Assembly (NCBI GenBank): GCA_036558305.1
Contig: DATBFX010000341.1
Location: forward strand, 6,101 to 70,100
Length of the DNA: 64,000 nt
Source of the DNA: Thermomicrobiales bacterium
GTDB lineage: Bacteria; Chloroflexota; Chloroflexia; Thermomicrobiales; UBA6265
Reading direction: 5' to 3'
Below, one piece after another: positions 1 to 64,000 of the stretch. Numbering within the stretch: the first letter of the stretch is position 1; each line of letters starts with the position of its first letter. The position numbers and the translations under genes were made by a program. The notes beneath the pieces were generated by a model. The model had not been told where the DNA came from. It was given only the letters and a program-made list of their open reading frames with translations, and did not search any database.

Positions 1-137
1 TCACCGTCGCCGTCGGCCGCGACTACGGCGATGTGGCGCCGACCTCCGGGACGTACCGATCCCCGGTTCCAGGGCACTTGGTCGCGCGCAAGCACGTGGG
101 GGTGACGGCGGTAGAGTATTTCGGCGACACGACATAG
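1..137 (+). CDS. transglutaminase-like family protein, C-terminal fragment (5' end outside window)
   Basis: Frame 3 reads TVAVGRDYGDVAPTSGTYRSPVPGHLVARKHVGVTAVEYFGDTT, then TAG at 135-137. The GRDYxDVxPxxG ... V.V.V ending is the usual C-terminus of bacterial transglutaminase-like proteins (recalled pattern, not searched). Confidence 0.45.
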   Translation, partial: TVAVGRDYGDVAPTSGTYRSPVPGHLVARKHVGVTAVEYFGDTT

Positions 138-179
138 CGAAGTGGCGGAATCCGTAGGGGCGGGCACGGAGACCCGCCC

Positions 180-1103
180 CTACGACAGGTCTACGACGTC
201 GACGCCGAGTGCCGTGGCGAGGCGGTCAATGATCTCGGCAGCCGGTCGGTGTTTGCCGCGTTCGATCAGACTCACATACGACATCGAAATGTCGGCGCGC
301 TCGGCCAGCCGGCTCTGTGAGAGACCGGCGGCGGTGCGGAGGGAGCGCACCTTCGGTCCGAAGGGGCTCTGTTGAAGTTGCTCATGGCGCTCCTGGGCGG
401 CGCGTCGCGACAACTCGCGCCGGCACTCGGGGCTGCACGTTTTCCGCGTTTTCTTCGACCAGGGCTCGGGAAAGGTCTTGCCGCAGACGACGCAGGTGAC
501 GTGCAAGCGACCGCCGCGGGCGATCGAGACCTTGCGCGCGAACTCGGCCCGCCAGGCGGGATCGGCACGCAGCTCGGCGATGCGGGCATGACCGAGGGCG
601 GAGATTTCCTTCGGGTCGCGGTCGCCGAAGCCGGCCTCGCGGTGTGTCCCCGCCGCCCGGCGTGCTTGCAATTCGATGTTCGCCTTGCGGAGATTTTCCT
701 CGTTGGCGGCGCGGCGGGCGGGATCGAGCCGCTCTTCCAACCGGGCCCGGCGTCCGCGCGACCAGGAGCTGCGCTGCTCGGGGGAGATCGCCGCCTGCGC
801 CTGCTGGGCGGCGGTCTGGAAGTTGTCGAAACCGGCCGTGCCGACGCGGGCGGCTGCCTGCTGCCGGCGCAGCTCCTTGAGGGCCGGGCCGTGCAGCCCG
901 GTGCTCGCCTTCAGCTCGAATCGCTCTTTGTACTCGTCCGGGGTGACACCGTGGACCTGCGTCACGTGACCACCGAGGTTGCCGAAAAAGTCGCCGCAGA
1001 GGTGGCACTGCGCGCGCTCGCCGTCGTCGGCCAACACACCGAGCCGGCCGTGGATCGGGGCGTCCCAAAGGTCTTCGCTTACCATCGTGCGTACTCCCAA
1101 CAT
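180..1103 (-). CDS. multidomain transcriptional regulator: Ros/MucR-like zinc finger + zinc ribbon + C-terminal XRE-type HTH
   Basis: ORF track 180..1148 starts on GTG; the in-frame ATGs at 1103 and 1085 are more plausible. N-terminus CHLCGDFFGNLGGHVTQVHGVTPDEYKERF resembles the Ros/MucR finger. Centre CVVCGKTF...CSPEC is a zinc ribbon. C-terminus LRTAAGLSQSRLAERADISMSYVSLIERGKHRP is a Cro/XRE helix-turn-helix. Confidence 0.7.
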   Translation of the reverse strand: MLGVRTMVSEDLWDAPIHGRLGVLADDGERAQCHLCGDFFGNLGGHVTQVHGVTPDEYKERFELKASTGLHGPALKELRRQQAAARVGTAGFDNFQTAAQQAQAAISPEQRSSWSRGRRARLEERLDPARRAANEENLRKANIELQARRAAGTHREAGFGDRDPKEISALGHARIAELRADPAWRAEFARKVSIARGGRLHVTCVVCGKTFPEPWSKKTRKTCSPECRRELSRRAAQERHEQLQQSPFGPKVRSLRTAAGLSQSRLAERADISMSYVSLIERGKHRPAAEIIDRLATALGVDVVDLS

Positions 1104-1375
1104 CGGCTCACTTGAGCGGCGGGCGCTAATGATGCCACATTCGCCCACGAACGAACGCCGGCTATTTCATAGTACTTGATCAAGATATGGAGTACAAGAC
1201 GGAAACGCGGCCCGATCGCAGCGATCCGCTCTGGGCCGCCGACCGCCATCCGTGTCGAGCACCGTCGCGCCGATCGGCCGCGTGAAACCTTCGCCCCGGC
1301 GCGCGCGTATCAGCAAGGGAGGGGGAAGACGATTGGCGATCCCTGGCGGTCGAAGGTTGTCCGTGCCCTGCCACC

Positions 1376-3541
1376 GTGGCTCGATTTCGCGCCAGGCGAG
1401 GTGAGCGCGTGGAACGCCGACCGGGTGGGTGGCCGGACCCACCATCCGACCGACGCGATCCTCGATCCCAATCCGAACCGCCGGCGACCGAACCGGGCGC
1501 GGGCGGTAATCTGCCGCCCTGGTCGACCCTCGGTCTCGGGCCGGCCCCGTCGCCGGGATTCGAACGCTCCTGGGAGCCGGCCGAGGAGGACCTGGCGGAG
1601 ACGGCGGACCTGCCGGACCGGCCGCCGTCTCGCCTGGGTCGCGGCGCCCGCATCCTGATCCCCGTCGTTGCCGGTCTCTTGCTCGTCGGCGGCGCCGTTG
1701 GGCTCGTCTGGTTCGACGTGATCGGCGGCTCGACGCCGCCGACGCCGACCCACGCCGCGAACGCGGCTCTCGTCGGGTCGTCGGACACACGACCGGCCGG
1801 CACGCCGCAGGCGAGTCCGCATGCCGGCACGGCCGCCGTGTCGAAAACCGGGACTCCGGTCGTCACGCGCCAGGCGACGACGGTCGCGGGCGCGGTGCCG
1901 CCGGGTTCGACCCCGGTGCCGCCGAGCGGAACGGCGACCCCGGCGCCGAGACTCCTGTTGGCCGCCGGCAAAGGGACGTCGGCCGGCTTGAGCGCCGGCG
2001 ATGTGGCAAACCGGCTGCACGACGCGCTGTCCGGCCAACTCCCAGACCGCACCATCGAAGTCGTCGGCGAGAATCGCACGGACGAGGCGTCCATCGTCGT
2101 CGCCGCGACCGATCCCGCTCCGGTGTTCGAGGCCCGTGTCGTCGCGATCGCGCCGCTCGCCCTCGTCACGTCGCCGCGGTTGCCGCTGACCGGCGTCGGT
2201 CGCGATCAGGCCGACCGACTTTTGAAGGGCGCCATCGCCGATTGGCACGACGTGGGGACGGCGTCATCCCTCGCGGTCGAACCGCTCGCGCTCAAAGGAG
2301 CCGTCCCGGACGGGATGAAGCCGGTCGCCACCTACAAGGACTACGCGGCGCTCGTCGCCGGACTCGCGGCTCACCCGGGCGGAGTGGCGCTGGTGCCGGT
2401 GGATGCAGTCGACTTCCGCGTTAACGTCCTCGCCGTCGAGGGTGTCGATCCGCTCCGCGGGGTCGGCAACGTCCTGGCGTACCCGTACGGAGAGCGGCTC
2501 TACGTCGGCGTCAAGAGCGAGCAGGCGTCGAGTCTGAAACCCGCGCTCGATGCCGCCTTGGCGACGCTGGGGCTGCCGCAACCGGCACCGACGGTCGCCC
2601 GGCTCGGTTTCGCCGGCGACGTCGTGCCCGGTCGCAACGCCAACCAGCATTTCGGCGCGGCGGGCGATGCCACCCATCCGTTCGCAGAAATCGCGAACGA
2701 ACTCGCCTCCTACGATCTCACGGTCGCCAATCTGGAAGGGGTCCTCTCCGCGGCCGCCGATCCCGCCGCCGGCGGACCGGCGACGCCGTTCGCCGCCGCG
2801 CCGTCGTTGACCGACGGGTTGAAGTTCGCCGGTATCGATGCCGTCTCCCTGGCGAACGACCACGCGATTTCCTCCGGGACGCAGGGACTGACCGATACCA
2901 TCGCCGCGCTCAAGACCGCCGGGATTGCTTCGTTCGGCGCCGGTGAAAACCTGGGCGTGGCGCGAGCACCGTTCCTGGCCGTGGTCGGCGGCGTCAAAGT
3001 CGCCGTCGTCGGCGTCGATGGGATCGGCGCGAATCCCGACGGGTCCAGTCCGGGTGGCACCGAGGGCGCGGCCACCGCCAACAGCCCCGGGATCAACCCG
3101 CTGGTCCTCAGCCGGCTTCGCGCCGACATCGGCAACGCCGCGAAGGAGGCGGACGTCGTCATCCCGTACCTCCACGTCGGCGTCGAGGATCGAGAAACGC
3201 CGCCCGAGGCGGCGATCGCAGCGGCCCACGCCGCGATCGACGCCGGGGCGACGCTCGTCGTCGCCACCCACCCGCGGGTGACCGGCGGGATGGAGATCTA
3301 CAAGGGACGGCCGATCGTCTACTCGCTCGGCAGTCTGGTCGCCGATCAGATGCAGAGCGTGCAAACCCGCCAGGGGATGATTCTGGAAGTGACCCTTCGC
3401 GGTGGGACGGTCGTGGGGCTCCGCTTCCACGGGATCGAGATCGAGGATTTCAACCAACCGCGGCCGATGAGCGACGACGCGGAGGCGGCGTTCCTCGATC
3501 GCTTCTGGTGGCTGTCGGATCGATTGAAAGGCAAAGGTTGA
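1376..3541 (+). CDS. CapA-family (PGA_cap, metallophosphatase-like) membrane-anchored protein
   Basis: C-terminal half carries CapA-type motifs: GDVVPGRN, ANLEGVLS, SLANDHAISSG, FGAGENL, YLHVGVE, ATHPRV. One TM helix (ILIPVVAGLLLVGGAVGLVWF) follows a Pro/Arg-rich N-terminus. There is no ATG in the N-terminal region, so the GTG at 1376 is only the longest option. Confidence 0.75.
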   Translation: MARFRARRGERVERRPGGWPDPPSDRRDPRSQSEPPATEPGAGGNLPPWSTLGLGPAPSPGFERSWEPAEEDLAETADLPDRPPSRLGRGARILIPVVAGLLLVGGAVGLVWFDVIGGSTPPTPTHAANAALVGSSDTRPAGTPQASPHAGTAAVSKTGTPVVTRQATTVAGAVPPGSTPVPPSGTATPAPRLLLAAGKGTSAGLSAGDVANRLHDALSGQLPDRTIEVVGENRTDEASIVVAATDPAPVFEARVVAIAPLALVTSPRLPLTGVGRDQADRLLKGAIADWHDVGTASSLAVEPLALKGAVPDGMKPVATYKDYAALVAGLAAHPGGVALVPVDAVDFRVNVLAVEGVDPLRGVGNVLAYPYGERLYVGVKSEQASSLKPALDAALATLGLPQPAPTVARLGFAGDVVPGRNANQHFGAAGDATHPFAEIANELASYDLTVANLEGVLSAAADPAAGGPATPFAAAPSLTDGLKFAGIDAVSLANDHAISSGTQGLTDTIAALKTAGIASFGAGENLGVARAPFLAVVGGVKVAVVGVDGIGANPDGSSPGGTEGAATANSPGINPLVLSRLRADIGNAAKEADVVIPYLHVGVEDRETPPEAAIAAAHAAIDAGATLVVATHPRVTGGMEIYKGRPIVYSLGSLVADQMQSVQTRQGMILEVTLRGGTVVGLRFHGIEIEDFNQPRPMSDDAEAAFLDRFWWLSDRLKGKG

Positions 3542-3646
3542 GCGAACTCGTCGGCGATCGTGGCATCCCATCTGCATCACCGAACCGCACGCGTGCCAAT
3601 CATGGCCAGAGAGACGCTGCCGGTGAGGCGCTGGAGGTGAGCAGGC

Positions 3647-3883
3647 ATGGTGGCGGCATTGGTCAATGAAGCGAGTTGGAGTATTCCCCTGGGAGCCCCC
3701 GTCTACGATGTTGCCGGTGATAAGTTGGGGACCCTGAAAGGTGCCGACCATTACGAGCTATCGATTGAGGAGGGTTTCCTGCTCGTCACGACCTACACGG
3801 TACCGATGGCGTTCGTCGAACGCTACGAGGACGGTGCGATCCACCTCAGTGTCACCAAAGCGGAGGTCTCCGGGGATCGGTAA
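3647..3883 (+). CDS. small hypothetical protein (PRC-barrel/DUF2171-like feel)
   Basis: ATG at 3647 preceded by GGAGGTG (3633-3639). 78 aa with balanced composition (VYDVAGDKLGTLKG...HLSVTKAEV). No firm family recall. Confidence 0.45.
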   Translation: MVAALVNEASWSIPLGAPVYDVAGDKLGTLKGADHYELSIEEGFLLVTTYTVPMAFVERYEDGAIHLSVTKAEVSGDR

Positions 3884-4069
3884 CATGATCGGGCAGCGGT
3901 GTGCCGACTCCGCTGGCCTCTTGCCGGTGTCGAAAAGTTCGGCCATCACGGGCTACCATTGCCACGCGATCGAAGACCCAGGCGGCGATCCTCCCGACGA
4001 CCTTCGACCCGCGACGGGCTCGACACCGGAGGCGGGTGCCGGTCTCGGGACAGCAATGGGAACCTGGAG

Positions 4070-5494
4070 ATGGGACGACAGAAATCGATCCTGCCGGCGG
4101 CGGTTGTGCTCGTGGCGCTGACGATCCTTGCGTCGGCGTTCGGCGGTCATCGTCCGGTCACCGGAACGGCGGCGACGCCGGCCGCCGAAGCGTCGCCGAC
4201 GGCCGCGGCCGGGGTACCGGCGTCGGTCTATCTGCTGCGTGGTAGCCGCGTCGCGCCCGTCCACCGGGTCGAGGTCCTCGCCGGCGGTTCGATCTTCGAT
4301 GCGACCCTGGACGACCTGCTGCGGGGACCGCTCGACACGGAGGCGGGAGCCGGCTACACGACCGGTCTGCGGCAGCAGACGACGCGGACCGATCCGGTCG
4401 CGATCGACACGACGGCGAAGACGGCCACCGTCTCCCTGTCCAGAGAATTTCGGTCGAGCGACGCCACCGTCCAGGCGACCCGGATGGCCCAGGTCGTCTT
4501 CACGATGACGCAATTCCCCGCCATCCAGCAGGTGAAGTTCACCCTGAACGGCAAGGCATTGACCGTCCTCGACGGATCGGGCAAGAAGCTCAAGGGAGCG
4601 GCAACCCGCGACGACTACGCGAACCTGATGCCGGCGATTCTCGTCGAGTCCCCCGCGGCCTGGACGCAGGTGACGACGCCGATCCAGATTCGGGGCAGCG
4701 CGGCTCCTTCCGACGCGACCACCTTCTACCGGCTGGTCGACCGCCAGAATCAGGTATTGGCCGAAGGCGAACTGGCGCCGAAAGGAAGCGGCAACGACCG
4801 TCGCGCCATCGCGACGTCGATACCCTACGTTCTGGACGTGGCCGGGCGAGGTGCCCTCGTGCTCTTCGAGCGGACCGGGGACGACCCGCGCGAGCGCAAC
4901 ACGTTCGCGATCCCGCTCGATCTGCGGAAAACGACGCCGGATGCTACCCCGACGCCGACCGCGACGAACACGCCGACGGCAACCGCGACCTTCACACCGA
5001 CGGCGACGCCGACCAACACGGCAACACCCACGAACACGCCGACCGCGACTCCCACCCAGACGCCGACCGAAACACCGACGCCGACGGCCACCGCGACCCC
5101 GGAGCCGACCGGTTCGCTCACCATCCGCGTCTTCAACTGTCCGGCCGGCGCGACGCCCAGCAACTTCAATCCCGACGACTGCGACGTGGTGACGCGAGAC
5201 TTCAACTTCCAGGTGACGGGTGACAACCTCGTGCAACCGCTGACGATCGGCGACGCCCAGCGTCTGAGCAAAGAGCGATTCCGTTGGGGCGATCTCCGTT
5301 ATGGCACCTACGTTCTCACCGAGACGCGGTTGCCGAAGGGCTACGGGGCCTTCTACGTCGCCCACTCCGACATCGTCACCGGGTCCGCCAAGCGCGGCTA
5401 CGAGATCGCGATCGGCGCGGACGATCCGGACGTGACGATCCGCGTCTACAACTTCCCCGCCGAACCGACGCCGACGCCGGAGCCGGTCGGATAG
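4070..5494 (+). CDS. secreted GerMN + Gmad2 Ig-like protein with Thr/Pro linker and SpaA/Cna-B-like C-terminal domain
   Basis: In-frame ATG at 4070 gives the signal-anchor MGRQKSILPAAVVLVALTILASAFG. The GerMN-like segment runs LLRGSRVAPVH...MAQVVFTMTQFPAIQQVKFTLNGK, and the Gmad2-like segment is ILVESPAAWTQVTTPIQIRG. About 55 aa of TPTPTATNTPTATATFTPTATPT linker is encoded at 4925-5105. The C-terminal motif GTYVLTETRLPKGY is typical of SpaA/Cna-B folds. Confidence 0.75.
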   Translation: MGRQKSILPAAVVLVALTILASAFGGHRPVTGTAATPAAEASPTAAAGVPASVYLLRGSRVAPVHRVEVLAGGSIFDATLDDLLRGPLDTEAGAGYTTGLRQQTTRTDPVAIDTTAKTATVSLSREFRSSDATVQATRMAQVVFTMTQFPAIQQVKFTLNGKALTVLDGSGKKLKGAATRDDYANLMPAILVESPAAWTQVTTPIQIRGSAAPSDATTFYRLVDRQNQVLAEGELAPKGSGNDRRAIATSIPYVLDVAGRGALVLFERTGDDPRERNTFAIPLDLRKTTPDATPTPTATNTPTATATFTPTATPTNTATPTNTPTATPTQTPTETPTPTATATPEPTGSLTIRVFNCPAGATPSNFNPDDCDVVTRDFNFQVTGDNLVQPLTIGDAQRLSKERFRWGDLRYGTYVLTETRLPKGYGAFYVAHSDIVTGSAKRGYEIAIGADDPDVTIRVYNFPAEPTPTPEPVG

Positions 5495-5715
5495 CCCGGA
5501 TCGCCGAAGCGGACGGTGCGCCGTGGCTGACGGCGGCGGTGGCGATCACTGGCTGGCGGACCCGCCGGGCACACCACCACCGCGTCCGCCTGCGACCGGC
5601 GACCCGACACCCCTGCGATGCTCGGTGGCGTGCCCACACCGTACTCTCTACCGCTTCGTGAATGAGCCAGGCTAGATTTGGTCGGATTCGGGCGTTTCGC
5701 GGGCGCTCGGTTCGA

Positions 5716-7434
5716 TCACGCCGTGACCACCGCCGCCGCGGCCGCCAGGTTCAACTCCTCGATGGCCTGCTCCCGCATCTTGTACTTCTGGATCTTGCCG
5801 GTGACGGTCATCGGGAACGACTCGACGAAGCGCCAGTGGCGGGGGATCTTGTAGTGGGCGATCTGGCCCTGGCAGTAGGCACGGAGTTCCTCTGGTGACG
5901 CCTCCTGACCGGGGTGGAGAATGACCCAGGCCATCACCTCCTCGCCGTAGCGCTCGTCGGGGGTCCCGATGACCTGGACGTCGCGAATCTTGGGGTGACC
6001 GTAGAGGAACTCCTCGATCTCGCGCGGGTAGATGTTCTCGCCGCCGCGGATGATCATGTCTTTGGCGCGGCCGACGATGTTGACGTAGCCCTCGGCGTCC
6101 ATCGTCGCCAGGTCGCCGGTGTGCATCCAGCGACCGGCGTCGATCGCCTCGGCGGTGGCGTCCGGATTGCCCCAGTACCCGAGCATCACGATGTAGCCGC
6201 GGGAGAGGAGTTCGCCCGGCTCGCCGCGCGGGACGACCCGACCGGTCAGGCGATCGATGATTTTGCACTCGACGTGGTCGTGGACGCGGCCGACGGTGCT
6301 GACGCGTTTGTCGATGGGATCGTCGGTCGTGCTCTGGAACGAGACGGGCGAGGTTTCGGTCATGCCGTAGCAGATCGTCACTTCCGTCATGTGCATCTTC
6401 TCGAAGACCTGCTTCATCACCTCGACCGGGCAGGGGGCGCCGGCCATGATCCCGGTGCGAAGGGACGACAGGTCAAATCGCGCGAACTCGGGGTCCCCAA
6501 GCATCGCGATGAACATGGTGGGCACCCCGTGGAGAGCGGTGCAGCGTTCGGCCGCGACCGTTTCCAACGTCAGGCGAGGGTCGAACACCGGGGCCGGAAT
6601 GACCATCGTCGCGCCGTGGGTGACGCAGGCGAGGTTGGCGAGCACCATCCCGAAGCAATGGTAGAAGGGAACCGGGATACAGAGGCGGTCGCGTTCGGTG
6701 AAGCGCATCCGCTCGCCGATAAAGAACCCGTTGTTGAGGATCGAGTGGTGGGAGAGGGTGGCGCCTTTGGGGAAACCGGTCGTCCCGGACGTGTACTGGA
6801 TGTTGATCGGATCGTCGAACGCCTGCTCGCTTTGCCTGGTCGCCAACTCGTCGGCGGAGACGGACTCGCCCGCATCGAGCACGTCCTGCCAGGTAAAGGC
6901 ACCGGGGACCGATTGACCCCCGAATGCGATGACGGTGCGGAGATCGGGAACGCGCTCCGACCGAAGGCGGCCGGGTTCACAGTCGTCGAGTTCCGGGCAG
7001 ACCTCACGCAGCAGCGCCCCGTAGTCGGACGTCTTGAACGGCGGACCGATGATCAGCGCGGAGCATCCGGACTGGCGCAGCGCGTATTCGAGTTCGCGCA
7101 CGCGGTAGGCCGGGTTGATGTTGACGAGGATGGCACCGATTTTCGGGGTGGCGAATTGGGCGATCACCCACTCGACGTGGTTCGGCGACCAGATGCCGAT
7201 GCGGTCGCCTTTTTTCACGCCGAGGGCGAGCAGACCACGGGCGAACCGATTGCAGGCATCCCGGAGGTCGCCGTAGCTGAGCCGAACCCCCTGTTGGCGG
7301 GAAACGACCGCGTCATTGTCGGGGAACTGCACCGCGACGCGGTCGAAGAGTTCGCCGATGGTGGCGCCGATGAACGGCACGTCGCTGGCACCGTGGACGT
7401 AGGAGAGCGATCGGTCGTGGAGAGCCAGTGTCAT
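5716..7434 (-). CDS. AMP-dependent acyl-CoA synthetase/ligase (ACSF2/FadD-like)
   Basis: 572 aa with the AMP-binding signature [50 protein letters not shown] and the C-terminal [13 protein letters not shown]. Confidence 0.9.
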
Positions 7435-7791
7435 GATGAATCCTTCGCTTTCTGATTGCAGCGTATCCGGATCGTCTCAAAGGGACGGGTCCAGGAGGAA
7501 TTACGGTACACCCGCCGCGAAACGGCCACAAGGGGCGGCAGCTCCGTTGGCGACGTGGGGCAGACACAGCCAACTCATCATTCGACGATGTGCCATCCCG
7601 TTTATCGTCCTCTCACCTACCAGATCGCCGGTTCCCGTCCATCATGACCGCAAGCCAATCGCGGGGCATGCGTGTAATTGCCCATCTGGCGCAAGTAGTC
7701 ATCGCTGCGGCGCCGCGAAACCGGTCGTCCGGAGCAAGCACGGTCGACCGCGAGCAAGCGCAGCGGGTCAGGGTTCGCGTTAAGCACCCGG

Positions 7792-9393
7792 TTACCCTCG
7801 CTCGAAGACCACCCTACCGTCGATCACCGTCATCGCCGCCAGCAGCGTGTGCAACTCCTGCGGCGCAACCTCGCGCGGATCATGGTCGAGAACCGTAAGG
7901 TCGGCCAGCTTACCTTCGGAAATCGAACCTTTGAGGTGTTCCTCGAAGGAGGCGTAGGCGCCGTTGAGGGTGAACATGCGGATGGCTTCGTCGATGGTGA
8001 CGCCCTGGTTGGGACCCATCCGCTGTCCGTCCTGGGTGAGACGGGTGACGGCGGAGCGGAGGTTCACGAAGGGATCGACGGAGACGACCGGAGCGTCGGA
8101 ACTCCCGGCCGCGGCGATGCCGTGGTCGATCCAGGCGCGGCCGGGGTACGAGAAGGCGAGTTGTTCGGGCGTGAAATTCTCGATGTAGGAGTCGCCGAGG
8201 TAGTAGATGAACGAGGGCTGGGGAATCGCCAGGACGCCGAGGCGACGCATCCGTGCGAGGTGGCTCGGCGTGCAGATGCCGCAGTGCTCGATGCGCGCGC
8301 GGTGGTCGGGACGGGGGTGGGCGGCAAGCGCGGTTTCGTAGGCGTCGAGGATCATCGTGATGGCGAGGTCGCCGATGGCGTGGGCGGCCATTTGGAAACC
8401 GGCGGCATTGGCGCGGGTCATCCGCTCGTTGAGTCCGGGCTGGTCGTAGATGGTGATGCCGCGATTGCCGGGGTCGTTGCGGTAGTCGACGGTCATCGCC
8501 GCGGTCCGACCGCCGCCTGAGCCGTCCTGAAAGAGTTTGGCGGGACCGATCCGCAGCCAGGCATCGCCGAAGCCGGTTTGGAGACCGAGGCGTTCGAGAG
8601 CGTCCAACGTGTCGTCGATGATCATCATCGTGAAGACGCGGACGGGGAGTTCGCCGTCGCGGGCGAGTTCTTCGTAAGCGGCGAATTCGTCCGAGGTGCG
8701 AATGCTCGCTTCGCCGACGCTGGTGATGCCGTAGCGGAGGAACAGCCGGCCGGCGCCCCGTAGGTAGTCCTTCATCTCGGCGCGGGTCGAGGGCGGGATC
8801 AGGTCGCGGACGAGGCGGATCGCCGTCTCGCAAAGCAGACCATTCGGTTCGCCATGGTCGTCGCGGTCGATCCGGCCACCCGACGGGTCCGGCGTTTCGC
8901 GACCGATCCCGGCGCGGGCCAGCGCCGCCGAGTTGGCGACGGCGAGGTGACCGCAGGTGCGGACCAGGAGAGCGGGCCGGCCTTCGGTCGCCTCGTCGAG
9001 GTCGAAGCGCGTCGGGTGGCGGTGCACGTCGAGGCGGGTGTCGTCGTAACCGCGGCCGACGAGCCACCCGTCGCGACCGCTGCCGCGGGCGGCGGCGGCG
9101 CGAAACGCTTGCTGGAGGGCGGCAAGCGTCGGCGCGGCAGCCGGACCGGCGTCGATCGAACTCAGCGATTGACCGAGGGAGATCGGGTGGTTGTGGTTGT
9201 CGTTGAGACCGGGCAACAGCGCCCGACCGCCGAGATCGACGACACGGGTTGCCGGTCCGATCTCGGCCCGCACTTCCTCGTCGGTCCCGACCCGGCTGAT
9301 CTTGTTGGCGGAGACGGCGACCGCTTCGGCGGTCGGACGTCGGTCGTCGACGGTGATGCTCGGGCCGTTGCGAAATACCAGGTCGGCGGGCAT
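7792..9393 (-). CDS. amidohydrolase family protein (Amidohydro_3 / YtcJ-like metal-dependent hydrolase)
   Basis: N-terminus VFRNG...GRALLPGLNDNHNHP (metal-binding HxH). Also AHAIGD, HCGICTP and GSDAPV motifs. 533 aa. Confidence 0.85.
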   Translation of the reverse strand: MPADLVFRNGPSITVDDRRPTAEAVAVSANKISRVGTDEEVRAEIGPATRVVDLGGRALLPGLNDNHNHPISLGQSLSSIDAGPAAAPTLAALQQAFRAAAARGSGRDGWLVGRGYDDTRLDVHRHPTRFDLDEATEGRPALLVRTCGHLAVANSAALARAGIGRETPDPSGGRIDRDDHGEPNGLLCETAIRLVRDLIPPSTRAEMKDYLRGAGRLFLRYGITSVGEASIRTSDEFAAYEELARDGELPVRVFTMMIIDDTLDALERLGLQTGFGDAWLRIGPAKLFQDGSGGGRTAAMTVDYRNDPGNRGITIYDQPGLNERMTRANAAGFQMAAHAIGDLAITMILDAYETALAAHPRPDHRARIEHCGICTPSHLARMRRLGVLAIPQPSFIYYLGDSYIENFTPEQLAFSYPGRAWIDHGIAAAGSSDAPVVSVDPFVNLRSAVTRLTQDGQRMGPNQGVTIDEAIRMFTLNGAYASFEEHLKGSISEGKLADLTVLDHDPREVAPQELHTLLAAMTVIDGRVVFERG

Positions 9394-9558
9394 CGGTTTT
9401 CGTCCCTCTCAAGGCGCGGTCGCCTTTTTCGACGCGCGGGTCGTCAAACATCCCACAGCGGAGCCGAACGATAACGGATGCGGCGACTCGGGCGCGACGG
9501 GCAGTAGACTTGCCGCGCACGGGTCGCGATGAGGCGACCGCACCGAGCGGAGGCACCG

Positions 9559-10722
9559 ATGACCGCTGGCCTGGCGTATGAATTGACAGACGAGCAGCAG
9601 GCGCTCAGAGAAACGATCCGCGAGTTCGCGGAGAGCGAGATCGCACCGTACGCGGCCTCATGGGACGAACGGCACGTCTTTCCGACCGAGGTCGTCCGCA
9701 AGCTCGGCGAGTTGGGCGCGATGGGGGTCGCCTTTCCCGAGGAATACGGCGGGTTAGGGGCGGGCGCGGTCGCGCAGGCCGTTGTGGTCGAGGAGTTGGC
9801 ACGGATCGACTCCTCGATCGCGATCACGGTCGGGGCCAGCGTCTCGCTCGGCGGCGAACCGATCCTCCGGTTTGGGACGGAGGAACAGAAGCAGCATTTC
9901 CTCGTCCCACTTGCGCGGGGGGAAACGCTGGGTGCCTTTGCCAGCACCGAACCGGGCAGCGGCTCCGACGTGCAAGCGGCGAAGACGACCGCGCGCCGGG
10001 AAAACGGCTGCTGGGTTCTCAACGGCACGAAGGCGTTCATCACCAACGCCGGCAACGACCTGAGCTCGTTCGTGATCGTGACGGCGAGAACGGCGACCGA
10101 CGGCGGCGGCGGCGCGCTGAGCACCTTCGTCGTGCCGACCGGAACACCGGGCTACGAACCGCAGAAACCGTATCGCAAACTCGGTTGGCACGCCTCCGAC
10201 ACGCGGGAACTGGTCTTCGCCGATTGCCGGTTGCCGGACGAGGCGCTGCTCGGTCCGCTCGGCAAGGGAGCCCGCGTTTTTCTGACGGCACTCGACGGCG
10301 GCCGTATCGGTGTCGCCGCGATGTCGGTCGGTCTTGCCCAGGGGGCGCTCGAGCAGGCGACCGCCTACGCCAAGGAGCGAACCGCCTTCGGCGCGCCGAT
10401 CGGCCGGCAGCAGATGGTCTACGCGAAGTTGGCCGAACTGAGAACGCAGATCGAGGCGGCCCGATTGATGACCTACCGGGCGGCGGCGATGAAAGAAGCC
10501 GGTCAACCCTGCACGTTGGAAGCGGCGGCGGCAAAACTCTTCGCCTCCGAACTGGCGGTGCGGGCGGCGGAGGAGAACCTGCAAATCCACGGCGGGTTCG
10601 GTTACGTGGAGGAGTCGGCCGTTCCGAGGTTCTACCGCGACGCGAAGATCCTCACCATCGGCGAAGGCACGAGCGAAATATTGAAACTCGTCATCGCGCG
10701 GCAGATGGGCTTGGCGGAGTGA
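9559..10722 (+). CDS. acyl-CoA dehydrogenase (isovaleryl-CoA dehydrogenase suggested by context only)
   Basis: ATG at 9559 ([24 protein letters not shown]). ACAD motifs [27 protein letters not shown] and [11 protein letters not shown], with the TIGEGTSEI ending. The substrate is inferred from the neighbouring methylcrotonyl-CoA carboxylase genes. Confidence 0.88.
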
Positions 10723-10753
10723 GACCGGGGTCGAACGAAGGGGCCTCTTGTCG

Positions 10754-10939
10754 ATGCCGAAGGTGCCGCCGCTACGAGCGCGAGAGATCGAAGCGATCCT
10801 GGCACGAGCAGGTTTCGTCCTCGATCGTCAGTCAGGCCATCGCATTTGGTGCAAGGGCGAGCGCTGTACGCCGGTCCCGGCACACCCCGGTGACGTGCCA
10901 CCCGGCACGGTACGGAATATCATCAACCTTGCCGGATGA
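10754..10939 (+). CDS. hicA: HicA-family mRNA interferase toxin (copy 1)
   Basis: MPKVPPLRAREIEAILARAGFVLDRQSGHRIW...VPAHPGDVPPGTVRNIINLAG is the YcfA/HicA pattern. The ATG at 10754 aligns with the MPKLPP start of copy 2; the track start at 10748 is TTG. Confidence 0.85.
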   Translation: MPKVPPLRAREIEAILARAGFVLDRQSGHRIWCKGERCTPVPAHPGDVPPGTVRNIINLAG

Positions 10940-10983
10940 CGATCGAGGAATTTCTCAAACACCGGTGAAGGGAGCGAAACCCT

Positions 10984-11262
10984 ATGACACGCCGATACAG
11001 CATCGTCTTGACGCCAGAACCCGATGGCTCGGCACTTAATGTCACAAGTCCGGACTTTCCGGCGCTTGTTACGTTTGGAGAAACTCGCGAAGAAGCGCTC
11101 GCAATGGCCCTCGATTGCGCAAAGGCCCTGATCCTCACCTACCTCGATCACGGCTGGGATATTCCCGAAGAAGGCGGGCGCGCAGAGGTGGCGACGATAG
11201 AAGTCGACCTCGACGAACTCCGGAAGCGGTTGGAATCTGAGAAGATGGCTGTGCGAGCCTAA
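10984..11262 (+). CDS. hicB: HicB-family antitoxin (short, UPF0150-type, copy 1)
   Basis: [46 protein letters not shown] is the HicB/UPF0150 N-domain. It lies directly downstream of hicA. At 92 aa there is no recognisable RHH/HTH tail. Confidence 0.85.
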   Translation: MTRRYSIVLTPEPDGSALNVTSPDFPALVTFGETREEALAMALDCAKALILTYLDHGWDIPEEGGRAEVATIEVDLDELRKRLESEKMAVRA

Positions 11263-11374
11263 CCGGTTGTCGATCCAGGCGCATCGATCGCAATCCCCGA
11301 TTGCCCTTAGGCGACGGTCGGCTAGGGCCCTGAAAGACGCGTACTGAACGTGATGCCGAGATCGGGGAGGACCA

Positions 11375-12373
11375 ATGGTTGTGCGGGTGTTCCAGGTCGA
11401 TCGGTCGCCGCGGATGATGCCGTACGCCTTCGAACACGAGGCGATCCGGAGAGCGGGCGGCGAGTTCGTCGTCGACCATTGCACGTCCGAAACCGAAATC
11501 GTGGAGCGGGCGCAAGGAGCGGAGATACTCTTCGTCGCGGGGTCGCGATTGGTGACGCCGGTCGTGATGGATGCGCTGCCGCGCTGCCGTTTGATCGCGC
11601 GTTGGGCGGTCGGGTATGACATCATCGACGTTGAGGCAGCGACGGCGCGCGGGATCGCGGTTGCCAACTCTCCGTCCTACTGCAGCGAAGAGGTCGCGGA
11701 GCACACGATCGGACTTCTGTTCGCCGTGGCGCGGCGATTCGTCGTGAGCCACGAGCGGATGCGTCGGGGTGAATGGCAGCACCCCGGCGGACAGATCCAC
11801 CGTCTGGCGACACGTACGCTGGGGATCATCGGGTGCGGGCGGATCGGGTCGAAGGTCGCCGCCAGGGCACTGGGTCTCGGCATTCACGTTGTCGCCCACG
11901 ACGCGTATCGTTCGTCTGAAGCGCTCCGAGCAACTGGGGTCACACCCCGGACGTTCGACGAGGTGCTCGCGGAGGCCGACTACGTGACGGTTCACGTCCC
12001 GCTGTCGGCAGAGACCAGGCACCTCATCGACGCGTCGGCGCTTGCCAAAATGAAACCCGAGGCGATGCTCATCAACACGAGCCGGGGACCGGTGATCGAC
12101 GAGAGCGCGTTAATCGAGGCGTTGTCATCCGGACGGTTGGCCGGTGCGGCGCTCGACGTGTTCGAAGAGGAGCCGCTCGATCCGGCGAGTCCGCTGCTTT
12201 CGCTGGAACAGGTCGTCCTGACTCCGCACTATGCCGCCTACTCTGTCGAAAGCATCGACGCATTGCGGCGCGAGATCTGCCAGACCGCCGCGAGCTGGAT
12301 CGCCGACGGTTGGAGCGAGAACGTGGTGAATCCCGAGGTCAGGGAAAAGTTGCGGCCGCGGTCGCCCCGCTGA
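11375..12373 (+). CDS. D-isomer-specific 2-hydroxyacid dehydrogenase family protein
   Basis: ATG at 11375 after GGGGAGG. NAD-binding LGIIGCGRIGSKVA, DYVTVHVPLSAETRHLI, INTSRGPVIDESAL and LDVFEEEP...LTPHYA. Confidence 0.88.
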   Translation: MVVRVFQVDRSPRMMPYAFEHEAIRRAGGEFVVDHCTSETEIVERAQGAEILFVAGSRLVTPVVMDALPRCRLIARWAVGYDIIDVEAATARGIAVANSPSYCSEEVAEHTIGLLFAVARRFVVSHERMRRGEWQHPGGQIHRLATRTLGIIGCGRIGSKVAARALGLGIHVVAHDAYRSSEALRATGVTPRTFDEVLAEADYVTVHVPLSAETRHLIDASALAKMKPEAMLINTSRGPVIDESALIEALSSGRLAGAALDVFEEEPLDPASPLLSLEQVVLTPHYAAYSVESIDALRREICQTAASWIADGWSENVVNPEVREKLRPRSPR

Positions 12374-12416
12374 GCGGACCGTGCGACGGGCGGGTGCCCG
12401 GTGCAGAGAGGTGCAG

Positions 12417-13286
12417 ATGTTCGACGGGTTCGAACTCGCGAAGATCGACACCGATGAGGCGGTGATCCGCGTGCGCCACGGCGGCAGCGGACCGCCGCTC
12501 TTGTTGCTCCACGGCCATCCCCAGACGCACGTGATGTGGCACAAGGTGGCGCCGCTCCTGGCGCGCGACTTCACGGTCGTGGCACCGGATCTCCGCGGTT
12601 ACGGCGACAGCTCCAAACCGCCGACGACCCCGGATCACGAACCCTATTCGAAGCGGGCGATGGCGCGCGATCAAGTCGCGCTGATGCGGCACCTGGGGTT
12701 CGAGCGATTTTTCGTGGCCGGGCACGACCGCGGCGGTCGGTGCGCGTACCGGTTGGCACTGGATCATCCAGACCACGTCCTCAAGCTGGCGGTGCTCGAC
12801 ATCGTGCCGACGGGAGAGACATTTCGCCGCGCCGACATGGCGTTCGGGCTGGGATACTGGCACTGGTTCTTCCTCGCCCAACCGTACGATTTGCCGGAGC
12901 GGATGATCGGTGCCAACCCCGACAACTACTACTATCGTCAGCGCGACCTCTTCGACCCGGAGGCCCTCGCCGACTACCTCCGTTGCGTCCACGATCCGGC
13001 GACGATCCACGCCATGTGCGAGGACTACCGCGCCGGCGCCACGTACGATTTCGCCCTCGACGAGGCCGATCGGGGGACACGGCGGATCGCCTGTCCGCTC
13101 CTCGCCCTCTGGGGGCGTCGGGGTCGGCTGGAAGAGTGGTACGACGTGCTCGCGATCTGGGGCGATTGGGCCGACGACGTCCGCGGTCGCGCCCTCGACT
13201 GCGGACACTATCTCGCCGAGGAAGCACCGGACGAGACGTACGCGGAGTTGCACGCGTTCTTCCAGTCCGAGCGCGAGGCAGCATGA
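12417..13286 (+). CDS. alpha/beta hydrolase, haloacetate dehalogenase / epoxide hydrolase-like (Asp nucleophile)
   Basis: Start MFDGFE at 12417. LLLLHGHPQTHVMWHKVAP, APDLRGYGDS and a nucleophile elbow reading GHDRGG (Asp instead of Ser), as in fluoroacetate dehalogenase/epoxide hydrolase relatives. Confidence 0.8.
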   Translation: MFDGFELAKIDTDEAVIRVRHGGSGPPLLLLHGHPQTHVMWHKVAPLLARDFTVVAPDLRGYGDSSKPPTTPDHEPYSKRAMARDQVALMRHLGFERFFVAGHDRGGRCAYRLALDHPDHVLKLAVLDIVPTGETFRRADMAFGLGYWHWFFLAQPYDLPERMIGANPDNYYYRQRDLFDPEALADYLRCVHDPATIHAMCEDYRAGATYDFALDEADRGTRRIACPLLALWGRRGRLEEWYDVLAIWGDWADDVRGRALDCGHYLAEEAPDETYAELHAFFQSEREAA

Positions 13287-13750
13287 ACGACCCGCTCGGC
13301 GACGGTGCCCCGCTTTCGGCGGAAGTCGGTGCCGCGCCGCTCACCGGCCGCGTGCTCGGATCGGCGCGGTCGAGTTTTGCCGTGGCGGAGTGGACCGACC
13401 CCGGCGGTGAACCCGATCCGCCGCGCTTCGTCGCTCCGTTCCATGTGCACGAGCAGGACGACGAAGCGTGGTACGTCCTCGAAGGAACCCTTCGGTTTCG
13501 GCTGGGCGACCGCGAACTGGATGTGGCGGCCGGCTCGGCGATCCTGGTCCCCCGTGGTACCGCGCACACGTTCTGGAATCCGCACCGAGAGCGAGCACGC
13601 TACCTGATCGTGATGACGCCGAACATCCTCGGTTTGATCGAAGACATTCATGCGCTGGCGGACCGAGACGCGGGTGCTATGCGGGCGGTATTTGCGCGCC
13701 ACGACAGCCGGTTGGTCGAACCGCGTTCTCGCGACGACGACGACGGTTGA
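13283..13750 (+). CDS. cupin domain protein
   Basis: ATG at 13283 overlaps the upstream TGA (ATGA at 13283-13286). FHVHEQDDEAWYVLEGTLRF...ILVPRGTAHTFWN is a classic cupin two-motif core. The track ORF 12536..13750 is an over-extension of this frame. Confidence 0.8.
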   Translation: MNDPLGDGAPLSAEVGAAPLTGRVLGSARSSFAVAEWTDPGGEPDPPRFVAPFHVHEQDDEAWYVLEGTLRFRLGDRELDVAAGSAILVPRGTAHTFWNPHRERARYLIVMTPNILGLIEDIHALADRDAGAMRAVFARHDSRLVEPRSRDDDDG

Positions 13751-13813
13751 CGATGCAGTTGGATTTGGCTGCAGGTTGGTTTGGATGCAATGCGACGAGG
13801 TTTGATAGCTCCG

Positions 13814-14515
13814 TCAGGCGGAGACGGCCCCGGCAGCCATCGTTCGCTCGAAGGCATAACGCAGCGAGCCGCCGCAGCCGCCTGCATTCGCCGCGGCAAT
13901 GAGTGTCTCCACGAACCCCGCACCGTCAGTGGTGGTCGCCGGCTCGCTCACGTTCCGACGAATCGCCTCGGCCACGAGGTAAAGCAGGTCGTTGAGACAT
14001 TTGAAGTCGGCGACGATCGGGGCCAATTCGGAATCGAACGGCGGACGAATGGCGCGGGCCGAGAGTGTGAGATGGACAAACCACTCCGCAAGAAACACCC
14101 GGCGTTGATCGGATTCGAGGAGCGCAGAGGCTGCGGCATTAGGCCCTGCCGATCCATTGCTTGATGCATCCGGGGTGGTGCTTGCGACCGCCTCGCGAAA
14201 CGCTTGCTGAGCTGAGTCCTCACAACGCCAGGCACGTGACTTGCTGAAAACCCCATCGACGAGCGCGCGGTCTGGATAGCCGCCTCGGCCGTGGTCCAAG
14301 TCGGACCTCAGCTGACTGGTCAGATTGTGCAGGAGTTCGTTGAGGCAGATGAACTGCCCGAGAGTGCGATAGGCATCGGTATCGGGAGCGGGATAATAAG
14401 CGCGAACATCGATCACCAACTCCCAGGCGAGCCTGGAAAGGAACGCCAATCGACGGTCGGAACCGACGATCTCGGCGACCCGATCACGAATGTGCGTGGC
14501 TGCTGCGTTAGCCAT
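13814..14515 (-). CDS. hypothetical protein with internal duplication
   Basis: 233 aa with no family recall. Two ~55-aa segments align without gaps at about 30 percent identity: SDRRLAFLSRLAWELVIDVRAYYPAPDTDAYRTLGQFICLNELLHNL and SDQRRVFLAEWFVHLTLSARAIRPPFDSELAPIVADFKCLNDLLYLV. The region looks slightly less GC-rich than its neighbours. Confidence 0.55.
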   Translation of the reverse strand: MANAAATHIRDRVAEIVGSDRRLAFLSRLAWELVIDVRAYYPAPDTDAYRTLGQFICLNELLHNLTSQLRSDLDHGRGGYPDRALVDGVFSKSRAWRCEDSAQQAFREAVASTTPDASSNGSAGPNAAASALLESDQRRVFLAEWFVHLTLSARAIRPPFDSELAPIVADFKCLNDLLYLVAEAIRRNVSEPATTTDGAGFVETLIAAANAGGCGGSLRYAFERTMAAGAVSA

Positions 14516-14576
14516 CGAAATCCTCCAATGGCCGCGGGTGGTGCGTCACCCGCGGCAAGGAGTCTACGTCATAGCC

Positions 14577-14813
14577 TCATTCTTGCAGAATCCACACCCG
14601 CGTGTTGCCGTCCAAGACGGTTCCGTCTGGTTTGACGGTCAACGGACTCCTCGTTCCGGGTCGCAGCGTCGCCACGATGATGTCGGTTGGCTGCGCCTCC
14701 CAATACGAGAACGAGGGATTAGCCCTGATCGTTTCCTCGGCATGTGCAAATCGCAGGTACGGTTGCTTGGCCGATCCGAACGCGGCACGTCCTTCACCTC
14801 CGTGCTCGCCCAA
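14577..14813 (-). CDS. small hypothetical protein (ends in a ParB/Srx-like DGxxR motif)
   Basis: 78 aa. C-terminus LTVKPDGTVLDGNTRVWILQE is reminiscent of the ParB/sulfiredoxin-fold DGxHR motif, but the ORF stops right after it. It sits 61 nt upstream of the 233-aa ORF on the same strand. Confidence 0.35.
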   Translation of the reverse strand: MGEHGGEGRAAFGSAKQPYLRFAHAEETIRANPSFSYWEAQPTDIIVATLRPGTRSPLTVKPDGTVLDGNTRVWILQE

Positions 14814-14854
14814 CGAGTTGCCACCTCCGCGCCGCTACGATCGACCGGTCCGTC

Positions 14855-15997
14855 TCACGGGTGCTCACCGAAATACTCAGTGCCCGGTCGCACGTAACCG
14901 CGGGCAACCTCGTCGTTCACCTCCAGGCCGATGCCTGGCTTGTCGGTGAGGACGACGTGGCCGTTTTGGATCACCGGCTGGTCCTGGAGAGTCAGGTCTT
15001 CCCAACCGGGGTAGTCGATCCAGTGCCACTCCATGACCAGGAAGTTGGGAATCGACGCACAGACGTGTGCCGACGCCATTGTTCCCAACGGACCGCAGAC
15101 GTTGTGCGGGGCCAAGGGGACGTAATAGACCTCGGCCATGTTGGCGATTTTGCGGCACTCCGAGAGCCCCCCGCACTTCGGGATGTCCGGCATGATGTAG
15201 TCGACCGCCTGTTGTTCCAGCAGGTCGCGGAATCCCCAGCGCAGGTAGAGGTTTTCGCCGGTGCAGAGCGGGACCGGTGAGACGCGCTTGATCTCGCGCA
15301 TCGCGGCGACGTTCTCGGGTGGCACCGGTTCCTCCAACCAGAGGAGTTTGAACGGCGCCATCGTACGGGCGACGGCGATGCCGCTGGCGATGTCGTAGCG
15401 CCCGTGCATGTCGATCGCGAGGTCGACCTGGGGACCGACGGCGTCGCGGACGGCGGCGACCCGTTCGACCATCCAATCGAGTTCGCCGTTCGAGGCGTGC
15501 CAGTTCCAGCGGTCGGTGCGGAACCCGGCGCGGGTTTCGTCGACGTCGAACTTGATCGCGTCGAAACCGAGGGCGACCGCCTCCTTTGCCCGCCGCGCAT
15601 ACGACTCGGGCGAGAAATCCTCGCCGCCGTGGCAGTCGCAGTAGAGACGGACGGTGTCGCGGAATTTCCCGCCGAGCAGACGGTAGACGGGGACGCCGAG
15701 CGCCTTGCCGGCCAGGTCCCAAAGCGCGATCTCGATCCCGGTCATCGCGGTCACGGTCGCTCCCGCCATCGCCCCGTCGAAGAGACGGGAGCGCCGCATC
15801 TGCTCAAACAGACGATCCACGTTGAGGGGGTCTTCGCCGACGATGTAGCGTTTGAGGGCGTGGACCATCGCCGGGCAGCCCTCGCCGCCGTGGATGCACT
15901 CGCCGTTGCCGATCAGTCCCTCGTCGGTGTAGATGCGAACGTAGGTGGAATACCCGTGTCCCTTGATCTCGGCGGTCCGAATGTCGGTGATCTTCAC
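14855..15997 (-). CDS. enolase-superfamily enzyme (mandelate racemase/muconate lactonizing family, acid-sugar dehydratase-like)
   Basis: MKITDI...VRIYTDEGLIGNGE, IEIALWDLAGKALGVPVYRLLGG, metal ligands in the DMHGR...LEEP context, and CGGLSE. Confidence 0.88.
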   Translation of the reverse strand: MKITDIRTAEIKGHGYSTYVRIYTDEGLIGNGECIHGGEGCPAMVHALKRYIVGEDPLNVDRLFEQMRRSRLFDGAMAGATVTAMTGIEIALWDLAGKALGVPVYRLLGGKFRDTVRLYCDCHGGEDFSPESYARRAKEAVALGFDAIKFDVDETRAGFRTDRWNWHASNGELDWMVERVAAVRDAVGPQVDLAIDMHGRYDIASGIAVARTMAPFKLLWLEEPVPPENVAAMREIKRVSPVPLCTGENLYLRWGFRDLLEQQAVDYIMPDIPKCGGLSECRKIANMAEVYYVPLAPHNVCGPLGTMASAHVCASIPNFLVMEWHWIDYPGWEDLTLQDQPVIQNGHVVLTDKPGIGLEVNDEVARGYVRPGTEYFGEHP

Positions 15998-16022
15998 GCG
16001 CGATCTCCTCGGCGATCGATGC

Positions 16023-16808
16023 TCAATGGCCGGACGCCGCGGGCGGCGCCGACGGTTCGGGGTGCACCTGGCGACCGGTTTCGGTGGTGTATTCGGCCGT
16101 CTTCTCCGGCGTCGGCGGATAGTAGTCGTGGACCGATCCCCCGGCGGCGATCTTGGCGCGAATCCACTCTTCGAGCAGTTCCTTGGGCGGACCGGCCGTT
16201 GCGACCAACTCGGCCAGGTCCAGCGGCATCGCCAGCACCGCTTCGTCGTCGGCGAGAATCACATCACCGGGGAGCACCTGGACACCTGCCATGTTGATCG
16301 GCCGGTCGAAGTCGATCGCGACCAGGTCACGTCCGCTCGGTGCCGGATGGGTCGTCGCGGTGTAGACCGGTAATCCGACCTCCATGAGGTAGGGCGCGTC
16401 GCGCACCGCGCCGTGGATCACGGCCGCGGCGGCACCGCGTGCCAGCAGCCGGGCCGCCAGGATGTCGCCGATGATGCCGGCCGTCGGCACGCCGAGGGCG
16501 TCGACGCAGAAGACGTCACCCGGCTCGATCGACTCGATCAAGACGATCTCCGCCGAGGTGCGCCGCGCCACCGGATCCGGTGGTCCTTCCGGCCCGCGCC
16601 GCATCAAATACCGACACGTCCGCGCCCGACCGACGATCCGCCGACCGAGACCGAGCGTCTGGAGCGGCCGCAAGCCCCTCATGTAGCTGTTCCGCCAGCC
16701 GAGCTTCAGGAGCAACTGGTTGGCGGAGGCGGTACTGACGAGGGCGAGATCGTCTTTGATTGCCTCGAAACGTGCTCTTTCGGTCGGTCCCCATGAGATA
16801 TCAGTCAT
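16023..16808 (-). CDS. RraA-family protein (RraA/HMG-CHA aldolase-like)
   Basis: GDVFCVDALGVPTAGIIGDILAARLLARGAAAAVIHGAVRD and GDVILADDEAVLAMP match the RraA / 4-hydroxy-4-methyl-2-oxoglutarate aldolase fold pattern. Confidence 0.8.
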   Translation of the reverse strand: MTDISWGPTERARFEAIKDDLALVSTASANQLLLKLGWRNSYMRGLRPLQTLGLGRRIVGRARTCRYLMRRGPEGPPDPVARRTSAEIVLIESIEPGDVFCVDALGVPTAGIIGDILAARLLARGAAAAVIHGAVRDAPYLMEVGLPVYTATTHPAPSGRDLVAIDFDRPINMAGVQVLPGDVILADDEAVLAMPLDLAELVATAGPPKELLEEWIRAKIAAGGSVHDYYPPTPEKTAEYTTETGRQVHPEPSAPPAASGH

Positions 16809-17117
16809 GCGATCCGTTCCTCATTCGGAAGTGCGTCGTAGACGACCACTCCCCCGTTCCGCTTGCCACGTCGTTTGGGCCGGGCAACGCTCTGGCACCT
16901 GGCAACGCGTGCGTGAAGGCAGGTCCCGCTGGGAGAGCAGCCAACGAAGATTATCAGGTCGGCGACACCACGGCGACGGCCACGCGTACGAGAGCGATGC
17001 AGGGCGTACGGTGGCGGGATCCGAGCACTGAGCAGCCGGCGGACCGGTTGTGGCACACTCGTAACTGCGGTCGACGCACAGGGAGCGCATCGACGGCACC
17101 GGGCTGGGAATGAAGCA

Positions 17118-17336
17118 ATGCCGAAGCTGCCGCCGATGACGGTGCGGGAGGTTGAGACGATTCTCGGGCGGGCTGGTTTCGTTTTTGTTCGGCAAACCGA
17201 TCACCGCATCTGGCGACACCCCGATGGGCGCGCCGTCTCGGTCCCGGCCCACCGCGGCGATCTCAGACCCGGGACACTCCGCAACATCGTCGAACAGGCG
17301 GGGATGACCGTGGACGAGGTCCTCGGGTTTCGCTAG
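17118..17336 (+). CDS. hicA: HicA-family mRNA interferase toxin (copy 2)
   Basis: MPKLPPMTVREVETILGRAGFVFVRQTDHRIWRHPDGRAVSVPAHRGDLRPGTLRNIVEQAG. Paralogous to 10754..10939. Confidence 0.85.
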   Translation: MPKLPPMTVREVETILGRAGFVFVRQTDHRIWRHPDGRAVSVPAHRGDLRPGTLRNIVEQAGMTVDEVLGFR

Positions 17337-17349
17337 GGGAGAGAGACCG

Positions 17350-17628
17350 ATGCAACCTCATCGCTACACCATTCTGCTGACACCCGAAGAAGACGGCGGA
17401 TTTACGGCGACGTCTCCCTTTTTCCCGGGTCTCGTCACCTTCGGCGAGACCCGAGACGAGGCGATCGCGATGGCGCTCGATGCGGCAAAAGGGCTGCTGC
17501 TGGTCAAACTCGAATACGGCGACCCCATCCCGATCGAGGTCGATGCGCCAGAACTGGCGACGATCGAGGTCGACCTCCCCTCGCTCCGGGCGCAACTGGC
17601 GGCCGAAAAGGTGACGGCGACGGCGTAG
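17350..17628 (+). CDS. hicB: HicB-family antitoxin (short, copy 2)
   Basis: [45 protein letters not shown]. Same length (92 aa) and the same IEVDL...L tail as copy 1. Confidence 0.85.
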
Positions 17629-17701
17629 CATGCAGACAATTGATCTGGGTACCGGCGTTATCGCAAGCACGTTCACACCCGAAGGTGCGACGACGGGACA
17701 C

Positions 17702-19294
17702 ATGGCAACGACTCAGACAAACGCTCCTCCCAATCACCTCCAAGCAAACACCGCCGCCGTCGAAGAGCTGCGGGATCGCTTGGCGCACGCGGCGGCCGGT
17801 GGCGGCGAGGCGGCGCAGGCACGGCAGCGGGCGCGCGGGAAGATGCCGGTGCGCGAACGGATCGAGCGCGTGCTCGACGCGGCGTCGCCGTTCCTTGAGC
17901 TCTCGCCGCTGGCGGCGGAGGGGATGTACGAGGGCGCGAGTCCAGGGGCCGGCATCGTCACCGGCATCGGGCGGATCGGTGGTCGCGAGGTCGTCGTCGT
18001 CGCCAACGATCCGACGGTCAAGGGTGGCACGTACTTCCCGATGACCGTCAAAAAGCACCTGCGCGCGCAGGAGATCGCCCTCGCGAACCGGTTGCCGTGT
18101 CTCTACCTCGTCGATTCTGGTGGTGCCTTCCTACCGCTGCAGAGCGAGGTTTTTCCCGACAAGGACCACTTCGGCCGCATCTTCCGCAACCAGGCGGTCC
18201 TGTCGGCGCACGGCTTGCGGCAGGTGGCGATCGTGCTCGGATCGTGCACCGCCGGCGGTGCGTACGTGCCGGCCATGTGCGACGAGGCGGTGATCGTGCG
18301 CGGCGCGGGCACGATCTTCCTGGCCGGACCGCCGTTGGTGAAGGCGGCGACCGGCGAAGAGGTCTCGGCCGAGGAGTTGGGTGGCGCCGATGTCCACGGC
18401 CGGATCAGCGGCGTCGTCGACTACGTCGCGGACGACGAGCCGGCAGCGCTGGCGTTGGCCCGCGACTTGATGAGCGCACCGCGGCCCGAACCACCGCCGA
18501 CCCCATGGCAGCGTGAGACGATCCGCGAGATCGAGGAGGACCCCGAGGACTTGCTCTCCCTGGTGCCGCCCGACCCCCGTCATCCCTACGACGTGCGCGG
18601 CGTTTTGCGGCGGGTGCTCGATGGCAGCAGACTCCGCGAGTTCAAGGCGGACTATGGCCAGACGCTGGTCTGCGCCTTCGGCCACCTCTACGGGATTCCG
18701 GTCGGCGTGATCGCCAACAACGGCATCCTTTTTCCCGAATCGGCGCGGAAGGGCGCGCACTTCGTGATGCTCTGCGCTCAGCAACGGATCCCGCTCCTTT
18801 TCTTCCAAAACATCACAGGGTTCATCGTCGGTCGTAAGTACGAGCACGAGGGCGTGGCGCGGGACGGGGCGAAGATGGTCGCCGCCGTCGCCGTCGCCCA
18901 GGTACCGAAGATCACGGTCATGATCGGGGCCAGCTACGGCGCCGGGAACTATGCGATGTGCGGTCGCGCCTACGACCCGCGTTTCGTCTTTTCCTGGCCG
19001 ACCCACCGGATCGCGGTGATGGGTGGCGAGCAGGCGGCCGGTGTCCTGACCGATATCCGGCGGCACAGCGCGACGGCCCGCGGCCTCGACCTCGACGAAG
19101 CAGGCCTGGCGGCCATCCGCGAGGAGGTCGAAGCCCGGTACGCGGAGGAAGCAAGCCCCTACTACGCAACCGCCCGACTCTGGGACGACGGGATCATCGA
19201 CCCACGGCAGACACGCCAAGTCGTCGGTCTTGCTTTGGCAACGACCTTGAACGCGCCGATTCCAGAAACCGAGTATGGGGTGTTGCGGATTTGA
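17702..19294 (+). CDS. methylcrotonyl-CoA carboxylase, carboxyltransferase (beta) subunit
   Basis: Start MATTQTN at 17702; the upstream ATG at 17630 would add a non-homologous leader. [44 protein letters not shown], and two carboxyltransferase halves. Confidence 0.88.
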
Positions 19295-19367
19295 GTCGAC
19301 AGCGAAAAATATTGCCCCGTGTTCGCACAATCGATAGAGCTGTTGCGCTACGTCCCGGCCTATGCGC

Positions 19368-19799
19368 TCATTCTGCCGGCACGAGCGCAATCGTCCCTTC
19401 GCGGGCGACGATGCCAAAATGGCGCCGGTCCAACGTCGCAACTCTGCCGCCATTCCGCTCGGCGCAGGCGATCACCATGGCGTCGACGAGACCGAGCGGA
19501 AGATCGGCAGAGCGGCGGACGAGCACCCGAACTCGCGGGATGTCCTCCGCTCCAGCATCCAGTGCGTACGTTCCGTCGTCCAGGTCGCCAAGGAACGCCT
19601 CGAGGGCGGCCGGCGTACCGCGACTGACGAGAAGATAACCAAGCTCGCCGAGGATCGCCGCGGGCACGATCCAGGGTCCGGGTTCGTTCGCCATCGCTCG
19701 CAGGACCCGCTCGTGGTCCGGGTCGCGGCGATTGAGCCGAGCCAATAAGGCGGAGGTATCGACGGTGATCAAACGGGTCGCCAGTGCGCGGCCAGCCAA
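19368..19799 (-). CDS. vapC: PIN-domain ribonuclease toxin VapC
   Basis: ITVDTSALL, ILGELGYLL, GLVDAMVIACAER and ATLDRRHF supply the acidic PIN residues. It overlaps the upstream antitoxin gene by about 31 nt, so its true start may be internal. Confidence 0.8.
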   Translation of the reverse strand: MAGRALATRLITVDTSALLARLNRRDPDHERVLRAMANEPGPWIVPAAILGELGYLLVSRGTPAALEAFLGDLDDGTYALDAGAEDIPRVRVLVRRSADLPLGLVDAMVIACAERNGGRVATLDRRHFGIVAREGTIALVPAE

Positions 19800-19993
19800 T
19801 CGTCGAGGTCGCGCGCCGCCAGTTCGGGATCATCGAGGGTGGCATCGGATCGTGGACGAGGCGCACGGTGGACGTGAACGTAGCCCGCGATCGCCTCGTG
19901 GAGCAAATCCATTTCTGCTCGACCGGTTTGCCGAGCGAGATCGGCGATTTGCCGGAGAAGTTCGTCCGAAAGTTCGACCGTCTTCGTCGCCAT
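19769..19993 (-). CDS. vapB: ribbon-helix-helix (CopG/VapB-like) antitoxin
   Basis: Only the last 74 codons of track ORF 19769..20743 look real: MATKTVELSDELLRQIADLARQTGRAEMDLLHEAIAGYV, with ATG at 19993. It lies directly upstream of vapC. Confidence 0.7.
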   Translation of the reverse strand: MATKTVELSDELLRQIADLARQTGRAEMDLLHEAIAGYVHVHRAPRPRSDATLDDPELAARDLDDWLAAHWRPV

Positions 19994-20203
19994 TGCCCCA
20001 TCATGGCACGCAATCGGAGGGCGCGGTGCCGCGTTACACTGGATGCGGTCGGCCGAAGGTGTCGATTTTGTGCGGAGCCTTCCGCCTTTCGAATTCTGGA
20101 TGCGCCCAGCGCGGCAAGTTTGGCTGGTCGTCGGGCTGCCCGTGGCGGCGACGCTTAGGGGGCCGGTCCGCGCGACGGAGTGTGCGTATCGCGGGATTGA
20201 GGG

Positions 20204-20992
20204 GTGAAAGTGTTGGATGAGCTGACCGTCGTCCAAAACGGACCCGTTCGACGCATCACCTTTGCGCGTGCGGCGAAACGCAACGCCCTCTCGCGATCGC
20301 TCGTCGCCGCGCTGCACGACGCGCTCGGTGGCATCGTCGAAGGCGGCGCGACCAGGACCGTCGTCCTGGCGGGAGAGGGACCGGCGTTCTGCGCCGGTGG
20401 GGACATCGCCGAGTATGCCGAGGCGGCGGTAAGCGGCCGCGCGGAAGAGGACGCGGGCAAACTCGCCGACCTCCTGGCAAGGATGGCGGCCTGTCCGGTG
20501 CCGGTCGTGGCACGGGTGCACGGGGCTGCCTTCGGGGGCGGCGTCGGTCTGGTCTGTGCCGCCGACGTCGCGATCGCGGCCGAGGGCACCCGGTTCTCCC
20601 TGAGCGAGGCGCGGTTGGGGCTGGTGCCGGCGGTGATCTCGCCCTACGTCCTGGCGGCATTGGGAGAGCGGCAGGCGAAAGCCCTGATGCTCCTGGCGGC
20701 TCCGTTCGATACCGACGAAGCGGTGCGGTGCGGTGTCGTCCATCGGGTGGTGCCGGCCGAAGAACTCGATACGGCGGTGGACGGCGTCGTCGCGGAGCTG
20801 CTGCGGGGGGCGCCGGGGGCGTTGGCAACGATTAAGCGGATTCCGTCGATGTTGGGTGGTCTCGACGCGGCGGCGACGCGGGCCGCGACCGCCGGTCTGC
20901 TGGCGGACCGGTTGGCGAGCGAAGAGGCGCGGGAGGGCCTGCGCGCGTTCCTCGAAAAGCGGACGCCGGCGTGGGTGCCGGAGGGGTCGTGA
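20204..20992 (+). CDS. enoyl-CoA hydratase/isomerase family protein (methylglutaconyl-CoA hydratase by context)
   Basis: ITFARAAKRNALS, AFCAGGDIAEY, VHGAAFGGGVGLVCAADVAIA and EGLRAFLEKR form the crotonase fold. GTG start. It lies between the two carboxylase subunits. Confidence 0.85.
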   Translation: MKVLDELTVVQNGPVRRITFARAAKRNALSRSLVAALHDALGGIVEGGATRTVVLAGEGPAFCAGGDIAEYAEAAVSGRAEEDAGKLADLLARMAACPVPVVARVHGAAFGGGVGLVCAADVAIAAEGTRFSLSEARLGLVPAVISPYVLAALGERQAKALMLLAAPFDTDEAVRCGVVHRVVPAEELDTAVDGVVAELLRGAPGALATIKRIPSMLGGLDAAATRAATAGLLADRLASEEAREGLRAFLEKRTPAWVPEGS

Positions 20993-22938
20993 GCGCGCTC
21001 GACGGCAAGCGGGTCGCGATCGCGAACCGGGGCGAGATCGCCGTACGAATCGCGGCGACGTGCCGTCGTCTGGGAACCGTGCCGGTCGTCGTCCTCGGCG
21101 AGCCCGATCTCGACGGGTACGCCGCCCGCCGGATCGGCCGGGTCGAGCTGGTAGGACCGGCGGGAGCGGAGTTCGACGTCGAGCGCGTCGTCGCCGCAGC
21201 GCGCCGGACCGGCGCGGACTTCCTGCATCCGGGCTACGGCTTCCTCAGCGAGCGGCCGGCGCTCGCGGACGCCTGCGAGGAGGCGGGAATCCGGTTCGTC
21301 GGTCCGTCCGCGGCCACGCTTCGGCTTTGCGGCGACAAACTGGCGACCCGCAACACCGCGGTCGGCGCCGGCGTGCCGGTGCTGCCGGCGAGCGGTCCGC
21401 TCGGCGACGATGCCGCCGCCTGGCTCGAAGCGGCGCGCTCCGTCGGCTTCCCGCTCATCGTCAAACCGGCAGAGGCGGGTGGCGGGCGCGGCCTGCGGCG
21501 GGTCGCCGACGAGGGATCGCTGGTCGAGGCGGTCGCGACGTCGCGGCGCGAAAGCGCCTCCTCGGGCGCCGGGGAGACGGTCTACCTGGAGCGGGAACTG
21601 GTCGAACCGCGGCACGTCGAGGTCCAGGTCGTCGCCGACGGGTCGCGGGTCGTTGCCCTCGGCGATCGCGACTGCTCGCTGCAACGGCGGCATCAGAAGG
21701 TGATCGAGGAGGCGCCGGCGCCGAACATCGACGAGAAGACGCGACGGGCACTACATACGCACGCGAGCGAGATCGCCCGCGCGGTCGGACTGCGGGGGAT
21801 CGCAACCTGCGAATTTCTGCTCGGCGCCGACGGGACGTTCGCGTTCCTCGAAGTCAACCCGCGCATCCAGGTCGAACACCCGGTCTCCGAACTCGTGACC
21901 GGCGTCGATCTCGTCGAAACGCAACTCCTGATCGCCGCCGGTACGTCGCTTTCGTTCGCTTCAGCCTTGCCGCGCGGTCACGCGATCGAAGCGCGCGTCT
22001 ATGCCGAGGACCCGTGGCACGGATTCTTTCCGGCGGCGGGGACGCTGGCGACGGTGGATTGGCCGGCCGGTCCCGGCGTCCGCGTCGATGCCGGCTACGC
22101 ATCGGGGGACGCGGTTCCGGCGACGTACGACGCGATGTTGGCGAAGGTCGTCGCCCATGGTACTGACCGCGACGCGGCACTGGCCACGCTGCGATCTGCC
22201 CTCGGCGATACGGTCGTCGCCGGCGTTCCGAGCAATCTCCCGTGGCTGATCGCGCTGCTTGACGACGGTGCGGTCCAAGCCGGCCGCGCAACGACGAGCA
22301 CAGCCGCCGCGGTCGCCCCGGCAATGCCGGACCGGACCATGGCCCTGTTGGCCGCGACCGCTCAGACGCTCGATCGCTCCCGCACCGCCACCACCGATCC
22401 CTGGTCGGCGATCGGACCGTTTCGGCTCGCGGGACCGACGACGCTGTCGTTCCATGGGGACGATTGGGAAGACCGGGTGACGGTCGAGCGGACGGCCGAC
22501 GGTTGGCAGGCGGCGATCGGCGGCGAGACCGTGTTGCTCCAATGGTGGCGGGATGCGAACGGCATCTGGACGATCGCCGGCGGTGAGCGGGTGGCGCGGC
22601 TGGCGATCGTCGATCGCGGCGAAACGCTCGAAATCTCCGGCGACGGGGGACGCTGGTTGGTCCGACCCGGGCCGAAACCCGCGACGGCCCAGACCCGCCA
22701 CGCTCGAGCGAGCGATGGCCGAGTCAGGGCGCCTCTGCCGGGTAAGGTGCTGCGCATCAACGTCGAGGTGGGAGAGCGGGTCGAGCCCGGTCAACCGGTC
22801 GTCGCCCTGAGCGCGATGAAGATGGAACTGGTTTGCGAGGTGCCGGCGGCGGGAGTCGTGGACGCCATCCTCTGCCGGGTCGATCAAATCGTCGCCGCGG
22901 ACGATGTGCTGGCGGTGATCAGTGTCGAAGATTCCTAG
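20989..22938 (+). CDS. methylcrotonyl-CoA carboxylase, biotin carboxylase + BCCP (alpha) subunit
   Basis: The GTG at 20989 overlaps the upstream TGA (GTGA) and gives (M)SALDGKRVAIANRGEIAVRI. ATP-grasp motifs HPGYGFLSE, EVNPRIQVEHPVSE. C-terminal biotinylation motif ALSAMKMEL. Confidence 0.9.
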   Translation: MSALDGKRVAIANRGEIAVRIAATCRRLGTVPVVVLGEPDLDGYAARRIGRVELVGPAGAEFDVERVVAAARRTGADFLHPGYGFLSERPALADACEEAGIRFVGPSAATLRLCGDKLATRNTAVGAGVPVLPASGPLGDDAAAWLEAARSVGFPLIVKPAEAGGGRGLRRVADEGSLVEAVATSRRESASSGAGETVYLERELVEPRHVEVQVVADGSRVVALGDRDCSLQRRHQKVIEEAPAPNIDEKTRRALHTHASEIARAVGLRGIATCEFLLGADGTFAFLEVNPRIQVEHPVSELVTGVDLVETQLLIAAGTSLSFASALPRGHAIEARVYAEDPWHGFFPAAGTLATVDWPAGPGVRVDAGYASGDAVPATYDAMLAKVVAHGTDRDAALATLRSALGDTVVAGVPSNLPWLIALLDDGAVQAGRATTSTAAAVAPAMPDRTMALLAATAQTLDRSRTATTDPWSAIGPFRLAGPTTLSFHGDDWEDRVTVERTADGWQAAIGGETVLLQWWRDANGIWTIAGGERVARLAIVDRGETLEISGDGGRWLVRPGPKPATAQTRHARASDGRVRAPLPGKVLRINVEVGERVEPGQPVVALSAMKMELVCEVPAAGVVDAILCRVDQIVAADDVLAVISVEDS

Positions 22939-22949
22939 CTGGCGCGCGT

Positions 22950-23522
22950 TTACGTGGTGCCCGGCGATCCGAAGAGAACGCCCTTGATGAAGGCATCTTT
23001 CCCGAGATTGTAGTCGTTCCCGTCCGTGGCACCGGCGGCGAGGACGGCGCGTTTGCGAGCCGCGTATGCGTTGACGAGCTCGGGATCGGCACGAAGGGTG
23101 TCGCGGAAGCGGCGCTGCTGGGAGACTTCGGGGGCGTCGGCGGCGATGACGTGGACGTGGAGGCGGAAGGTTTCACCGTCGTGCTCGATCGTGCCGATGC
23201 GGACCGGGCGCTCCTCTGGAAAGGCACCGGGGCGGTCGTGCCGTTGGAATCCCATCCGGTTGAGGACGTCGCGGGCCGACGCAAGGCCCCCCGGTTGGTA
23301 GAGGAGCATCAAATCGATCACTCCCTTCCCGGGGCATCCCGGCACCGCCGTGCTGCCGACGTGCTCGACCTGTACCTCTGGCATTCGGTCGCGGATCAAG
23401 TCGATGACCCGTGACGCGACCACGGGGAAGCGCGGGTCGTACGGGCGGTATGCCGCCGTTGGGTCCTGATAGCGGACGTACTCGTAGCGGCCGATCGGAC
23501 ACTCCTCGTCCGTACCGTTCAT
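22950..23522 (-). CDS. GrpB family protein (UPF0157)
   Basis: ATG at 23522 (MNGTDEE). VEHVGSTAVPGCPGKGVIDLML, HVHVI and FRDTLRADPELVNAYAARK match GrpB. The track ORF extends upstream with non-protein-like sequence. Confidence 0.8.
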   Translation of the reverse strand: MNGTDEECPIGRYEYVRYQDPTAAYRPYDPRFPVVASRVIDLIRDRMPEVQVEHVGSTAVPGCPGKGVIDLMLLYQPGGLASARDVLNRMGFQRHDRPGAFPEERPVRIGTIEHDGETFRLHVHVIAADAPEVSQQRRFRDTLRADPELVNAYAARKRAVLAAGATDGNDYNLGKDAFIKGVLFGSPGTT

Positions 23523-23700
23523 CGAGTTCACCTCCCGCCCGACGTGAGTGGAAAAGTTTGGCAGGATACCATGGTGGGCAAGGCACGATGGGACTGCCCC
23601 AACCACAAACGTTTGCGTACTTCCTGCCTTCGGCGGTCGCCGGTCGACCATCGCGCGTGATGACCGCGGCGACTCGGAGGGGGATCGGAGCGAAGAAGCG

Positions 23701-24420
23701 ATGACGGACCCGCTCGGCGGCGAGCAAGGCAAACGGATTGACCTCCTCACGGTGGTGATCCCGACCTACAACGAGCGGGCGACCATCGGCGAATTGTTGC
23801 GCCGGGTGCGATCGTCCCCGCTGCCGACGCAGATCATCGTCGTCGACGACGGTTCGACCGACGGCACGACGGACCTGCTCAAGGCCGAGGCGGCCACCGG
23901 AACGTTCGAACTCGTGGTCCATCCGACCAACCGCGGCAAGGGCGCCGCCGTCCGCTCCGGCCTGGAACGTGCCCGCGGCGACGTCATCGTCGTCCAGGAC
24001 GCCGATCTGGAGTACGATCCTGCCGATTACCCGCTCCTGTTGGCGCCGATCGAGAAGGGTATCGCCGAGGTCGTCTACGGCTCGCGCTTCCTGGGCCCGC
24101 ACCGCGCGATGTACTTCTGGCACAGCGTTGGGAACAAACTGCTGACCCTGACCTGCAACATCCTGTTCGACACGACGCTGACCGACCTGGAAACGGGTTA
24201 CAAGGTCCTCACGTCCGAGGTCGCCCGCTCGTTCCGGCTGCGCTCCGACCGCTGGGGATTCGACCCCGAAATCACCGCCAAGGTCCTCAAGCGCGGCCAC
24301 CGCATCTACGAAGTCCCCATCTCCTACGCCGGCCGCGAATTTCGCGAGGGCAAGAAAATCACCTGGAAGGACGGGCTCGTCGTCGTCGCGACACTGCTCC
24401 GATACCGACTGTTCGAGTAA
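23701..24420 (+). CDS. family 2 glycosyltransferase (polyprenol-phosphate sugar synthase-like)
   Basis: ATG at 23701. LTVVIPTYNE, IIVVDDGSTDGT, VVQDADLEYDP and YGSRF form the GT2/Dpm1-like pattern. Confidence 0.85.
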   Translation: MTDPLGGEQGKRIDLLTVVIPTYNERATIGELLRRVRSSPLPTQIIVVDDGSTDGTTDLLKAEAATGTFELVVHPTNRGKGAAVRSGLERARGDVIVVQDADLEYDPADYPLLLAPIEKGIAEVVYGSRFLGPHRAMYFWHSVGNKLLTLTCNILFDTTLTDLETGYKVLTSEVARSFRLRSDRWGFDPEITAKVLKRGHRIYEVPISYAGREFREGKKITWKDGLVVVATLLRYRLFE

Positions 24421-24445
24421 CCATCGGGTTCGCATTGCATCGGGA

Positions 24446-26860
24446 TTGATCCGAGCGTACGATGACTCGCGATCGAGCGAGCGGACTGGCGATCGGAGCG
24501 TCGGAACGGTGATCGAAGGCTTGGCCGCGGCGTCCGCCTGGGGATCGGCGAGCGCACCCGTCGTGCTCCTCGCCGGTCTCCGCTTGCTGGGGCCGGACGG
24601 ATTGATCCTGGTCGCAACCGCCGCGGTGATCGCCGGCTGTGCCGCCTGGGCGTCCCGCGGGCGGGTGGAGTCCCTGCTTCCCGAGACGGATGCGCCGCCG
24701 ATTCCGCGACCAGCCCCGCCACCGGTCGTTCGTTCCGAGCCGGTTCCCACGCCCGTCATCGTCGGACCCGAACCACCATTTGCCGTGAGTCCCCTCCCCG
24801 CGACTTTACTTCCGGCGCCTGTCCCGGTGCCGGTCATGCCGCGACCGAAAGCACGCGCCTTTCCCCTCCGCTGGGAGATGATGCTCGTCGCTCCGGCCGG
24901 CCTCATCCTCCTCATCGTCGCCAACCATTCACTCAACGACCAAGATCTGACGCTCGTCACGCTGCTCATGCTGGTCGTCGGTTGCGCGCTCTGGATCTAC
25001 GACCAGCGAACCAACGGCGGTGTCTTTCTCCCCTGGTCGGCGCGGAATGCTCAGTCGCTTTCAATCGGATCGTTTCAGCGGCGGATGCTCGCGGTCGCGA
25101 TCATCGCCGCCGGCGCGGCCTATGCCTGGTCCAGCGACAACACCTTCCGTCCCTTCGGCGTGGCAAATTGGCTGCTTTCCGTTGCCGCCTGGAGCCTGGC
25201 CTGGTGGCCGAGAAGGTTCGACCCCGGCGCCGCCGAGCGCGTCCCCCGCGCGCCCTTCGCGCTGTCGGCCAAGGACGTCGTCCTCCTCGCCGGACTGTTC
25301 GCCGCGATCGCCGCGGGCGCCTTCTTCCGCTTCTACCGCATCGACGAGACACCCCTCGATCCGACGAGCGACCACGCCGAAAAGCTCCTCGACGTCACCG
25401 ACGTCCTCCACGGCAAGCGCCCCATCTTTTTCGAGCGCAACACCGGGCGGGAGCCGACCCAGTTTTACTTCACGGCCGCCTACCTCCGGATAACCCACCT
25501 GCCGACCAATTTCACGACGCTCAAACTCGGCACCGCCTTCATCGGAACGCTCGCCATTCCCCTCGTCTATTTGCTCGCCACGGAGCTGGCCGGCAGAACG
25601 ACCGGTCTTTTTGCCGCGACGCTCTACGCGATCGGTACCTGGCCGGTGGAGATCGCCCGCGCCGGGTTGCGGTTTCCCTACGCGCCGCTCGCCACCGCCG
25701 CCGTGCTCTGGTTCCTCCTGCGTTGGATGCGGACGCGCGATCGCCGCGACGCCCTGCTCTGCGGTCTCGGTCTCGGCGTCGGTCTCTACGGCTACACCCC
25801 GTTCCGCATCGTCGTGCTTTCCGTCGGTCTCGGTCTCCTCCTCGCCCTCGTCACTTCCGCGACCACGGCACAGCGGCGTCGCGTCGTCGGTGATGGCCTG
25901 CTGATCGGTGCCACCGCGGCGGTGGTCTTCGTCCCCCTCGGTCGCTACGCCCTGGAACACCGCGAGATGTTCTGGTACCGCGCCGGCGGTCGCCTCACCG
26001 GCGACAACGGCGGCAACGCCTTCGCCGCCCTCGTCGACCACATCTCGGTTTTCCTGCGCAACAACTGGAACGCGGCGCTCGGGTTCAACTGGCGGGGCGA
26101 CTCGACGTTCGTCAACGCGGTGACCTACGCCCCCATGATGGACCTCGTCACGGGCGCGCTCTTCCTCGCCGGTCTCACGGTCGTCCTCGCCCAGATCGCC
26201 TTTCGTCGTGACGTCCGCGCGGTGTTCCTCCTCGCCGCGTTCCCGCTACTGCTCCTCTCGTCGACACTGGCGATCGCTTTTCCCTGGGAAAATCCGAGCG
26301 TCAACCGCGAAGGTCCCGCCGCCCCCTTCGCCTTCACCATCGCCGCACTACCGCTGGCCGTTCTCGTTCGACGCCTGCGGGCTGGCCTCGGTTCGACGCG
26401 CGGTTACCTCGTGGCGGCCCCGGCAATCGCGGTGCTGATCGGCGTGGCGGCGGTCCGCGGTTTCGACCAGTACTTCCACGACTTCGACCGCCAGACCCGT
26501 GCTTCGGTCCCAAACACCACCGAGATTGCCCAGGCGATCCGCGGTGCGGCCGTGGTTGGCGTCTCGCCGGACGATGCCTACGTGATCGATGCCCCCTATT
26601 GGCTCGACATCCGCAACATCGGGATCGCGCTCGGCGACATCGATTGGGGACCGGCCCACAACGTCCGCGTCGGCGACCCGCTGCCGACCCTATCGTCGTC
26701 GCGTCCCCTCCTCCTTATTCTCAAGGGCGACGATCAGACGCGATTGGCCGAGGTGGAACGCGCGTTTCCGTGGGGTCACGTCACGAGGTACCCGACCGAA
26801 GTCCCCTCCCACGCATTCGTGACCGTTTGGGTACCGGCCCCGACCCCGTTCCTCCCGTAG
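24446..26860 (+). CDS. polytopic membrane glycosyltransferase, GT39/ArnT (PMT_2)-like
   Basis: Many TM helices. FFRFYRIDETPLDPTSDHAEKLLDV...GREPTQFYFTA resembles the first-loop signature of GT-C family 39-type enzymes. It lies immediately downstream of the GT2 gene. The TTG start at 24446 is uncertain, and the first ~170 aa are Pro-rich. Confidence 0.7.
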   Translation: MIRAYDDSRSSERTGDRSVGTVIEGLAAASAWGSASAPVVLLAGLRLLGPDGLILVATAAVIAGCAAWASRGRVESLLPETDAPPIPRPAPPPVVRSEPVPTPVIVGPEPPFAVSPLPATLLPAPVPVPVMPRPKARAFPLRWEMMLVAPAGLILLIVANHSLNDQDLTLVTLLMLVVGCALWIYDQRTNGGVFLPWSARNAQSLSIGSFQRRMLAVAIIAAGAAYAWSSDNTFRPFGVANWLLSVAAWSLAWWPRRFDPGAAERVPRAPFALSAKDVVLLAGLFAAIAAGAFFRFYRIDETPLDPTSDHAEKLLDVTDVLHGKRPIFFERNTGREPTQFYFTAAYLRITHLPTNFTTLKLGTAFIGTLAIPLVYLLATELAGRTTGLFAATLYAIGTWPVEIARAGLRFPYAPLATAAVLWFLLRWMRTRDRRDALLCGLGLGVGLYGYTPFRIVVLSVGLGLLLALVTSATTAQRRRVVGDGLLIGATAAVVFVPLGRYALEHREMFWYRAGGRLTGDNGGNAFAALVDHISVFLRNNWNAALGFNWRGDSTFVNAVTYAPMMDLVTGALFLAGLTVVLAQIAFRRDVRAVFLLAAFPLLLLSSTLAIAFPWENPSVNREGPAAPFAFTIAALPLAVLVRRLRAGLGSTRGYLVAAPAIAVLIGVAAVRGFDQYFHDFDRQTRASVPNTTEIAQAIRGAAVVGVSPDDAYVIDAPYWLDIRNIGIALGDIDWGPAHNVRVGDPLPTLSSSRPLLLILKGDDQTRLAEVERAFPWGHVTRYPTEVPSHAFVTVWVPAPTPFLP

Positions 26861-27141
26861 TCCCGCCGGGCGTCGAAACGCGGCGAGGACGTGACGGAAG
26901 TACCCGGCAGCCCCGCGTTCAGGCTCCTCACCGGCTCCTGGCTACCGAACCGGCGGGCCGCCGGGGCTCAATCGTATGGACCTTTGCGATTAGACGGGAC
27001 GAGGTCACCGTCGCGACGCGAATCCAGGACCAAGATCGCCCCTCGCCGACGCCCGCCGCGTCTTGGGGGACGTACAATTCGTCGCAACGGGTTCGCGGTC
27101 CGCCGATGGCGGCCGCCCGGGCCTTACCAAAGGAGCGGTCA

Positions 27142-28278
27142 ATGCCGACCCGATCCAAGAAACCTCCCGCCAAAGCCGTCCAAGACGCGTTCCAGGCCGG
27201 AGCCGCCTCGCCGAACGGGAACGGCTCCCTCCATCTGCCGCTCGACCACGTCGACGTCGGCGCCGGCACGATCACCGCCACCGTCGCACCGCCTTCGACC
27301 GGCAGCGCCGGACTGCCTCATGAGTCCTTGCGGGAGATGTATTCCTTCATGGCTCTCGCACGCGCCCTCGACGAACGGATCTGGCAACTCAATCGCTCCG
27401 GCAAGGCGCCCTTCGTCGTCTCCGGTCAGGGTCACGAAGCGGCCCAGGTCGGCGCCGCCTTCGCCCTCGATCGCGACAACGACATCATCATCCCCTACTA
27501 CCGCGATCTCGCCCTTTGCCTCGTCTTCGGCCTCACCGCGCGCGACGTGTTGATGGGCGTGTTGGCCCGCGCGGACGACGCCGTCTCCGGGGCGCGCCAG
27601 ATGCCGGCCCACTACGGCTCGGCCAAACGGCGCATCATCAGCGGTTCCAGCGTCGTCGGCACCCAGATCCCGCAGGCGACCGGTACCGCCTACGCCGCCA
27701 AACTGCGGCGCACCGGTCAGGTCACCCTCGTCGCCTTCGGTGAGGGCGCCACCTCCGAAGGCGATTTCCACGAGGCCTGCAACTTCGCCGGCATCCACAA
27801 GCTGCCCGTGATCTTCTTTTGCGAGAACAACCGCTACGCCATCTCGGTCCCCCAGGACAAGCAGATCGCCATCGACAACGTCGCCGATCGCGCCGCCGGT
27901 TACGGCTTCCCCGGTGTGGTCGTCGATGGAACTGATCTCCTCTCCGTCTACCAGGTGATCAAGGACGCCGCCGACCGCGCCCGCCGCGGCGACGGCGCCA
28001 CGCTCGTCGAAGCGAAGCTCTACCGCTTCCATCCCCACTCTTCCGACGACGATGATCGCTTCTACCGCGATCCCCACGAGGTCAAAGCCTGGCGTGCCCA
28101 CGATCCCGTCGCCCGCTTCGACGCCCGTCTGCGCGAGCTCGGCGCGCTCGACGACGGTACCGCCGCCGAGATCGCCGCCCGCGTCAAACGAGAGGTGAAC
28201 GCCGCCACCGAGTCCGCCGAACAAGCACCACTCCCCGACCCCGCGACGTTCGATCGCCACGTCTACGCCGAGCGCTAG
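27142..28278 (+). CDS. 2-oxoacid (branched-chain type) dehydrogenase E1 component, alpha subunit
   Basis: ATG at 27142 after AGGAG (27131-27135). RQMPAHYGS, TPP-binding FGEGATSEGDFHEACNFAG...VIFFCENNRYAIS, and YRFHPHSSDDDD. Track ORF 26599.. is an over-extension. Confidence 0.9.
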   Translation: MPTRSKKPPAKAVQDAFQAGAASPNGNGSLHLPLDHVDVGAGTITATVAPPSTGSAGLPHESLREMYSFMALARALDERIWQLNRSGKAPFVVSGQGHEAAQVGAAFALDRDNDIIIPYYRDLALCLVFGLTARDVLMGVLARADDAVSGARQMPAHYGSAKRRIISGSSVVGTQIPQATGTAYAAKLRRTGQVTLVAFGEGATSEGDFHEACNFAGIHKLPVIFFCENNRYAISVPQDKQIAIDNVADRAAGYGFPGVVVDGTDLLSVYQVIKDAADRARRGDGATLVEAKLYRFHPHSSDDDDRFYRDPHEVKAWRAHDPVARFDARLRELGALDDGTAAEIAARVKREVNAATESAEQAPLPDPATFDRHVYAER

Positions 28279-28349
28279 CACCGGCGCTGGTTGTAGGGGA
28301 GGGCCCCGTGCCCTCCCGCGCCACCCAAACACGGCGCAAAGGATTGGCA

Positions 28350-29396
28350 ATGGTCCAAACGCTCGAACGGCCCACCGACCTCTCTCCAAACGCCGCGCGC
28401 GAAACCGGCACCCCGAACAAATCGCTGATCGAGGCGATCCACGACACCCTCCGCGACGAACTCCGCGCCGACGACCGCATCGTCGTCCTCGGCGAGGACG
28501 TCGGCCGGCGCGGCGGGGTCTTCCGCGTCACCGCCGATCTGCTGGAAGAGTTCGGCGAAGACCGCATCATCGATACCCCGCTCGCCGAGTCCCTCATCGT
28601 CGGCACCGCAATCGGCATGGCCCTGAACGGTTTGAGACCGATCGCCGAGATCCAGTTTCTCGACTTCATCCACCCCGCGATGGACCAGATCATGAACGAG
28701 GCCGCGCGCCTCCGCTACCGCTCGAACAACGATTTCAACTGTCCCCTCGTCATCCGCACCCCGTTCGGCGGCGGCGTCCACGGCGCCCTCTACCATTCCC
28801 AGAGTATCGAAGCCCTCTTCGTCCACACGCCGGGTCTCAAGGTCGTCGTCCCGGCCACGCCGGTCGACGCCAAGGGACTCCTTCGCGCCGCCATCCGCGA
28901 CGAGGATCCGGTCCTCTTCCTCGAACACAAGAAACTCTACCGCTCGATCAAGGGCCCGGTGCCCGACGGCGATTACGACGTTCCCCTCGGCCGGGCCCGC
29001 ATCGTCCAGGAAGGGACCGACGCCACCATCGTCGCTTACGGGCTGATGGTCCACGAATCCGAAAAGGCCGCCGCCGCGATCGCTCAGGAAACCGGCGCCA
29101 GCATCGAGTTGATCGATCTCCGCTCCCTCAAACCGCTCGACGAGGCCGCGGTCCTCGACTCCGCCAGGAAAACCGGCAAGGTCCTGGTCGTCACCGAAGC
29201 CAATCGCCTCTGCTCCGTCGCCAGCGAAATCGCCGCCCTCGTCGCCGAAGAGGCCTTTGCCTACCTCGACGCCCCCGTCATGCGCGTCACCGCCCCCGAC
29301 GTCCCCGCCATGCCCTTCAGCCCACCCCTCGAACACGCCTTCATGGTCGACGCCGAGAAGATCGGCGCGATGCTGCGCAAGCTCGTCGCGTTCTAG
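28350..29396 (+). CDS. 2-oxoacid dehydrogenase E1 component, beta subunit
   Basis: ATG at 28350 (MVQTLERP). VLGEDVGRRGGVFRVT, IDTPLAES, IQFLDFI and LRSLKPLD. Confidence 0.9.
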   Translation: MVQTLERPTDLSPNAARETGTPNKSLIEAIHDTLRDELRADDRIVVLGEDVGRRGGVFRVTADLLEEFGEDRIIDTPLAESLIVGTAIGMALNGLRPIAEIQFLDFIHPAMDQIMNEAARLRYRSNNDFNCPLVIRTPFGGGVHGALYHSQSIEALFVHTPGLKVVVPATPVDAKGLLRAAIRDEDPVLFLEHKKLYRSIKGPVPDGDYDVPLGRARIVQEGTDATIVAYGLMVHESEKAAAAIAQETGASIELIDLRSLKPLDEAAVLDSARKTGKVLVVTEANRLCSVASEIAALVAEEAFAYLDAPVMRVTAPDVPAMPFSPPLEHAFMVDAEKIGAMLRKLVAF

Positions 29397-29398
29397 CC

Positions 29399-29465
29399 GT
29401 CAGGCGCTAGGCGTTAGGAGAACGAACCGTTTCGTGCGCCTAACGCCTAACGCCTAGCGCCTGAC
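29399..29465 (+). repeat. intercistronic hairpin A with stems of tandem 7-nt units (gcctaac/gcctagc/gcctgac)
   Basis: gtcaggcgctaggcgttagg (29399-29418) is the exact reverse complement of cctaacgcctagcgcctgac (29446-29465). An extra gcctaac unit sits in the 27-nt loop. It starts 3 nt after the E1beta stop and ends 16 nt before the E2 ATG; GGAGG at 29472-29476 lies outside the stem. Confidence 0.9.
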
Positions 29466-29481
29466 GCCTCCGGAGGCCCGT

Positions 29482-30840
29482 ATGCCCACCCAAACGGCGA
29501 CCACGATTACGATGCCGCAACTCGGCGAGAGCGTGACCGAAGGGACGATCGGTGCCTGGCTCAAGCAGGTCGGCGATCGTGTCGAAAAGTACGATCCCCT
29601 GGTCGAGGTCGAAACGGACAAGGTCAACTCCGAGATTCCGTCGCCCGTTGCCGGGGTGCTCGTCGAAATCCTGATCGAGCCGGAGAGTACCGTCCCGGTC
29701 GGCGCCGGGCTGTGTCGGATCGACGAAGCGGGCGAAGGTTCGGTCCCCCCGGCCCCCCAATCCTGGGGGGAGAACGACGACCCGCAGTCTTCAGGGCCAT
29801 TCTCAAGAGCGCGACCCTCCGTCTCCCCCCAGGATTGGGGGGCCGGGGGGGCCGAAGCCGGGGGGGCCGAACCGCCCACCGAACTCGATCTCCTCCGCAC
29901 CCGCTCGTCACCGGCCGTCCGCCGTATTGCGGAAGAGCACGGTCTCGACATCGGCCAGATCGACGGTACCGGCATCGGGGGCCGCGTCACCAAACAGGAC
30001 ATCCTTGCCTACGTTGCCCAGATGCAATCCGCCGCTCCCGCCTCGGTGGAAACGACGGAGCGCGTCGTCGCGGCGCCGCCGGCACCGGCTGCCGTCCAGC
30101 CACCAGAACCGCGAGCGGCCGCGCGTCCCGCAATCCAGCCCTTCCCCGGCGACGAGGTCGTCCCGGTGACGCCGATGCGCCGGCAGATCGCCGAGCACAT
30201 GGTCCGCTCGGAGCGACTGGCGCCGCACGTGACGACGGTGGTCGAGGTCGACATGACCAACGTCGTGGCGTACCGCGCGGCCCGCAAAGAGGACTTTGCG
30301 CGACGGGAGGGAATCGAGCTCAGCTACCTGCCGTTCGCGATCAAGGCCGTCACCCTGGCGCTCCGCGATCACCCGCGGATGAACGCGGTCTGGGACGAAG
30401 AGCGCATCATCCACCGCAACGCGATCCACGTCGGCGTCGCGGTCGGTCTGGAGGACGGTCTGATCGTGCCGGTCGTCAAGCACGCCGATCGCCTCAGCCT
30501 GACCGGTCTGGCGCACGCCGTGGCCGACCTGATTGCCAGGGCCCGCGCCGGTAACCTGACGCCGGACGACGTCACCGGCGGCACCTTCACCGTCAACAAC
30601 CCCGGCACTTTCGGTTCGATTGCCTCCACGCCCATCCTTGTTCAACCCCAGGTTGCCATCCTCTCGACCGAGGCCATCGTCAAACGCCCCGTGGTCGTCG
30701 ACGACATGATCGCGATCCGGTCGATGATGAACCTCTCGCTCAGCTTCGACCATCGCGCCCTCGACGGTCTCGCCGCGGCCCGCTTCCTCCAACGGGTCAA
30801 ACGCTGGCTGGAGGGCGTGGACGACAAGATCGCCGTGTAG
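29482..30840 (+). CDS. 2-oxoacid dehydrogenase E2 component (dihydrolipoamide acyltransferase)
   Basis: Lipoyl domain (VEVETDKVNSEIPSP), PSBD (SSPAVRRIAEEHGLDIGQIDGTGIGGRVTKQDI) and a catalytic domain ending in SFDHRALDG. The linker contains the palindromic element listed separately. Confidence 0.9.
   Translation: MPTQTATTITMPQLGESVTEGTIGAWLKQVGDRVEKYDPLVEVETDKVNSEIPSPVAGVLVEILIEPESTVPVGAGLCRIDEAGEGSVPPAPQSWGENDDPQSSGPFSRARPSVSPQDWGAGGAEAGGAEPPTELDLLRTRSSPAVRRIAEEHGLDIGQIDGTGIGGRVTKQDILAYVAQMQSAAPASVETTERVVAAPPAPAAVQPPEPRAAARPAIQPFPGDEVVPVTPMRRQIAEHMVRSERLAPHVTTVVEVDMTNVVAYRAARKEDFARREGIELSYLPFAIKAVTLALRDHPRMNAVWDEERIIHRNAIHVGVAVGLEDGLIVPVVKHADRLSLTGLAHAVADLIARARAGNLTPDDVTGGTFTVNNPGTFGSIASTPILVQPQVAILSTEAIVKRPVVVDDMIAIRSMMNLSLSFDHRALDGLAAARFLQRVKRWLEGVDDKIAV
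29745..29850 (+). repeat. perfect 29-bp inverted repeat (MITE/REP-like element) embedded in-frame in the E2 linker
   Basis: ccccccggccccccaatcctggggggaga (29745-29773) and tctccccccaggattggggggccgggggg (29822-29850) are exact reverse complements separated by 48 nt. The arms translate as PQSWG and PQDWG. Confidence 0.9.
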
Positions 30841-30941
30841 GACGGGGTTGGTTGGTGGGCACAAGCCGACGATCGCCGCCTGAGCGATGTGAGAATCCCG
30901 CCCCAGCCAGAGACCCCCACGACGAGGGTGTGGGAACGTCA

Positions 30942-31017
30942 CATGGTACCACATCGAAGAAACGGATAGGAGATTCGAATTCTTCGTAGATATTATGGTA
31001 ATTCGCATGGTACCACA
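30942..31017. promoter_or_regulatory. AT-rich island with two copies of CATGGTACCACA (palindromic core TGGTACCA) flanking a small hairpin
   Basis: CATGGTACCACA occurs at 30942-30953 and 31006-31017, centres 64 bp apart. Between them cgaagaa (30955-30961) pairs with ttcttcg (30980-30986). The element lies in a ~650 bp gap with no convincing ORF. Its function is unknown. Confidence 0.4.
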
Positions 31018-31489
31018 GCCATGCCGCGCCAAATAGGCATAATTGCCTAATTGGCACTCCTGTATTCCGCGATACACGACCGCCGCATCGGCAATGCTCG
31101 CGATGCCCCGCCGACGCGGTTCCCTATGCTGGGAGACCGGTCAGCGAACAGACCGGGGATCGGGACCACACCCATTGTCCGCCGGAGCGAATCGCCAATG
31201 GGTGCGTACCGGGGTGCGCACCGGAGAACGCGTCTCACTCAAGGGGTCGAACTCGCGATCACGAATGGTGTCACGCCCACCGGCCGGTGGTGGTGGCCGA
31301 ATGATCTGTTCGCGTTCCGGCATCGTACTATGCAGAGGGTTGGTGTGTAGAAAGGAGGATGCAGTTCTCGGTTCGATGAGGCCGGCCGTCGTCGAGATGG
31401 CGACGATCCCGCCGAGCCCCGCGGCGGCCAACTGACGCCGGTCCGATGGCGCGACACCGCCGACGAGATAGACACGAGAGGGAAAGCCA

Positions 31490-33109
31490 ATGATTCGGTT
31501 CAACCATTGCCGTGCGATCGTCTTCGCTGTCGTAGCGCTATGTCTATCACCAGTTCTTATGCAGACACACCCAGCCGTGGCCCAGGACCGCCCTGTCCTC
31601 CGCTTCGGCACCAATGCCGCCGATCTCTCGACCCTCGATCCCCACTACGCCTCCGGCACGCAGGACCGAACCGTCGTCGACATGCTCTTCAACGCGCTGG
31701 TCCGCTTCAAACCCGGCGACGCCTCGGTGATCGAACCGGATCTGGCAACCGCCGTCCCGGAACCGGTGATCGAAGGCGGGAAGCAGACCTGGACTTTCAC
31801 CCTCCGCGACGGGGTCGTGTGCCACCCGTGGGAGGGCGGAGAAGCCTATCCGCTGACGGCGGACGACGTGGTCTTCTCGCTTCAAAAGTCGGCGAATAAG
31901 GACAGCTCCGGGTATGCGGCCGACTACGCGGGGATGACGGTTGCCAAGGTCGACGACAAGATCGTCAAGATCACGATGGACGCTCCCCTCTCGCCGACCC
32001 TCTTCCTGCCGAAAGTCGCCAACTACAACGGCGGTTTCATCGTCTGCGCCAAGGCCGTCGAAGCACTCGGGCTCGACGGGTTCAAGACCCACCCGGTCGG
32101 CACCGGACCGTTTGTGTTCCAGTCCTACACCCCGCAGACCAGCGTCATCCTCACCGCCAACGACAACTACTTCCGCGGCGCGCCGAAACTCGGCGGGGTG
32201 GAAGTCCGCTACATGCCGGATGCGACGAGCCGCGAGCTGGCGCTCCAATCGGGCGAGTTGGATGCCGCGTCGGGCGTCAACGAGGCCCAGTGGGTCGACC
32301 GCATCAACGGCGAGGGCACGCTCAAGGCCGACGTCTTCGGTCCCGGCGAGGTCGCCTGGGTCAACCTGAACGTCACCAACCAGTACCTGTCCAAACCGCA
32401 GGTTCGCCAGGCGATCGCCTACGCCATCGACCGTGAGGAGCACCAGGCGCTCTACGGGTCGCCCGTCTCCGAAATCGTCTATTCGGTGGTACCGGCCTCG
32501 CTGATGCCGGGCGGGTTGACCCAGGAACAGGCCACCGCCGCTGGCGTTGACTATCCCCACAACATCGAGAAGGCCAAGCAACTGCTCACCGAGGCGGGGT
32601 ATCCAGACGGGTTCGAGATGACCCTGGTCACCAGCGAGATGCCGGCCTACCGCTCCAACTACGAAGTCCTCCAATCCGAACTGGCGAAGATCGGGATCAA
32701 GATCGACCTCCAGGTGGTCGATCATGCCACGATGCACGCCCAGATCCGGGAGGACGTCAACCCGATCGTGATCTACGTCGCGTACCGGCCGAATGCCGAC
32801 GTGTACCTGACCCAGTTCTTCTACTCGCCGTCGATCGTCGTGTCCGGCGCCTCGCCGGTGACCAACTTCAGCCACTACGGCGCGATCGACGACCTGATCC
32901 TCCAGGCCCGCGGCGAGACCGATCCCGCCGCGCAGGAAGAACTCTGGCGTCAGGCGAACACCCAGATCCTGAAGGACGTCGCCGCGATTCCGCTTCAGTA
33001 CCAGAATCAGGTCTACGCGCGCAATCCCAAGGTCGACTACGGACACGAGTTGGTCAAAGTCCTCGCCCTCTACCCGGGCATCGACGAAACGACCACGATC
33101 GCGTCGTAA
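31490..33109 (+). CDS. ABC transporter substrate-binding protein, family 5 (peptide/nickel type)
   Basis: Signal peptide MIRFNHCRAIVFAVVALCLSPVLMQTHPAVAQ. SBP_bac_5 pattern LRFGT...LDPHYA...NALVRFKPGD. Confidence 0.88.
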   Translation: MIRFNHCRAIVFAVVALCLSPVLMQTHPAVAQDRPVLRFGTNAADLSTLDPHYASGTQDRTVVDMLFNALVRFKPGDASVIEPDLATAVPEPVIEGGKQTWTFTLRDGVVCHPWEGGEAYPLTADDVVFSLQKSANKDSSGYAADYAGMTVAKVDDKIVKITMDAPLSPTLFLPKVANYNGGFIVCAKAVEALGLDGFKTHPVGTGPFVFQSYTPQTSVILTANDNYFRGAPKLGGVEVRYMPDATSRELALQSGELDAASGVNEAQWVDRINGEGTLKADVFGPGEVAWVNLNVTNQYLSKPQVRQAIAYAIDREEHQALYGSPVSEIVYSVVPASLMPGGLTQEQATAAGVDYPHNIEKAKQLLTEAGYPDGFEMTLVTSEMPAYRSNYEVLQSELAKIGIKIDLQVVDHATMHAQIREDVNPIVIYVAYRPNADVYLTQFFYSPSIVVSGASPVTNFSHYGAIDDLILQARGETDPAAQEELWRQANTQILKDVAAIPLQYQNQVYARNPKVDYGHELVKVLALYPGIDETTTIAS

Positions 33110-33113
33110 CGGA

Positions 33114-33219
33114 GGCGGCAAGGCGGCAAGGCGGCGAGGCGGCAAGGACGATAAGAGACCGACGGACAGCTCCCGGATTCCTATTCCCTGTTCCCTTGCC
33201 GCCTTGCCGCCTTGCCGCC
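33114..33219 (+). repeat. intercistronic hairpin B: (GGCGGCAA)x4 - loop - (TTGCCGCC)x3
   Basis: Left arm 33114-33147 is ggcggcaaggcggcaaggcggcgaggcggcaagg. Right arm 33194-33219 is ccttgccgccttgccgccttgccgcc. About 22 bp can pair perfectly. It starts 5 nt after the SBP stop and ends 14 nt before the permease ATG. Confidence 0.9.
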
Positions 33220-33233
33220 TCGATTGAACTCCT

Positions 33234-34175
33234 ATGCTCAGACACATCGTCCGACGGCTGCTGCTGGCGATACCGACCCTGCTGGCGGTCTTCACCATCA
33301 TTTTCGTCGTCGTTCGGGTCGCTCCTGGCGACCCGGCGACGGCCGTGCTCGGCGACAACGCGTCCAAGCAGGCGGTCGATGCGCTGCGCGAGCGGATGGG
33401 ACTCAACGAACCGCTCTGGAAGCAGTACCTGACCTTCCTTGCCGACCTCTCACGTGGCGATCTCGGGAAATCACTGAAAACCGGTCAGCCGGTCTGGTAT
33501 CAGATCCGATCCGCTTTGCCCCACACGCTGGAGCTCACCTTCGCCGCCATCTCGATCGGGCTGGCGATCGGCGTGCCGATCGGGGTCGTCACCGCCGTCC
33601 AGCGCAACCGCGCGCCCGACTACATCGGCCGCGTCGTCTCCCTCGTCGGTCTCTCGCTGCCGGCGTTCTACCTGGCCGTTCTGCTGATCTACTTCTTCGC
33701 TGTCAAGGTGAGTTGGTTCCCGGCCGTCGGCGCCCCGCCGCTCTCCGATCTCGGCGCCAATCTGCATCACCTCGTCCTCCCGGCCGTCACCCTCGGGTTG
33801 ATCGAAATGGCCTACATCGCCCGCATGACCCGCTCGGTGATGATCGCCGTCCTCAGCGACGACTACGTAAGGACGGCGCGAGCGAAGGGACTCCGGGAAT
33901 GGGTTGTCCTGGTCAGACACGCCCTGCGGGCCGGGTTGATCCCGATCGTCTCCCTCGTCGGCATCTTCGCGATCAGCTTGATCGGATCGTCGGTCCTGGT
34001 GGAGGAGGTCTTCGCCCGACCGGGGCTCGGCAAGCTGATGGTCGGCGCGACCAAGCAGAAGGACTACACGTCGTTGCAGTCGATCATGGTGGTCTACGCC
34101 TGCATCATCGTCGTCATCAACCTGATTACCGACATCCTCTATACGGCGATCGACCCGCGGGTTCGCTACTCGTGA
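33234..34175 (+). CDS. ABC transporter permease (DppB/OppB-like)
   Basis: MLRHIVRRLLLAIPTLLAVFTIIFVVVRVAPGDP. EAA-loop region YVRTARAKGL. Confidence 0.9.
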   Translation: MLRHIVRRLLLAIPTLLAVFTIIFVVVRVAPGDPATAVLGDNASKQAVDALRERMGLNEPLWKQYLTFLADLSRGDLGKSLKTGQPVWYQIRSALPHTLELTFAAISIGLAIGVPIGVVTAVQRNRAPDYIGRVVSLVGLSLPAFYLAVLLIYFFAVKVSWFPAVGAPPLSDLGANLHHLVLPAVTLGLIEMAYIARMTRSVMIAVLSDDYVRTARAKGLREWVVLVRHALRAGLIPIVSLVGIFAISLIGSSVLVEEVFARPGLGKLMVGATKQKDYTSLQSIMVVYACIIVVINLITDILYTAIDPRVRYS

Positions 34176-34212
34176 TCCCCGGAGTCGGCTGGGGGCGGAG
34201 GAGGGCCCGTCG

Positions 34213-35112
34213 ATGAGCGAATCGGCCGTCTCAAGCGGTGATTTGACCGGCACAGGCCGGCAGACCGACTACATCTCGGGTGGTCGGCGGGCGCTGCGGA
34301 CGTTCGCCCGCAACCGCACCGCAGTCGTCGGCGTCGGACTCATCTCGCTCCTCCTCCTGGTTGCCATCGCCGCGCCGCTCATCGCCCCCCACCACCCGCT
34401 CGACCAGAGTGTCCGCAACCGACTTGCCCCGCCGAGCGCGGACTACCCGCTCGGCCGCGACGACAAGGGACGCGACATCCTGTCGCGGGTGATCTTCGGG
34501 ACGCGGATCGCGCTCCAGGTCGGGGTCTTCTCGGTCCTCCTCGGCGGTGTGCTCGGTACCCTGATCGGTCTCACCGCCGCGTTCTTCGGCGGCAAGACCG
34601 ACGGCGCCCTGATGCGGTTGACCGATGTCCTCCTCTCCTTTCCCGACCTGATCACCGGTCTGCTCGTCCTCGCCGTCCTCGGTCCCGGTCTTTCCAAGAT
34701 GATCGTCGCCATCGGCTTGACCATCGCGCCTCGCTTCTCGCGAATCTCCTACGGATCGGCTCTTTCCCTGATGCGGCGCGACTTCGTCGACGCCGCCCGC
34801 ACGATCGGGGTCGGCAACTCGCGCATCCTGCGCGTCCACCTTTTGCCGAACGTCCTCGGGGAACTGCTGGTCTTCGGCAGTCTCTGGACCGCGTCGGCGA
34901 TCCGCCTCGAAGCCAGCCTCAGTTTCATCGGGCTCGGCGTTCAGCCGCCCACGCCGACCTGGGGTCAGATGATCCGCGAAGGCACACTCTACCTGACGAC
35001 CGTTCCCTGGTACTCGCTCGGCCCTGGTCTGGCGCTTTTGCTCGCCGTTCTCGCTTTCAACCTCGCCGGCGACGGGCTGCGTGACGCCCTCGATCCCCGG
35101 TCACGGTCCTGA
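34213..35112 (+). CDS. ABC transporter permease (DppC/OppC-like)
   Basis: GLISLLLLVAIAAPLIAPHHP, PLGRDDKGRDILSRVIFG and FVDAARTIGV. Confidence 0.9.
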   Translation: MSESAVSSGDLTGTGRQTDYISGGRRALRTFARNRTAVVGVGLISLLLLVAIAAPLIAPHHPLDQSVRNRLAPPSADYPLGRDDKGRDILSRVIFGTRIALQVGVFSVLLGGVLGTLIGLTAAFFGGKTDGALMRLTDVLLSFPDLITGLLVLAVLGPGLSKMIVAIGLTIAPRFSRISYGSALSLMRRDFVDAARTIGVGNSRILRVHLLPNVLGELLVFGSLWTASAIRLEASLSFIGLGVQPPTPTWGQMIREGTLYLTTVPWYSLGPGLALLLAVLAFNLAGDGLRDALDPRSRS

Positions 35113-36366
35113 CGCCACCGCGACGCGTTGCCACTCCACTATCCGCAACGGCGGCGCGATCCACAGCACCAGCGGCACCGCCAAATTGACGGCCGACAGC
35201 ACGATCAGGGTCTCTTGCAGACCAAACTGCTCCAGCATCGCGCCGTAGGCGACAATGCCAACCGACCGTGCCCCCGAGCTGAGTGCCATCAGACTGCCGA
35301 AGACCCGGCCGCGCATCGTCTCCGGGACCCGCTCCTGGAGGATGGTCATCCAGATCGGATTCGTCGGTTCCAGGAAGATGGCGTTGACCACGATCGACGC
35401 GGTGACGATCACCAGCGGCGGCAACGGGATCAGCACCCAAAACGTGAGCGCCCGTACGGCAAATCCGGTCACGATCGTGGTCCGCCTCGGCAATCGCGGC
35501 GCGAACGACAGAAACAGCACGTTGCCGATCAACGACCCCGCCGCCAGCGCGGCATACATGAAGCCCAAGTCGACGGCGCTGCCAAAGACTTCCTTCGCGT
35601 AGACCGGGAGCACGACCGAATAGATCGGTTCCGCCAGCAGATTCCCCAGCGCGAACGCCGCGATCATCCAGCGGATGAGCCGGTCGCCCCGCACGAAGCG
35701 CAAGCCGTCAAGCAACGATCCGGGACGGCCTCCCTGACCGGCGTCGGTGGTCGCCCCGTCCGTCTCGCGGCCGCGCGCCGGGACCCTGAGCGCGACGATG
35801 CCGGCGGAGACGAGGAAGGTCGCGGCGTCGATCCACATCACATTCGTCGGACTGAACGCCGCGATCAGGACGCCGCCGAGGGGCGGTCCGACCAACCCGG
35901 CGACCCGCGTCACCATCTGTGAGGACGCATTCGCGCGTTCGAGTTGCACCCCACCGAGTCGGGCAAGCTCCGGATAGAGACTCAGGCGGGCCGCCCAACC
36001 GGGAGCGTCGAGCACCGCGCCGAGGAAGACCAGGACGAGCAATTCCCAGAAGGCGAGACCCACCGTGTGGTAGAGCAAGGGGACCAGCGCCACGTTCACG
36101 GCGCTTGCCAAATCGGCGACGATGCTCGTCCGCTTGAATCCCAGGCGGTCGACGACGACGCCACCGACGATGCCACTCACCAGGACGGGGAGGGCGCCGA
36201 CGGCCGCCGTGACCCCCGTCTTGCCGGCGCTCCCGGTCGTTTGCAACACGAACCAGGGGATCGCAAGGTAGGTAAAAACGTTGCCGATCCCGGAGATCCC
36301 GTCGGCCGTCAGCAACGCGATGAACGGCGCCCGTCGTGGCGGTGTCGAGCCTGGCGAATCGATCAC
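35101..36366 (-). CDS. MFS transporter
   Basis: 421 aa, about 12 TM segments, MFS_3/EntS-like N-terminus FIALLTADGISGIGNVFTYLAIPWFVL. GTG start. The 3' end overlaps the convergent permease gene by 12 nt. Confidence 0.8.
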   Translation of the reverse strand: MIDSPGSTPPRRAPFIALLTADGISGIGNVFTYLAIPWFVLQTTGSAGKTGVTAAVGALPVLVSGIVGGVVVDRLGFKRTSIVADLASAVNVALVPLLYHTVGLAFWELLVLVFLGAVLDAPGWAARLSLYPELARLGGVQLERANASSQMVTRVAGLVGPPLGGVLIAAFSPTNVMWIDAATFLVSAGIVALRVPARGRETDGATTDAGQGGRPGSLLDGLRFVRGDRLIRWMIAAFALGNLLAEPIYSVVLPVYAKEVFGSAVDLGFMYAALAAGSLIGNVLFLSFAPRLPRRTTIVTGFAVRALTFWVLIPLPPLVIVTASIVVNAIFLEPTNPIWMTILQERVPETMRGRVFGSLMALSSGARSVGIVAYGAMLEQFGLQETLIVLSAVNLAVPLVLWIAPPLRIVEWQRVAVASGP

Positions 36367-36621
36367 TCATTCCTCGGGTGCGGGCGTGGCAATGACCGGG
36401 TGCATCCGCACGTTCGTTGCCAAGCGCAAACCCGCCGGAACCAGGATCGAGATTGCGCCGAGGGATGGGCCTGTGCACCCCAAGGCTGGTACCACCTGAG
36501 GGACGAACAGCCATCGACTTCGGTTGGGCAACCGGAGTACGTCAGTCCGGAAGGTTGGTAGCCCACGTGTCGCAAACCGTAATAGCGCAGCGTTGACACT
36601 CTTGGTCTAGGGCAACGTTCA

Positions 36622-37596
36622 TCACTCGCGCCGAACGGTAACTCGCTCGACCAGGTCGCTCATGGTCACCCGTGTACCACTTTTGGTGAGGACCCACCAT
36701 CGCCGCCCGCTTTTGAAGATGTACCAGCCCGGGAATCTGGTTCCGGCCTCCAAGGGTGGGCCGACCTCCTTGGACCCGGCACTCGACGTCTGCCGCCGCG
36801 GCGTCGTCGTCTTCACCGTCCATTCGCGGAGGCAGGCATGGGCCGTGGTGTTCTTGAATGGATGATCGCTCGGATAGCCCCGCAGGACGTCCTCGGCGAC
36901 GAAGGCCGGCACATCGGGAGCAGCGTACGTCGGCCCGGTGGGCGTCACCGGTCCCGGCTCCGGGCTGCCCATGCGTTTCCGCTCGTCGGTTCTGGCGGCG
37001 AACCATCGATCGGCGTAGATGTCCCAGGCCAGCCGGCCGCCGATCATCGTGTGGCGGAGCTTGTCGGGGCAGTTGTGGCGGTCCGGGTGTTCCGTCTCGC
37101 AGAACGCCGGACAGCCGGCGACGACCCAGTTGAAGTCCCAGTGCCGCTCCGGCTTGTCGATGTTCAGCCGCGCCGCTACCCGGCCCATGAAGTCGGCCGT
37201 GACCGTAATGACGCGATCGCGTCGACGGGGATCCGCCCACAGGTCGGCATCCTCGATCATCTCGCACGAAAAGCCGTTCATATTGCCGGGACCGCCACCG
37301 TCCGCCGCCTGCCAGGTCACCTCGTCGGCGGGGATCATCACCCAACACTCCCGGTCGTCGCACGTGGAGTGGTAGGACGCCTGCCGACCCTCGGCGCCGT
37401 TGAAGAGGTATTGGGCTTCGGAAGCCGCTGTGCTGTGTGGGTTTCCGTTGCCGTGCTGCACGCTGCGGCGAGGCATCATGGCCGGGATACCCGGGCGGTT
37501 CTGGGTCATCCACTCGGGCAAGATCTTGAGGTGGATCGGGTAGTCGGTCTCGAGCGGTCCGCCGGGGAGTCCCGGAACGGTCGTCGAGTTCGCCAT
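36622..37596 (-). CDS. N-acetylmuramoyl-L-alanine amidase (Amidase_2/PGRP fold), lysin-like
   Basis: VQHGNGNPHSTAASEAQYLFNG...ASYHSTCDD...WQAADGGGPGNMNGFSCE is the Amidase_2 zinc-amidase pattern. The ~130-aa C-terminal extension is of unknown type. Confidence 0.75.
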   Translation of the reverse strand: MANSTTVPGLPGGPLETDYPIHLKILPEWMTQNRPGIPAMMPRRSVQHGNGNPHSTAASEAQYLFNGAEGRQASYHSTCDDRECWVMIPADEVTWQAADGGGPGNMNGFSCEMIEDADLWADPRRRDRVITVTADFMGRVAARLNIDKPERHWDFNWVVAGCPAFCETEHPDRHNCPDKLRHTMIGGRLAWDIYADRWFAARTDERKRMGSPEPGPVTPTGPTYAAPDVPAFVAEDVLRGYPSDHPFKNTTAHACLREWTVKTTTPRRQTSSAGSKEVGPPLEAGTRFPGWYIFKSGRRWWVLTKSGTRVTMSDLVERVTVRRE

Positions 37597-38219
37597 GTCA
37601 CTCCCTCCGGTGTCATCGCGCAGGAGCGGAAACCGCGCGTCGGATCATGGCCGAGTGCCCTGAGTTCCTTTGGTCGTACATCCTAACGTACTCGGGCGGC
37701 CACATGTCCGCGCCGAGGGGAGATCGGCTCGTCGCTCGCCGCTGCGACTTCAGCGATCGGTTCCTGGCCACGGGGGCCCCAACACGCTGCGTTTGCCCGG
37801 CCGAACCCGGCAATGGTGTTCGCCGCGGCGATGCGTCCTCTCTTGCCGTCTATGCTCTTCGCCGGGGGCCGGTGCCGTCCTCGCCGTGGTGCGTGCGCGT
37901 CGCCGTAGCCGTCGCGGTTGTGTCCACAAGCGGTGCCCGTACCGCGAGCGGCTCGTCCCGATCCGGCACGTCGTCATCGGCGGCGTGCCGCTCGACGCGG
38001 TGTAGGGAAGCGGCCGGATGCAGATGGTGCGACGGGTTCGACGGGTCGGGGCCGCGGCGGTGGATCGCGGACCGGCACGGCATGACCGTCGGGGCGGTCT
38101 GCGCGGAGGCGGCGGGCGTTGCACGAGGTAGGAAATCCGCCCCCGGCGATTCGATCTGTACCCGACCACGCTACCGGTTGCAGCGTAGCCGGGCTCGACC
38201 ACCGTCGCCGTTGTGATGT

Positions 38220-38573
38220 TTACCTTTCGCGGAGGAGACCAGGTCCGCGGGGCGGCGGCGGCAGAATGATGTGCTCTTTCACGAGCCAGAACGTCCCCGT
38301 CGTCTTGGCATAGCGCGGCACGTCTTCCCAGGCCGCCGCAACTTCCGGCGATTGCCCGGCGCGAAGGAATGCCTCCTCGTCGTCGTACCACTGCTCGACG
38401 AACGCCTCGGTCTCGAGCTCGCCTTGAATCCGCCGAGTGACCTCGGAGACGACGTAGCCCCGCAGACCCGGCGCCTTGGCCGAGATCGGCGCGTGGACGT
38501 CCAACCAGTACCGAATGAACTCCTCGGGCGTGAAATCTTCCCGCCGATACGCCGTTCCGATCGCTTTGATCAC
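38220..38573 (-). CDS. EthD-family protein
   Basis: The last 117 codons of track ORF 38220..39428: (V)IKAIGTAYRREDFTPEEFIRYWLDVHAPI...EQWYDDEEAF. The GTG at 38573 overlaps the upstream TGA (GTGA). Confidence 0.7.
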   Translation of the reverse strand: MIKAIGTAYRREDFTPEEFIRYWLDVHAPISAKAPGLRGYVVSEVTRRIQGELETEAFVEQWYDDEEAFLRAGQSPEVAAAWEDVPRYAKTTGTFWLVKEHIILPPPPRGPGLLRER

Positions 38574-39274
38574 TCCCGTTCTCCTTTCGGGTCGACGCCC
38601 AACCGCTCCAACAACGCGTCCGCCGGCGTTGCTCGCGCACCACCTTCGCCGGACTTCGACGGGTAGCGATACTGCCGGACGAAACCGGTAATCTGCTCCT
38701 GAACGTGCCCGTTCCACACCCCACGAAGCAGTGCCGTTCCGTGCTCGTGAGTCGGAAACGTGACTTCCAGCGCCATGCCAATCGACGCGCGGCGTAGATT
38801 GCCGGTTGACTCCCGCGAGACCGGATCGTTGGTACCAACAAGGAACAGTTTGGGTACACCGGCGCCACGAGGCACACGAGAGAACCCTTCGGGTGCCATT
38901 GCCGACAGCAACACCACTCCGTCGAGCTCCGTCCGATCGGCGGCCCACAGGAGATGTTCGGCGGTCGCACCCGCCGCGATTGCCACGACGAACGGCGCTC
39001 CGGCGGCCCGCGCCATGCGAATCCACGAGACGACGTCGTCGACCGCCTTGTCTTCGCACCAATCGCCGTCCGACGCGCCGTGTCCCCGCAGATCGACGGC
39101 GAGAACCGAGAGTTCGGCGGCCAGCAAGAAGGGGATCAGTGGCCGCCAGCGGTCGAGATCTTCTTCGGGACCGACATCGTGCAGGAGCACGACCCGAGCG
39201 GAACCGCCCGACCACAACTCTCCGCGGAGGGCGCAGCCGTCGCCGGCGACGATCGCGAGCGGTAGCGGCGTCAT
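38570..39274 (-). CDS. alpha/beta hydrolase family protein
   Basis: The ATG at 39274 overlaps the upstream ATPase stop (ATGA). VVLLHDVG and VDLRGHGASDG. No clear GxSxG seen, so the catalytic status is unknown. Confidence 0.6.
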   Translation of the reverse strand: MTPLPLAIVAGDGCALRGELWSGGSARVVLLHDVGPEEDLDRWRPLIPFLLAAELSVLAVDLRGHGASDGDWCEDKAVDDVVSWIRMARAAGAPFVVAIAAGATAEHLLWAADRTELDGVVLLSAMAPEGFSRVPRGAGVPKLFLVGTNDPVSRESTGNLRRASIGMALEVTFPTHEHGTALLRGVWNGHVQEQITGFVRQYRYPSKSGEGGARATPADALLERLGVDPKGERE

Positions 39275-40299
39275 GCGACGGCCAGGTCGGCGGGCATCGG
39301 CGCCGAGTTGAAGCAGGCAACCCAGTGGTCCGACCCCGGTGCGGCCGGTTCGAGTGGCGGAACCTCCTGGCGACAGACGTCGAGCGACCGGAAGCAACGA
39401 CCGGCGAATCGACAGGCCGGACGCGCATCCATGAGGTTCGCCTCGCCGGGCAAGTGGATCCGACCGGCCGGGCGACCTTTCAAGAGCGATGGCACGGAGG
39501 AGAGGAGAGCCTGGGTGTACGGGTGCAACGGGTTGCGGAACAGCTCGTCCGCGGGCGCGAGCTCGACGAGTTTGCCCAGGTACATCACGGCGACCCGATC
39601 GGCCATGTGGCGAACGACGCTCATATCGTGGCTGATGAAGAGGTAGGTCAGGCGCAACCGGTCCTGCAATTCCCGCAGCAGGTTGAGGATCTGGCTCTGC
39701 ATCGAAACGTCGAGGGCGCTGACCGGTTCGTCGGCGACGATGAACGTCGGGTTGACCGCCAACGCACGGGCGATACTCAATCGCTGCCGCTGCCCGCCGG
39801 AAAACTCGTGCGGGAAGCGTTCCGCGGCGTCGGCCGGAAGGTGGACCAAATGCAACAGCTCGGCGATCCGCGTTTGCTGCTCCGCTTTTCCCAGTCCCAG
39901 GTGCCCCATTCCCTCGGCGATGATCGCCTCCGCCTTCATCCGCGGGTCGAGCGAATCGAACGGGTCCTGGAAGATGATCTGAGCCCGCTGCCGGAAATCC
40001 CGCAACTTGCCGGGTGGCAAACGCAGTACGTCGTCATCACGAAAACGGAGGCTCCCATCGGTCGGTTCGATCAGGCGGAGGATGAGCCGCGCCAGGGTCG
40101 ATTTGCCGGACCCCGATTCGCCGACGAGCGCGAGCGTCTCTCCCTCACGGATGTCGAACGAGACGTCGTCGACGGCCGAAACCCATTTCGTGGCACGACC
40201 GAAGAAGTCCCAGGCAACGGGGAACCGCTTCGTCAGCCCCTGGACCGCGAGCAGCGAATCAGCGGACGAAGGGGGTTGGGTTGTGGCAGCGGAGATCAT
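39271..40299 (-). CDS. ABC transporter ATP-binding protein (DppF/OppF-like)
   Basis: ATG at 40299. Walker A GESGSGKST, signature FSGGQRQR, Walker B FIVADEP. C-terminal oligopeptide-type extension with CRFAGRC. Confidence 0.9.
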   Translation of the reverse strand: MISAATTQPPSSADSLLAVQGLTKRFPVAWDFFGRATKWVSAVDDVSFDIREGETLALVGESGSGKSTLARLILRLIEPTDGSLRFRDDDVLRLPPGKLRDFRQRAQIIFQDPFDSLDPRMKAEAIIAEGMGHLGLGKAEQQTRIAELLHLVHLPADAAERFPHEFSGGQRQRLSIARALAVNPTFIVADEPVSALDVSMQSQILNLLRELQDRLRLTYLFISHDMSVVRHMADRVAVMYLGKLVELAPADELFRNPLHPYTQALLSSVPSLLKGRPAGRIHLPGEANLMDARPACRFAGRCFRSLDVCRQEVPPLEPAAPGSDHWVACFNSAPMPADLAVA

Positions 40300-41308
40300 G
40301 GTCGGTGTCGATCCTCGCGAGGTCCGGGTGCGTTTCGACGCACGGCGCGATCCGGTTCGGACAACGGGCCGCAAAGCGGCAGGCGGTCGGCATCGCCCAG
40401 AGTTCCGGGACGCGACCGGGAATGACGTGCAGCGTCGGCTGCCGCGTCGCCAGGTACGGCATGCTCTTCAGCAAACCCTGCGTGTACGGGTGCTGCGGAT
40501 TCTCGAAAATCTGCCGGGTCGTCCCGATCTCGACGATCTCCCCCGCATACATCACCGCGACCCGATCCGCGATCTCGTTGACGACGCCGAGATTGTGGGT
40601 AATCAGGATCACGCTCAAACCGAGTTCCTGCCGTAGACTGGCGATCAAGTCGAGGATCTGCGCCTGGATCGTGACGTCGAGCGCCGTCGTCGGCTCGTCC
40701 GCGAGCAACAACTTCGGGTTCATCACCAGCGCCAGCGCCAGCATCACCCGCTGCCGCATCCCACCGGAAAACTGGTGCGGGTAATCGTCAAGCCGCCGTG
40801 CCGCGTCCGGAATTCCGAGGCGGTCGAGCATCGCCACCGCCCGCGTCCGCGCTTCGTGTTTGCTCACCGCCGCGTGCGCCCGAACCACCTCGGCAATCTG
40901 CGATCCGACCGTAAACGCCGGATCGAGCGCGGTCATCGGCTCCTGAAACACCATCGCGATCTCGTTGCCACGCACCTTTCGCATCTCGCCGCCGCTGAGG
41001 CGAAGCAGGTCGCGCTCCCCGAACCGGACAGTTCCCTCGGCCACCGCCGCGGCCGGCGGCAGCAGCCGCATGATCGAGAGCGCCGTCATCGACTTCCCGC
41101 ACCCGCTTTCGCCGACCAGACCGAGGATCTCGCCAGTATTCACGGTAAGCGAGACGCGATCGACGGCGCGCAGGACGCGGCGGCGACCCTGGATGACGGT
41201 GGTGAGGGCGTCGATGGTGAGGAGGGGAGCGACCGGCACGGTCCCCCTTTCCCGCGTAGCGAGCGGGGTGTCCTCGAGGCCGCGGCCGGGGGGGTGAGGG
41301 TCGCGCAT
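40259..41308 (-). CDS. ABC transporter ATP-binding protein (DppD/OppD-like)
   Basis: Walker A GESGCGKSM, signature FSGGMRQR, Walker B LLLADEP, C-terminal CRFAARC. Start is the ATG at 41308 or the GTG at 41317. Confidence 0.9.
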   Translation of the reverse strand: MRDPHPPGRGLEDTPLATRERGTVPVAPLLTIDALTTVIQGRRRVLRAVDRVSLTVNTGEILGLVGESGCGKSMTALSIMRLLPPAAAVAEGTVRFGERDLLRLSGGEMRKVRGNEIAMVFQEPMTALDPAFTVGSQIAEVVRAHAAVSKHEARTRAVAMLDRLGIPDAARRLDDYPHQFSGGMRQRVMLALALVMNPKLLLADEPTTALDVTIQAQILDLIASLRQELGLSVILITHNLGVVNEIADRVAVMYAGEIVEIGTTRQIFENPQHPYTQGLLKSMPYLATRQPTLHVIPGRVPELWAMPTACRFAARCPNRIAPCVETHPDLARIDTDHDLRCHNPTPFVR

Positions 41309-41310
41309 CG

Positions 41311-42237
41311 TCACCACCGCCGCAGCCTCGGGTCGAACACGTCGCGCAGACCGTCGCCGAGGGTGTTCAACCCGAGCACAATCAAGGCAATGGCAATTCC
41401 TGGAATGATTGCCACCCAGGGATCGTTGTAGAGGTAGTTGCGTCCGTTAGCGATCATCTGCCCCAGACTCGGCGTCGGCGGCTGTGCGCCGAGACCGATG
41501 AACGACAAGCCGGCCTCGGCGATGACCGTCACGGCGATGTAGTACGAGGCCATCACGAGCGAGGTCGCGATCGTGTTGGGTACCAGATGCCGGAGGATCA
41601 CCTTCCAGGCCGGTACCCCCAGTGCGCGGGCGGCCTCGACGAACGCCCGCTCCCGCAGCGAGAGCGTCTGGGCACGGATGATCCGCGCAAACCCGGCCCA
41701 GTTGACGACGCTGACGGCGAGGATCACCGCCGGAATCCCCGGTTTGAACATGCCGGCGAAGATGACCGCGACCAGGATCACCGGGAAACCCCAGGTGAGG
41801 TCGATCAAGCCACTGATGATCCGATCGACCGGGCCACGGAAGTACCCGGCCACGGCCCCGAGAATCAAGCCGAACGACATCGAGGCGGCAGTGACCACCA
41901 TCCCGATCAGCAGCGAGATCGCCATGCCGGCGGCGATACGCCAGGCGGTGTTCCGACCGAGGTTGTCGGTACCCAGCAGACGCCCCTGGCTGAACGGTTT
42001 GATCAGCGCGGCGTTCACATCCTGGTCGAGATAGAGGTGCCTGAATCCCGGCGTCGCCAGGAGCACGGTACCGATCGCGGCGACGAAGAGACAAGCGAGC
42101 GTTATCGCTCCCCCGATCAGCGTGAGCTTGTTCGCCCACAACGGCGCGAGCCGGTCGCCGAGCCCGCGGCCCGGACGCAGCGGGGTTCGTTCCTCGGCGA
42201 AATCTTCGAAGTGGAGCGGAACCGGCTCGCTGGCCAT
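41311..42237 (-). CDS. ABC transporter permease (DppC/OppC-like)
   Basis: The ATG at 42237 shares one base with the upstream TGA. LGTDNLGRNTAWRIAAG and FVEAARALGV. Confidence 0.88.
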   Translation of the reverse strand: MASEPVPLHFEDFAEERTPLRPGRGLGDRLAPLWANKLTLIGGAITLACLFVAAIGTVLLATPGFRHLYLDQDVNAALIKPFSQGRLLGTDNLGRNTAWRIAAGMAISLLIGMVVTAASMSFGLILGAVAGYFRGPVDRIISGLIDLTWGFPVILVAVIFAGMFKPGIPAVILAVSVVNWAGFARIIRAQTLSLRERAFVEAARALGVPAWKVILRHLVPNTIATSLVMASYYIAVTVIAEAGLSFIGLGAQPPTPSLGQMIANGRNYLYNDPWVAIIPGIAIALIVLGLNTLGDGLRDVFDPRLRRW

Positions 42238-43166
42238 CAGCCGCTCCCGTGCTGGCGGGTCCGTGGATCGGCCCACTGCTGCCCGATGTCGGCGAGCAGA
42301 TTGAAGAAGATGACCGCCAGGGTAAGCATCAGCGCCAGCGTCTGCGCCAGCGTGTAGTCCCGTTTCAGCACACTGTTGACGAGTTGCGAGCCGAGCCCGG
42401 GCCAGCGGAAGATCGTCTCCACGATCAGGGTGTACCCAAGCAGCGTCCTGAGCATGATGCCGGCCAGCGCGATCACCGGCGGCAGCGCATTCCGGAGCAC
42501 GTGGATCCAGACGATGCGCGCTTCCGGCAGACCTTTCGCGTAGAGCGTCCGCACGTAATCTTTGTTGAACTCTTCGAGCATCGACGACCGGACGACGCGC
42601 AGGTTGATCGCGATCGCCTCGGCTGCAAGGACGAAAGCCGGCAGGATCAAATGGCGAAGGTCACCCGAACCGGCGACCGGCAACCAGCGGTGCTCGACCG
42701 AAAAGAGTTGAATCAGCAACACGGCGAGGAAGAAGTTGGGGATGGCCATCCCGAGCACGGCCAGCAGCATCGTGCCCTGATCGATGAGCGTGTTGCGCTT
42801 CCAGGCCGCCAATACCCCAAGCGGAATCGCCGTCAGGTAGGTCATCAGCGCCGCCGCGGACGCCAAGAAGACGGTGTTCCAGATCGCTTTGCCGATCAAT
42901 TTGTTGATCGGCTGCCCATTGACGAACGAGACACCGGGATCGCCCGTAACCAGGTTCTTGACGAAAACCACGTATTGGACGGGCAACGGCCGATCCAGCC
43001 CCAGCTTCTCGCGCAACTGCGGGGCGAGGAATTCCCGGTTAACCGGATTGGTCAGAACGTCCTCGACACTCCCCGGCGCTACCCGCAGCCCGTAGAAGAT
43101 CACGAGCGAGGCAACAAAGAGCAACAGCAGCGAGTAGAGCGTCCGGTGGATGATGAAGGTCAACAT
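42237..43166 (-). CDS. ABC transporter permease (DppB/OppB-like)
   Basis: MLTFIIHRTLYSLLLLFVASLVIFYGLRVAPG and YVRTLYAKGL. Confidence 0.9.
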   Translation of the reverse strand: MLTFIIHRTLYSLLLLFVASLVIFYGLRVAPGSVEDVLTNPVNREFLAPQLREKLGLDRPLPVQYVVFVKNLVTGDPGVSFVNGQPINKLIGKAIWNTVFLASAAALMTYLTAIPLGVLAAWKRNTLIDQGTMLLAVLGMAIPNFFLAVLLIQLFSVEHRWLPVAGSGDLRHLILPAFVLAAEAIAINLRVVRSSMLEEFNKDYVRTLYAKGLPEARIVWIHVLRNALPPVIALAGIMLRTLLGYTLIVETIFRWPGLGSQLVNSVLKRDYTLAQTLALMLTLAVIFFNLLADIGQQWADPRTRQHGSG

Positions 43167-43178
43167 TTCCGTTTGAGA

Positions 43179-43322
43179 GGCGGCAAGGCGGCAAGGCGGG
43201 AACCCGCCAGAGCGGGTGATGGCGGCAAGGATTTTCGAGCGGGCACCCAGTTCTGGCGCTCAATAGGCTCAATCATCCTTCGACCACTCCCCGCCGCCTT
43301 GCCGCCTTGCCGCCTTGCCGCC
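43179..43322 (-). repeat. intercistronic hairpin C: same GGCGGCAA/TTGCCGCC unit as hairpin B
   Basis: Plus-strand ggcggcaaggcggcaaggcgg (43179-43199) pairs over 21 bp with ccgccgccttgccgccttgccgccttgccgcc (43291-43322). A third ggcggcaagg at 43221-43230 allows an alternative pairing. In the sense of the minus-strand genes the element begins at the SBP stop and ends 12 nt before the permease ATG. Confidence 0.9.
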
Positions 43323-45007
43323 TACGACTCCACCCAAACGTCGTTGTACTGCGGGTAGAGCATCGTTTGCGTCGGCATCCAGCCGTGCACCTTCTTGTGG
43401 TTGACCCAGATCGCGTTCGAGGTCACCAGCGGAATCTTCGGCACTTGCTCGGCCCAGATCAACTGGGCCTTGCTCGCCGCGGCCTTGAGCTCCTCGTCGC
43501 TGCCGGCCTTCTGCCAGTCGTCGAAGGCCTTCAACAAATTGGGGATACCGCCGCTGTACTCCATGCTCGGGACGATCGAGTTGAAGAGCAGGATCACGTC
43601 CATCGGCGAGGACCAGAGCCACTCGTAGCCGAACGAATCGGGTGGGGAATCCTTGCTGTTGAGTTTGGTTCCGAATTCGGGATTCTGGTAACTCTCGACC
43701 TTCATGTCGGCGCCGACCTTCGCCAGCATACCGGCGACCGCCTCGCTGATCTGGGCGCCGAACGTCTGTCCGGACCAGTTCAAGTGCGTCCAGGAGAGCT
43801 TGACGCCGTTCTTGGCGCGGATCCCGTCCGAACCCTTCGCCCAGCCCTGGTCGTCGAGCATCTTGTTGGCGAGATCGAGGTCGAACTTGTTGAACTGCTC
43901 GACACCCGGGTCGTACCACTTCCAGTTGGACGCGATCGGTCCTTGCGTGGCGACCGCGTGACCGAAGTAGATCGCCTTGACGAGTCCTTCACGGTCGATT
44001 GCGTGGGAAATTGCCTGGCGCACCGCCAACTGGTCGAATTCCAGGTCCTTGCGCAGCCAGTTCAACGCAAGGAACGAGTTCGCCGGGTTCGCCCACTCCT
44101 GGACAACGAGATCGGGATTGCCCTTGAGGCGGTCGACGTCCTGCCCCGCCGGGTTCTTGATCGCGTCGACGTCGCCGGCTTCCATCTCATTCGCTCGGTT
44201 CGCCGCCTCGACGATCGGCACCCACTTCAACTCGTCGATGTAGGCCGGTCCCTTATTCTGGATGAACGGGCAGGCGGTACCCGGATAATCCGCCCACTTC
44301 GCCATGCGAACCTGACTACCGGGTGTAAATTCCGTCAGGGTGAACGGACCGGTGCCGTCTGCCGTCGTGGCGCCGTAGGTGTCGCCGGCAGCGGCGCGGG
44401 CGGCCTGGTTGTGGATCATCGAGTACTCGGTCGCCAGGGTCTCCGGGAACGCGGCGAACGGGTGCGCCATGGTCACGATCACCGTGTTGCCGTCGCCGGC
44501 TTTGACATCGGTGACGGTATTCCAGAAGATGGCGTTCTGACCGGTCTTGGGATCGCGGAACAGGTCGAAGTCCTCGACCACGTTCGCGTTGGTGCAGGGC
44601 GTGCCCGAGTGGAACTTCAATCCGTCCCGGATCTTGATTGTCCAGGTCAAGCCGTCGTCGGAGACGGTCCAGGAGTCGGCCAGCGCCGGAACGATCTTAC
44701 CGTCCGGGTCGCGGAGCATCACGTATTCGTAGAGCGCATTGTATCCCGGATCGGCCCAGCCGGAGAGTACCGGGTCCATCTTCGTGAAGTCGCGGTCGTA
44801 CCCTTCGGTGAACGTGCCGCCGGTTTGCGGCGTGTCCTGTGCTGCCGCGAGCCGAGGCGAAGCCGCTGCCAGGAGTGACGCCGCCGCCGGGGCGGAGACG
44901 CCGAGCAGCGCCGCACGCTTGACGAACTCGCGTCGACTCAACCCGGCCCGCCGGTACTCGTCGACCAGAGATCTCAGGCCGGTTCGTGGATCGATCCTGT
45001 CGCTCAC
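43322..45007 (-). CDS. ABC transporter substrate-binding protein, family 5, Tat-type signal
   Basis: LSRREFVKRAALLGVSAPAAASLLAAASPRLAAAQD is a twin-arginine-like leader. The SBP_bac_5 body follows. Confidence 0.88.
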   Translation of the reverse strand: MSDRIDPRTGLRSLVDEYRRAGLSRREFVKRAALLGVSAPAAASLLAAASPRLAAAQDTPQTGGTFTEGYDRDFTKMDPVLSGWADPGYNALYEYVMLRDPDGKIVPALADSWTVSDDGLTWTIKIRDGLKFHSGTPCTNANVVEDFDLFRDPKTGQNAIFWNTVTDVKAGDGNTVIVTMAHPFAAFPETLATEYSMIHNQAARAAAGDTYGATTADGTGPFTLTEFTPGSQVRMAKWADYPGTACPFIQNKGPAYIDELKWVPIVEAANRANEMEAGDVDAIKNPAGQDVDRLKGNPDLVVQEWANPANSFLALNWLRKDLEFDQLAVRQAISHAIDREGLVKAIYFGHAVATQGPIASNWKWYDPGVEQFNKFDLDLANKMLDDQGWAKGSDGIRAKNGVKLSWTHLNWSGQTFGAQISEAVAGMLAKVGADMKVESYQNPEFGTKLNSKDSPPDSFGYEWLWSSPMDVILLFNSIVPSMEYSGGIPNLLKAFDDWQKAGSDEELKAAASKAQLIWAEQVPKIPLVTSNAIWVNHKKVHGWMPTQTMLYPQYNDVWVES

Positions 45008-45204
45008 GCGTACCTCCTTCGTCTGACGCGGGTGCGCCCTTGCGGCGGGTCACACCCGTCCCGAACGACACCGATTCCGGTAGGAGTTTTCAGTATTCTA
45101 TCCCCGCTCTTTCAAGGCGCAAGCCACGCCATCGCTTCGCACACCTCAGGGGATGGTCGCGGCCGGGACGCCCACTTCGCCGGCTCCGTCGAATCGATGC
45201 TGCG

Positions 45205-45223
45205 ATGTTATATTTTATACAAC
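45205..45223 (-). promoter_or_regulatory. AT-rich box upstream of the ABC operon (candidate promoter/GntR operator)
   Basis: atgttatattttatacaac is 19 nt of almost pure A/T in GC-rich DNA. It lies between the GntR gene end (45318) and the SBP start (45007), has TGT...ACA ends, and resembles the box at 46111-46135 (about 12 of 18 positions when one is reverse-complemented, aligned by hand). Confidence 0.4.
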
Positions 45224-45317
45224 TCCTCGTCAAGACGGTTTGCGCTCCGACGTCCCGCCTCGGTCAGAAGCGGGATGCCAAGGACGCGATCGACCCGTGA
45301 ACTGGCGCACCGGGCAA

Positions 45318-46046
45318 TCAAGCGCCGTCTCGCGAACCCGGACTCGCCTTCGCGCGACCGTCGACAGCGGTCGGACTCGCGGTCCCGGTGAACAGCGTCG
45401 GTTCCTCCGCAAAGAGCTTGCGGAGGACTTCCACGGAATGTTCGAGGTGATTCGTCAGCGCCGCGAGGGCACCGTCGACCTCTTTCGCCTCGATCCGATC
45501 GAGGATCAACTCGTGCTCGGCACGCGCCGACTCGGCGGTAACGCGCGAGGCACCGATCCGCCGGTAACGCTCGGTGTGATCCCAGACGATGCCGATCAAC
45601 CGGAGCAGCCACTTCGAACCGGACGGTTCGTACAGGGCGAAATGGAAGGCGCGATGGTCGTCGTATTCTGCGTGACCCTTTTGAACGAACTGGCGGACGA
45701 TCTTGTTGTTGAGGCGTCGCGCTTTCGCCAGGACCGCAGGCGTGGTCTGCGGGATCGCCTGCCGCAGCGCCTCGACTTCGAGGACGATGCGCGTCCGGTA
45801 AACGTCGAGCATGTCCTCCATCGAGAGCGGCGCCACCCGCGCCCCGCGGTTCGGGATCGACTCGACGAATCCCTCCGCCTCCAGCAGCCGCAAAGCTTCC
45901 CGGACCGGAATCATGCTGACGCCGTTGCGGGCTGCAAGGTCCTGCAGACGCAATGGTGAGCCCGGCGAATAGTCGCCGGTCAGGATCGCCCGCCGCGTCC
46001 GCCGGTAAACCAACTCGACCGAGCTGGTCAGGTCGGCATTGACCAT
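45318..46046 (-). CDS. GntR-family transcriptional regulator (FadR/FCD subfamily)
   Basis: YRRTRRAILTGDYSPGSPLRLQDLAARNGVSMIPVREALRLLEAEGFVESIPNRGARV is the winged-helix GntR domain. An all-helical FCD-like C-terminal domain follows. Confidence 0.88.
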   Translation of the reverse strand: MVNADLTSSVELVYRRTRRAILTGDYSPGSPLRLQDLAARNGVSMIPVREALRLLEAEGFVESIPNRGARVAPLSMEDMLDVYRTRIVLEVEALRQAIPQTTPAVLAKARRLNNKIVRQFVQKGHAEYDDHRAFHFALYEPSGSKWLLRLIGIVWDHTERYRRIGASRVTAESARAEHELILDRIEAKEVDGALAALTNHLEHSVEVLRKLFAEEPTLFTGTASPTAVDGRAKASPGSRDGA

Positions 46047-46110
46047 CCGCCCTCTCGCTGCCTACCGGCCAAGGGTGCGCGGTCGCCCCTTGCCGCGTCG
46101 CCACGCCCGT

Positions 46111-46135
46111 GTAAAGTCTATATATTATATGATTG
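46111..46135. promoter_or_regulatory. AT-rich box in the divergent GntR / MBL-hydrolase intergenic region
   Basis: gtaaagtctatatattatatgattg. It contains TATAAT on the minus strand (46124-46129) and TATATT/TATGAT on the plus strand, and is similar to the box at 45205-45223. Confidence 0.4.
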
Positions 46136-46233
46136 CGGTGCTATTTCCGATCGCGGGTCGGTGTTGCCGTCGACGGACGGGTCGGGACCGCACGCAGCCG
46201 CCCGTACCGGCCGGAGAACCTGGAGCAGCCATC

Positions 46234-46983
46234 GTGCGCCTGACACCGGAGATCGCCCTCGTCGGCAGCGGCAGTTTCGGATTCGATCTCACCTCGCCCG
46301 CCGACGCCCACCTCTACCTGATCGACGGCGGCGGCGACCTTGCCCTCGTCGACGCCGGCTGCGGTGGCAGCATCGGCGACACCGACCTCATCCTGCGCAC
46401 CATCGCCGCCGACGGCTACGACCCGGCTCGCATCTCCAAACTCCTCCTCACGCACTACCACTTCGACCACATCGGCGGCGCCGCCGAGGTCCACGACCGC
46501 CTTGGCGTCCCCGTCCACGCCTCTCCCCTCACCGCCCGCGTCCTCCAGTCGGCCGAGGAGTCGACGAATTTGCTCTCCGCCGTCAAAGACATCGGTTTCG
46601 TCCCCGACGACTACGAATTGCGCACCTGTCCGGCCACCGGCGACCTCGTCGACGGTGCCACCGTCCGTATCGGCCGCTTGACGCTGACGGTCTTCGAGAC
46701 CCCAGGGCACTGCGACGGCCACCTCTCTTTCCTGGTCGAGGGTGGCGATCGCCGCGCGCTCATCCAGGGTGACCTCGTCTTCTACGGTGGCACCATCCTG
46801 CTCCAGGACATCCCCGACTGCTCGATCCAGAACTACAGCGAGAGCGTGCGCAAACTCGCGGCCGTCGAATTCGACGCGTTCCTCCCCGGCCACGGCCCGA
46901 TCTCCCTCCGCAACGGCAAACGCCACATCGACCTCGCCGCCGCCCAATTTGCGAGACTGATGGTGCCAAAGAATTGGGGTTGA
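46234..46983 (+). CDS. MBL-fold metallo-hydrolase
   Basis: The GTG at 46234 gives (M)RLTPEIALVGSG...YLIDGGGDLALVDAG. HxHxDH motif as THYHFDHIGG. TPGHCDGH. Confidence 0.8.
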   Translation: MRLTPEIALVGSGSFGFDLTSPADAHLYLIDGGGDLALVDAGCGGSIGDTDLILRTIAADGYDPARISKLLLTHYHFDHIGGAAEVHDRLGVPVHASPLTARVLQSAEESTNLLSAVKDIGFVPDDYELRTCPATGDLVDGATVRIGRLTLTVFETPGHCDGHLSFLVEGGDRRALIQGDLVFYGGTILLQDIPDCSIQNYSESVRKLAAVEFDAFLPGHGPISLRNGKRHIDLAAAQFARLMVPKNWG

Positions 46984-47038
46984 CCACGTTCTCACACGGG
47001 TCTCGACCCGGAGGGTCGCGACAGAAAGGAGTCACCGC

Positions 47039-47548
47039 GTGACGGCGGCAACGATCGGGCAGGCGGACGAAACCAGGGAGGGCTGGCGCGGCAAGATCGG
47101 CCTCATGGACCAGCAGGAGATGGACGAGTTCCTGGTGGGCGGCAACCTCGCCCGGCTCGCCGTCCTCGACGACAAGGGCTGGCCCTATGTCCAGCCCGTC
47201 TGGTACCAGTGGGAGCCGAACGAGGGCGTCTTCTGGATCGTCGCCCGCAAGAAAAGCGCGTGGGCTGCCTTCATGCAACGCGACGGCCGCGTCGCCCTCA
47301 CCATCGATGGCGAGACCCGCCCTTATCGCAAAGTCGCCCTCCAGGGTACGGCCGAGGTCATCGAGGAACCGAACGTCGGCGGCGAATGGGTCGAGATTGC
47401 CAATTCGATGGCCACCCGCTACCTCGGCGAACACGGCCCCGACTACATCGTCCCCACTCTCGACAAACCGCGCTGGCTCTTCAAAATCACGCCGACCTCG
47501 CTGGTGACGTGGCAGGGCGTCGATTGGCACTCGCGGTACAAGGAGTAG
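47039..47548 (+). CDS. pyridoxamine 5'-phosphate oxidase family (split-barrel flavin/F420-binding) protein
   Basis: GTG at 47039 after AAAGGAG. MDEFLVGGNLARLAVLDDKGWPYVQPVWY and VALTID...RKVALQGTAEVI match the PPOX-like split barrel. Confidence 0.75.
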   Translation: MTAATIGQADETREGWRGKIGLMDQQEMDEFLVGGNLARLAVLDDKGWPYVQPVWYQWEPNEGVFWIVARKKSAWAAFMQRDGRVALTIDGETRPYRKVALQGTAEVIEEPNVGGEWVEIANSMATRYLGEHGPDYIVPTLDKPRWLFKITPTSLVTWQGVDWHSRYKE

Positions 47549-47690
47549 GCGGACAGACGGACAGACGGACAGACGGACGGACGGAGGACTTATGAACGCC
47601 AACGCAACGACCGACTCAGGTCTAGCACCGGGCAAGGCAGACGCGACTCGTTCTCCGCTGTCCGACTGTCCGTCTGTCCGCCTATCCGTC
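47549..47690 (+). repeat. hairpin D: (GGACAGAC)x4 - loop - (GTCTGTCC-type)x4
   Basis: Left arm gcggacagacggacagacggacagacggacggacgga lies directly after the TAG at 47546-47548. Right arm 47655-47690 is ccgctgtccgactgtccgtctgtccgcctatccgtc. 17 bp pair perfectly, plus 7 more after one mismatch. The annotated ATG at 47592 lies in the loop. Confidence 0.9.
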
Positions 47691-49181
47691 TTGCGTGAGG
47701 GCTTCGACTATCCCTTGAGCCGGCTCGATCCGTTCGGGGCGCACATCGACCCGCCGAGTGTCGCGCTCTACGAGACGATCGTCGTCAAGGGACCGGACGG
47801 AACGGCGCAGCCGGGGCTGGCCGAATCGTGGCAAATCTCGCGAGATGGGCTCGAATGGCGCTTCCGCCTCCGACCGGACGCACCGTTCCACTCGGGCGCA
47901 CCCTGCGACGCCGACGCGGTGGTCGCCGCGCTGGATCCCCTCCGGTACGACCACTTCAGTCCGCGACGCCAACTCTGGTACTGGGATCCGGTGGACACGG
48001 TCCGCGCCGAAGAGACCGACACCGTCGTCTTTACGCTCCATCACCCGTACGTGCGCCTGCCGTCTCTCCTCTGGGGAACCCACACGGCCATCTACAACCA
48101 AACACTTCGCTCGCAGGAACCCGAACGCTTCGGTTACGAACTCGCCGACGGGACCGGGCCGTTCCGATTCGTGAGCTGGTCGAAGGAACGCGTCGTCCTC
48201 GAAAGGTGGGCGGACTACCCCGGTTCGGCGGCTCCGTTCCTCGCGACGGGCGGTCCCGCCAGGCTGGACCGGATCGAATGGACGATGCTGCTCGATCCCG
48301 CGGAGCGCGTCGCGGCGCTGGACCGGGGCGACGTGGACTGCATCCACGGTCCACGTTACGCCGACGTCCCCCGCTTGGAGGCCGACTCGCGCTTCCACGT
48401 CGTCCGGTTCAGCCAGGCCGCGAACGCCTACCTGGCCCTCAACTGGCAGCGCACCGACCTCGGTTTCGATGACGTTCGCGTCCGCCGCGCCATCTCCGCC
48501 GCGATCGACCGCCCCCGTCTCGTCGAGGACGCGCTCCTCGGGTACGGCGTCCCGACCTTCGGTCCGCTCTCACCCGGCGGCGAGTTCTACGATCCCGCCG
48601 TCGAATCCGGTCGCGGCCACGATCCCGCCGCCGCCGGTCGCCTCCTCGACGAAGCCGGTTGGCAACTCGGTGCGGACGGTATCCGATCGAAGGGGGAGGA
48701 ACGCCTCTCCTTCGAGTGCGTGATCCAGGACGACGCGATCCATCAGCAGATCGCGATCGGTCTGCGCGACCAGTTGCGCTCCGTCGGTATCGTCCTCGAT
48801 CTCAGACCGATCCTGACCTTCAGCGGCTTCTACCAGACGGTCGCGAGCGGACCGGCCAGCTTCATCAACAAATGGCTCTGGCAAGACCCGGTCGACGCCG
48901 CGATCGGCTTCACCGCCTCCTGGGGCCGCCCGTTCCCGAACTGGCAGCACGCCGCGATCCCGCGTCTCGACGATGCCTACCGCGCCTGGCTTCAGGCCGA
49001 GACACTGGAAAGCCTCCAGGCCGCAGCGACGCAGGCCCAACTCATCGTTGCCGACGAACTGCCCTATATCCCGCTGCTGGTCCCGCAGGACGTCTGGGTT
49101 CATTCGACCCGCGTCACCGGCTGGGAGCCGGCCCAGGCGATCCTCTACCCGTTCTATCATCGGACCGAGGTGCGCGGGTGA
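47592..49181 (+). CDS. family-5 solute-binding-protein homologue without signal peptide
   Basis: The SBP_bac_5 body starts at LREGFDYPLSRLDPFG...ALYETIVVKGPDG. The 33 residues before it (from the ATG at 47592) are hydrophilic and partly encoded by hairpin D. The TTG at 47691 is an alternative start. Confidence 0.75.
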   Translation: MNANATTDSGLAPGKADATRSPLSDCPSVRLSVLREGFDYPLSRLDPFGAHIDPPSVALYETIVVKGPDGTAQPGLAESWQISRDGLEWRFRLRPDAPFHSGAPCDADAVVAALDPLRYDHFSPRRQLWYWDPVDTVRAEETDTVVFTLHHPYVRLPSLLWGTHTAIYNQTLRSQEPERFGYELADGTGPFRFVSWSKERVVLERWADYPGSAAPFLATGGPARLDRIEWTMLLDPAERVAALDRGDVDCIHGPRYADVPRLEADSRFHVVRFSQAANAYLALNWQRTDLGFDDVRVRRAISAAIDRPRLVEDALLGYGVPTFGPLSPGGEFYDPAVESGRGHDPAAAGRLLDEAGWQLGADGIRSKGEERLSFECVIQDDAIHQQIAIGLRDQLRSVGIVLDLRPILTFSGFYQTVASGPASFINKWLWQDPVDAAIGFTASWGRPFPNWQHAAIPRLDDAYRAWLQAETLESLQAAATQAQLIVADELPYIPLLVPQDVWVHSTRVTGWEPAQAILYPFYHRTEVRG

Positions 49182-49297
49182 GGATGAACGAACGCGGGGG
49201 CACGACCGCTGCCGGATCGGCGGTCCCCGACCCCCCATTCGACGGTGAGACCCGACAGCACGAACAGATGGTCACGCCCCAACGAAAGGAGTGAGGT

Positions 49298-50092
49298 ATG
49301 GCAGGACCGCGCTTGAGCGGCAGGACGGCGGTCATCACGGGCGGCGGGAGCGGATTCGGCCGGGCAACCGCGCGCCGCTTCGCCGAGGAAGGAGCCTCCA
49401 AAATCGTCCTCGCGGACATCCGCAAGGAGAAAGCGGACGAGGTCAAAGCCGAGGTGGAAGCACTGGGCGCGCAAGCGCTGGCGGCACGATGCGACGTCGG
49501 CGAGGTCGCCGCCTGCGAGAGACTGGTCGAAGACACCCTCACCTTCGTCGACGGCAAACTCGACATCCTCGTCAGCAACGCCGCCCCCTTCCACGGCCCC
49601 GAGTCGTTCCTCGAATTCCGCGACCAGACCTGGTTCGAGGACGTCGCAATCAACCTGACCGCTTCCTATGTCCTGGGTCAGCGTTGCGCCCGCGCGATGG
49701 CCAAGACCGGTGGCGGCGCGATCCTCTACACCACCTCGATCAATTCCCAGGGCGCCGGCGCCGGTTTCGCCTCCTACTGCGCGACCAAGGCCGGCATCGT
49801 CGGACTCCTCCAGGTGATGGCCGTCGAACTCGCCAAATACAACATCCGCGTCAACGCCGTCGGCCCCGGCCCGGCCGACACCCCTCGCTCCGTTCAACTC
49901 GTCGGCGAGGAGACGATGGAGCAATTCCGCAAGAAGTTCCCCGTCGTCCCCCTCAACCGGCTCGCCAGCGCCGATGACGTCGCCAACGCCTTCGTCTACC
50001 TCGCCTCCGACGAAGCCTCGTACGTCACCGGCCAAAACCTTATGGTCTGCGGCGGAGTCACAGCGTACGTCTACAACGTACCGGAGGAGTGA
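49298..50092 (+). CDS. short-chain dehydrogenase/reductase (SDR)
   Basis: AVITGGGSGFGRA (TGxxxGxG), NAAP, and the YCATKAG catalytic Tyr-Lys. ATG after AAAGGAG. Confidence 0.9.
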   Translation: MAGPRLSGRTAVITGGGSGFGRATARRFAEEGASKIVLADIRKEKADEVKAEVEALGAQALAARCDVGEVAACERLVEDTLTFVDGKLDILVSNAAPFHGPESFLEFRDQTWFEDVAINLTASYVLGQRCARAMAKTGGGAILYTTSINSQGAGAGFASYCATKAGIVGLLQVMAVELAKYNIRVNAVGPGPADTPRSVQLVGEETMEQFRKKFPVVPLNRLASADDVANAFVYLASDEASYVTGQNLMVCGGVTAYVYNVPEE

Positions 50093-50154
50093 GACGGACA
50101 GACGGACAGTAGAACGAGCCATTTCCGTCTGTCCGTCTGCCCGTCTGCCCGTCC
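50092..50154 (+). repeat. hairpin E: GGACAGAC-type units
   Basis: agacggacagacgg (50092-50105, starting at the last base of the SDR stop) is the exact reverse complement of ccgtctgtccgtct (50125-50138). The right arm continues gcccgtctgcccgtcc to 50154. The next ATG is at 50175, with GGAG outside the stem. Confidence 0.85.
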
Positions 50155-50174
50155 AGCGAACGGAGTGAGCAAAG

Positions 50175-50999
50175 ATGCCACACGCGAACGTCAACGGCGT
50201 CAAGATCTACTACGAGATCAGCGGTAGCGGGCCGACGGTAATCCAGATCGGCGGTGCGGTCAATGGGCACGAAGGGTACGCCTTGATCACGCCGCACATG
50301 AAGGAGCACTTCACGGTGATCGACTTCGATCACCGCGGCTACGGGTTCAGCGACCGGCCATCTCAGAAGTACACGATGGATACCTGGGTCGACGACATGG
50401 CCGGATTGCTCGACGTCCTGGGCATCCAGAAATGCCATGTCCATGGCGGCTCGATGGGCGGTTTCATCGCCTGCCTTTTTGGCGCGAAGTACCCGGAGCG
50501 GGTTGACCGGCTCGTCTTCAACGGTGCCGTCGCCAAGTGCGACTGGATGGCGCGCACCAACTTCCATCTCTGGAAACGGACCGCCCAAACATTCGGTCTC
50601 GGGTCTGAAGAACTCGCCCTGATGCTCCTGACACACGCCTTCTCCCGCAAATATCTCGACGAGATGGTCGCCGGCGGCAGCCTCCACTCTCTGAGCTGGA
50701 TGCAGGATTCGATCACGCGCAACGCGTCGCTCGAGATCTTCTCAGACGCCTGCGACGCCATGGCCGAAACCGACGTCACCGGTCTCCTCGCCGGTATCGT
50801 CGCGTCTACCCTCGTCCTCCACGGCGACGAGGACATCCTGACCCCCCTCGACTGCGGTCCCGACGGCGCGGGCGCTCGCGTGATCGCCGAAGGCATCCCC
50901 GACGCCGAACTCTATCTCCTCAAAGGGTGTGGTCATGGCGTCCTCTTCGAACGCGCCGATGAGGCGGTCGGGAAGGTGATTGACTTCCTCAAGACCTGA
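50175..50999 (+). CDS. alpha/beta hydrolase
   Basis: VIDFDHRGYGFSD, nucleophile elbow VHGGSMGG, LVLHGDEDILTP and GCGHGV. Confidence 0.85.
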   Translation: MPHANVNGVKIYYEISGSGPTVIQIGGAVNGHEGYALITPHMKEHFTVIDFDHRGYGFSDRPSQKYTMDTWVDDMAGLLDVLGIQKCHVHGGSMGGFIACLFGAKYPERVDRLVFNGAVAKCDWMARTNFHLWKRTAQTFGLGSEELALMLLTHAFSRKYLDEMVAGGSLHSLSWMQDSITRNASLEIFSDACDAMAETDVTGLLAGIVASTLVLHGDEDILTPLDCGPDGAGARVIAEGIPDAELYLLKGCGHGVLFERADEAVGKVIDFLKT

Positions 51000-51333
51000 C
51001 GGTGTCAGGCACACAGAGAGGAGTCCGGACCGCCCATTCCGCGGGGGCAACCCCATCGACAGACCCCGTTGGCGGGCCGCGGATCGGGTGATACGGGGAC
51101 AGTGCCCCCACCCAACCGCCGTGACTCTCTGGACACGTTTCGCTCCGCTAACTAGTCCAGGATCGTTGCGCGCACAGCCCCCCGGGTGTCACGGTGACCT
51201 ATTCGGTCTCACCGGGTTGCCGTCGCCGTTCTTGCTCCCCGATCGCCCCGGTGCACCTCGCCGGTATATGCACGCGCTTCGTCGTGCCGACCCAAGCGGT
51301 ATATGCTGTGGCAGTCGTGAAAGGCAATCCGCG

Positions 51334-53229
51334 ATGCGCGATCTCTCGCGAACCAAGAAGCTCGGGGTCTTCGGTCTGCTGGTCGTTGGCGCGACGGCGG
51401 TCCTTCGGCGAACGGCGGCGAGGGCCTACGTCGACAAGGCGCTCCAGCCGACCGGGTTGCTCATCCGGCTGTCGCATACCCTGGATCGAAAGCTCGGCTG
51501 GTATCGACTGCCGCGCCCGCTCGGACTTGTGGTTTTGGTCGGACTGCGCAAGCTCCTCCGTCGCCGCAACCTCTACGACACGACGAAGATTCCGTCGCTG
51601 CCCCAGCCGCCACCGGTCGCTCCCGACGCGCGCTATCGGACAGCGCGCACGGCAGATGGCACCTTCAACGACGTCGAGCAGCCGAGGATGGGCAGCGCCG
51701 GCACCCGGTTCGGCCGGAACGTCCCGCTCGAGGACACCTACCCCGATCCGATGCCGGACATCCTCCAGCCCAATCCGCGCACCGTCAGTCTCGAACTCCT
51801 CACCCGCGACGCCTTCCAGCCGGCGACGACGATCAATCTCCTGGCCGCCGCCTGGATCCAATTCATGGTCCGCGACTGGTTCAGCCACGGCAAGAGTCCG
51901 AAAGAGAACCCCTGGGAGCTGCCGCTGGACGCCGGCGACCCCTGGCCGGACAAACCGATGCGAATCCTCCGCACCATGCCCGATCCCACCCGCCCCGAGG
52001 GCAGCGACGGCGCGCCGCCGACGCACATCAACACCGAGACGCCCTGGTGGGACGGTTCGCAAATCTACGGCAGCGATGCCGCTTTCCAGGCCAAGGTCCG
52101 CACGGGGCGCGACGGCAAACTCGCCGTCGGCGCCGAGAATCCGCTCCTGGCCGATCCGACGTCGCCGGAGAACCCCGCCAACGTCCCCGGTTTCTGGCTC
52201 GGGTTGGCGCTGCTGCACAACCTGTTCACGCTCGAGCACAACGCGATCTGCGACCAGTTCCGAACGCGGTATCCGCATTGGTCCGACGACGAGGTGTTCG
52301 ACCATGCCCGGCTCGTCAACGCCGCCCTCCTGGCGAAGATCCACACGGTCGAATGGACGCCCGCCCTGATCAGCCACCCCACGACAAAGCTGGCGATGCG
52401 GGCAAACTGGTGGGGTATCGCCGGCGAGCACCTGCACAATCTCTTCGGGCGGATTTCCGGCAGCGAGGTGATCAGCGGTATTCCGGGCTCGAAAACAGAC
52501 CACTACGGGATTCCCTACTCACTCACCGAAGAGTTTGTCGCCGTCTACCGGATGCATCCGCTCATCCCCGACGATTTCTCCTTCCGGGCAGTGGCGGACA
52601 ACCGCTTGCTGAACGAGCGAACCTTTCCCGAGTTAACGGGCATGCACGCGCTGGAGGTGCTGGCGCAGACGCCGATGGCGGACCTGCTCTACTCGTTTGG
52701 CACGTCCAATCCGGGCGCGATCCAACTGCACAACTATCCGCGCGGTTTGCAGCACTTCATCCGTCCCGACGGCATCCCGCAGGATCTGGCGGCGACGGAC
52801 ATCCTGCGCACCCGCGAACTTGGCGTGCCGCGGTACAACCGGTTCCGCGAGTTGCTTCACCTCCGGCCGGCGTCGACCTTCGAGGAGCTGACCGACAACC
52901 CGGTCTGGGCGGAGGAGCTCAGGCGGGTCTACGGCGGCGACGTCGACCGGGTCGATCTTGTGATCGGGCTCTTCGCCGAGCCCAAACCGGCGGGGTTCGG
53001 CTTCAGCGATACGGCCTTCCGGATCTTCATCTTGATGGCGTCCCGCCGGCTCAACAGCGACCGCTTCTTCACCAACGACTACACCCCCGAGGTCTACACC
53101 CAGACCGGTTTGGACTGGATCGACCAGAACGGGATGGCCTCGGTCCTCCTGCGGCACTACCCCGCTCTCCAGCCGGCGCTGCGGGGAGTCGAGAACCCCT
53201 TTGCGCCGTGGACGACCGTGGGCGGTTAG
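51334..53229 (+). CDS. animal-type heme peroxidase superfamily protein, alpha-dioxygenase (PIOX)/cyclooxygenase-like
   Basis: ATG at 51334 (MRDLSRTKKLGVFGLLVVGA). LDRKLGWYRLPRPLGLVVLVGLRKLLRRRNLYDT and YRTARTADGTFNDVEQPRMGSAGTRFGRN resemble plant/bacterial alpha-dioxygenase N-termini. WIQFMVRDW, LEHNAICD, and EEFVAVYRMHPLIPD (compare the COX LYHWHPL Tyr/His motif). Confidence 0.8.
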   Translation: MRDLSRTKKLGVFGLLVVGATAVLRRTAARAYVDKALQPTGLLIRLSHTLDRKLGWYRLPRPLGLVVLVGLRKLLRRRNLYDTTKIPSLPQPPPVAPDARYRTARTADGTFNDVEQPRMGSAGTRFGRNVPLEDTYPDPMPDILQPNPRTVSLELLTRDAFQPATTINLLAAAWIQFMVRDWFSHGKSPKENPWELPLDAGDPWPDKPMRILRTMPDPTRPEGSDGAPPTHINTETPWWDGSQIYGSDAAFQAKVRTGRDGKLAVGAENPLLADPTSPENPANVPGFWLGLALLHNLFTLEHNAICDQFRTRYPHWSDDEVFDHARLVNAALLAKIHTVEWTPALISHPTTKLAMRANWWGIAGEHLHNLFGRISGSEVISGIPGSKTDHYGIPYSLTEEFVAVYRMHPLIPDDFSFRAVADNRLLNERTFPELTGMHALEVLAQTPMADLLYSFGTSNPGAIQLHNYPRGLQHFIRPDGIPQDLAATDILRTRELGVPRYNRFRELLHLRPASTFEELTDNPVWAEELRRVYGGDVDRVDLVIGLFAEPKPAGFGFSDTAFRIFILMASRRLNSDRFFTNDYTPEVYTQTGLDWIDQNGMASVLLRHYPALQPALRGVENPFAPWTTVGG

Positions 53230-53298
53230 CGCGATCCGCCGCCACGAGGTGAGCGTACGTTCCCGGTTTCCGGCCGGGCAAGAGGCGGAGGAGGAGCG

Positions 53299-53709
53299 AT
53301 GACCATCAATCCCGAGCGGCAGCGAGACTACGCCCGCAAAGCCCTCGCCGGCATCCGGCTGGTCAACGGCGGACTCGGTCTCCTCGCGCCGGCGGTGCTG
53401 GCCCGCCAGGTAGCGGCCGATGCCAAGACCAACCCGGCCGCGCTCTACGCGTTTCGGATGTTCGGCGTCCGGACCATCCTCATCGCCGTCGACCTGCTGA
53501 TGCCCGACGGTCCCGTCCGGGCGCACGCCGTCCGTGCCGCCCCGGTGATCCACGCCACCGACGCGTTCTCGGTCGCCCTTGCCGGTATTCGTGGCGAGCT
53601 GCCGCCGCGAGTCGCCGTCAAATTGGGGTTGATCTCGGGCGTCAATACCGCGTTGGCGATCATCGCGCAACCCGCTCGGTCGACACCGTCCGGCGAACTC
53701 CGCGCCTAA
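53299..53709 (+). CDS. small hydrophobic hypothetical protein
   Basis: 136 aa with 3-4 predicted TM segments (GIRLVNGGLGLLAPAVLA, MFGVRTILIAVDLL, LGLISGVNTALAIIA). Same strand as, and between, the two heme-enzyme genes. Confidence 0.5.
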   Translation: MTINPERQRDYARKALAGIRLVNGGLGLLAPAVLARQVAADAKTNPAALYAFRMFGVRTILIAVDLLMPDGPVRAHAVRAAPVIHATDAFSVALAGIRGELPPRVAVKLGLISGVNTALAIIAQPARSTPSGELRA

Positions 53710-53782
53710 TACTGGGAACAGCAGGGCGCGACCGGATCGGCGGCCAGGAATCGGTGCGGAATCGCTGGAAGGGGCGGCGGTC

Positions 53783-54970
53783 TTGAGGCTGGCGAAGAAG
53801 GTCAACGATGCGCTGGTTGCCGTCGTACTTGCCGAACGGCGGATCGATCCCTATTTTCGGGATCGCTTCGACGGTCTGCTGCAGAGACCGCTCGTGGCCT
53901 GTGTCCAGCATCTGATCAATCTCCGGCGCCAGGATGAGCGGCTGGGCATCGCCGAGGAGAGGCTTCTTGCCAATGAGGCCGAGGTGACGTCGGGCATCAT
54001 CGAGCAGATGTCCTTGTTCACGCGGCGGACGTACCCCACCGGTATCGCGGAACGGGCCGGTAACACCAAGACCTACGGTATCGTCCGGGGGGAGTTCACC
54101 GTGCTCCCCGATCTGCCGGAGTCACTGCGGTGCGGTGTTTTTCGCGAGCCCGGCCGGACCTATCCGGCGTGGGTGCGGTTCGCGGGGCCGGGACCGTTGA
54201 CTCCGCCGGACATCGAGGACAACGGGGTCCTCAGCATCGGGATCAAATTGATGGGCGTCGAAGGCGAGAAGCTGAGCGACGACGAGAAGATGACCCAGGA
54301 CTTTACGGGGATCAGCGCGCCGACCTTTACCACCCCGAACATCGTCGAGAACCTGAAATTGCAGAAGCGCCTGGTGGACGGAACCCCGATTCTCTACTTC
54401 CTGCAACCGTTCGATTCGCACATCCTGGACGGTCTGATGCAGGGACTCTATGCGCGGACGCACACCAACCCCTTGAACGTTCGGTATTACAGCTGCGTCG
54501 CCTACCTGTTCGGTCCGGGTCGCGCGATTCACTACTCGGTCCGGCCCCGCACGCCCGAGAAGACAAGGATGCCCAGGAATCCGTCGGCGAACTACCTGCG
54601 GGAGGCGATGGTCGAGACCCTGGGTCGGCGCGAGGTGCTCTTCGACTTCGTGATCCAGTTCCAGACCGATCCCCACAGGATGCCGATCGAGAACGCCTCC
54701 GTCGAGTGGCCGGAGCGGCTCTCCCCGTTCATCCCGGTGGCAACGCTGCGACTTCCGCGGCAGCGGTTCGACTCCGCGGCCCAACTCGCGTTTGCCCGCA
54801 ACCTCTCGTTCAATCCCTGGCACTGCATCGCCGACCACCGCCCGCTCGGCAACCAGAACCGGGCGCGGAAGACAATCTACCTGGAACTGTCCAAGCTTCG
54901 ACAGTCGATCGGCGGTGAGGCCCGGATCGAACCCACCGGCAACGAAACGTTCGATGGTGGGCCGGTCTGA
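53783..54970 (+). CDS. catalase-related (mini-catalase / allene-oxide-synthase-like) heme protein
   Basis: ERAGNTKTYGIVRGEFTV...FREPGRTYPAWVRFAGPG...GIKLMGVEGEKL parallels the catalase core beta-barrel start. C-terminal NRARKTIYLELSKLR fits the catalase proximal R..Y.....R heme-ligand pattern. The TTG start is uncertain. Confidence 0.6.
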   Translation: MRLAKKVNDALVAVVLAERRIDPYFRDRFDGLLQRPLVACVQHLINLRRQDERLGIAEERLLANEAEVTSGIIEQMSLFTRRTYPTGIAERAGNTKTYGIVRGEFTVLPDLPESLRCGVFREPGRTYPAWVRFAGPGPLTPPDIEDNGVLSIGIKLMGVEGEKLSDDEKMTQDFTGISAPTFTTPNIVENLKLQKRLVDGTPILYFLQPFDSHILDGLMQGLYARTHTNPLNVRYYSCVAYLFGPGRAIHYSVRPRTPEKTRMPRNPSANYLREAMVETLGRREVLFDFVIQFQTDPHRMPIENASVEWPERLSPFIPVATLRLPRQRFDSAAQLAFARNLSFNPWHCIADHRPLGNQNRARKTIYLELSKLRQSIGGEARIEPTGNETFDGGPV

Positions 54971-55010
54971 TCGCCGATCACACCCAGCGGAGCACGCGCG
55001 GAGGGCAGAG

Positions 55011-55442
55011 ATGGCATGGAGCAGCGCGGCCTGGTCGCGGATGTTCGTGGCGGCGGCCGTTTTCAATTTTGCGATCGGTGTCCCGATCCTCGTGGCGCGC
55101 AGGTGGAGCTACGATCTGGCCTACAGCACGCCGCTGCCGGCCGACGACACCATGACCTTGAAGTTCTGGGGCGACTTTGGCTTCGCCGTCGTCCTGATCG
55201 GTGTCGGGTACTACCTCGTCTCTCGCGACGTCGGCGCGAACCGCGGGCTCGTCTGGTTGGGGATCGGCGCCAAGCTGTTCGACGTGGTCGTGCTGACCTA
55301 CCGGTGGGCGACGGACCTGGCGAATCCGATCGTCCTGCTCCCCGCGCTCATCGACGGCATCTTCGTCCTCCTCTTCGCCGCCTTCCTGTACCAGACCCGG
55401 CTTTCGGGGCTCCAGTCCTCAACCGCCGGCAATCAACCCTGA
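55011..55442 (+). CDS. small integral membrane protein, unknown function
   Basis: ATG at 55011 after GGAGGG. MAWSSAAWSRMFVAAAVFNFAIGVPILV with four hydrophobic segments. The track ORF from 54792 is an over-extension. Confidence 0.55.
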   Translation: MAWSSAAWSRMFVAAAVFNFAIGVPILVARRWSYDLAYSTPLPADDTMTLKFWGDFGFAVVLIGVGYYLVSRDVGANRGLVWLGIGAKLFDVVVLTYRWATDLANPIVLLPALIDGIFVLLFAAFLYQTRLSGLQSSTAGNQP

Positions 55443-55464
55443 GCGGGCGCATCCCAGACGGCGG

Positions 55465-56880
55465 TCAAGAGTCGCCAAGATTCGCGAGATACCGAATGGC
55501 CCGCAGACCGGGGAGGAAGAAGTAGGCGCCGCCGCGCACGGTGACGAACTGGGGGAGACCGCTGAACCGTTGTCGCACCGGTTGCGCCTGGACGGTAAAC
55601 GTGCAACCGAATGGGGAACGACCGGCGACGAGAGGGTCAGCGTCGTCGTAGAGACCGGCGAAGTTGGGATTGTTGAGCCAGGTGTGACTGACGAACTCGA
55701 ATTGCCGGCCGATGTTCGCGTTCAGGCAGATGAAGTGGAGACCGCGGTCGGTTTCGAACTCCTCGACGATGCCGAGGGAGTCGGCGGTCGCCGGGTCGTT
55801 CATCGGGAGCGGCGGTCCGTATTCCCGGCCCCGGCGGAGCAGCCGGTGTCGCTTGTTGATGGCGAGCGATTTGTCGGTGCCCGGAGACGGGTCCAGTGAG
55901 TCGCGGGGATTGGTGCGGCGGATGTGGGCGCCGATCGGGCAGCCGAACCCGTGGGGATCGATCTTGTGGTAGCCGAAATCGCTGGCGTCCCCGAGTTCCG
56001 GATTGTCGCGATCGGGCGCCATCGCCAGCGGTGCCCCGCTCGGCCAGCGCCCCACGAGCTTGGCGGCGAGTTTCAGGCGGGCCGCCGGATCACCGCTGCC
56101 GTCCGGGTTCTTCGTCGCATCGTCGACAAAACGCCAGAAGGCGGCGACGTGCTGGCGAAGTTGGCGAAAGACGAGATAGGTGCCGTTCCGGCCCAGGTCA
56201 AACCCGTCTCCGCCACTGCGACCGGTCGTGTCGCGGACAACCGGTCCCGCCGTGTATTGACCGTACTCGTTCCGGTAGCCGAGCACGAACTCGCCGGCCC
56301 TGACGGTGTTGCCGGGTGGCCCGGTGCGACCCAACCCTTCGACGATCGGTTGGGAGATGCCGTCGCGGAACCCGAAGTGCTCGCGATCGTCGAGATCGCT
56401 CGTGTCGAGTCTCGCCACTTCGACCAGTTGCGCGGCGGCGAGTTGGCGCGAGAGTTCGGCACGGACCGTAGCCAGGACCGCACGATCTGCCGCGAAGACG
56501 AGCAGCACGAGATCGATGGGTCGAGTTTGCGGTCCACCCCAAGCCCAGCGTTCGGGAGCGCTGTCGTCGACGTCGCCGAGGATGCGTCGCGTGTGGTCCG
56601 TCGTCATGCCGGCGATGAACTCGTGGGCGAACATTGTGAGACTCGCCGCCGGCACACCGAGCTTGCCGAGACCGGACGGGGTCAAGGCGATGTTGAGCGC
56701 CCGATCGCTCGGCTTGACGCGGCCGGTCGTGATCGTCTCGGCGACCGCACGGAGCCAGACCCGCGCGGCGTCCGGCTGCGCGATTTCGAGGTGCAGGTAG
56801 CAGGCGGCATTGAGGTCGCCGTAACCGCGCGCCACCAGACCCTGAATGTCCTCGAGTTCGAGTTGCTCCATCGCCGGCAT
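55465..56880 (-). CDS. DyP-type heme peroxidase
   Basis: LELEDIQGLV, EHFGFRDGISQPIVEG (GxxDG), GAHIRRTNPRD (proximal His region), and LHFICLNANIGRQFEFV. Start is the ATG at 56880 or 56871; the upstream part of the track ORF overlaps the preceding gene. Confidence 0.88.
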   Translation of the reverse strand: MPAMEQLELEDIQGLVARGYGDLNAACYLHLEIAQPDAARVWLRAVAETITTGRVKPSDRALNIALTPSGLGKLGVPAASLTMFAHEFIAGMTTDHTRRILGDVDDSAPERWAWGGPQTRPIDLVLLVFAADRAVLATVRAELSRQLAAAQLVEVARLDTSDLDDREHFGFRDGISQPIVEGLGRTGPPGNTVRAGEFVLGYRNEYGQYTAGPVVRDTTGRSGGDGFDLGRNGTYLVFRQLRQHVAAFWRFVDDATKNPDGSGDPAARLKLAAKLVGRWPSGAPLAMAPDRDNPELGDASDFGYHKIDPHGFGCPIGAHIRRTNPRDSLDPSPGTDKSLAINKRHRLLRRGREYGPPLPMNDPATADSLGIVEEFETDRGLHFICLNANIGRQFEFVSHTWLNNPNFAGLYDDADPLVAGRSPFGCTFTVQAQPVRQRFSGLPQFVTVRGGAYFFLPGLRAIRYLANLGDS

Positions 56881-56915
56881 GCCAGGTCCTACGATGCTCA
56901 GTCCACTCGGGCTCG

Positions 56916-58193
56916 TCACAGGAGACGGAGCCATTGTTCGACGGCGGTTGCGTCCATCGCTCCGTACAAACCTCGCCGGATGTCGGCATTGCGCGCGATG
57001 TTGACGGCCGTCAGTCGCGGATAGGCGGAGTACCAAACCCGCGTCGGAATTTGATGCACGCGCAGATAATCCTTGAATGCCGTCTCGTCCTTCGCCCCGT
57101 GGAGGATCAGCCAATCGGTCTTGGGATAGCCGACGCCGTTGCTGAAGACCGCGTTCAGACCCCAGGCGACCTTGTCGATGAACTCGTCCATGTAGCTTTC
57201 GAGGCTGCCGTCGTAGTTGCTCGCGAAAATCAGGCGGCGTTGATCGTCGATCAGGACCCAGCGCGCGAAGTGGATCGTCCTTACCCCGCTGAGCTGGCCC
57301 TTCGTGTAGATGTTCCGGGTGCCGTAGTTGACGAGCCAGAGGACCCCGCGGGCAGACAGCAGGCGGAAGCGCCCGGATTTCAGAAAGCCGACGCCGGCGA
57401 AGGGGTTCTGCACCGCGCGGTCCTCAAGGGAGGCGAGGGACGCGACGCGTGCGGGATCGGGTCTGATGTGGCGCGCCGGGTCACGTCGCTCGCGCTTCCG
57501 CAACAACAGCAGCCAGAAGGGCAAACCCAGGATGATGACCGGCGAAAGAAGCAGCAGGAGCAGCGGGACGGCGACCAGACGAAGTCGCCCGCGGATGAGG
57601 TCGCGCAGGCCGGATGCTGGCGGAGGCGTTCGCGCCCAGGCAAGGGTCGGTTCCTGGTTCACGAACTCCTGAATCGCCCCCCGGATTTCGGCGGGACGGC
57701 GGCTTGACCAGTTTTGGCCAGGACGATCCAAGAAATCCTGGATCGCCTCGCGCAGCGCGGCGTCCTGATGGACCTGCTGGACGGTCCGGCCGGGTCTGTT
57801 GGCGTACGTTGTCTGCGCTTTGACGGTCCTCGCCCGTAAAAAGGCGATCCGGCTGTCATCGGTGAGCGCCGAAGCGGCCGGATAGCCCTCGCAGTGAGAG
57901 AAGATGTCGTCCAGACCGGTGCGGGCAGACGCCACCAGATCGCGCAGATAGCGATCCAGCGACCCATCGATGTCGCTCAGGAAGACGAGGTAAGGCGGGG
58001 TCGATTCGCCGCCGGCGCCGGCGGACTCCTCCAGGATCAGGATTCGTGCGAAGTGCAGTTGGGAAAGCTGCGTGAACGGAATTACGGCGCCATTGGCGAC
58101 GCCGTTGCCCATCGTCGTCAGGAGTTCGTCGAGTTGTCCGATCGCCGCCGACCGGATGCGGGCGATGATCGTCACGGCGAGCTGCTGCTCCAC
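56916..58193 (-). CDS. membrane protein with two DyP-like half-domain repeats (DyP-associated)
   Basis: Two internal repeats: LHFARILILEE...YLVFLSDIDGSLDRYLRDLVASARTGLDDIFSHCEGYP and IHFARWVLIDDQRRLIFASNYDGSLESYMDEFIDKVAWGLNAVFSNGVGYP. A TM helix (LVAVPLLLLLLSPVIILGLPFWLLLL) separates them. The GTG at 58193 after GGGAGA is my best guess for the start. Confidence 0.6.
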   Translation of the reverse strand: MEQQLAVTIIARIRSAAIGQLDELLTTMGNGVANGAVIPFTQLSQLHFARILILEESAGAGGESTPPYLVFLSDIDGSLDRYLRDLVASARTGLDDIFSHCEGYPAASALTDDSRIAFLRARTVKAQTTYANRPGRTVQQVHQDAALREAIQDFLDRPGQNWSSRRPAEIRGAIQEFVNQEPTLAWARTPPPASGLRDLIRGRLRLVAVPLLLLLLSPVIILGLPFWLLLLRKRERRDPARHIRPDPARVASLASLEDRAVQNPFAGVGFLKSGRFRLLSARGVLWLVNYGTRNIYTKGQLSGVRTIHFARWVLIDDQRRLIFASNYDGSLESYMDEFIDKVAWGLNAVFSNGVGYPKTDWLILHGAKDETAFKDYLRVHQIPTRVWYSAYPRLTAVNIARNADIRRGLYGAMDATAVEQWLRLL

Positions 58194-58249
58194 GCTGGCT
58201 CTCCCGACGATGACTCCACCGGGCCATTTGCGCCCGCGCGACCGCGGTG

Positions 58250-58687
58250 TCAGGTGGGAAAGACGAGAAAGAAGTTCACGAGCTTCTTCTTGCCCCAATA
58301 GACGATGCCGAGAAAGCGACCCGGCGACACCTCGCGAATCTCGTCCCTGATCCAGTGCGCGACGAGCGAGGTGCGGGAGTAATCCAGGACGATGCACTCC
58401 TTGCCATCGAACCAACTCTTCTCTTTGTAGACATTGGCCCGAATCGCACGGACGCGGAGTGGCGTTATCTTGTTACGCAGACCTTCGCCGCGGGCGTCGA
58501 ATACCTTGCCCTGCCAGATCAGGAGATGGATCAGCGTCGCGGTCAGGTGCGACAGCCAAGAACCGGGCTGGACGATCGCCGTGCCGTCGGCATCGCCCGT
58601 CGGGACGCGTTCGACACCGCCGTCTCGGAACAGCTCGTCGAGTTGCTGCTGCGACATCGCCGTCAGTTGGGTCGCATCCAACGACAT
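58250..58687 (-). CDS. hypothetical protein, first gene of the DyP operon
   Basis: ATG at 58687 (MSLDATQLTAMSQQQLDELF). Globular composition (WFDGKECIVLDYSRTSLVAHWIRDEIREVSPGRFLGIVYW). No family recall. Confidence 0.55.
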   Translation of the reverse strand: MSLDATQLTAMSQQQLDELFRDGGVERVPTGDADGTAIVQPGSWLSHLTATLIHLLIWQGKVFDARGEGLRNKITPLRVRAIRANVYKEKSWFDGKECIVLDYSRTSLVAHWIRDEIREVSPGRFLGIVYWGKKKLVNFFLVFPT

Positions 58688-58886
58688 TTCGCACCCCGCT
58701 TCTGGATCAACGAGGCTGAGGCACAGCGTTCCGGATTCTCGAACCACCGCGAAGGACGGCAGTATAACGGTCGGTTGGATGCGACACAATGGGTTGGTCG
58801 GCGTCGGCAGGGTCTATGCAAAGTCGCCGTGGTGGCGCTCCGCCGATAGACTGGGGGTGTCCAATCACCGGCTACCGGCGGAGCGC

Positions 58887-59211
58887 ATGGCCAGTAGAGA
58901 GGCCCCGCCGTTGGTCGAGGTGCTCGCCCAGGTTCCCGACGTCCGCTGCGCCCGCGGGAAGCGGCATCCGCTCCAGGCGGTGTTGCCGCTGGCCGGCGTG
59001 GCCATCCTCGGACGTCACCTTCGACGAGGACCGCAGCGCGGTGCGGACCAAGGCCGCGCCCCAGGTCGGTGCCGCCTGCCGCAACCCGGCGATCACCCTG
59101 CTGCGCCGGCTGGGCGCCGCCAATGTCGCCGCTGCCTGCCGCACCTTCGCCGGTCGCCCGCTCACCGCCATCGCCCTCGTCGCCACCGCCGGCTGCCAGG
59201 TGAAGAAATGA
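58887..59211 (+). pseudogene. ISAs1-family transposase remnant (N-terminal ~40 aa fused out of frame to C-terminal ~65 aa)
   Basis: From 58887 one frame reads MASREAPPLVEVLAQVPDVRCARGKRHPLQAVLPLAGVAILG, the ISAs1/H-repeat N-terminal motif VPDPR..RGKRH. From 59011 the +1 frame reads DVTFDEDRSAVRTKAAPQVGAACRNPAITLLRRLGAANVAAACRTFAGRP, the typical ISAs1 C-terminus. The DDE core is missing. Confidence 0.65.
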
Positions 59212-59344
59212 TCCTGGCTCACCGATGAGCAGAAGAGTCGCGCCCTGAGGGCGCTTGATGCGCGGGTGCGGGTCTGGGCATCCGGTCGCGACCCAAGGTA
59301 CGCAATCACGATCTCGCTCGACGGACTGCTGCCGGCTGGCCCCG

Positions 59345-59596
59345 CTAGTGATCTTCGGACGGCAGCCGGTGGCGACCCCGACGGGGCGCGTGCGCGTGGC
59401 TGTAGCCGTCGTGGTTGTGCCAGACGGGGCGGACGTCGCGGGGATCGGCCTTGAAGAGCAACTTCGGCATCGTGTAGACCCGCCGCCCGGCCGAACCGCA
59501 AACCGGACAGAACGCCGGTTCATTCGCCTCGGCCATCGACCGCTCGCGCTCGAAGCGCGCCCCGCAATCGATGCAGCCGTAGTCGTACTTGGGCAC
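59345..59596 (-). CDS. FmdB-family zinc-ribbon protein
   Basis: The GTG at 59596 gives (M)PKYDYGCIDCGARFERERSMAEANEPAFCPVCGS, the FmdB MPxYEYxCxxCG...CPxCG pattern. The longer track ORF 59345..60040 is an over-extension. Confidence 0.75.
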   Translation of the reverse strand: MPKYDYGCIDCGARFERERSMAEANEPAFCPVCGSAGRRVYTMPKLLFKADPRDVRPVWHNHDGYSHAHAPRRGRHRLPSEDH

Positions 59597-59613
59597 GTTC
59601 ACCCCCGACGAGA

Positions 59614-59747
59614 GGAACAGACGGACAGACGGACAGACGGACCAAGTCGACGACGAAGTCGCGATCACGCTTGTTACGACTGACGACCGACGGCTGACGG
59701 CTCTCCCTGTTCCGTCTGCCCGTCTGCCCGTCTGTCCGTCTGCTTCC
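59614..59747 (-). repeat. hairpin F: GGACAGAC-type units, spanning the 3' end of the Fur-family gene
   Basis: Plus-strand ggaacagacggacagacggacagacggacc (59614-59643) pairs with gttccgtctgcccgtctgcccgtctgtccgtctgcttcc (59709-59747), 15 bp perfect plus 7 more. The Fur-family stop (59674-59676) lies in the loop, and arm 59709-59747 is translated as ...KQTDRRADGQTEQ. Confidence 0.88.
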
Positions 59748-60216
59748 GGCAATAGTCGCACTGACCGAACAGCGCCAGGTGATCGACGTTCGCCACGAAT
59801 CCGTATCGTTTGAGAATGCTCTCGCGGAGCGGCTCGACCAAGGCGTCGTCGAGGACGAGCATCCCGCCGCAATCGCGGCAGATGAGGTGGTGGTGACGAC
59901 CGTCGGCGAGGAGTTCGTATTGGCGCACGCCGCCGCCGAGGTCGGTCTCGGAGATGAGCCCGAGATCGCGAAACAACTCGAGCGTCCGGTAGACCGTCGA
60001 CCGGTTCACGGCCGGCGACAGCGGACCGACGCGGGCCCAAACTTCCTCGGCGGTCAGGTGCTCGCCGGGACGTGCGAACGCGCCCAGGATCAACAACCGC
60101 TGCGGTGTCACCCGCTGTCCGACGGCCCGGAGGAGGACCGCCAGTTCTTGCGGCGAGCGCTCCGGTTGCCAGGTCGCCTCCTGCTGCCGATCGATCGCCG
60201 TGTCGTCGCTACCCAC
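59674..60216 (-). CDS. Fur-family metalloregulator (Zur-like by context)
   Basis: RVTPQRLLILGAFARPGEHLTAEEVWARV...NRSTVYRTLELFRDLGLI...HHHLICRDCG...FGQCDYC. The start is uncertain (GTG at 60216 proposed; no in-frame ATG nearby). The last ~20 residues are repeat-encoded. Confidence 0.8.
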   Translation of the reverse strand: MGSDDTAIDRQQEATWQPERSPQELAVLLRAVGQRVTPQRLLILGAFARPGEHLTAEEVWARVGPLSPAVNRSTVYRTLELFRDLGLISETDLGGGVRQYELLADGRHHHLICRDCGGMLVLDDALVEPLRESILKRYGFVANVDHLALFGQCDYCRKQTDRRADGQTEQGEPSAVGRQS

Positions 60217-60327
60217 CGGATGAGTCCTTTTGACGCCGCGTTCGGCGGCGTATCGCACACGACACGAAGCGTACCACGCCCCCTTGACCGCTCCCCCGTC
60301 GTCACCTAAGATGCGGGCGCGCGTTGT

Positions 60328-60341
60328 TGCGACAATTCGCA
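60328..60341. promoter_or_regulatory. inverted repeat TGCGA-CAAT-TCGCA in the divergent Fur-family/metal-ABC promoter region (candidate Fur/Zur box)
   Basis: tgcgacaattcgca at 60328-60341, followed by the AT-richer tctgcatgttttgtacgtt. It lies ~60 nt upstream of the proposed TTG start of the binding protein. Assigned by position only. Confidence 0.35.
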
Positions 60342-60400
60342 TCTGCATGTTTTGTACGTTACTCTTTGCCCCATTGGACAGCACCGACAGGAGCTTCACC

Positions 60401-61456
60401 TTGCCTATCGAGACGCTTTCCCGTCGCACCCTGATCGGCGCCGCCGCGTCGCTGGTTGCTCTCGCACGGCTCGCCGGTCGGGTTGGTCGAGTCGCCGCCC
60501 AGGACGCCACCCCTACCGCGCCCACGTCCTCCCTCGGCTGGAGCGACTCATTTGACGACGACAACGGCAAACTCAACGTTGCCACCACCGTCGCGCCGAT
60601 CAGCTCGATCGTGCGCAACGTCGGCGGCACCCGCATCGACCTCCACGGCATCATCCCCGACGGTACCGACTCCCACACCTTCGAACCCGCGCCGTCCGAC
60701 GCCAAGATCCTCTCCAAAGCCGACCTCGTGATCGTCAACGGACTCCACCTGGAGCAACCGACCGTCGACCTCGCCCAGGCAAACCTGAAGGACGGCGCCC
60801 AGATCTATCAACTCGGCGAGAACACCATCACCGAAGACCAGTGGATCTACGACTTCTCCTTTCCCAAGGAGAAGGGCGATCCCAACCCGCACCTCTGGAT
60901 GAATGTCCCCTTCGCGATGAACTACGCCAAGCTCGCCCAGCAATGGCTGGCCGAGCGCGACCCCACAAATGCCGATTACTACCAGCAAAACCTCGACCGC
61001 TACCTCGCCGTCCTCACCCAACTCGACAACGGCATCATGCAGTCGGTGCAGACGATCCCCGAAGGCAACCGTAAACTCCTCACCTACCACGACGCCTACG
61101 CCTACTTCGCCCAGCACTACGGCATGACCGTCATCGGCGCCGCCCAGCCCTCAGACTTCTCCGAACCGTCGCCGCAAGAGGTTGCCGCGCTGATCGACCA
61201 GATCAAGCAGGAGCACGTCCCGGCCGTGTTCGGCTCCGAAGTCTTCCCGAGCACCGTCCTCGAACAGATCGCCAAAGAGGCCGGCGCCAAGTACATCGAC
61301 AAGATGCGCGACGACGAGCCTCCCGGCGACCCCGGCGACCCCGACCACACCTACGTCGGCATGATGCTGATGGACATGTCGCTGATGATCCCCGCCCTCG
61401 GCGGCACCATCAACGCCCTCGCCGGCATCGAACCCTGGGACACGTACGTGCCGTGA
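60401..61456 (+). CDS. metal ABC transporter substrate-binding protein (ZnuA/TroA, cluster 9 family)
   Basis: TTG at 60401, 7 nt after AGGAG (60389-60393), gives (M)PIETLSRRTLIGAAASLVALARL, a Tat-like leader. VATTVAPISSIVRNVGG, HTFEPAPSD, NPHLWMN and YHDAYAYF are TroA-fold motifs. No His-rich loop, so Zn versus Mn is undecided. Confidence 0.82.
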   Translation: MPIETLSRRTLIGAAASLVALARLAGRVGRVAAQDATPTAPTSSLGWSDSFDDDNGKLNVATTVAPISSIVRNVGGTRIDLHGIIPDGTDSHTFEPAPSDAKILSKADLVIVNGLHLEQPTVDLAQANLKDGAQIYQLGENTITEDQWIYDFSFPKEKGDPNPHLWMNVPFAMNYAKLAQQWLAERDPTNADYYQQNLDRYLAVLTQLDNGIMQSVQTIPEGNRKLLTYHDAYAYFAQHYGMTVIGAAQPSDFSEPSPQEVAALIDQIKQEHVPAVFGSEVFPSTVLEQIAKEAGAKYIDKMRDDEPPGDPGDPDHTYVGMMLMDMSLMIPALGGTINALAGIEPWDTYVP

Positions 61457-61566
61457 GGCAAAAGGCGGAAGGGATCTGACACCGGCCACCTACTTGCGTC
61501 TCAAGGAGTAACGGATGGATGCCGAGATGACACCAGACGCGAACGACGTGCTCTTGGCCGCCCAAA

Positions 61567-61591
61567 GCTCGAAGCTCGAAGCTCGAAGCTC
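61567..61591 (+). repeat. tandem heptamer (GCTCGAA)x3.5 abutting the ATPase start codon
   Basis: gctcgaagctcgaagctcgaagctc ends one base before the ATG at 61592. I found no reverse-complement partner nearby. Confidence 0.8.
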
Positions 61592-62443
61592 ATGACTTCT
61601 CACGCCATTCACCTCCAGCAGGTCTCCTGCGCGTACGACGCAACGGCGGTCTTGCGCGACGTTTCGCTCCGGGTGACCCCCGGTCAATTCGTCGGCATGA
61701 TCGGCCCGAGCGGCGCCGGCAAGACGACACTACTGCGCACGATGCTCGGACTGGTGCCGCGGGTCGATGGCGAGGTCGTCGTCGGTGGTCGACCCGTCGC
61801 ACCGGGACGGCCACCGGCCGGCGTCGGTTACGTCCCGCAAGTCGAGACGGTCGATTGGGGATTCCCGGTCAGCGTCGAAAACGTCGTCCTGATGGGCAAG
61901 GTCGGTCGGATGGGACCCTGGCCCTGGCCGAGCCGGGGCGACCGGCGCGAGGTCGCCGAAACGCTGGAGCGGCTCGGCATCGGCAAACTCGGCCACCGGC
62001 ACATCCGCGACCTGTCGGGTGGACAACAGCAACGGACGTTTCTTGCCCGCGCCCTGATCGGTCGCCCTCGGATCCTGTTCCTCGACGAACCGACCGCCAG
62101 CGTCGATATCAAGACCCGCGACGACATCCTCCACCTGCTCGCCCACCTCAACCGCGACGACGGCGTCACCACCGTCATGACCACCCACGAACTCAACACC
62201 GTCGCCGCTCACCTCCCCTGGGTCGTCTGCGTCAACGCCGGTGTCGTCGCCCAGGGTCCGCCGAGCACCGTCTTCACCGGGCCAATTCTCTCCCGCACCT
62301 TCGGCACCGAGATGCGGGTGATCCGCGACCTCGAAACCGGCAACCTCCTCGTCGCCGAAGCGGGGACGCACGGGCCGTTTTCGAGTCGTCAGTCGTCAGT
62401 CGTCAGTCGTCAGTTGCAGACGGGCGACTCGTCGGCCGCCTAG
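61592..62443 (+). CDS. metal ABC transporter ATP-binding protein (ZnuC-like)
   Basis: Walker A GPSGAGKTT, signature LSGGQQQR, Walker B LFLDEP. The C-terminal tail SSRQSSVVSRQLQ is encoded by hairpin H. Confidence 0.9.
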   Translation: MTSHAIHLQQVSCAYDATAVLRDVSLRVTPGQFVGMIGPSGAGKTTLLRTMLGLVPRVDGEVVVGGRPVAPGRPPAGVGYVPQVETVDWGFPVSVENVVLMGKVGRMGPWPWPSRGDRREVAETLERLGIGKLGHRHIRDLSGGQQQRTFLARALIGRPRILFLDEPTASVDIKTRDDILHLLAHLNRDDGVTTVMTTHELNTVAAHLPWVVCVNAGVVAQGPPSTVFTGPILSRTFGTEMRVIRDLETGNLLVAEAGTHGPFSSRQSSVVSRQLQTGDSSAA

Positions 62444-62510
62444 AAGGAGACTCCGACTATGCGCATTCTTGCCTGCAACGACTATCGACTGACGACTGAC
62501 GACTGACGAC
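62385..62510 (+). repeat. hairpin H: (GTCGTCA)x4 - loop - (GACTGAC)x3-4
   Basis: 62385-62409 is the exact reverse complement of 62486-62510 (25 bp). A second 7-bp pairing joins gttgcag (62413-62419) and ctgcaac (62473-62479). The left arm lies inside the ATPase coding end (stop 62441-62443). The right arm ends 4 nt before the permease ATG at 62515. Confidence 0.9.
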
Positions 62511-62514
62511 TTGC

Positions 62515-63435
62515 ATGTCCCACTTCACCGAACCCTTCCAATACGAGTTTTTCCGCCACGGTCTCGTCGTCGCCACGCTCGTCGGCGCCCTCTGCGGCAT
62601 GGTCGGTGTCTCGATCATTCTGCGGCGGATGAGTTACATCGGGCATGGGTTGTCGCACTCCGTGTTCGGGGGAGCGGTCGTTAGCTACCTGATGAGTTGG
62701 AACTTCTACATCGGCGCCGGTCTCTGGGGGTTCTTCTCGGCGCTGTTGATCAACGCCACCGCCAAACGGCGCAACATCGGCGGGGACGCCGCCATCGGCA
62801 TCGTCACCACGGCCTCCTTCGCCCTCGGCGTCGCCCTCATCAGCAAAACGCGACGGTTCACCCGCAACTTCGAGGCGGCCCTATTCGGCAACATCCTCGG
62901 CGTCACCCGCGAGGACATCGTCGTCATCGCCGCCGTCACCGCCGTCGTCGCCCTGGGGATGTTCTTCGCCTACAAGCAACTCCTTTTCGCCACGTTCGAT
63001 CCCGAGCTCGCCCGCGTCTACGGCGTTCCGACCCAATGGGTCGACACCGGGTTCGCCCTCGCCCTCGCCGCCACCATCGTCGCCTCGATGAACGTCGTCG
63101 GCGTCACCCTGATCGCCGCCGCCATCGTCATCCCGCCCACCACCGCGCGACTCCTCACCCACTCCTTCGGTCGCCTGCTGATCCTCTCCACCCTCATCGG
63201 TGCCGCCTGCGGTTTCTTCGGGATGTTCCTCAGCTACGAGTACGACATCGCCTCCGGTGCCGCCATCGTCCTGTTGTCGGCGGCCGTGTTCGCCGCGGTC
63301 TATGCCGGTACCAGCCTCAAACGCGTCCTGAGCCACCGGCACGTCGTCGTGTCGGAACCGGCGCAGCACCGGGGGCGGTCGGTCGCCGGGCTATCGCCGG
63401 CGGCGGCGGGAACCGACGATCACCTGTTTGACTGA
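62515..63435 (+). CDS. metal ABC transporter permease (ZnuB-like)
   Basis: 306 aa, 8-9 TM segments, ABC-3 family feel (FMQNALLAG-type N-terminus replaced by FEFFRHGLVVATLVGALCGMVG). Confidence 0.85.
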   Translation: MSHFTEPFQYEFFRHGLVVATLVGALCGMVGVSIILRRMSYIGHGLSHSVFGGAVVSYLMSWNFYIGAGLWGFFSALLINATAKRRNIGGDAAIGIVTTASFALGVALISKTRRFTRNFEAALFGNILGVTREDIVVIAAVTAVVALGMFFAYKQLLFATFDPELARVYGVPTQWVDTGFALALAATIVASMNVVGVTLIAAAIVIPPTTARLLTHSFGRLLILSTLIGAACGFFGMFLSYEYDIASGAAIVLLSAAVFAAVYAGTSLKRVLSHRHVVVSEPAQHRGRSVAGLSPAAAGTDDHLFD

Positions 63436-63450
63436 GCGGGTCTGACCGAA

Positions 63451-64000
63451 TCACCCACCGACGGCGGTCAGGGCGATTTCGCGCCAGGAATCGCCGACGT
63501 AGAGGTCGAGCCGGTGGGTCGACAGGTTGTAGATGACCAGGCCCTCGGGCGGCGCGGTCATGGCATCCCGCTGATCGCTCGTCATCCGCGGCGGGAGGAA
63601 GCCGCTGGTCGTCGAGGTGAGATCGAGCAGGGCGGCCGGTTGGACCGTCCCGATGCCGACGCTGCCCTGTCGCAACGTCATCGTGTCGATCTCGGCACCG
63701 TTGGCATCGGGAGTCTGGAACGTGAGGCGGCCCTGGGTGAAGTCGGCCTGCGCGTCGGGACCGACCGCGTCGCGGTAGGCCCGCGCCTGCGCCACCCAGC
63801 CGGTGAAATCGCCGGTCGCGATCCAACGCAGACCGGCCTGCCCGCTGACGGGATGCCCGATCTGAACCGGTAGCCCGCGGCCTTCCGCCGTCCCGCCGGT
63901 GTCCTCGCCCGGCGGGATGGGACCCACCAGGAGGCGACCGGCGGCGTCGATCGTGACTTGCTGCTCGCCGTCTCCGCCGAGGACCTGGACGTGCGCGTCG
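63451..64000 (-). CDS. C-terminal part of a larger secreted/tail-fibre-like protein (5' end outside window)
   Basis: The frame stays open to the window edge; the track M at 63927 is a GTG inside the ORF. C-terminal GSVGIGT...SGFLPPRMTSDQRDAMTAPPEGLVIYNLSTHRLDLYVGDSW recalls a motif seen at the ends of tail-fibre-like or cell-surface proteins. Confidence 0.5.
   Translation of the reverse strand, partial: DAHVQVLGGDGEQQVTIDAAGRLLVGPIPPGEDTGGTAEGRGLPVQIGHPVSGQAGLRWIATGDFTGWVAQARAYRDAVGPDAQADFTQGRLTFQTPDANGAEIDTMTLRQGSVGIGTVQPAALLDLTSTTSGFLPPRMTSDQRDAMTAPPEGLVIYNLSTHRLDLYVGDSWREIALTAVGG

Follow-up and report, generated by a model that had tools for sequence, protein, structure and literature searches.

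Gene content of the locus

The window, a stretch of 64,000 nucleotides, carries four closely spaced genes on the plus strand that converge with three on the minus strand. The plus-strand genes encode an alpha-dioxygenase-like (alpha-DOX-like) haem protein of 631 aa (51334..53229; PF03098, E = 9e-109), a small hydrophobic, apparently membrane-bound protein of 136 aa (53299..53709), an atypical catalase-fold haem protein of 395 aa (53783..54970; recognised by profile A1, AlphaFold and Foldseek) and a small integral membrane protein of 143 aa (55011..55442; hydropathy), separated by 69, 73 and 40 nt. The first-pass annotation had placed these four reading frames on one strand, and all were found there, with coordinates that agree. 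It had also named two genes upstream, which Pfam confirmed: an SDR (49298-50092, plus strand) and, directly before the alpha-DOX gene across a gap of 334 nt, an alpha/beta-fold hydrolase of 274 aa (50175..50999, plus strand; PF00561, E = 8e-25). The hydrolase is a possible lipolytic partner whose membership in the module is uncertain, and it has no close orthologue among the other loci.

The 136-aa protein had no match in Pfam. Its family is represented by two paralogues in collinear operons: the protein is 52-57% identical to the product of the gene just 5' of alpha-DOX in four loci (L001, L002, L052 and L053), and 29-36% identical to the second paralogue, encoded between the alpha-DOX and catalase-fold genes in the collinear operons. 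The true start of the 143-aa gene is the ATG at 55011, preceded by a GGAGGG site, and the gene ends at 55442. Hydropathy indicates three hydrophobic segments in its product, for which the sole match in the family search was a weak one to DoxX_3 (E = 0.054); homologues of 53-74% identity lie within the module in L052, L004, L013, L006, L007 and L008.

The minus-strand operon (55465-58687) begins with a gene for a soluble protein of 145-146 aa (58250..58687), followed after 56 nt by the gene for a twin ferredoxin-like, membrane-anchored protein of 425 aa (56916..58193) and after a further 35 nt by that for a class V (C/D-type) DyP-type haem peroxidase of 471 aa (55465..56880). The 145-146-aa protein matched nothing in Pfam or the PDB; its family has at least 7994 homologues, all named hypothetical, and a mean column identity of 62% across phyla (alignment A4). 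The 425-aa gene starts at a GTG with a GGGAGA site before it. Its product was modelled by AlphaFold (pLDDT 83.5) as two ferredoxin-like alpha+beta domains, each with a (L/I)HFAR motif, linked by a strongly hydrophobic helical hairpin, and 48 columns of the family alignment (A2) are invariant, His46 and His307 among them. The top Foldseek matches of the model were the ABM/SchA-like protein WhiE-ORFI (9LMN, 8.5e-7) and the decarboxylase Abx(+)O, and an hhalign comparison of the family profile with the DyP profile was not significant.

The DyP exceeds the cut-off of TIGR01413 at 108 bits; its start ATG is preceded by AGGA, and it has no signal peptide. Among DyP structures, its profile (A3) matched 8RE3 at 2.5e-81, as well as 7ANV, 4AU9 (Auricularia DyP), 4G2C (Amycolatopsis DyP2) and 5C2I (Anabaena AnaPX). 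With these class V enzymes it shares both DyP domains, the distal Asp and Arg (aligned in FGFRDG and RLLRRG) and the proximal His (in GAHIRRTNPRD). None of the solved DyPs is an orthologue, the best score being 277 bits, and the window's DyP family, unlike them, is always encoded with the 425-aa, 145-146-aa and catalase-fold proteins. In P0125 and L028 the DyP and the catalase-fold protein are fused.

The alpha-dioxygenase-like and catalase-fold proteins

The 631-aa reading frame opens at the ATG at 51334, with a GAAAGG site about 10 nt before it. The alpha-dioxygenase motifs that had been claimed for its product were all located (KLGWYRLP...LRRRNLYDT, RTADGTFND, WIQFMVRDW and EEFVAVYRMHPLIPD), and WxQFMxRDW is shared by 113 of the 115 close homologues in which the motif could be recognised. 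Residues 47-626 align with residues 35-617 of rice alpha-DOX (4KVJ) at 39% identity (E = 9e-123), and the Arabidopsis alpha-dioxygenase structure (4HHR) matches over its full length (E = 4e-117). With bit scores of 414 to rice alpha-DOX, 77 to lactoperoxidase and 52 to COX-2, and with the catalytic Tyr kept, the protein groups with alpha-dioxygenases and not with ordinary peroxidases, as had been proposed.

The key residues of this protein are Gln176, Arg180 (distal position), His337, Tyr405, His408 and Arg571/Arg572. It has in common with the plant and cyanobacterial enzymes (rice 4KVJ, Arabidopsis 4HHR; CalDOX and LepDOX, PMC8720084) the catalytic Tyr, the proximal His, the distal-helix Gln and the carboxylate-binding His and Arg-Arg. 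It differs from them in carrying Arg180 in place of the distal His, in a short hydrophobic N-terminal stretch that recurs in orthologues, and in belonging to a multi-haem module. A large bacterial clade has Arg at the distal position throughout; the distal His is described as only "partially conserved" in the alpha-DOX family (PMC8720084), and the literature searched contained no characterised member with a distal Arg. The sequence of the 631-aa protein places it in the distal-Arg clade, as an alpha-dioxygenase homologue of full length.

The 395-aa protein, which contains RAGNTKTYGIVRGEF and NRARKTIYLELSKLR, had no match in single-sequence searches of Pfam, NCBIfam and the PDB. A profile built from 74 family sequences (A1) matched the catalase-related protein of Mycobacterium avium in the PDB (3E4W, 5e-17), with coral allene oxide synthase (1U5U) at 2e-8 and true catalases at about 1e-8. 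When the AlphaFold model (pLDDT 94.4) was used in Foldseek, the top matches were 1U5U (8e-16) and 3E4Y, followed by catalases. The proximal motif R-x3-Y-x6-R is kept (Arg362, Tyr366 and Arg373), and both distal catalytic residues are missing, with Asn94 for His and Ser178 for Asn. Profile, model and structural search thus bear out the catalase fold, proximal Tyr motif and lack of a distal His noted earlier. RAGNTK(T)YG or RGGNTKTHG is kept in the module's catalase-fold orthologues. Two catalase-fold proteins (P0030 and P0052) are fused to a multi-pass membrane domain, and relatives are also fused to RoxA-like cytochromes c.

The closest solved relative is MAP-2744c (3E4W, 3E4Y), a 33-kDa protein of Mycobacterium avium subsp. 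paratuberculosis, by both profile score and target-normalised TM-score (0.77). The two proteins are 17% identical; the window protein is extended at its N-terminus by about 90 residues, which form two long helices, and its subfamily, unlike MAP-2744c, has Asn at the distal His position. MAP-2744c reportedly has peroxidase activity on organic peroxides.

The 395-aa protein had also been labelled AOS-like. It shares a small catalase fold and a Tyr-ligated haem motif with the catalase-related AOS/HPL domains of coral AOS-LOX proteins (1U5U, 3DY5; PMC5617202), which are its best Foldseek match, yet identity is 16-18%, and the partner enzyme is a lipoxygenase in the coral fusions but not in the window. 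At the level of residues the label does not hold. Thr66, His67 and Asn137 of coral cAOS, where His67 acts in hydroperoxide rearrangement (PMC5617202), correspond here to Gly93, Asn94 and Ile177/Ser178, and an AOS-like identity was rejected because the catalytic residues of the coral enzyme are not kept.

The coral fusion had been offered as the precedent for the pair; a closer one, as described in secondary accounts, is found in Nostoc punctiforme, where a haem linoleate 10S-dioxygenase is accompanied by a separately encoded catalase-related 10S-hydroperoxide lyase (Brash et al. 2014, cited in PMC13049297 and PMC9579011). By that description, a dioxygenase from the peroxidase-cyclooxygenase superfamily has in both systems a small haem protein as its partner, catalase-related and encoded by a gene of its own, and the Nostoc lyase uses the hydroperoxide product. 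The window dioxygenase, however, falls in the alpha-DOX clade (414 bits, against about 50 to COX) and is not COX-like, as the Nostoc enzyme is described to be; unlike the Nostoc pair as reported there, its catalase-fold partner has no distal His, and a DyP and other conserved proteins are encoded alongside.

Conservation and linkage of the module

Neighbourhoods were counted at 31 loci that carry the catalase-fold gene, from at least seven phyla. The DyP gene adjoins it in 30 of these, the 425-aa gene is found in 27 and the 145-146-aa gene in 20; only nine carry alpha-DOX. The module is twice the size first claimed: the four plus-strand genes are half of it, and the convergent minus-strand operon, which holds the most constant partners, is the other half. 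So far uncharacterised, the module is spread over many phyla. In the window the two halves converge and do not form a single operon, and the closest relative (L052) has the same split layout; in other genomes the module is a single collinear operon, with seven-gene arrays and short gaps in L002 and L053-L055 and again in L064. L064 also has, after the module, genes for a multicopper oxidase and a tyrosinase.

Alpha-DOX is linked to the core (DyP, catalase-fold, 425-aa and 145-146-aa genes) repeatedly, in loci of Chloroflexota type and in those of Bacteroidota and Cyanobacteria, and the linked alpha-DOX genes span two clades, one with a distal Arg and one with a distal His. The distribution within the window's phylum is patchy: the catalase-fold gene occurs in 6 of 401 genomes sampled. 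All six (five besides the window's own genome) have alpha-DOX on the same contig, and the collinear, operon-like arrays on other contigs likewise support the co-occurrence of the pair. In the same sample, 14 of the 20 genomes with an alpha-DOX-like gene are without the catalase-fold gene. Among genomes whose core is not accompanied by alpha-DOX, all five checked lack a homologue genome-wide, including one complete Sphingomonas genome.

Other genes accompany the module. A GMC oxidoreductase and a dihaem cytochrome c lie by the core in 14-15 loci without alpha-DOX. A patatin-like phospholipase adjoins alpha-DOX in L052, L056, L058 and L059, where it takes the place of the alpha/beta hydrolase, and a different alpha/beta hydrolase lies upstream of alpha-DOX in L014 and L015. 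Arg-clade alpha-DOX-like genes also have a P450 as neighbour in L061, and a lipoxygenase together with GDSL lipases in L062.

Possible functions of the module

Of the interpretation in the first-pass annotation, the alpha-DOX class, the catalase fold and the co-conservation of the pair remain; module size, AOS-likeness and the closest precedent had to be revised, and the SDR is not conserved among the neighbours. The best reading of the locus, which we advance tentatively, is a membrane-associated module that would generate and then use fatty-acid peroxides. A lipase (here the upstream alpha/beta hydrolase, in relatives the patatin) would release fatty acids from membrane lipids. The alpha-DOX-like enzyme would hold the carboxylate through His337 and Arg571/Arg572, and a Tyr405 radical would place O2 at C-2 to give a 2-hydroperoxy fatty acid, a regiochemistry predicted solely from the conserved residues. 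This labile peroxide could be consumed by the catalase-fold protein, with its Tyr-ligated haem and no acid-base His, by the DyP, or by both, through reduction to a 2-hydroxy acid or cleavage to a shorter aldehyde, and the hydrophobic partners would keep the system at the membrane.

Several observations favour this reading. The alpha-DOX residues, the catalase fold with its proximal Tyr motif and the canonical DyP residues are all kept, and a membrane location agrees with the hydrophobic segments of the 143-aa and 425-aa proteins and with the membrane-domain fusions of P0030 and P0052. The patatin beside alpha-DOX in four loci, and the P450 or lipoxygenase neighbours elsewhere, fit a fatty-acid pathway. 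The gene linkage described above, the DyP-catalase fusions, the alternative partnership with GMC oxidoreductase and dihaem cytochrome c, and the Nostoc precedent also count in its favour. Against it stand the 14 of 20 phylum genomes that have an alpha-DOX-like gene but no catalase-fold gene, the convergent arrangement of the two halves in the window, and the missing distal His of both the alpha-DOX-like and catalase-fold proteins. In characterised alpha-DOX and COX the distal His serves in peroxide activation; a peroxide-activating or hydroperoxide-rearranging activity of either haem enzyme is therefore a prediction.

Since the core occurs without alpha-DOX in many genomes, its primary substrate need not be a fatty-acid peroxide. 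The core may instead act as a unit at the membrane to detoxify the organic or lipid hydroperoxides that oxidative stress produces, with alpha-DOX as an addition for shortening fatty acids that are damaged or released, not as the source of substrate. We regard this as unlikely, though it deserves serious consideration: the core persists in the five genomes without an alpha-DOX homologue, two of its four proteins belong to peroxide-handling haem families, the module is membrane-associated, and the catalase-fold protein has a small catalase-related protein, MAP-2744c, as its closest solved relative. Yet the catalase-fold protein has neither distal catalytic residue, and the recurring accessory genes encode a dioxygenase and a GMC oxidoreductase, kinds of enzyme that produce peroxides and do not remove them. 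In the loci examined, the conserved genes include neither an oxidative-stress regulator nor a partner that would supply reductant, and the patchy spread in the phylum sample is unlike that of housekeeping defence genes.

An improbable alternative is that the DyP oxidises a non-lipid substrate (aromatic, pigment or polymer) with peroxide that would come from the GMC oxidase or from the alpha-DOX-like protein, while cofactor-independent steps of oxygenation or decarboxylation would fall to the catalase-fold and ABM-like proteins. The DyP class includes fungal dye-decolorizing peroxidases and Amycolatopsis DyP2, and such peroxidases in fungal systems commonly receive their H2O2 from GMC oxidases, for which a gene recurs next to the core. 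The oxidase and tyrosinase genes of L064, the polyketide-pathway proteins among the best fold matches of the 425-aa protein and the RoxA-like fusions point the same way. However, the DyP, catalase-fold and 145-146-aa proteins have no secretion signals, and the module has no conserved neighbours of the polyketide, aromatic-catabolic or transport type. The fatty-acid carboxylate-binding residues are retained in the alpha-DOX-like protein, and lipases, P450 and lipoxygenase recur by its gene. That the alpha-DOX-like and catalase-fold genes serve unrelated processes, and owe their adjacency to chance gene order or horizontal transfer, is very improbable: each is found without the other, the alpha-DOX-like gene alone or with other partners, and the module is patchily distributed, but the linkage recurs in three kinds of loci and two alpha-DOX clades, the genes are arranged as in an operon, only short gaps apart, and in the phylum sample alpha-DOX shares a contig with every catalase-fold gene.

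If the module does generate and then use fatty-acid peroxides, the alpha-DOX gene would be its swappable peroxide-generating front end, a place that in other phyla may be taken by the GMC flavin oxidoreductase and dihaem cytochrome c.

Organization of the locus

Four plus-strand genes occupy positions 51334-55442 of the window, with gaps of only 69, 73 and 40 nt between them. They encode a 631-aa protein related to alpha-dioxygenases (alpha-DOX; 51334-53229), a 136-aa hydrophobic protein (53299-53709), a 395-aa catalase-fold protein with a TTG start (53783-54970), and a membrane protein of 143 aa (55011-55442, ATG at 55011) in which three segments are hydrophobic. A convergent minus-strand operon ends 22 bases past the last of these genes; it carries genes for a 145-aa protein (58250-58687), a 425-aa protein (56916-58193; GTG start, with GGGAGA ahead of it) and a 471-aa DyP peroxidase (55465-56880). 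The sequence motifs cited in the first-pass annotation, which had proposed an oxylipin module at this position, were all found in the translations of the window. Promoter, terminator and Rfam scans over 48.5-59.8 kb were uninformative.

Upstream of the alpha-DOX-like gene lie genes for an SDR (49298-50092) and an alpha/beta hydrolase (50175-50999), the latter separated from the 631-aa reading frame by a 334-nt gap. The SDR was rejected as a member of the module, having no conserved counterpart at other loci: only partial matches of 28-36% identity were seen in two related arrays (L002/L003), and a 26% match in L012 lay 5 kb off the module. An octamer-repeat hairpin (50092-50153) parts the SDR from the hydrolase. 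Intergenic hairpins built of inverted arrays of 8-nt units (CGGACAGA / CCGTCTGC types) are found at 47550-47691, 50092-50153 and 59617-59743, where they flank genes and in part overlap coding ends. The source assembly is 8.1 Mb in 634 contigs, and the closest named relatives of the organism's proteins belong to the Thermomicrobiales and Ktedonobacteria.

Two haem proteins with altered distal residues

Database comparisons identify the 631-aa protein as a homologue of alpha-dioxygenases in which the distal residue is Arg. It matches PF03098 (E 9e-109) and aligns end to end with the structures of rice alpha-DOX (4KVJ; E 9e-123, residues 47-626, 39% identity) and Arabidopsis alpha-dioxygenase (E 4e-117); the runner-up solved structures are lactoperoxidase (8e-21) and COX-2 (3e-13). 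The catalytic Tyr405 and proximal His408 align with rice Tyr379 and His382 in a VYRMH motif that almost all of the 120 nearest homologues share. Also conserved among homologues are His337 (AKIHTVEW) and Arg571/Arg572 (MASRRL), which align with rice His311 and Arg558/Arg559, residues that we take to bind the fatty-acid carboxylate. A short hydrophobic N-terminal stretch recurs in the orthologues.

The departure from the alpha-DOX pattern is on the distal side, where the His157 of the rice enzyme (WIQFMVHDW) is replaced by Arg180. The Arg is not peculiar to this protein: WxQFMxRDW occurs in 113 of the 115 closest homologues whose motif can be recognised. The distal His is described as only "partially conserved" across the alpha-DOX family in work on a cyanobacterial enzyme (PMC8720084), and no characterised member with a distal Arg was found in the literature searched. 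The alpha-DOX proteins of the Bacteroidota and Moorena modules retain the distal His, and so the pairing with a catalase-fold protein is not tied to the Arg substitution.

The 395-aa protein gave no match in single-sequence searches of Pfam, NCBIfam and the PDB, and could be placed only with a profile of its family and by comparison of folds. [quoted passage not shown] A Foldseek search with the AlphaFold model (pLDDT 94.4) returned cAOS (1U5U) and 3E4Y as the best hits, with catalases next. On the proximal side, Arg362-x3-Tyr366-x6-Arg373 fits the catalase pattern. On the distal side, profile alignments place the family's R-x-x-H at the catalase distal His and at cAOS His67; here the window protein reads Arg91-Ala-Gly-Asn94. 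In the 1U5U alignment Gly93-Asn94 falls at T66-H67 and Ile177 at N137, residues described as important for cAOS catalysis (PMC5617202), and in the catalase alignment Ser178 occupies the distal Asn position. Profile and model together argue for a catalase-fold haem protein lacking the distal catalytic residues. The first-pass description of this protein as AOS-like thus holds for the fold and the proximal Tyr/Arg; it fails for the catalytic residues, because the equivalents of T66, H67 and N137 differ. A monofunctional catalase was also considered and rejected, as PF00199 was absent even at E 10 and the distal His and Asn are both replaced.

Every module-linked orthologue of the catalase-fold protein has Asn at the distal His position, where His prevails in the wider family. 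Counting on from this Asn (in L001-L031, L052 and L053), the fourth residue is usually Tyr (RAGNTKTYG) in loci with alpha-DOX and usually His (RGGNTKTHG) in loci with a GMC oxidoreductase and a dihaem cytochrome, with one exception, L014. Some catalase-fold proteins bear a C-terminal multi-pass membrane domain. In five more distant members of the family (P0152, P0162, P0193, P0233, P0264), which are 900-1060 aa long, the catalase-fold domain is joined to RoxA-like dihaem cytochrome c domains and forms either the N-terminal or the C-terminal part.

A conserved core with exchangeable partners

To ask what accompanies the catalase-fold gene, we surveyed 31 loci encoding an orthologue of at least 47% identity, drawn from Chloroflexota, Cyanobacteria, Bacteroidota, Acidobacteriota, Alpha-, Beta- and Gammaproteobacteria, and Actinomycetota. 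A DyP gene was a neighbour in 30 of the 31, the 425-aa protein in 27 and the 146-aa family (145 aa in the window) in 20, and several of the misses fall at contig ends. The alpha-DOX-like gene adjoins the catalase-fold gene in the window and in 9 of the 31 loci, not in the others. In L002/L003 and L053-L055 the whole set lies on one strand with short gaps, in the order 146-aa, 425-aa, DyP, 13x-aa, alpha-DOX, 13x-aa, catalase-fold, and L064 carries the same genes. L052, the closest relative of the window locus, has the same split convergent layout, and the 143-aa membrane protein was found again in six other loci. Gene content and order across these genomes point to the alpha-DOX/catalase-fold pair being part of a larger conserved module, and we regard chance adjacency of the two genes as highly improbable. 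No catalase-fold gene stood next to a lipoxygenase gene in the loci examined.

The partners differ in how well they can be placed. The window DyP scores above the TIGR01413 cut-off, and its FGFRDG (Asp), RLLRRG (Arg) and GAHIRR (His) motifs are in register with 8RE3; we predict it to be a canonical class-V DyP peroxidase. In P0125 (880 aa), and likewise in L028 (293-3130), an N-terminal DyP and a C-terminal His-less catalase-fold domain are fused in one frame. The AlphaFold model of the 425-aa protein (pLDDT 83.5) consists of two ferredoxin-like domains flanking a hydrophobic helical hairpin, each domain with an invariant His within an HFAR motif. Its Foldseek match to the ABM/SchA-like structure 9LMN (E 8.5e-7) is weak, with a TM-score of only 0.42-0.48, and its sequence profile matched neither the PDB nor the DyP profile. 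A pair of DyP half-domains was rejected as its identity: the fold is ferredoxin-like, but hhalign against the DyP profile gave a probability of 0.5%, with no sign of DyP homology. At least 7994 proteins belong to the 146-aa family, none of them named, and profile searches found no match for it in the PDB; assignment to the GXWXG/DUF4334 type was unsupported, with PF14231 matching 1 of 17 members at E 0.12.

Homologues of the module number in the thousands, mostly in metagenome assemblies, from Chloroflexota, Acidobacteriota, Bacteroidota, Cyanobacteria, Proteobacteria, Actinomycetota and others. The non-haem components are annotated as hypothetical in every case, and no published description of the module was found in the literature searched. 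Additional genes occur at some loci. A 513-aa protein of no assigned family and a caspase-like (Peptidase_C14) protein sit between the alpha-DOX and catalase-fold genes in Reticulibacter (L001:3377-7539) and in a genome of the same phylum (L057:10636-13460). On the metagenomic contig L064 (15923-19857), the genes next after the complete module encode a multicopper oxidase and a tyrosinase.

Sequence searches indicate that alpha-DOX is an optional front end of the core, which comprises the DyP, catalase-fold, 425-aa and 146-aa proteins. No alpha-DOX homologue was detected at E 1e-10 in five core-bearing genomes, one of them complete; the same query detected a homologue in 5 of 5 positive-control genomes. 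A second version of the module is seen in 14-15 alpha-DOX-free loci, where the core is adjoined by a GMC oxidoreductase (~616 aa) and a ~830-aa lipoprotein with two CxxCH haem-c motifs (L013-L017, L019-L023, L025, L029-L031; for example L022:5602-9953). Among 401 genomes sampled from the window's phylum, 20 have the alpha-DOX-like gene and 6 the catalase-fold gene, and all 6 of the latter have an alpha-DOX-like gene on the same contig.

The distal-Arg dioxygenase also keeps other company. In L061 (2336-12256) a cytochrome P450 gene directly follows it, a layout that recalls fungal dioxygenase-P450 fusions, and a GMC oxidoreductase, two RoxA-like cytochromes c and an Old-Yellow-Enzyme-type reductase lie upstream. 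On a Pyrinomonadaceae contig (L062:9001-12412) it lies immediately 5' of a 502-aa lipoxygenase gene, with GDSL lipases near. In L063 the Arg-clade gene stands alone.

Possible functions of the module

A patatin-like phospholipase gene directly adjoins the alpha-DOX gene in L052, L056, L058 and L059, and in the window the position that patatin holds in these relatives is occupied by the alpha/beta hydrolase. The patatin, the retained residues for carboxylate binding, and the neighbouring genes for a P450 and a lipoxygenase favour free fatty acids as the probable substrate. Fatty acids freed by a lipase would be converted to 2-hydroperoxides by the alpha-DOX-like enzyme; these would then be used by the catalase-fold protein, the DyP or both, and the hydrophobic proteins may hold the system at the membrane.

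Dioxygenases and GMC oxidoreductases belong to peroxide-forming enzyme families. Because both recurrent accessories come from such families, a common logic suggests itself, in which a generator of peroxide is linked to a fixed set of peroxide users. In CYP74 enzymes an Asn has been proposed to favour homolytic O-O cleavage and, speculatively, the distal Asn of the catalase-fold protein might do the same.

We tentatively put forward, as a possible reading of the module as a whole, a bacterial "peroxide relay" in which a fixed core of four proteins (DyP, His-less catalase-fold protein, membrane-anchored twin ferredoxin-like protein and 146-aa protein) is fed by a swappable generator, which may be an alpha-dioxygenase or else a GMC oxidase together with a dihaem cytochrome. 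Together they would act on membrane lipids by a new haem chemistry. Asn in the catalase-fold protein and Arg in the dioxygenase, each at the distal position, would be adaptations, not defects; the bacterial oxylipins, 2-hydroxy lipids or aldehydes so formed would be a new class of product; and the relay would be widespread and wholly uncharacterised. That the same proteins serve instead as a defence against lipid peroxides is a somewhat doubtful explanation, and it is improbable that the module oxidises a non-lipid substrate.

Bacterial oxylipin pathways based on haem dioxygenases are little known, and the only characterised bacterial pairing of a haem dioxygenase with a catalase-related protein that we know of is the 10S-DOX of Nostoc with its catalase-related lyase. 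This pair is the nearest precedent (PMC13049297). The module differs from it in that its dioxygenase falls in the alpha-DOX clade, its alpha-DOX-like and catalase-fold proteins both lack the distal His, DyP and two uncharacterised proteins are constant partners, and the front end is exchangeable.

Alpha-dioxygenases have already been used to make fatty aldehydes (PMC8720084), and new variants may therefore serve as biocatalysts. The module is amenable to testing because cultured carriers exist, namely Reticulibacter mediterranei, Maribellus mangrovi, Sphingomonas sp. DBB INV C78, Edaphobacter sp. HDX4 and Terriglobus sp. ADX1. It combines three haem folds, two of them without the distal His deemed essential in their families, and working it out would show how such folds operate without that residue.
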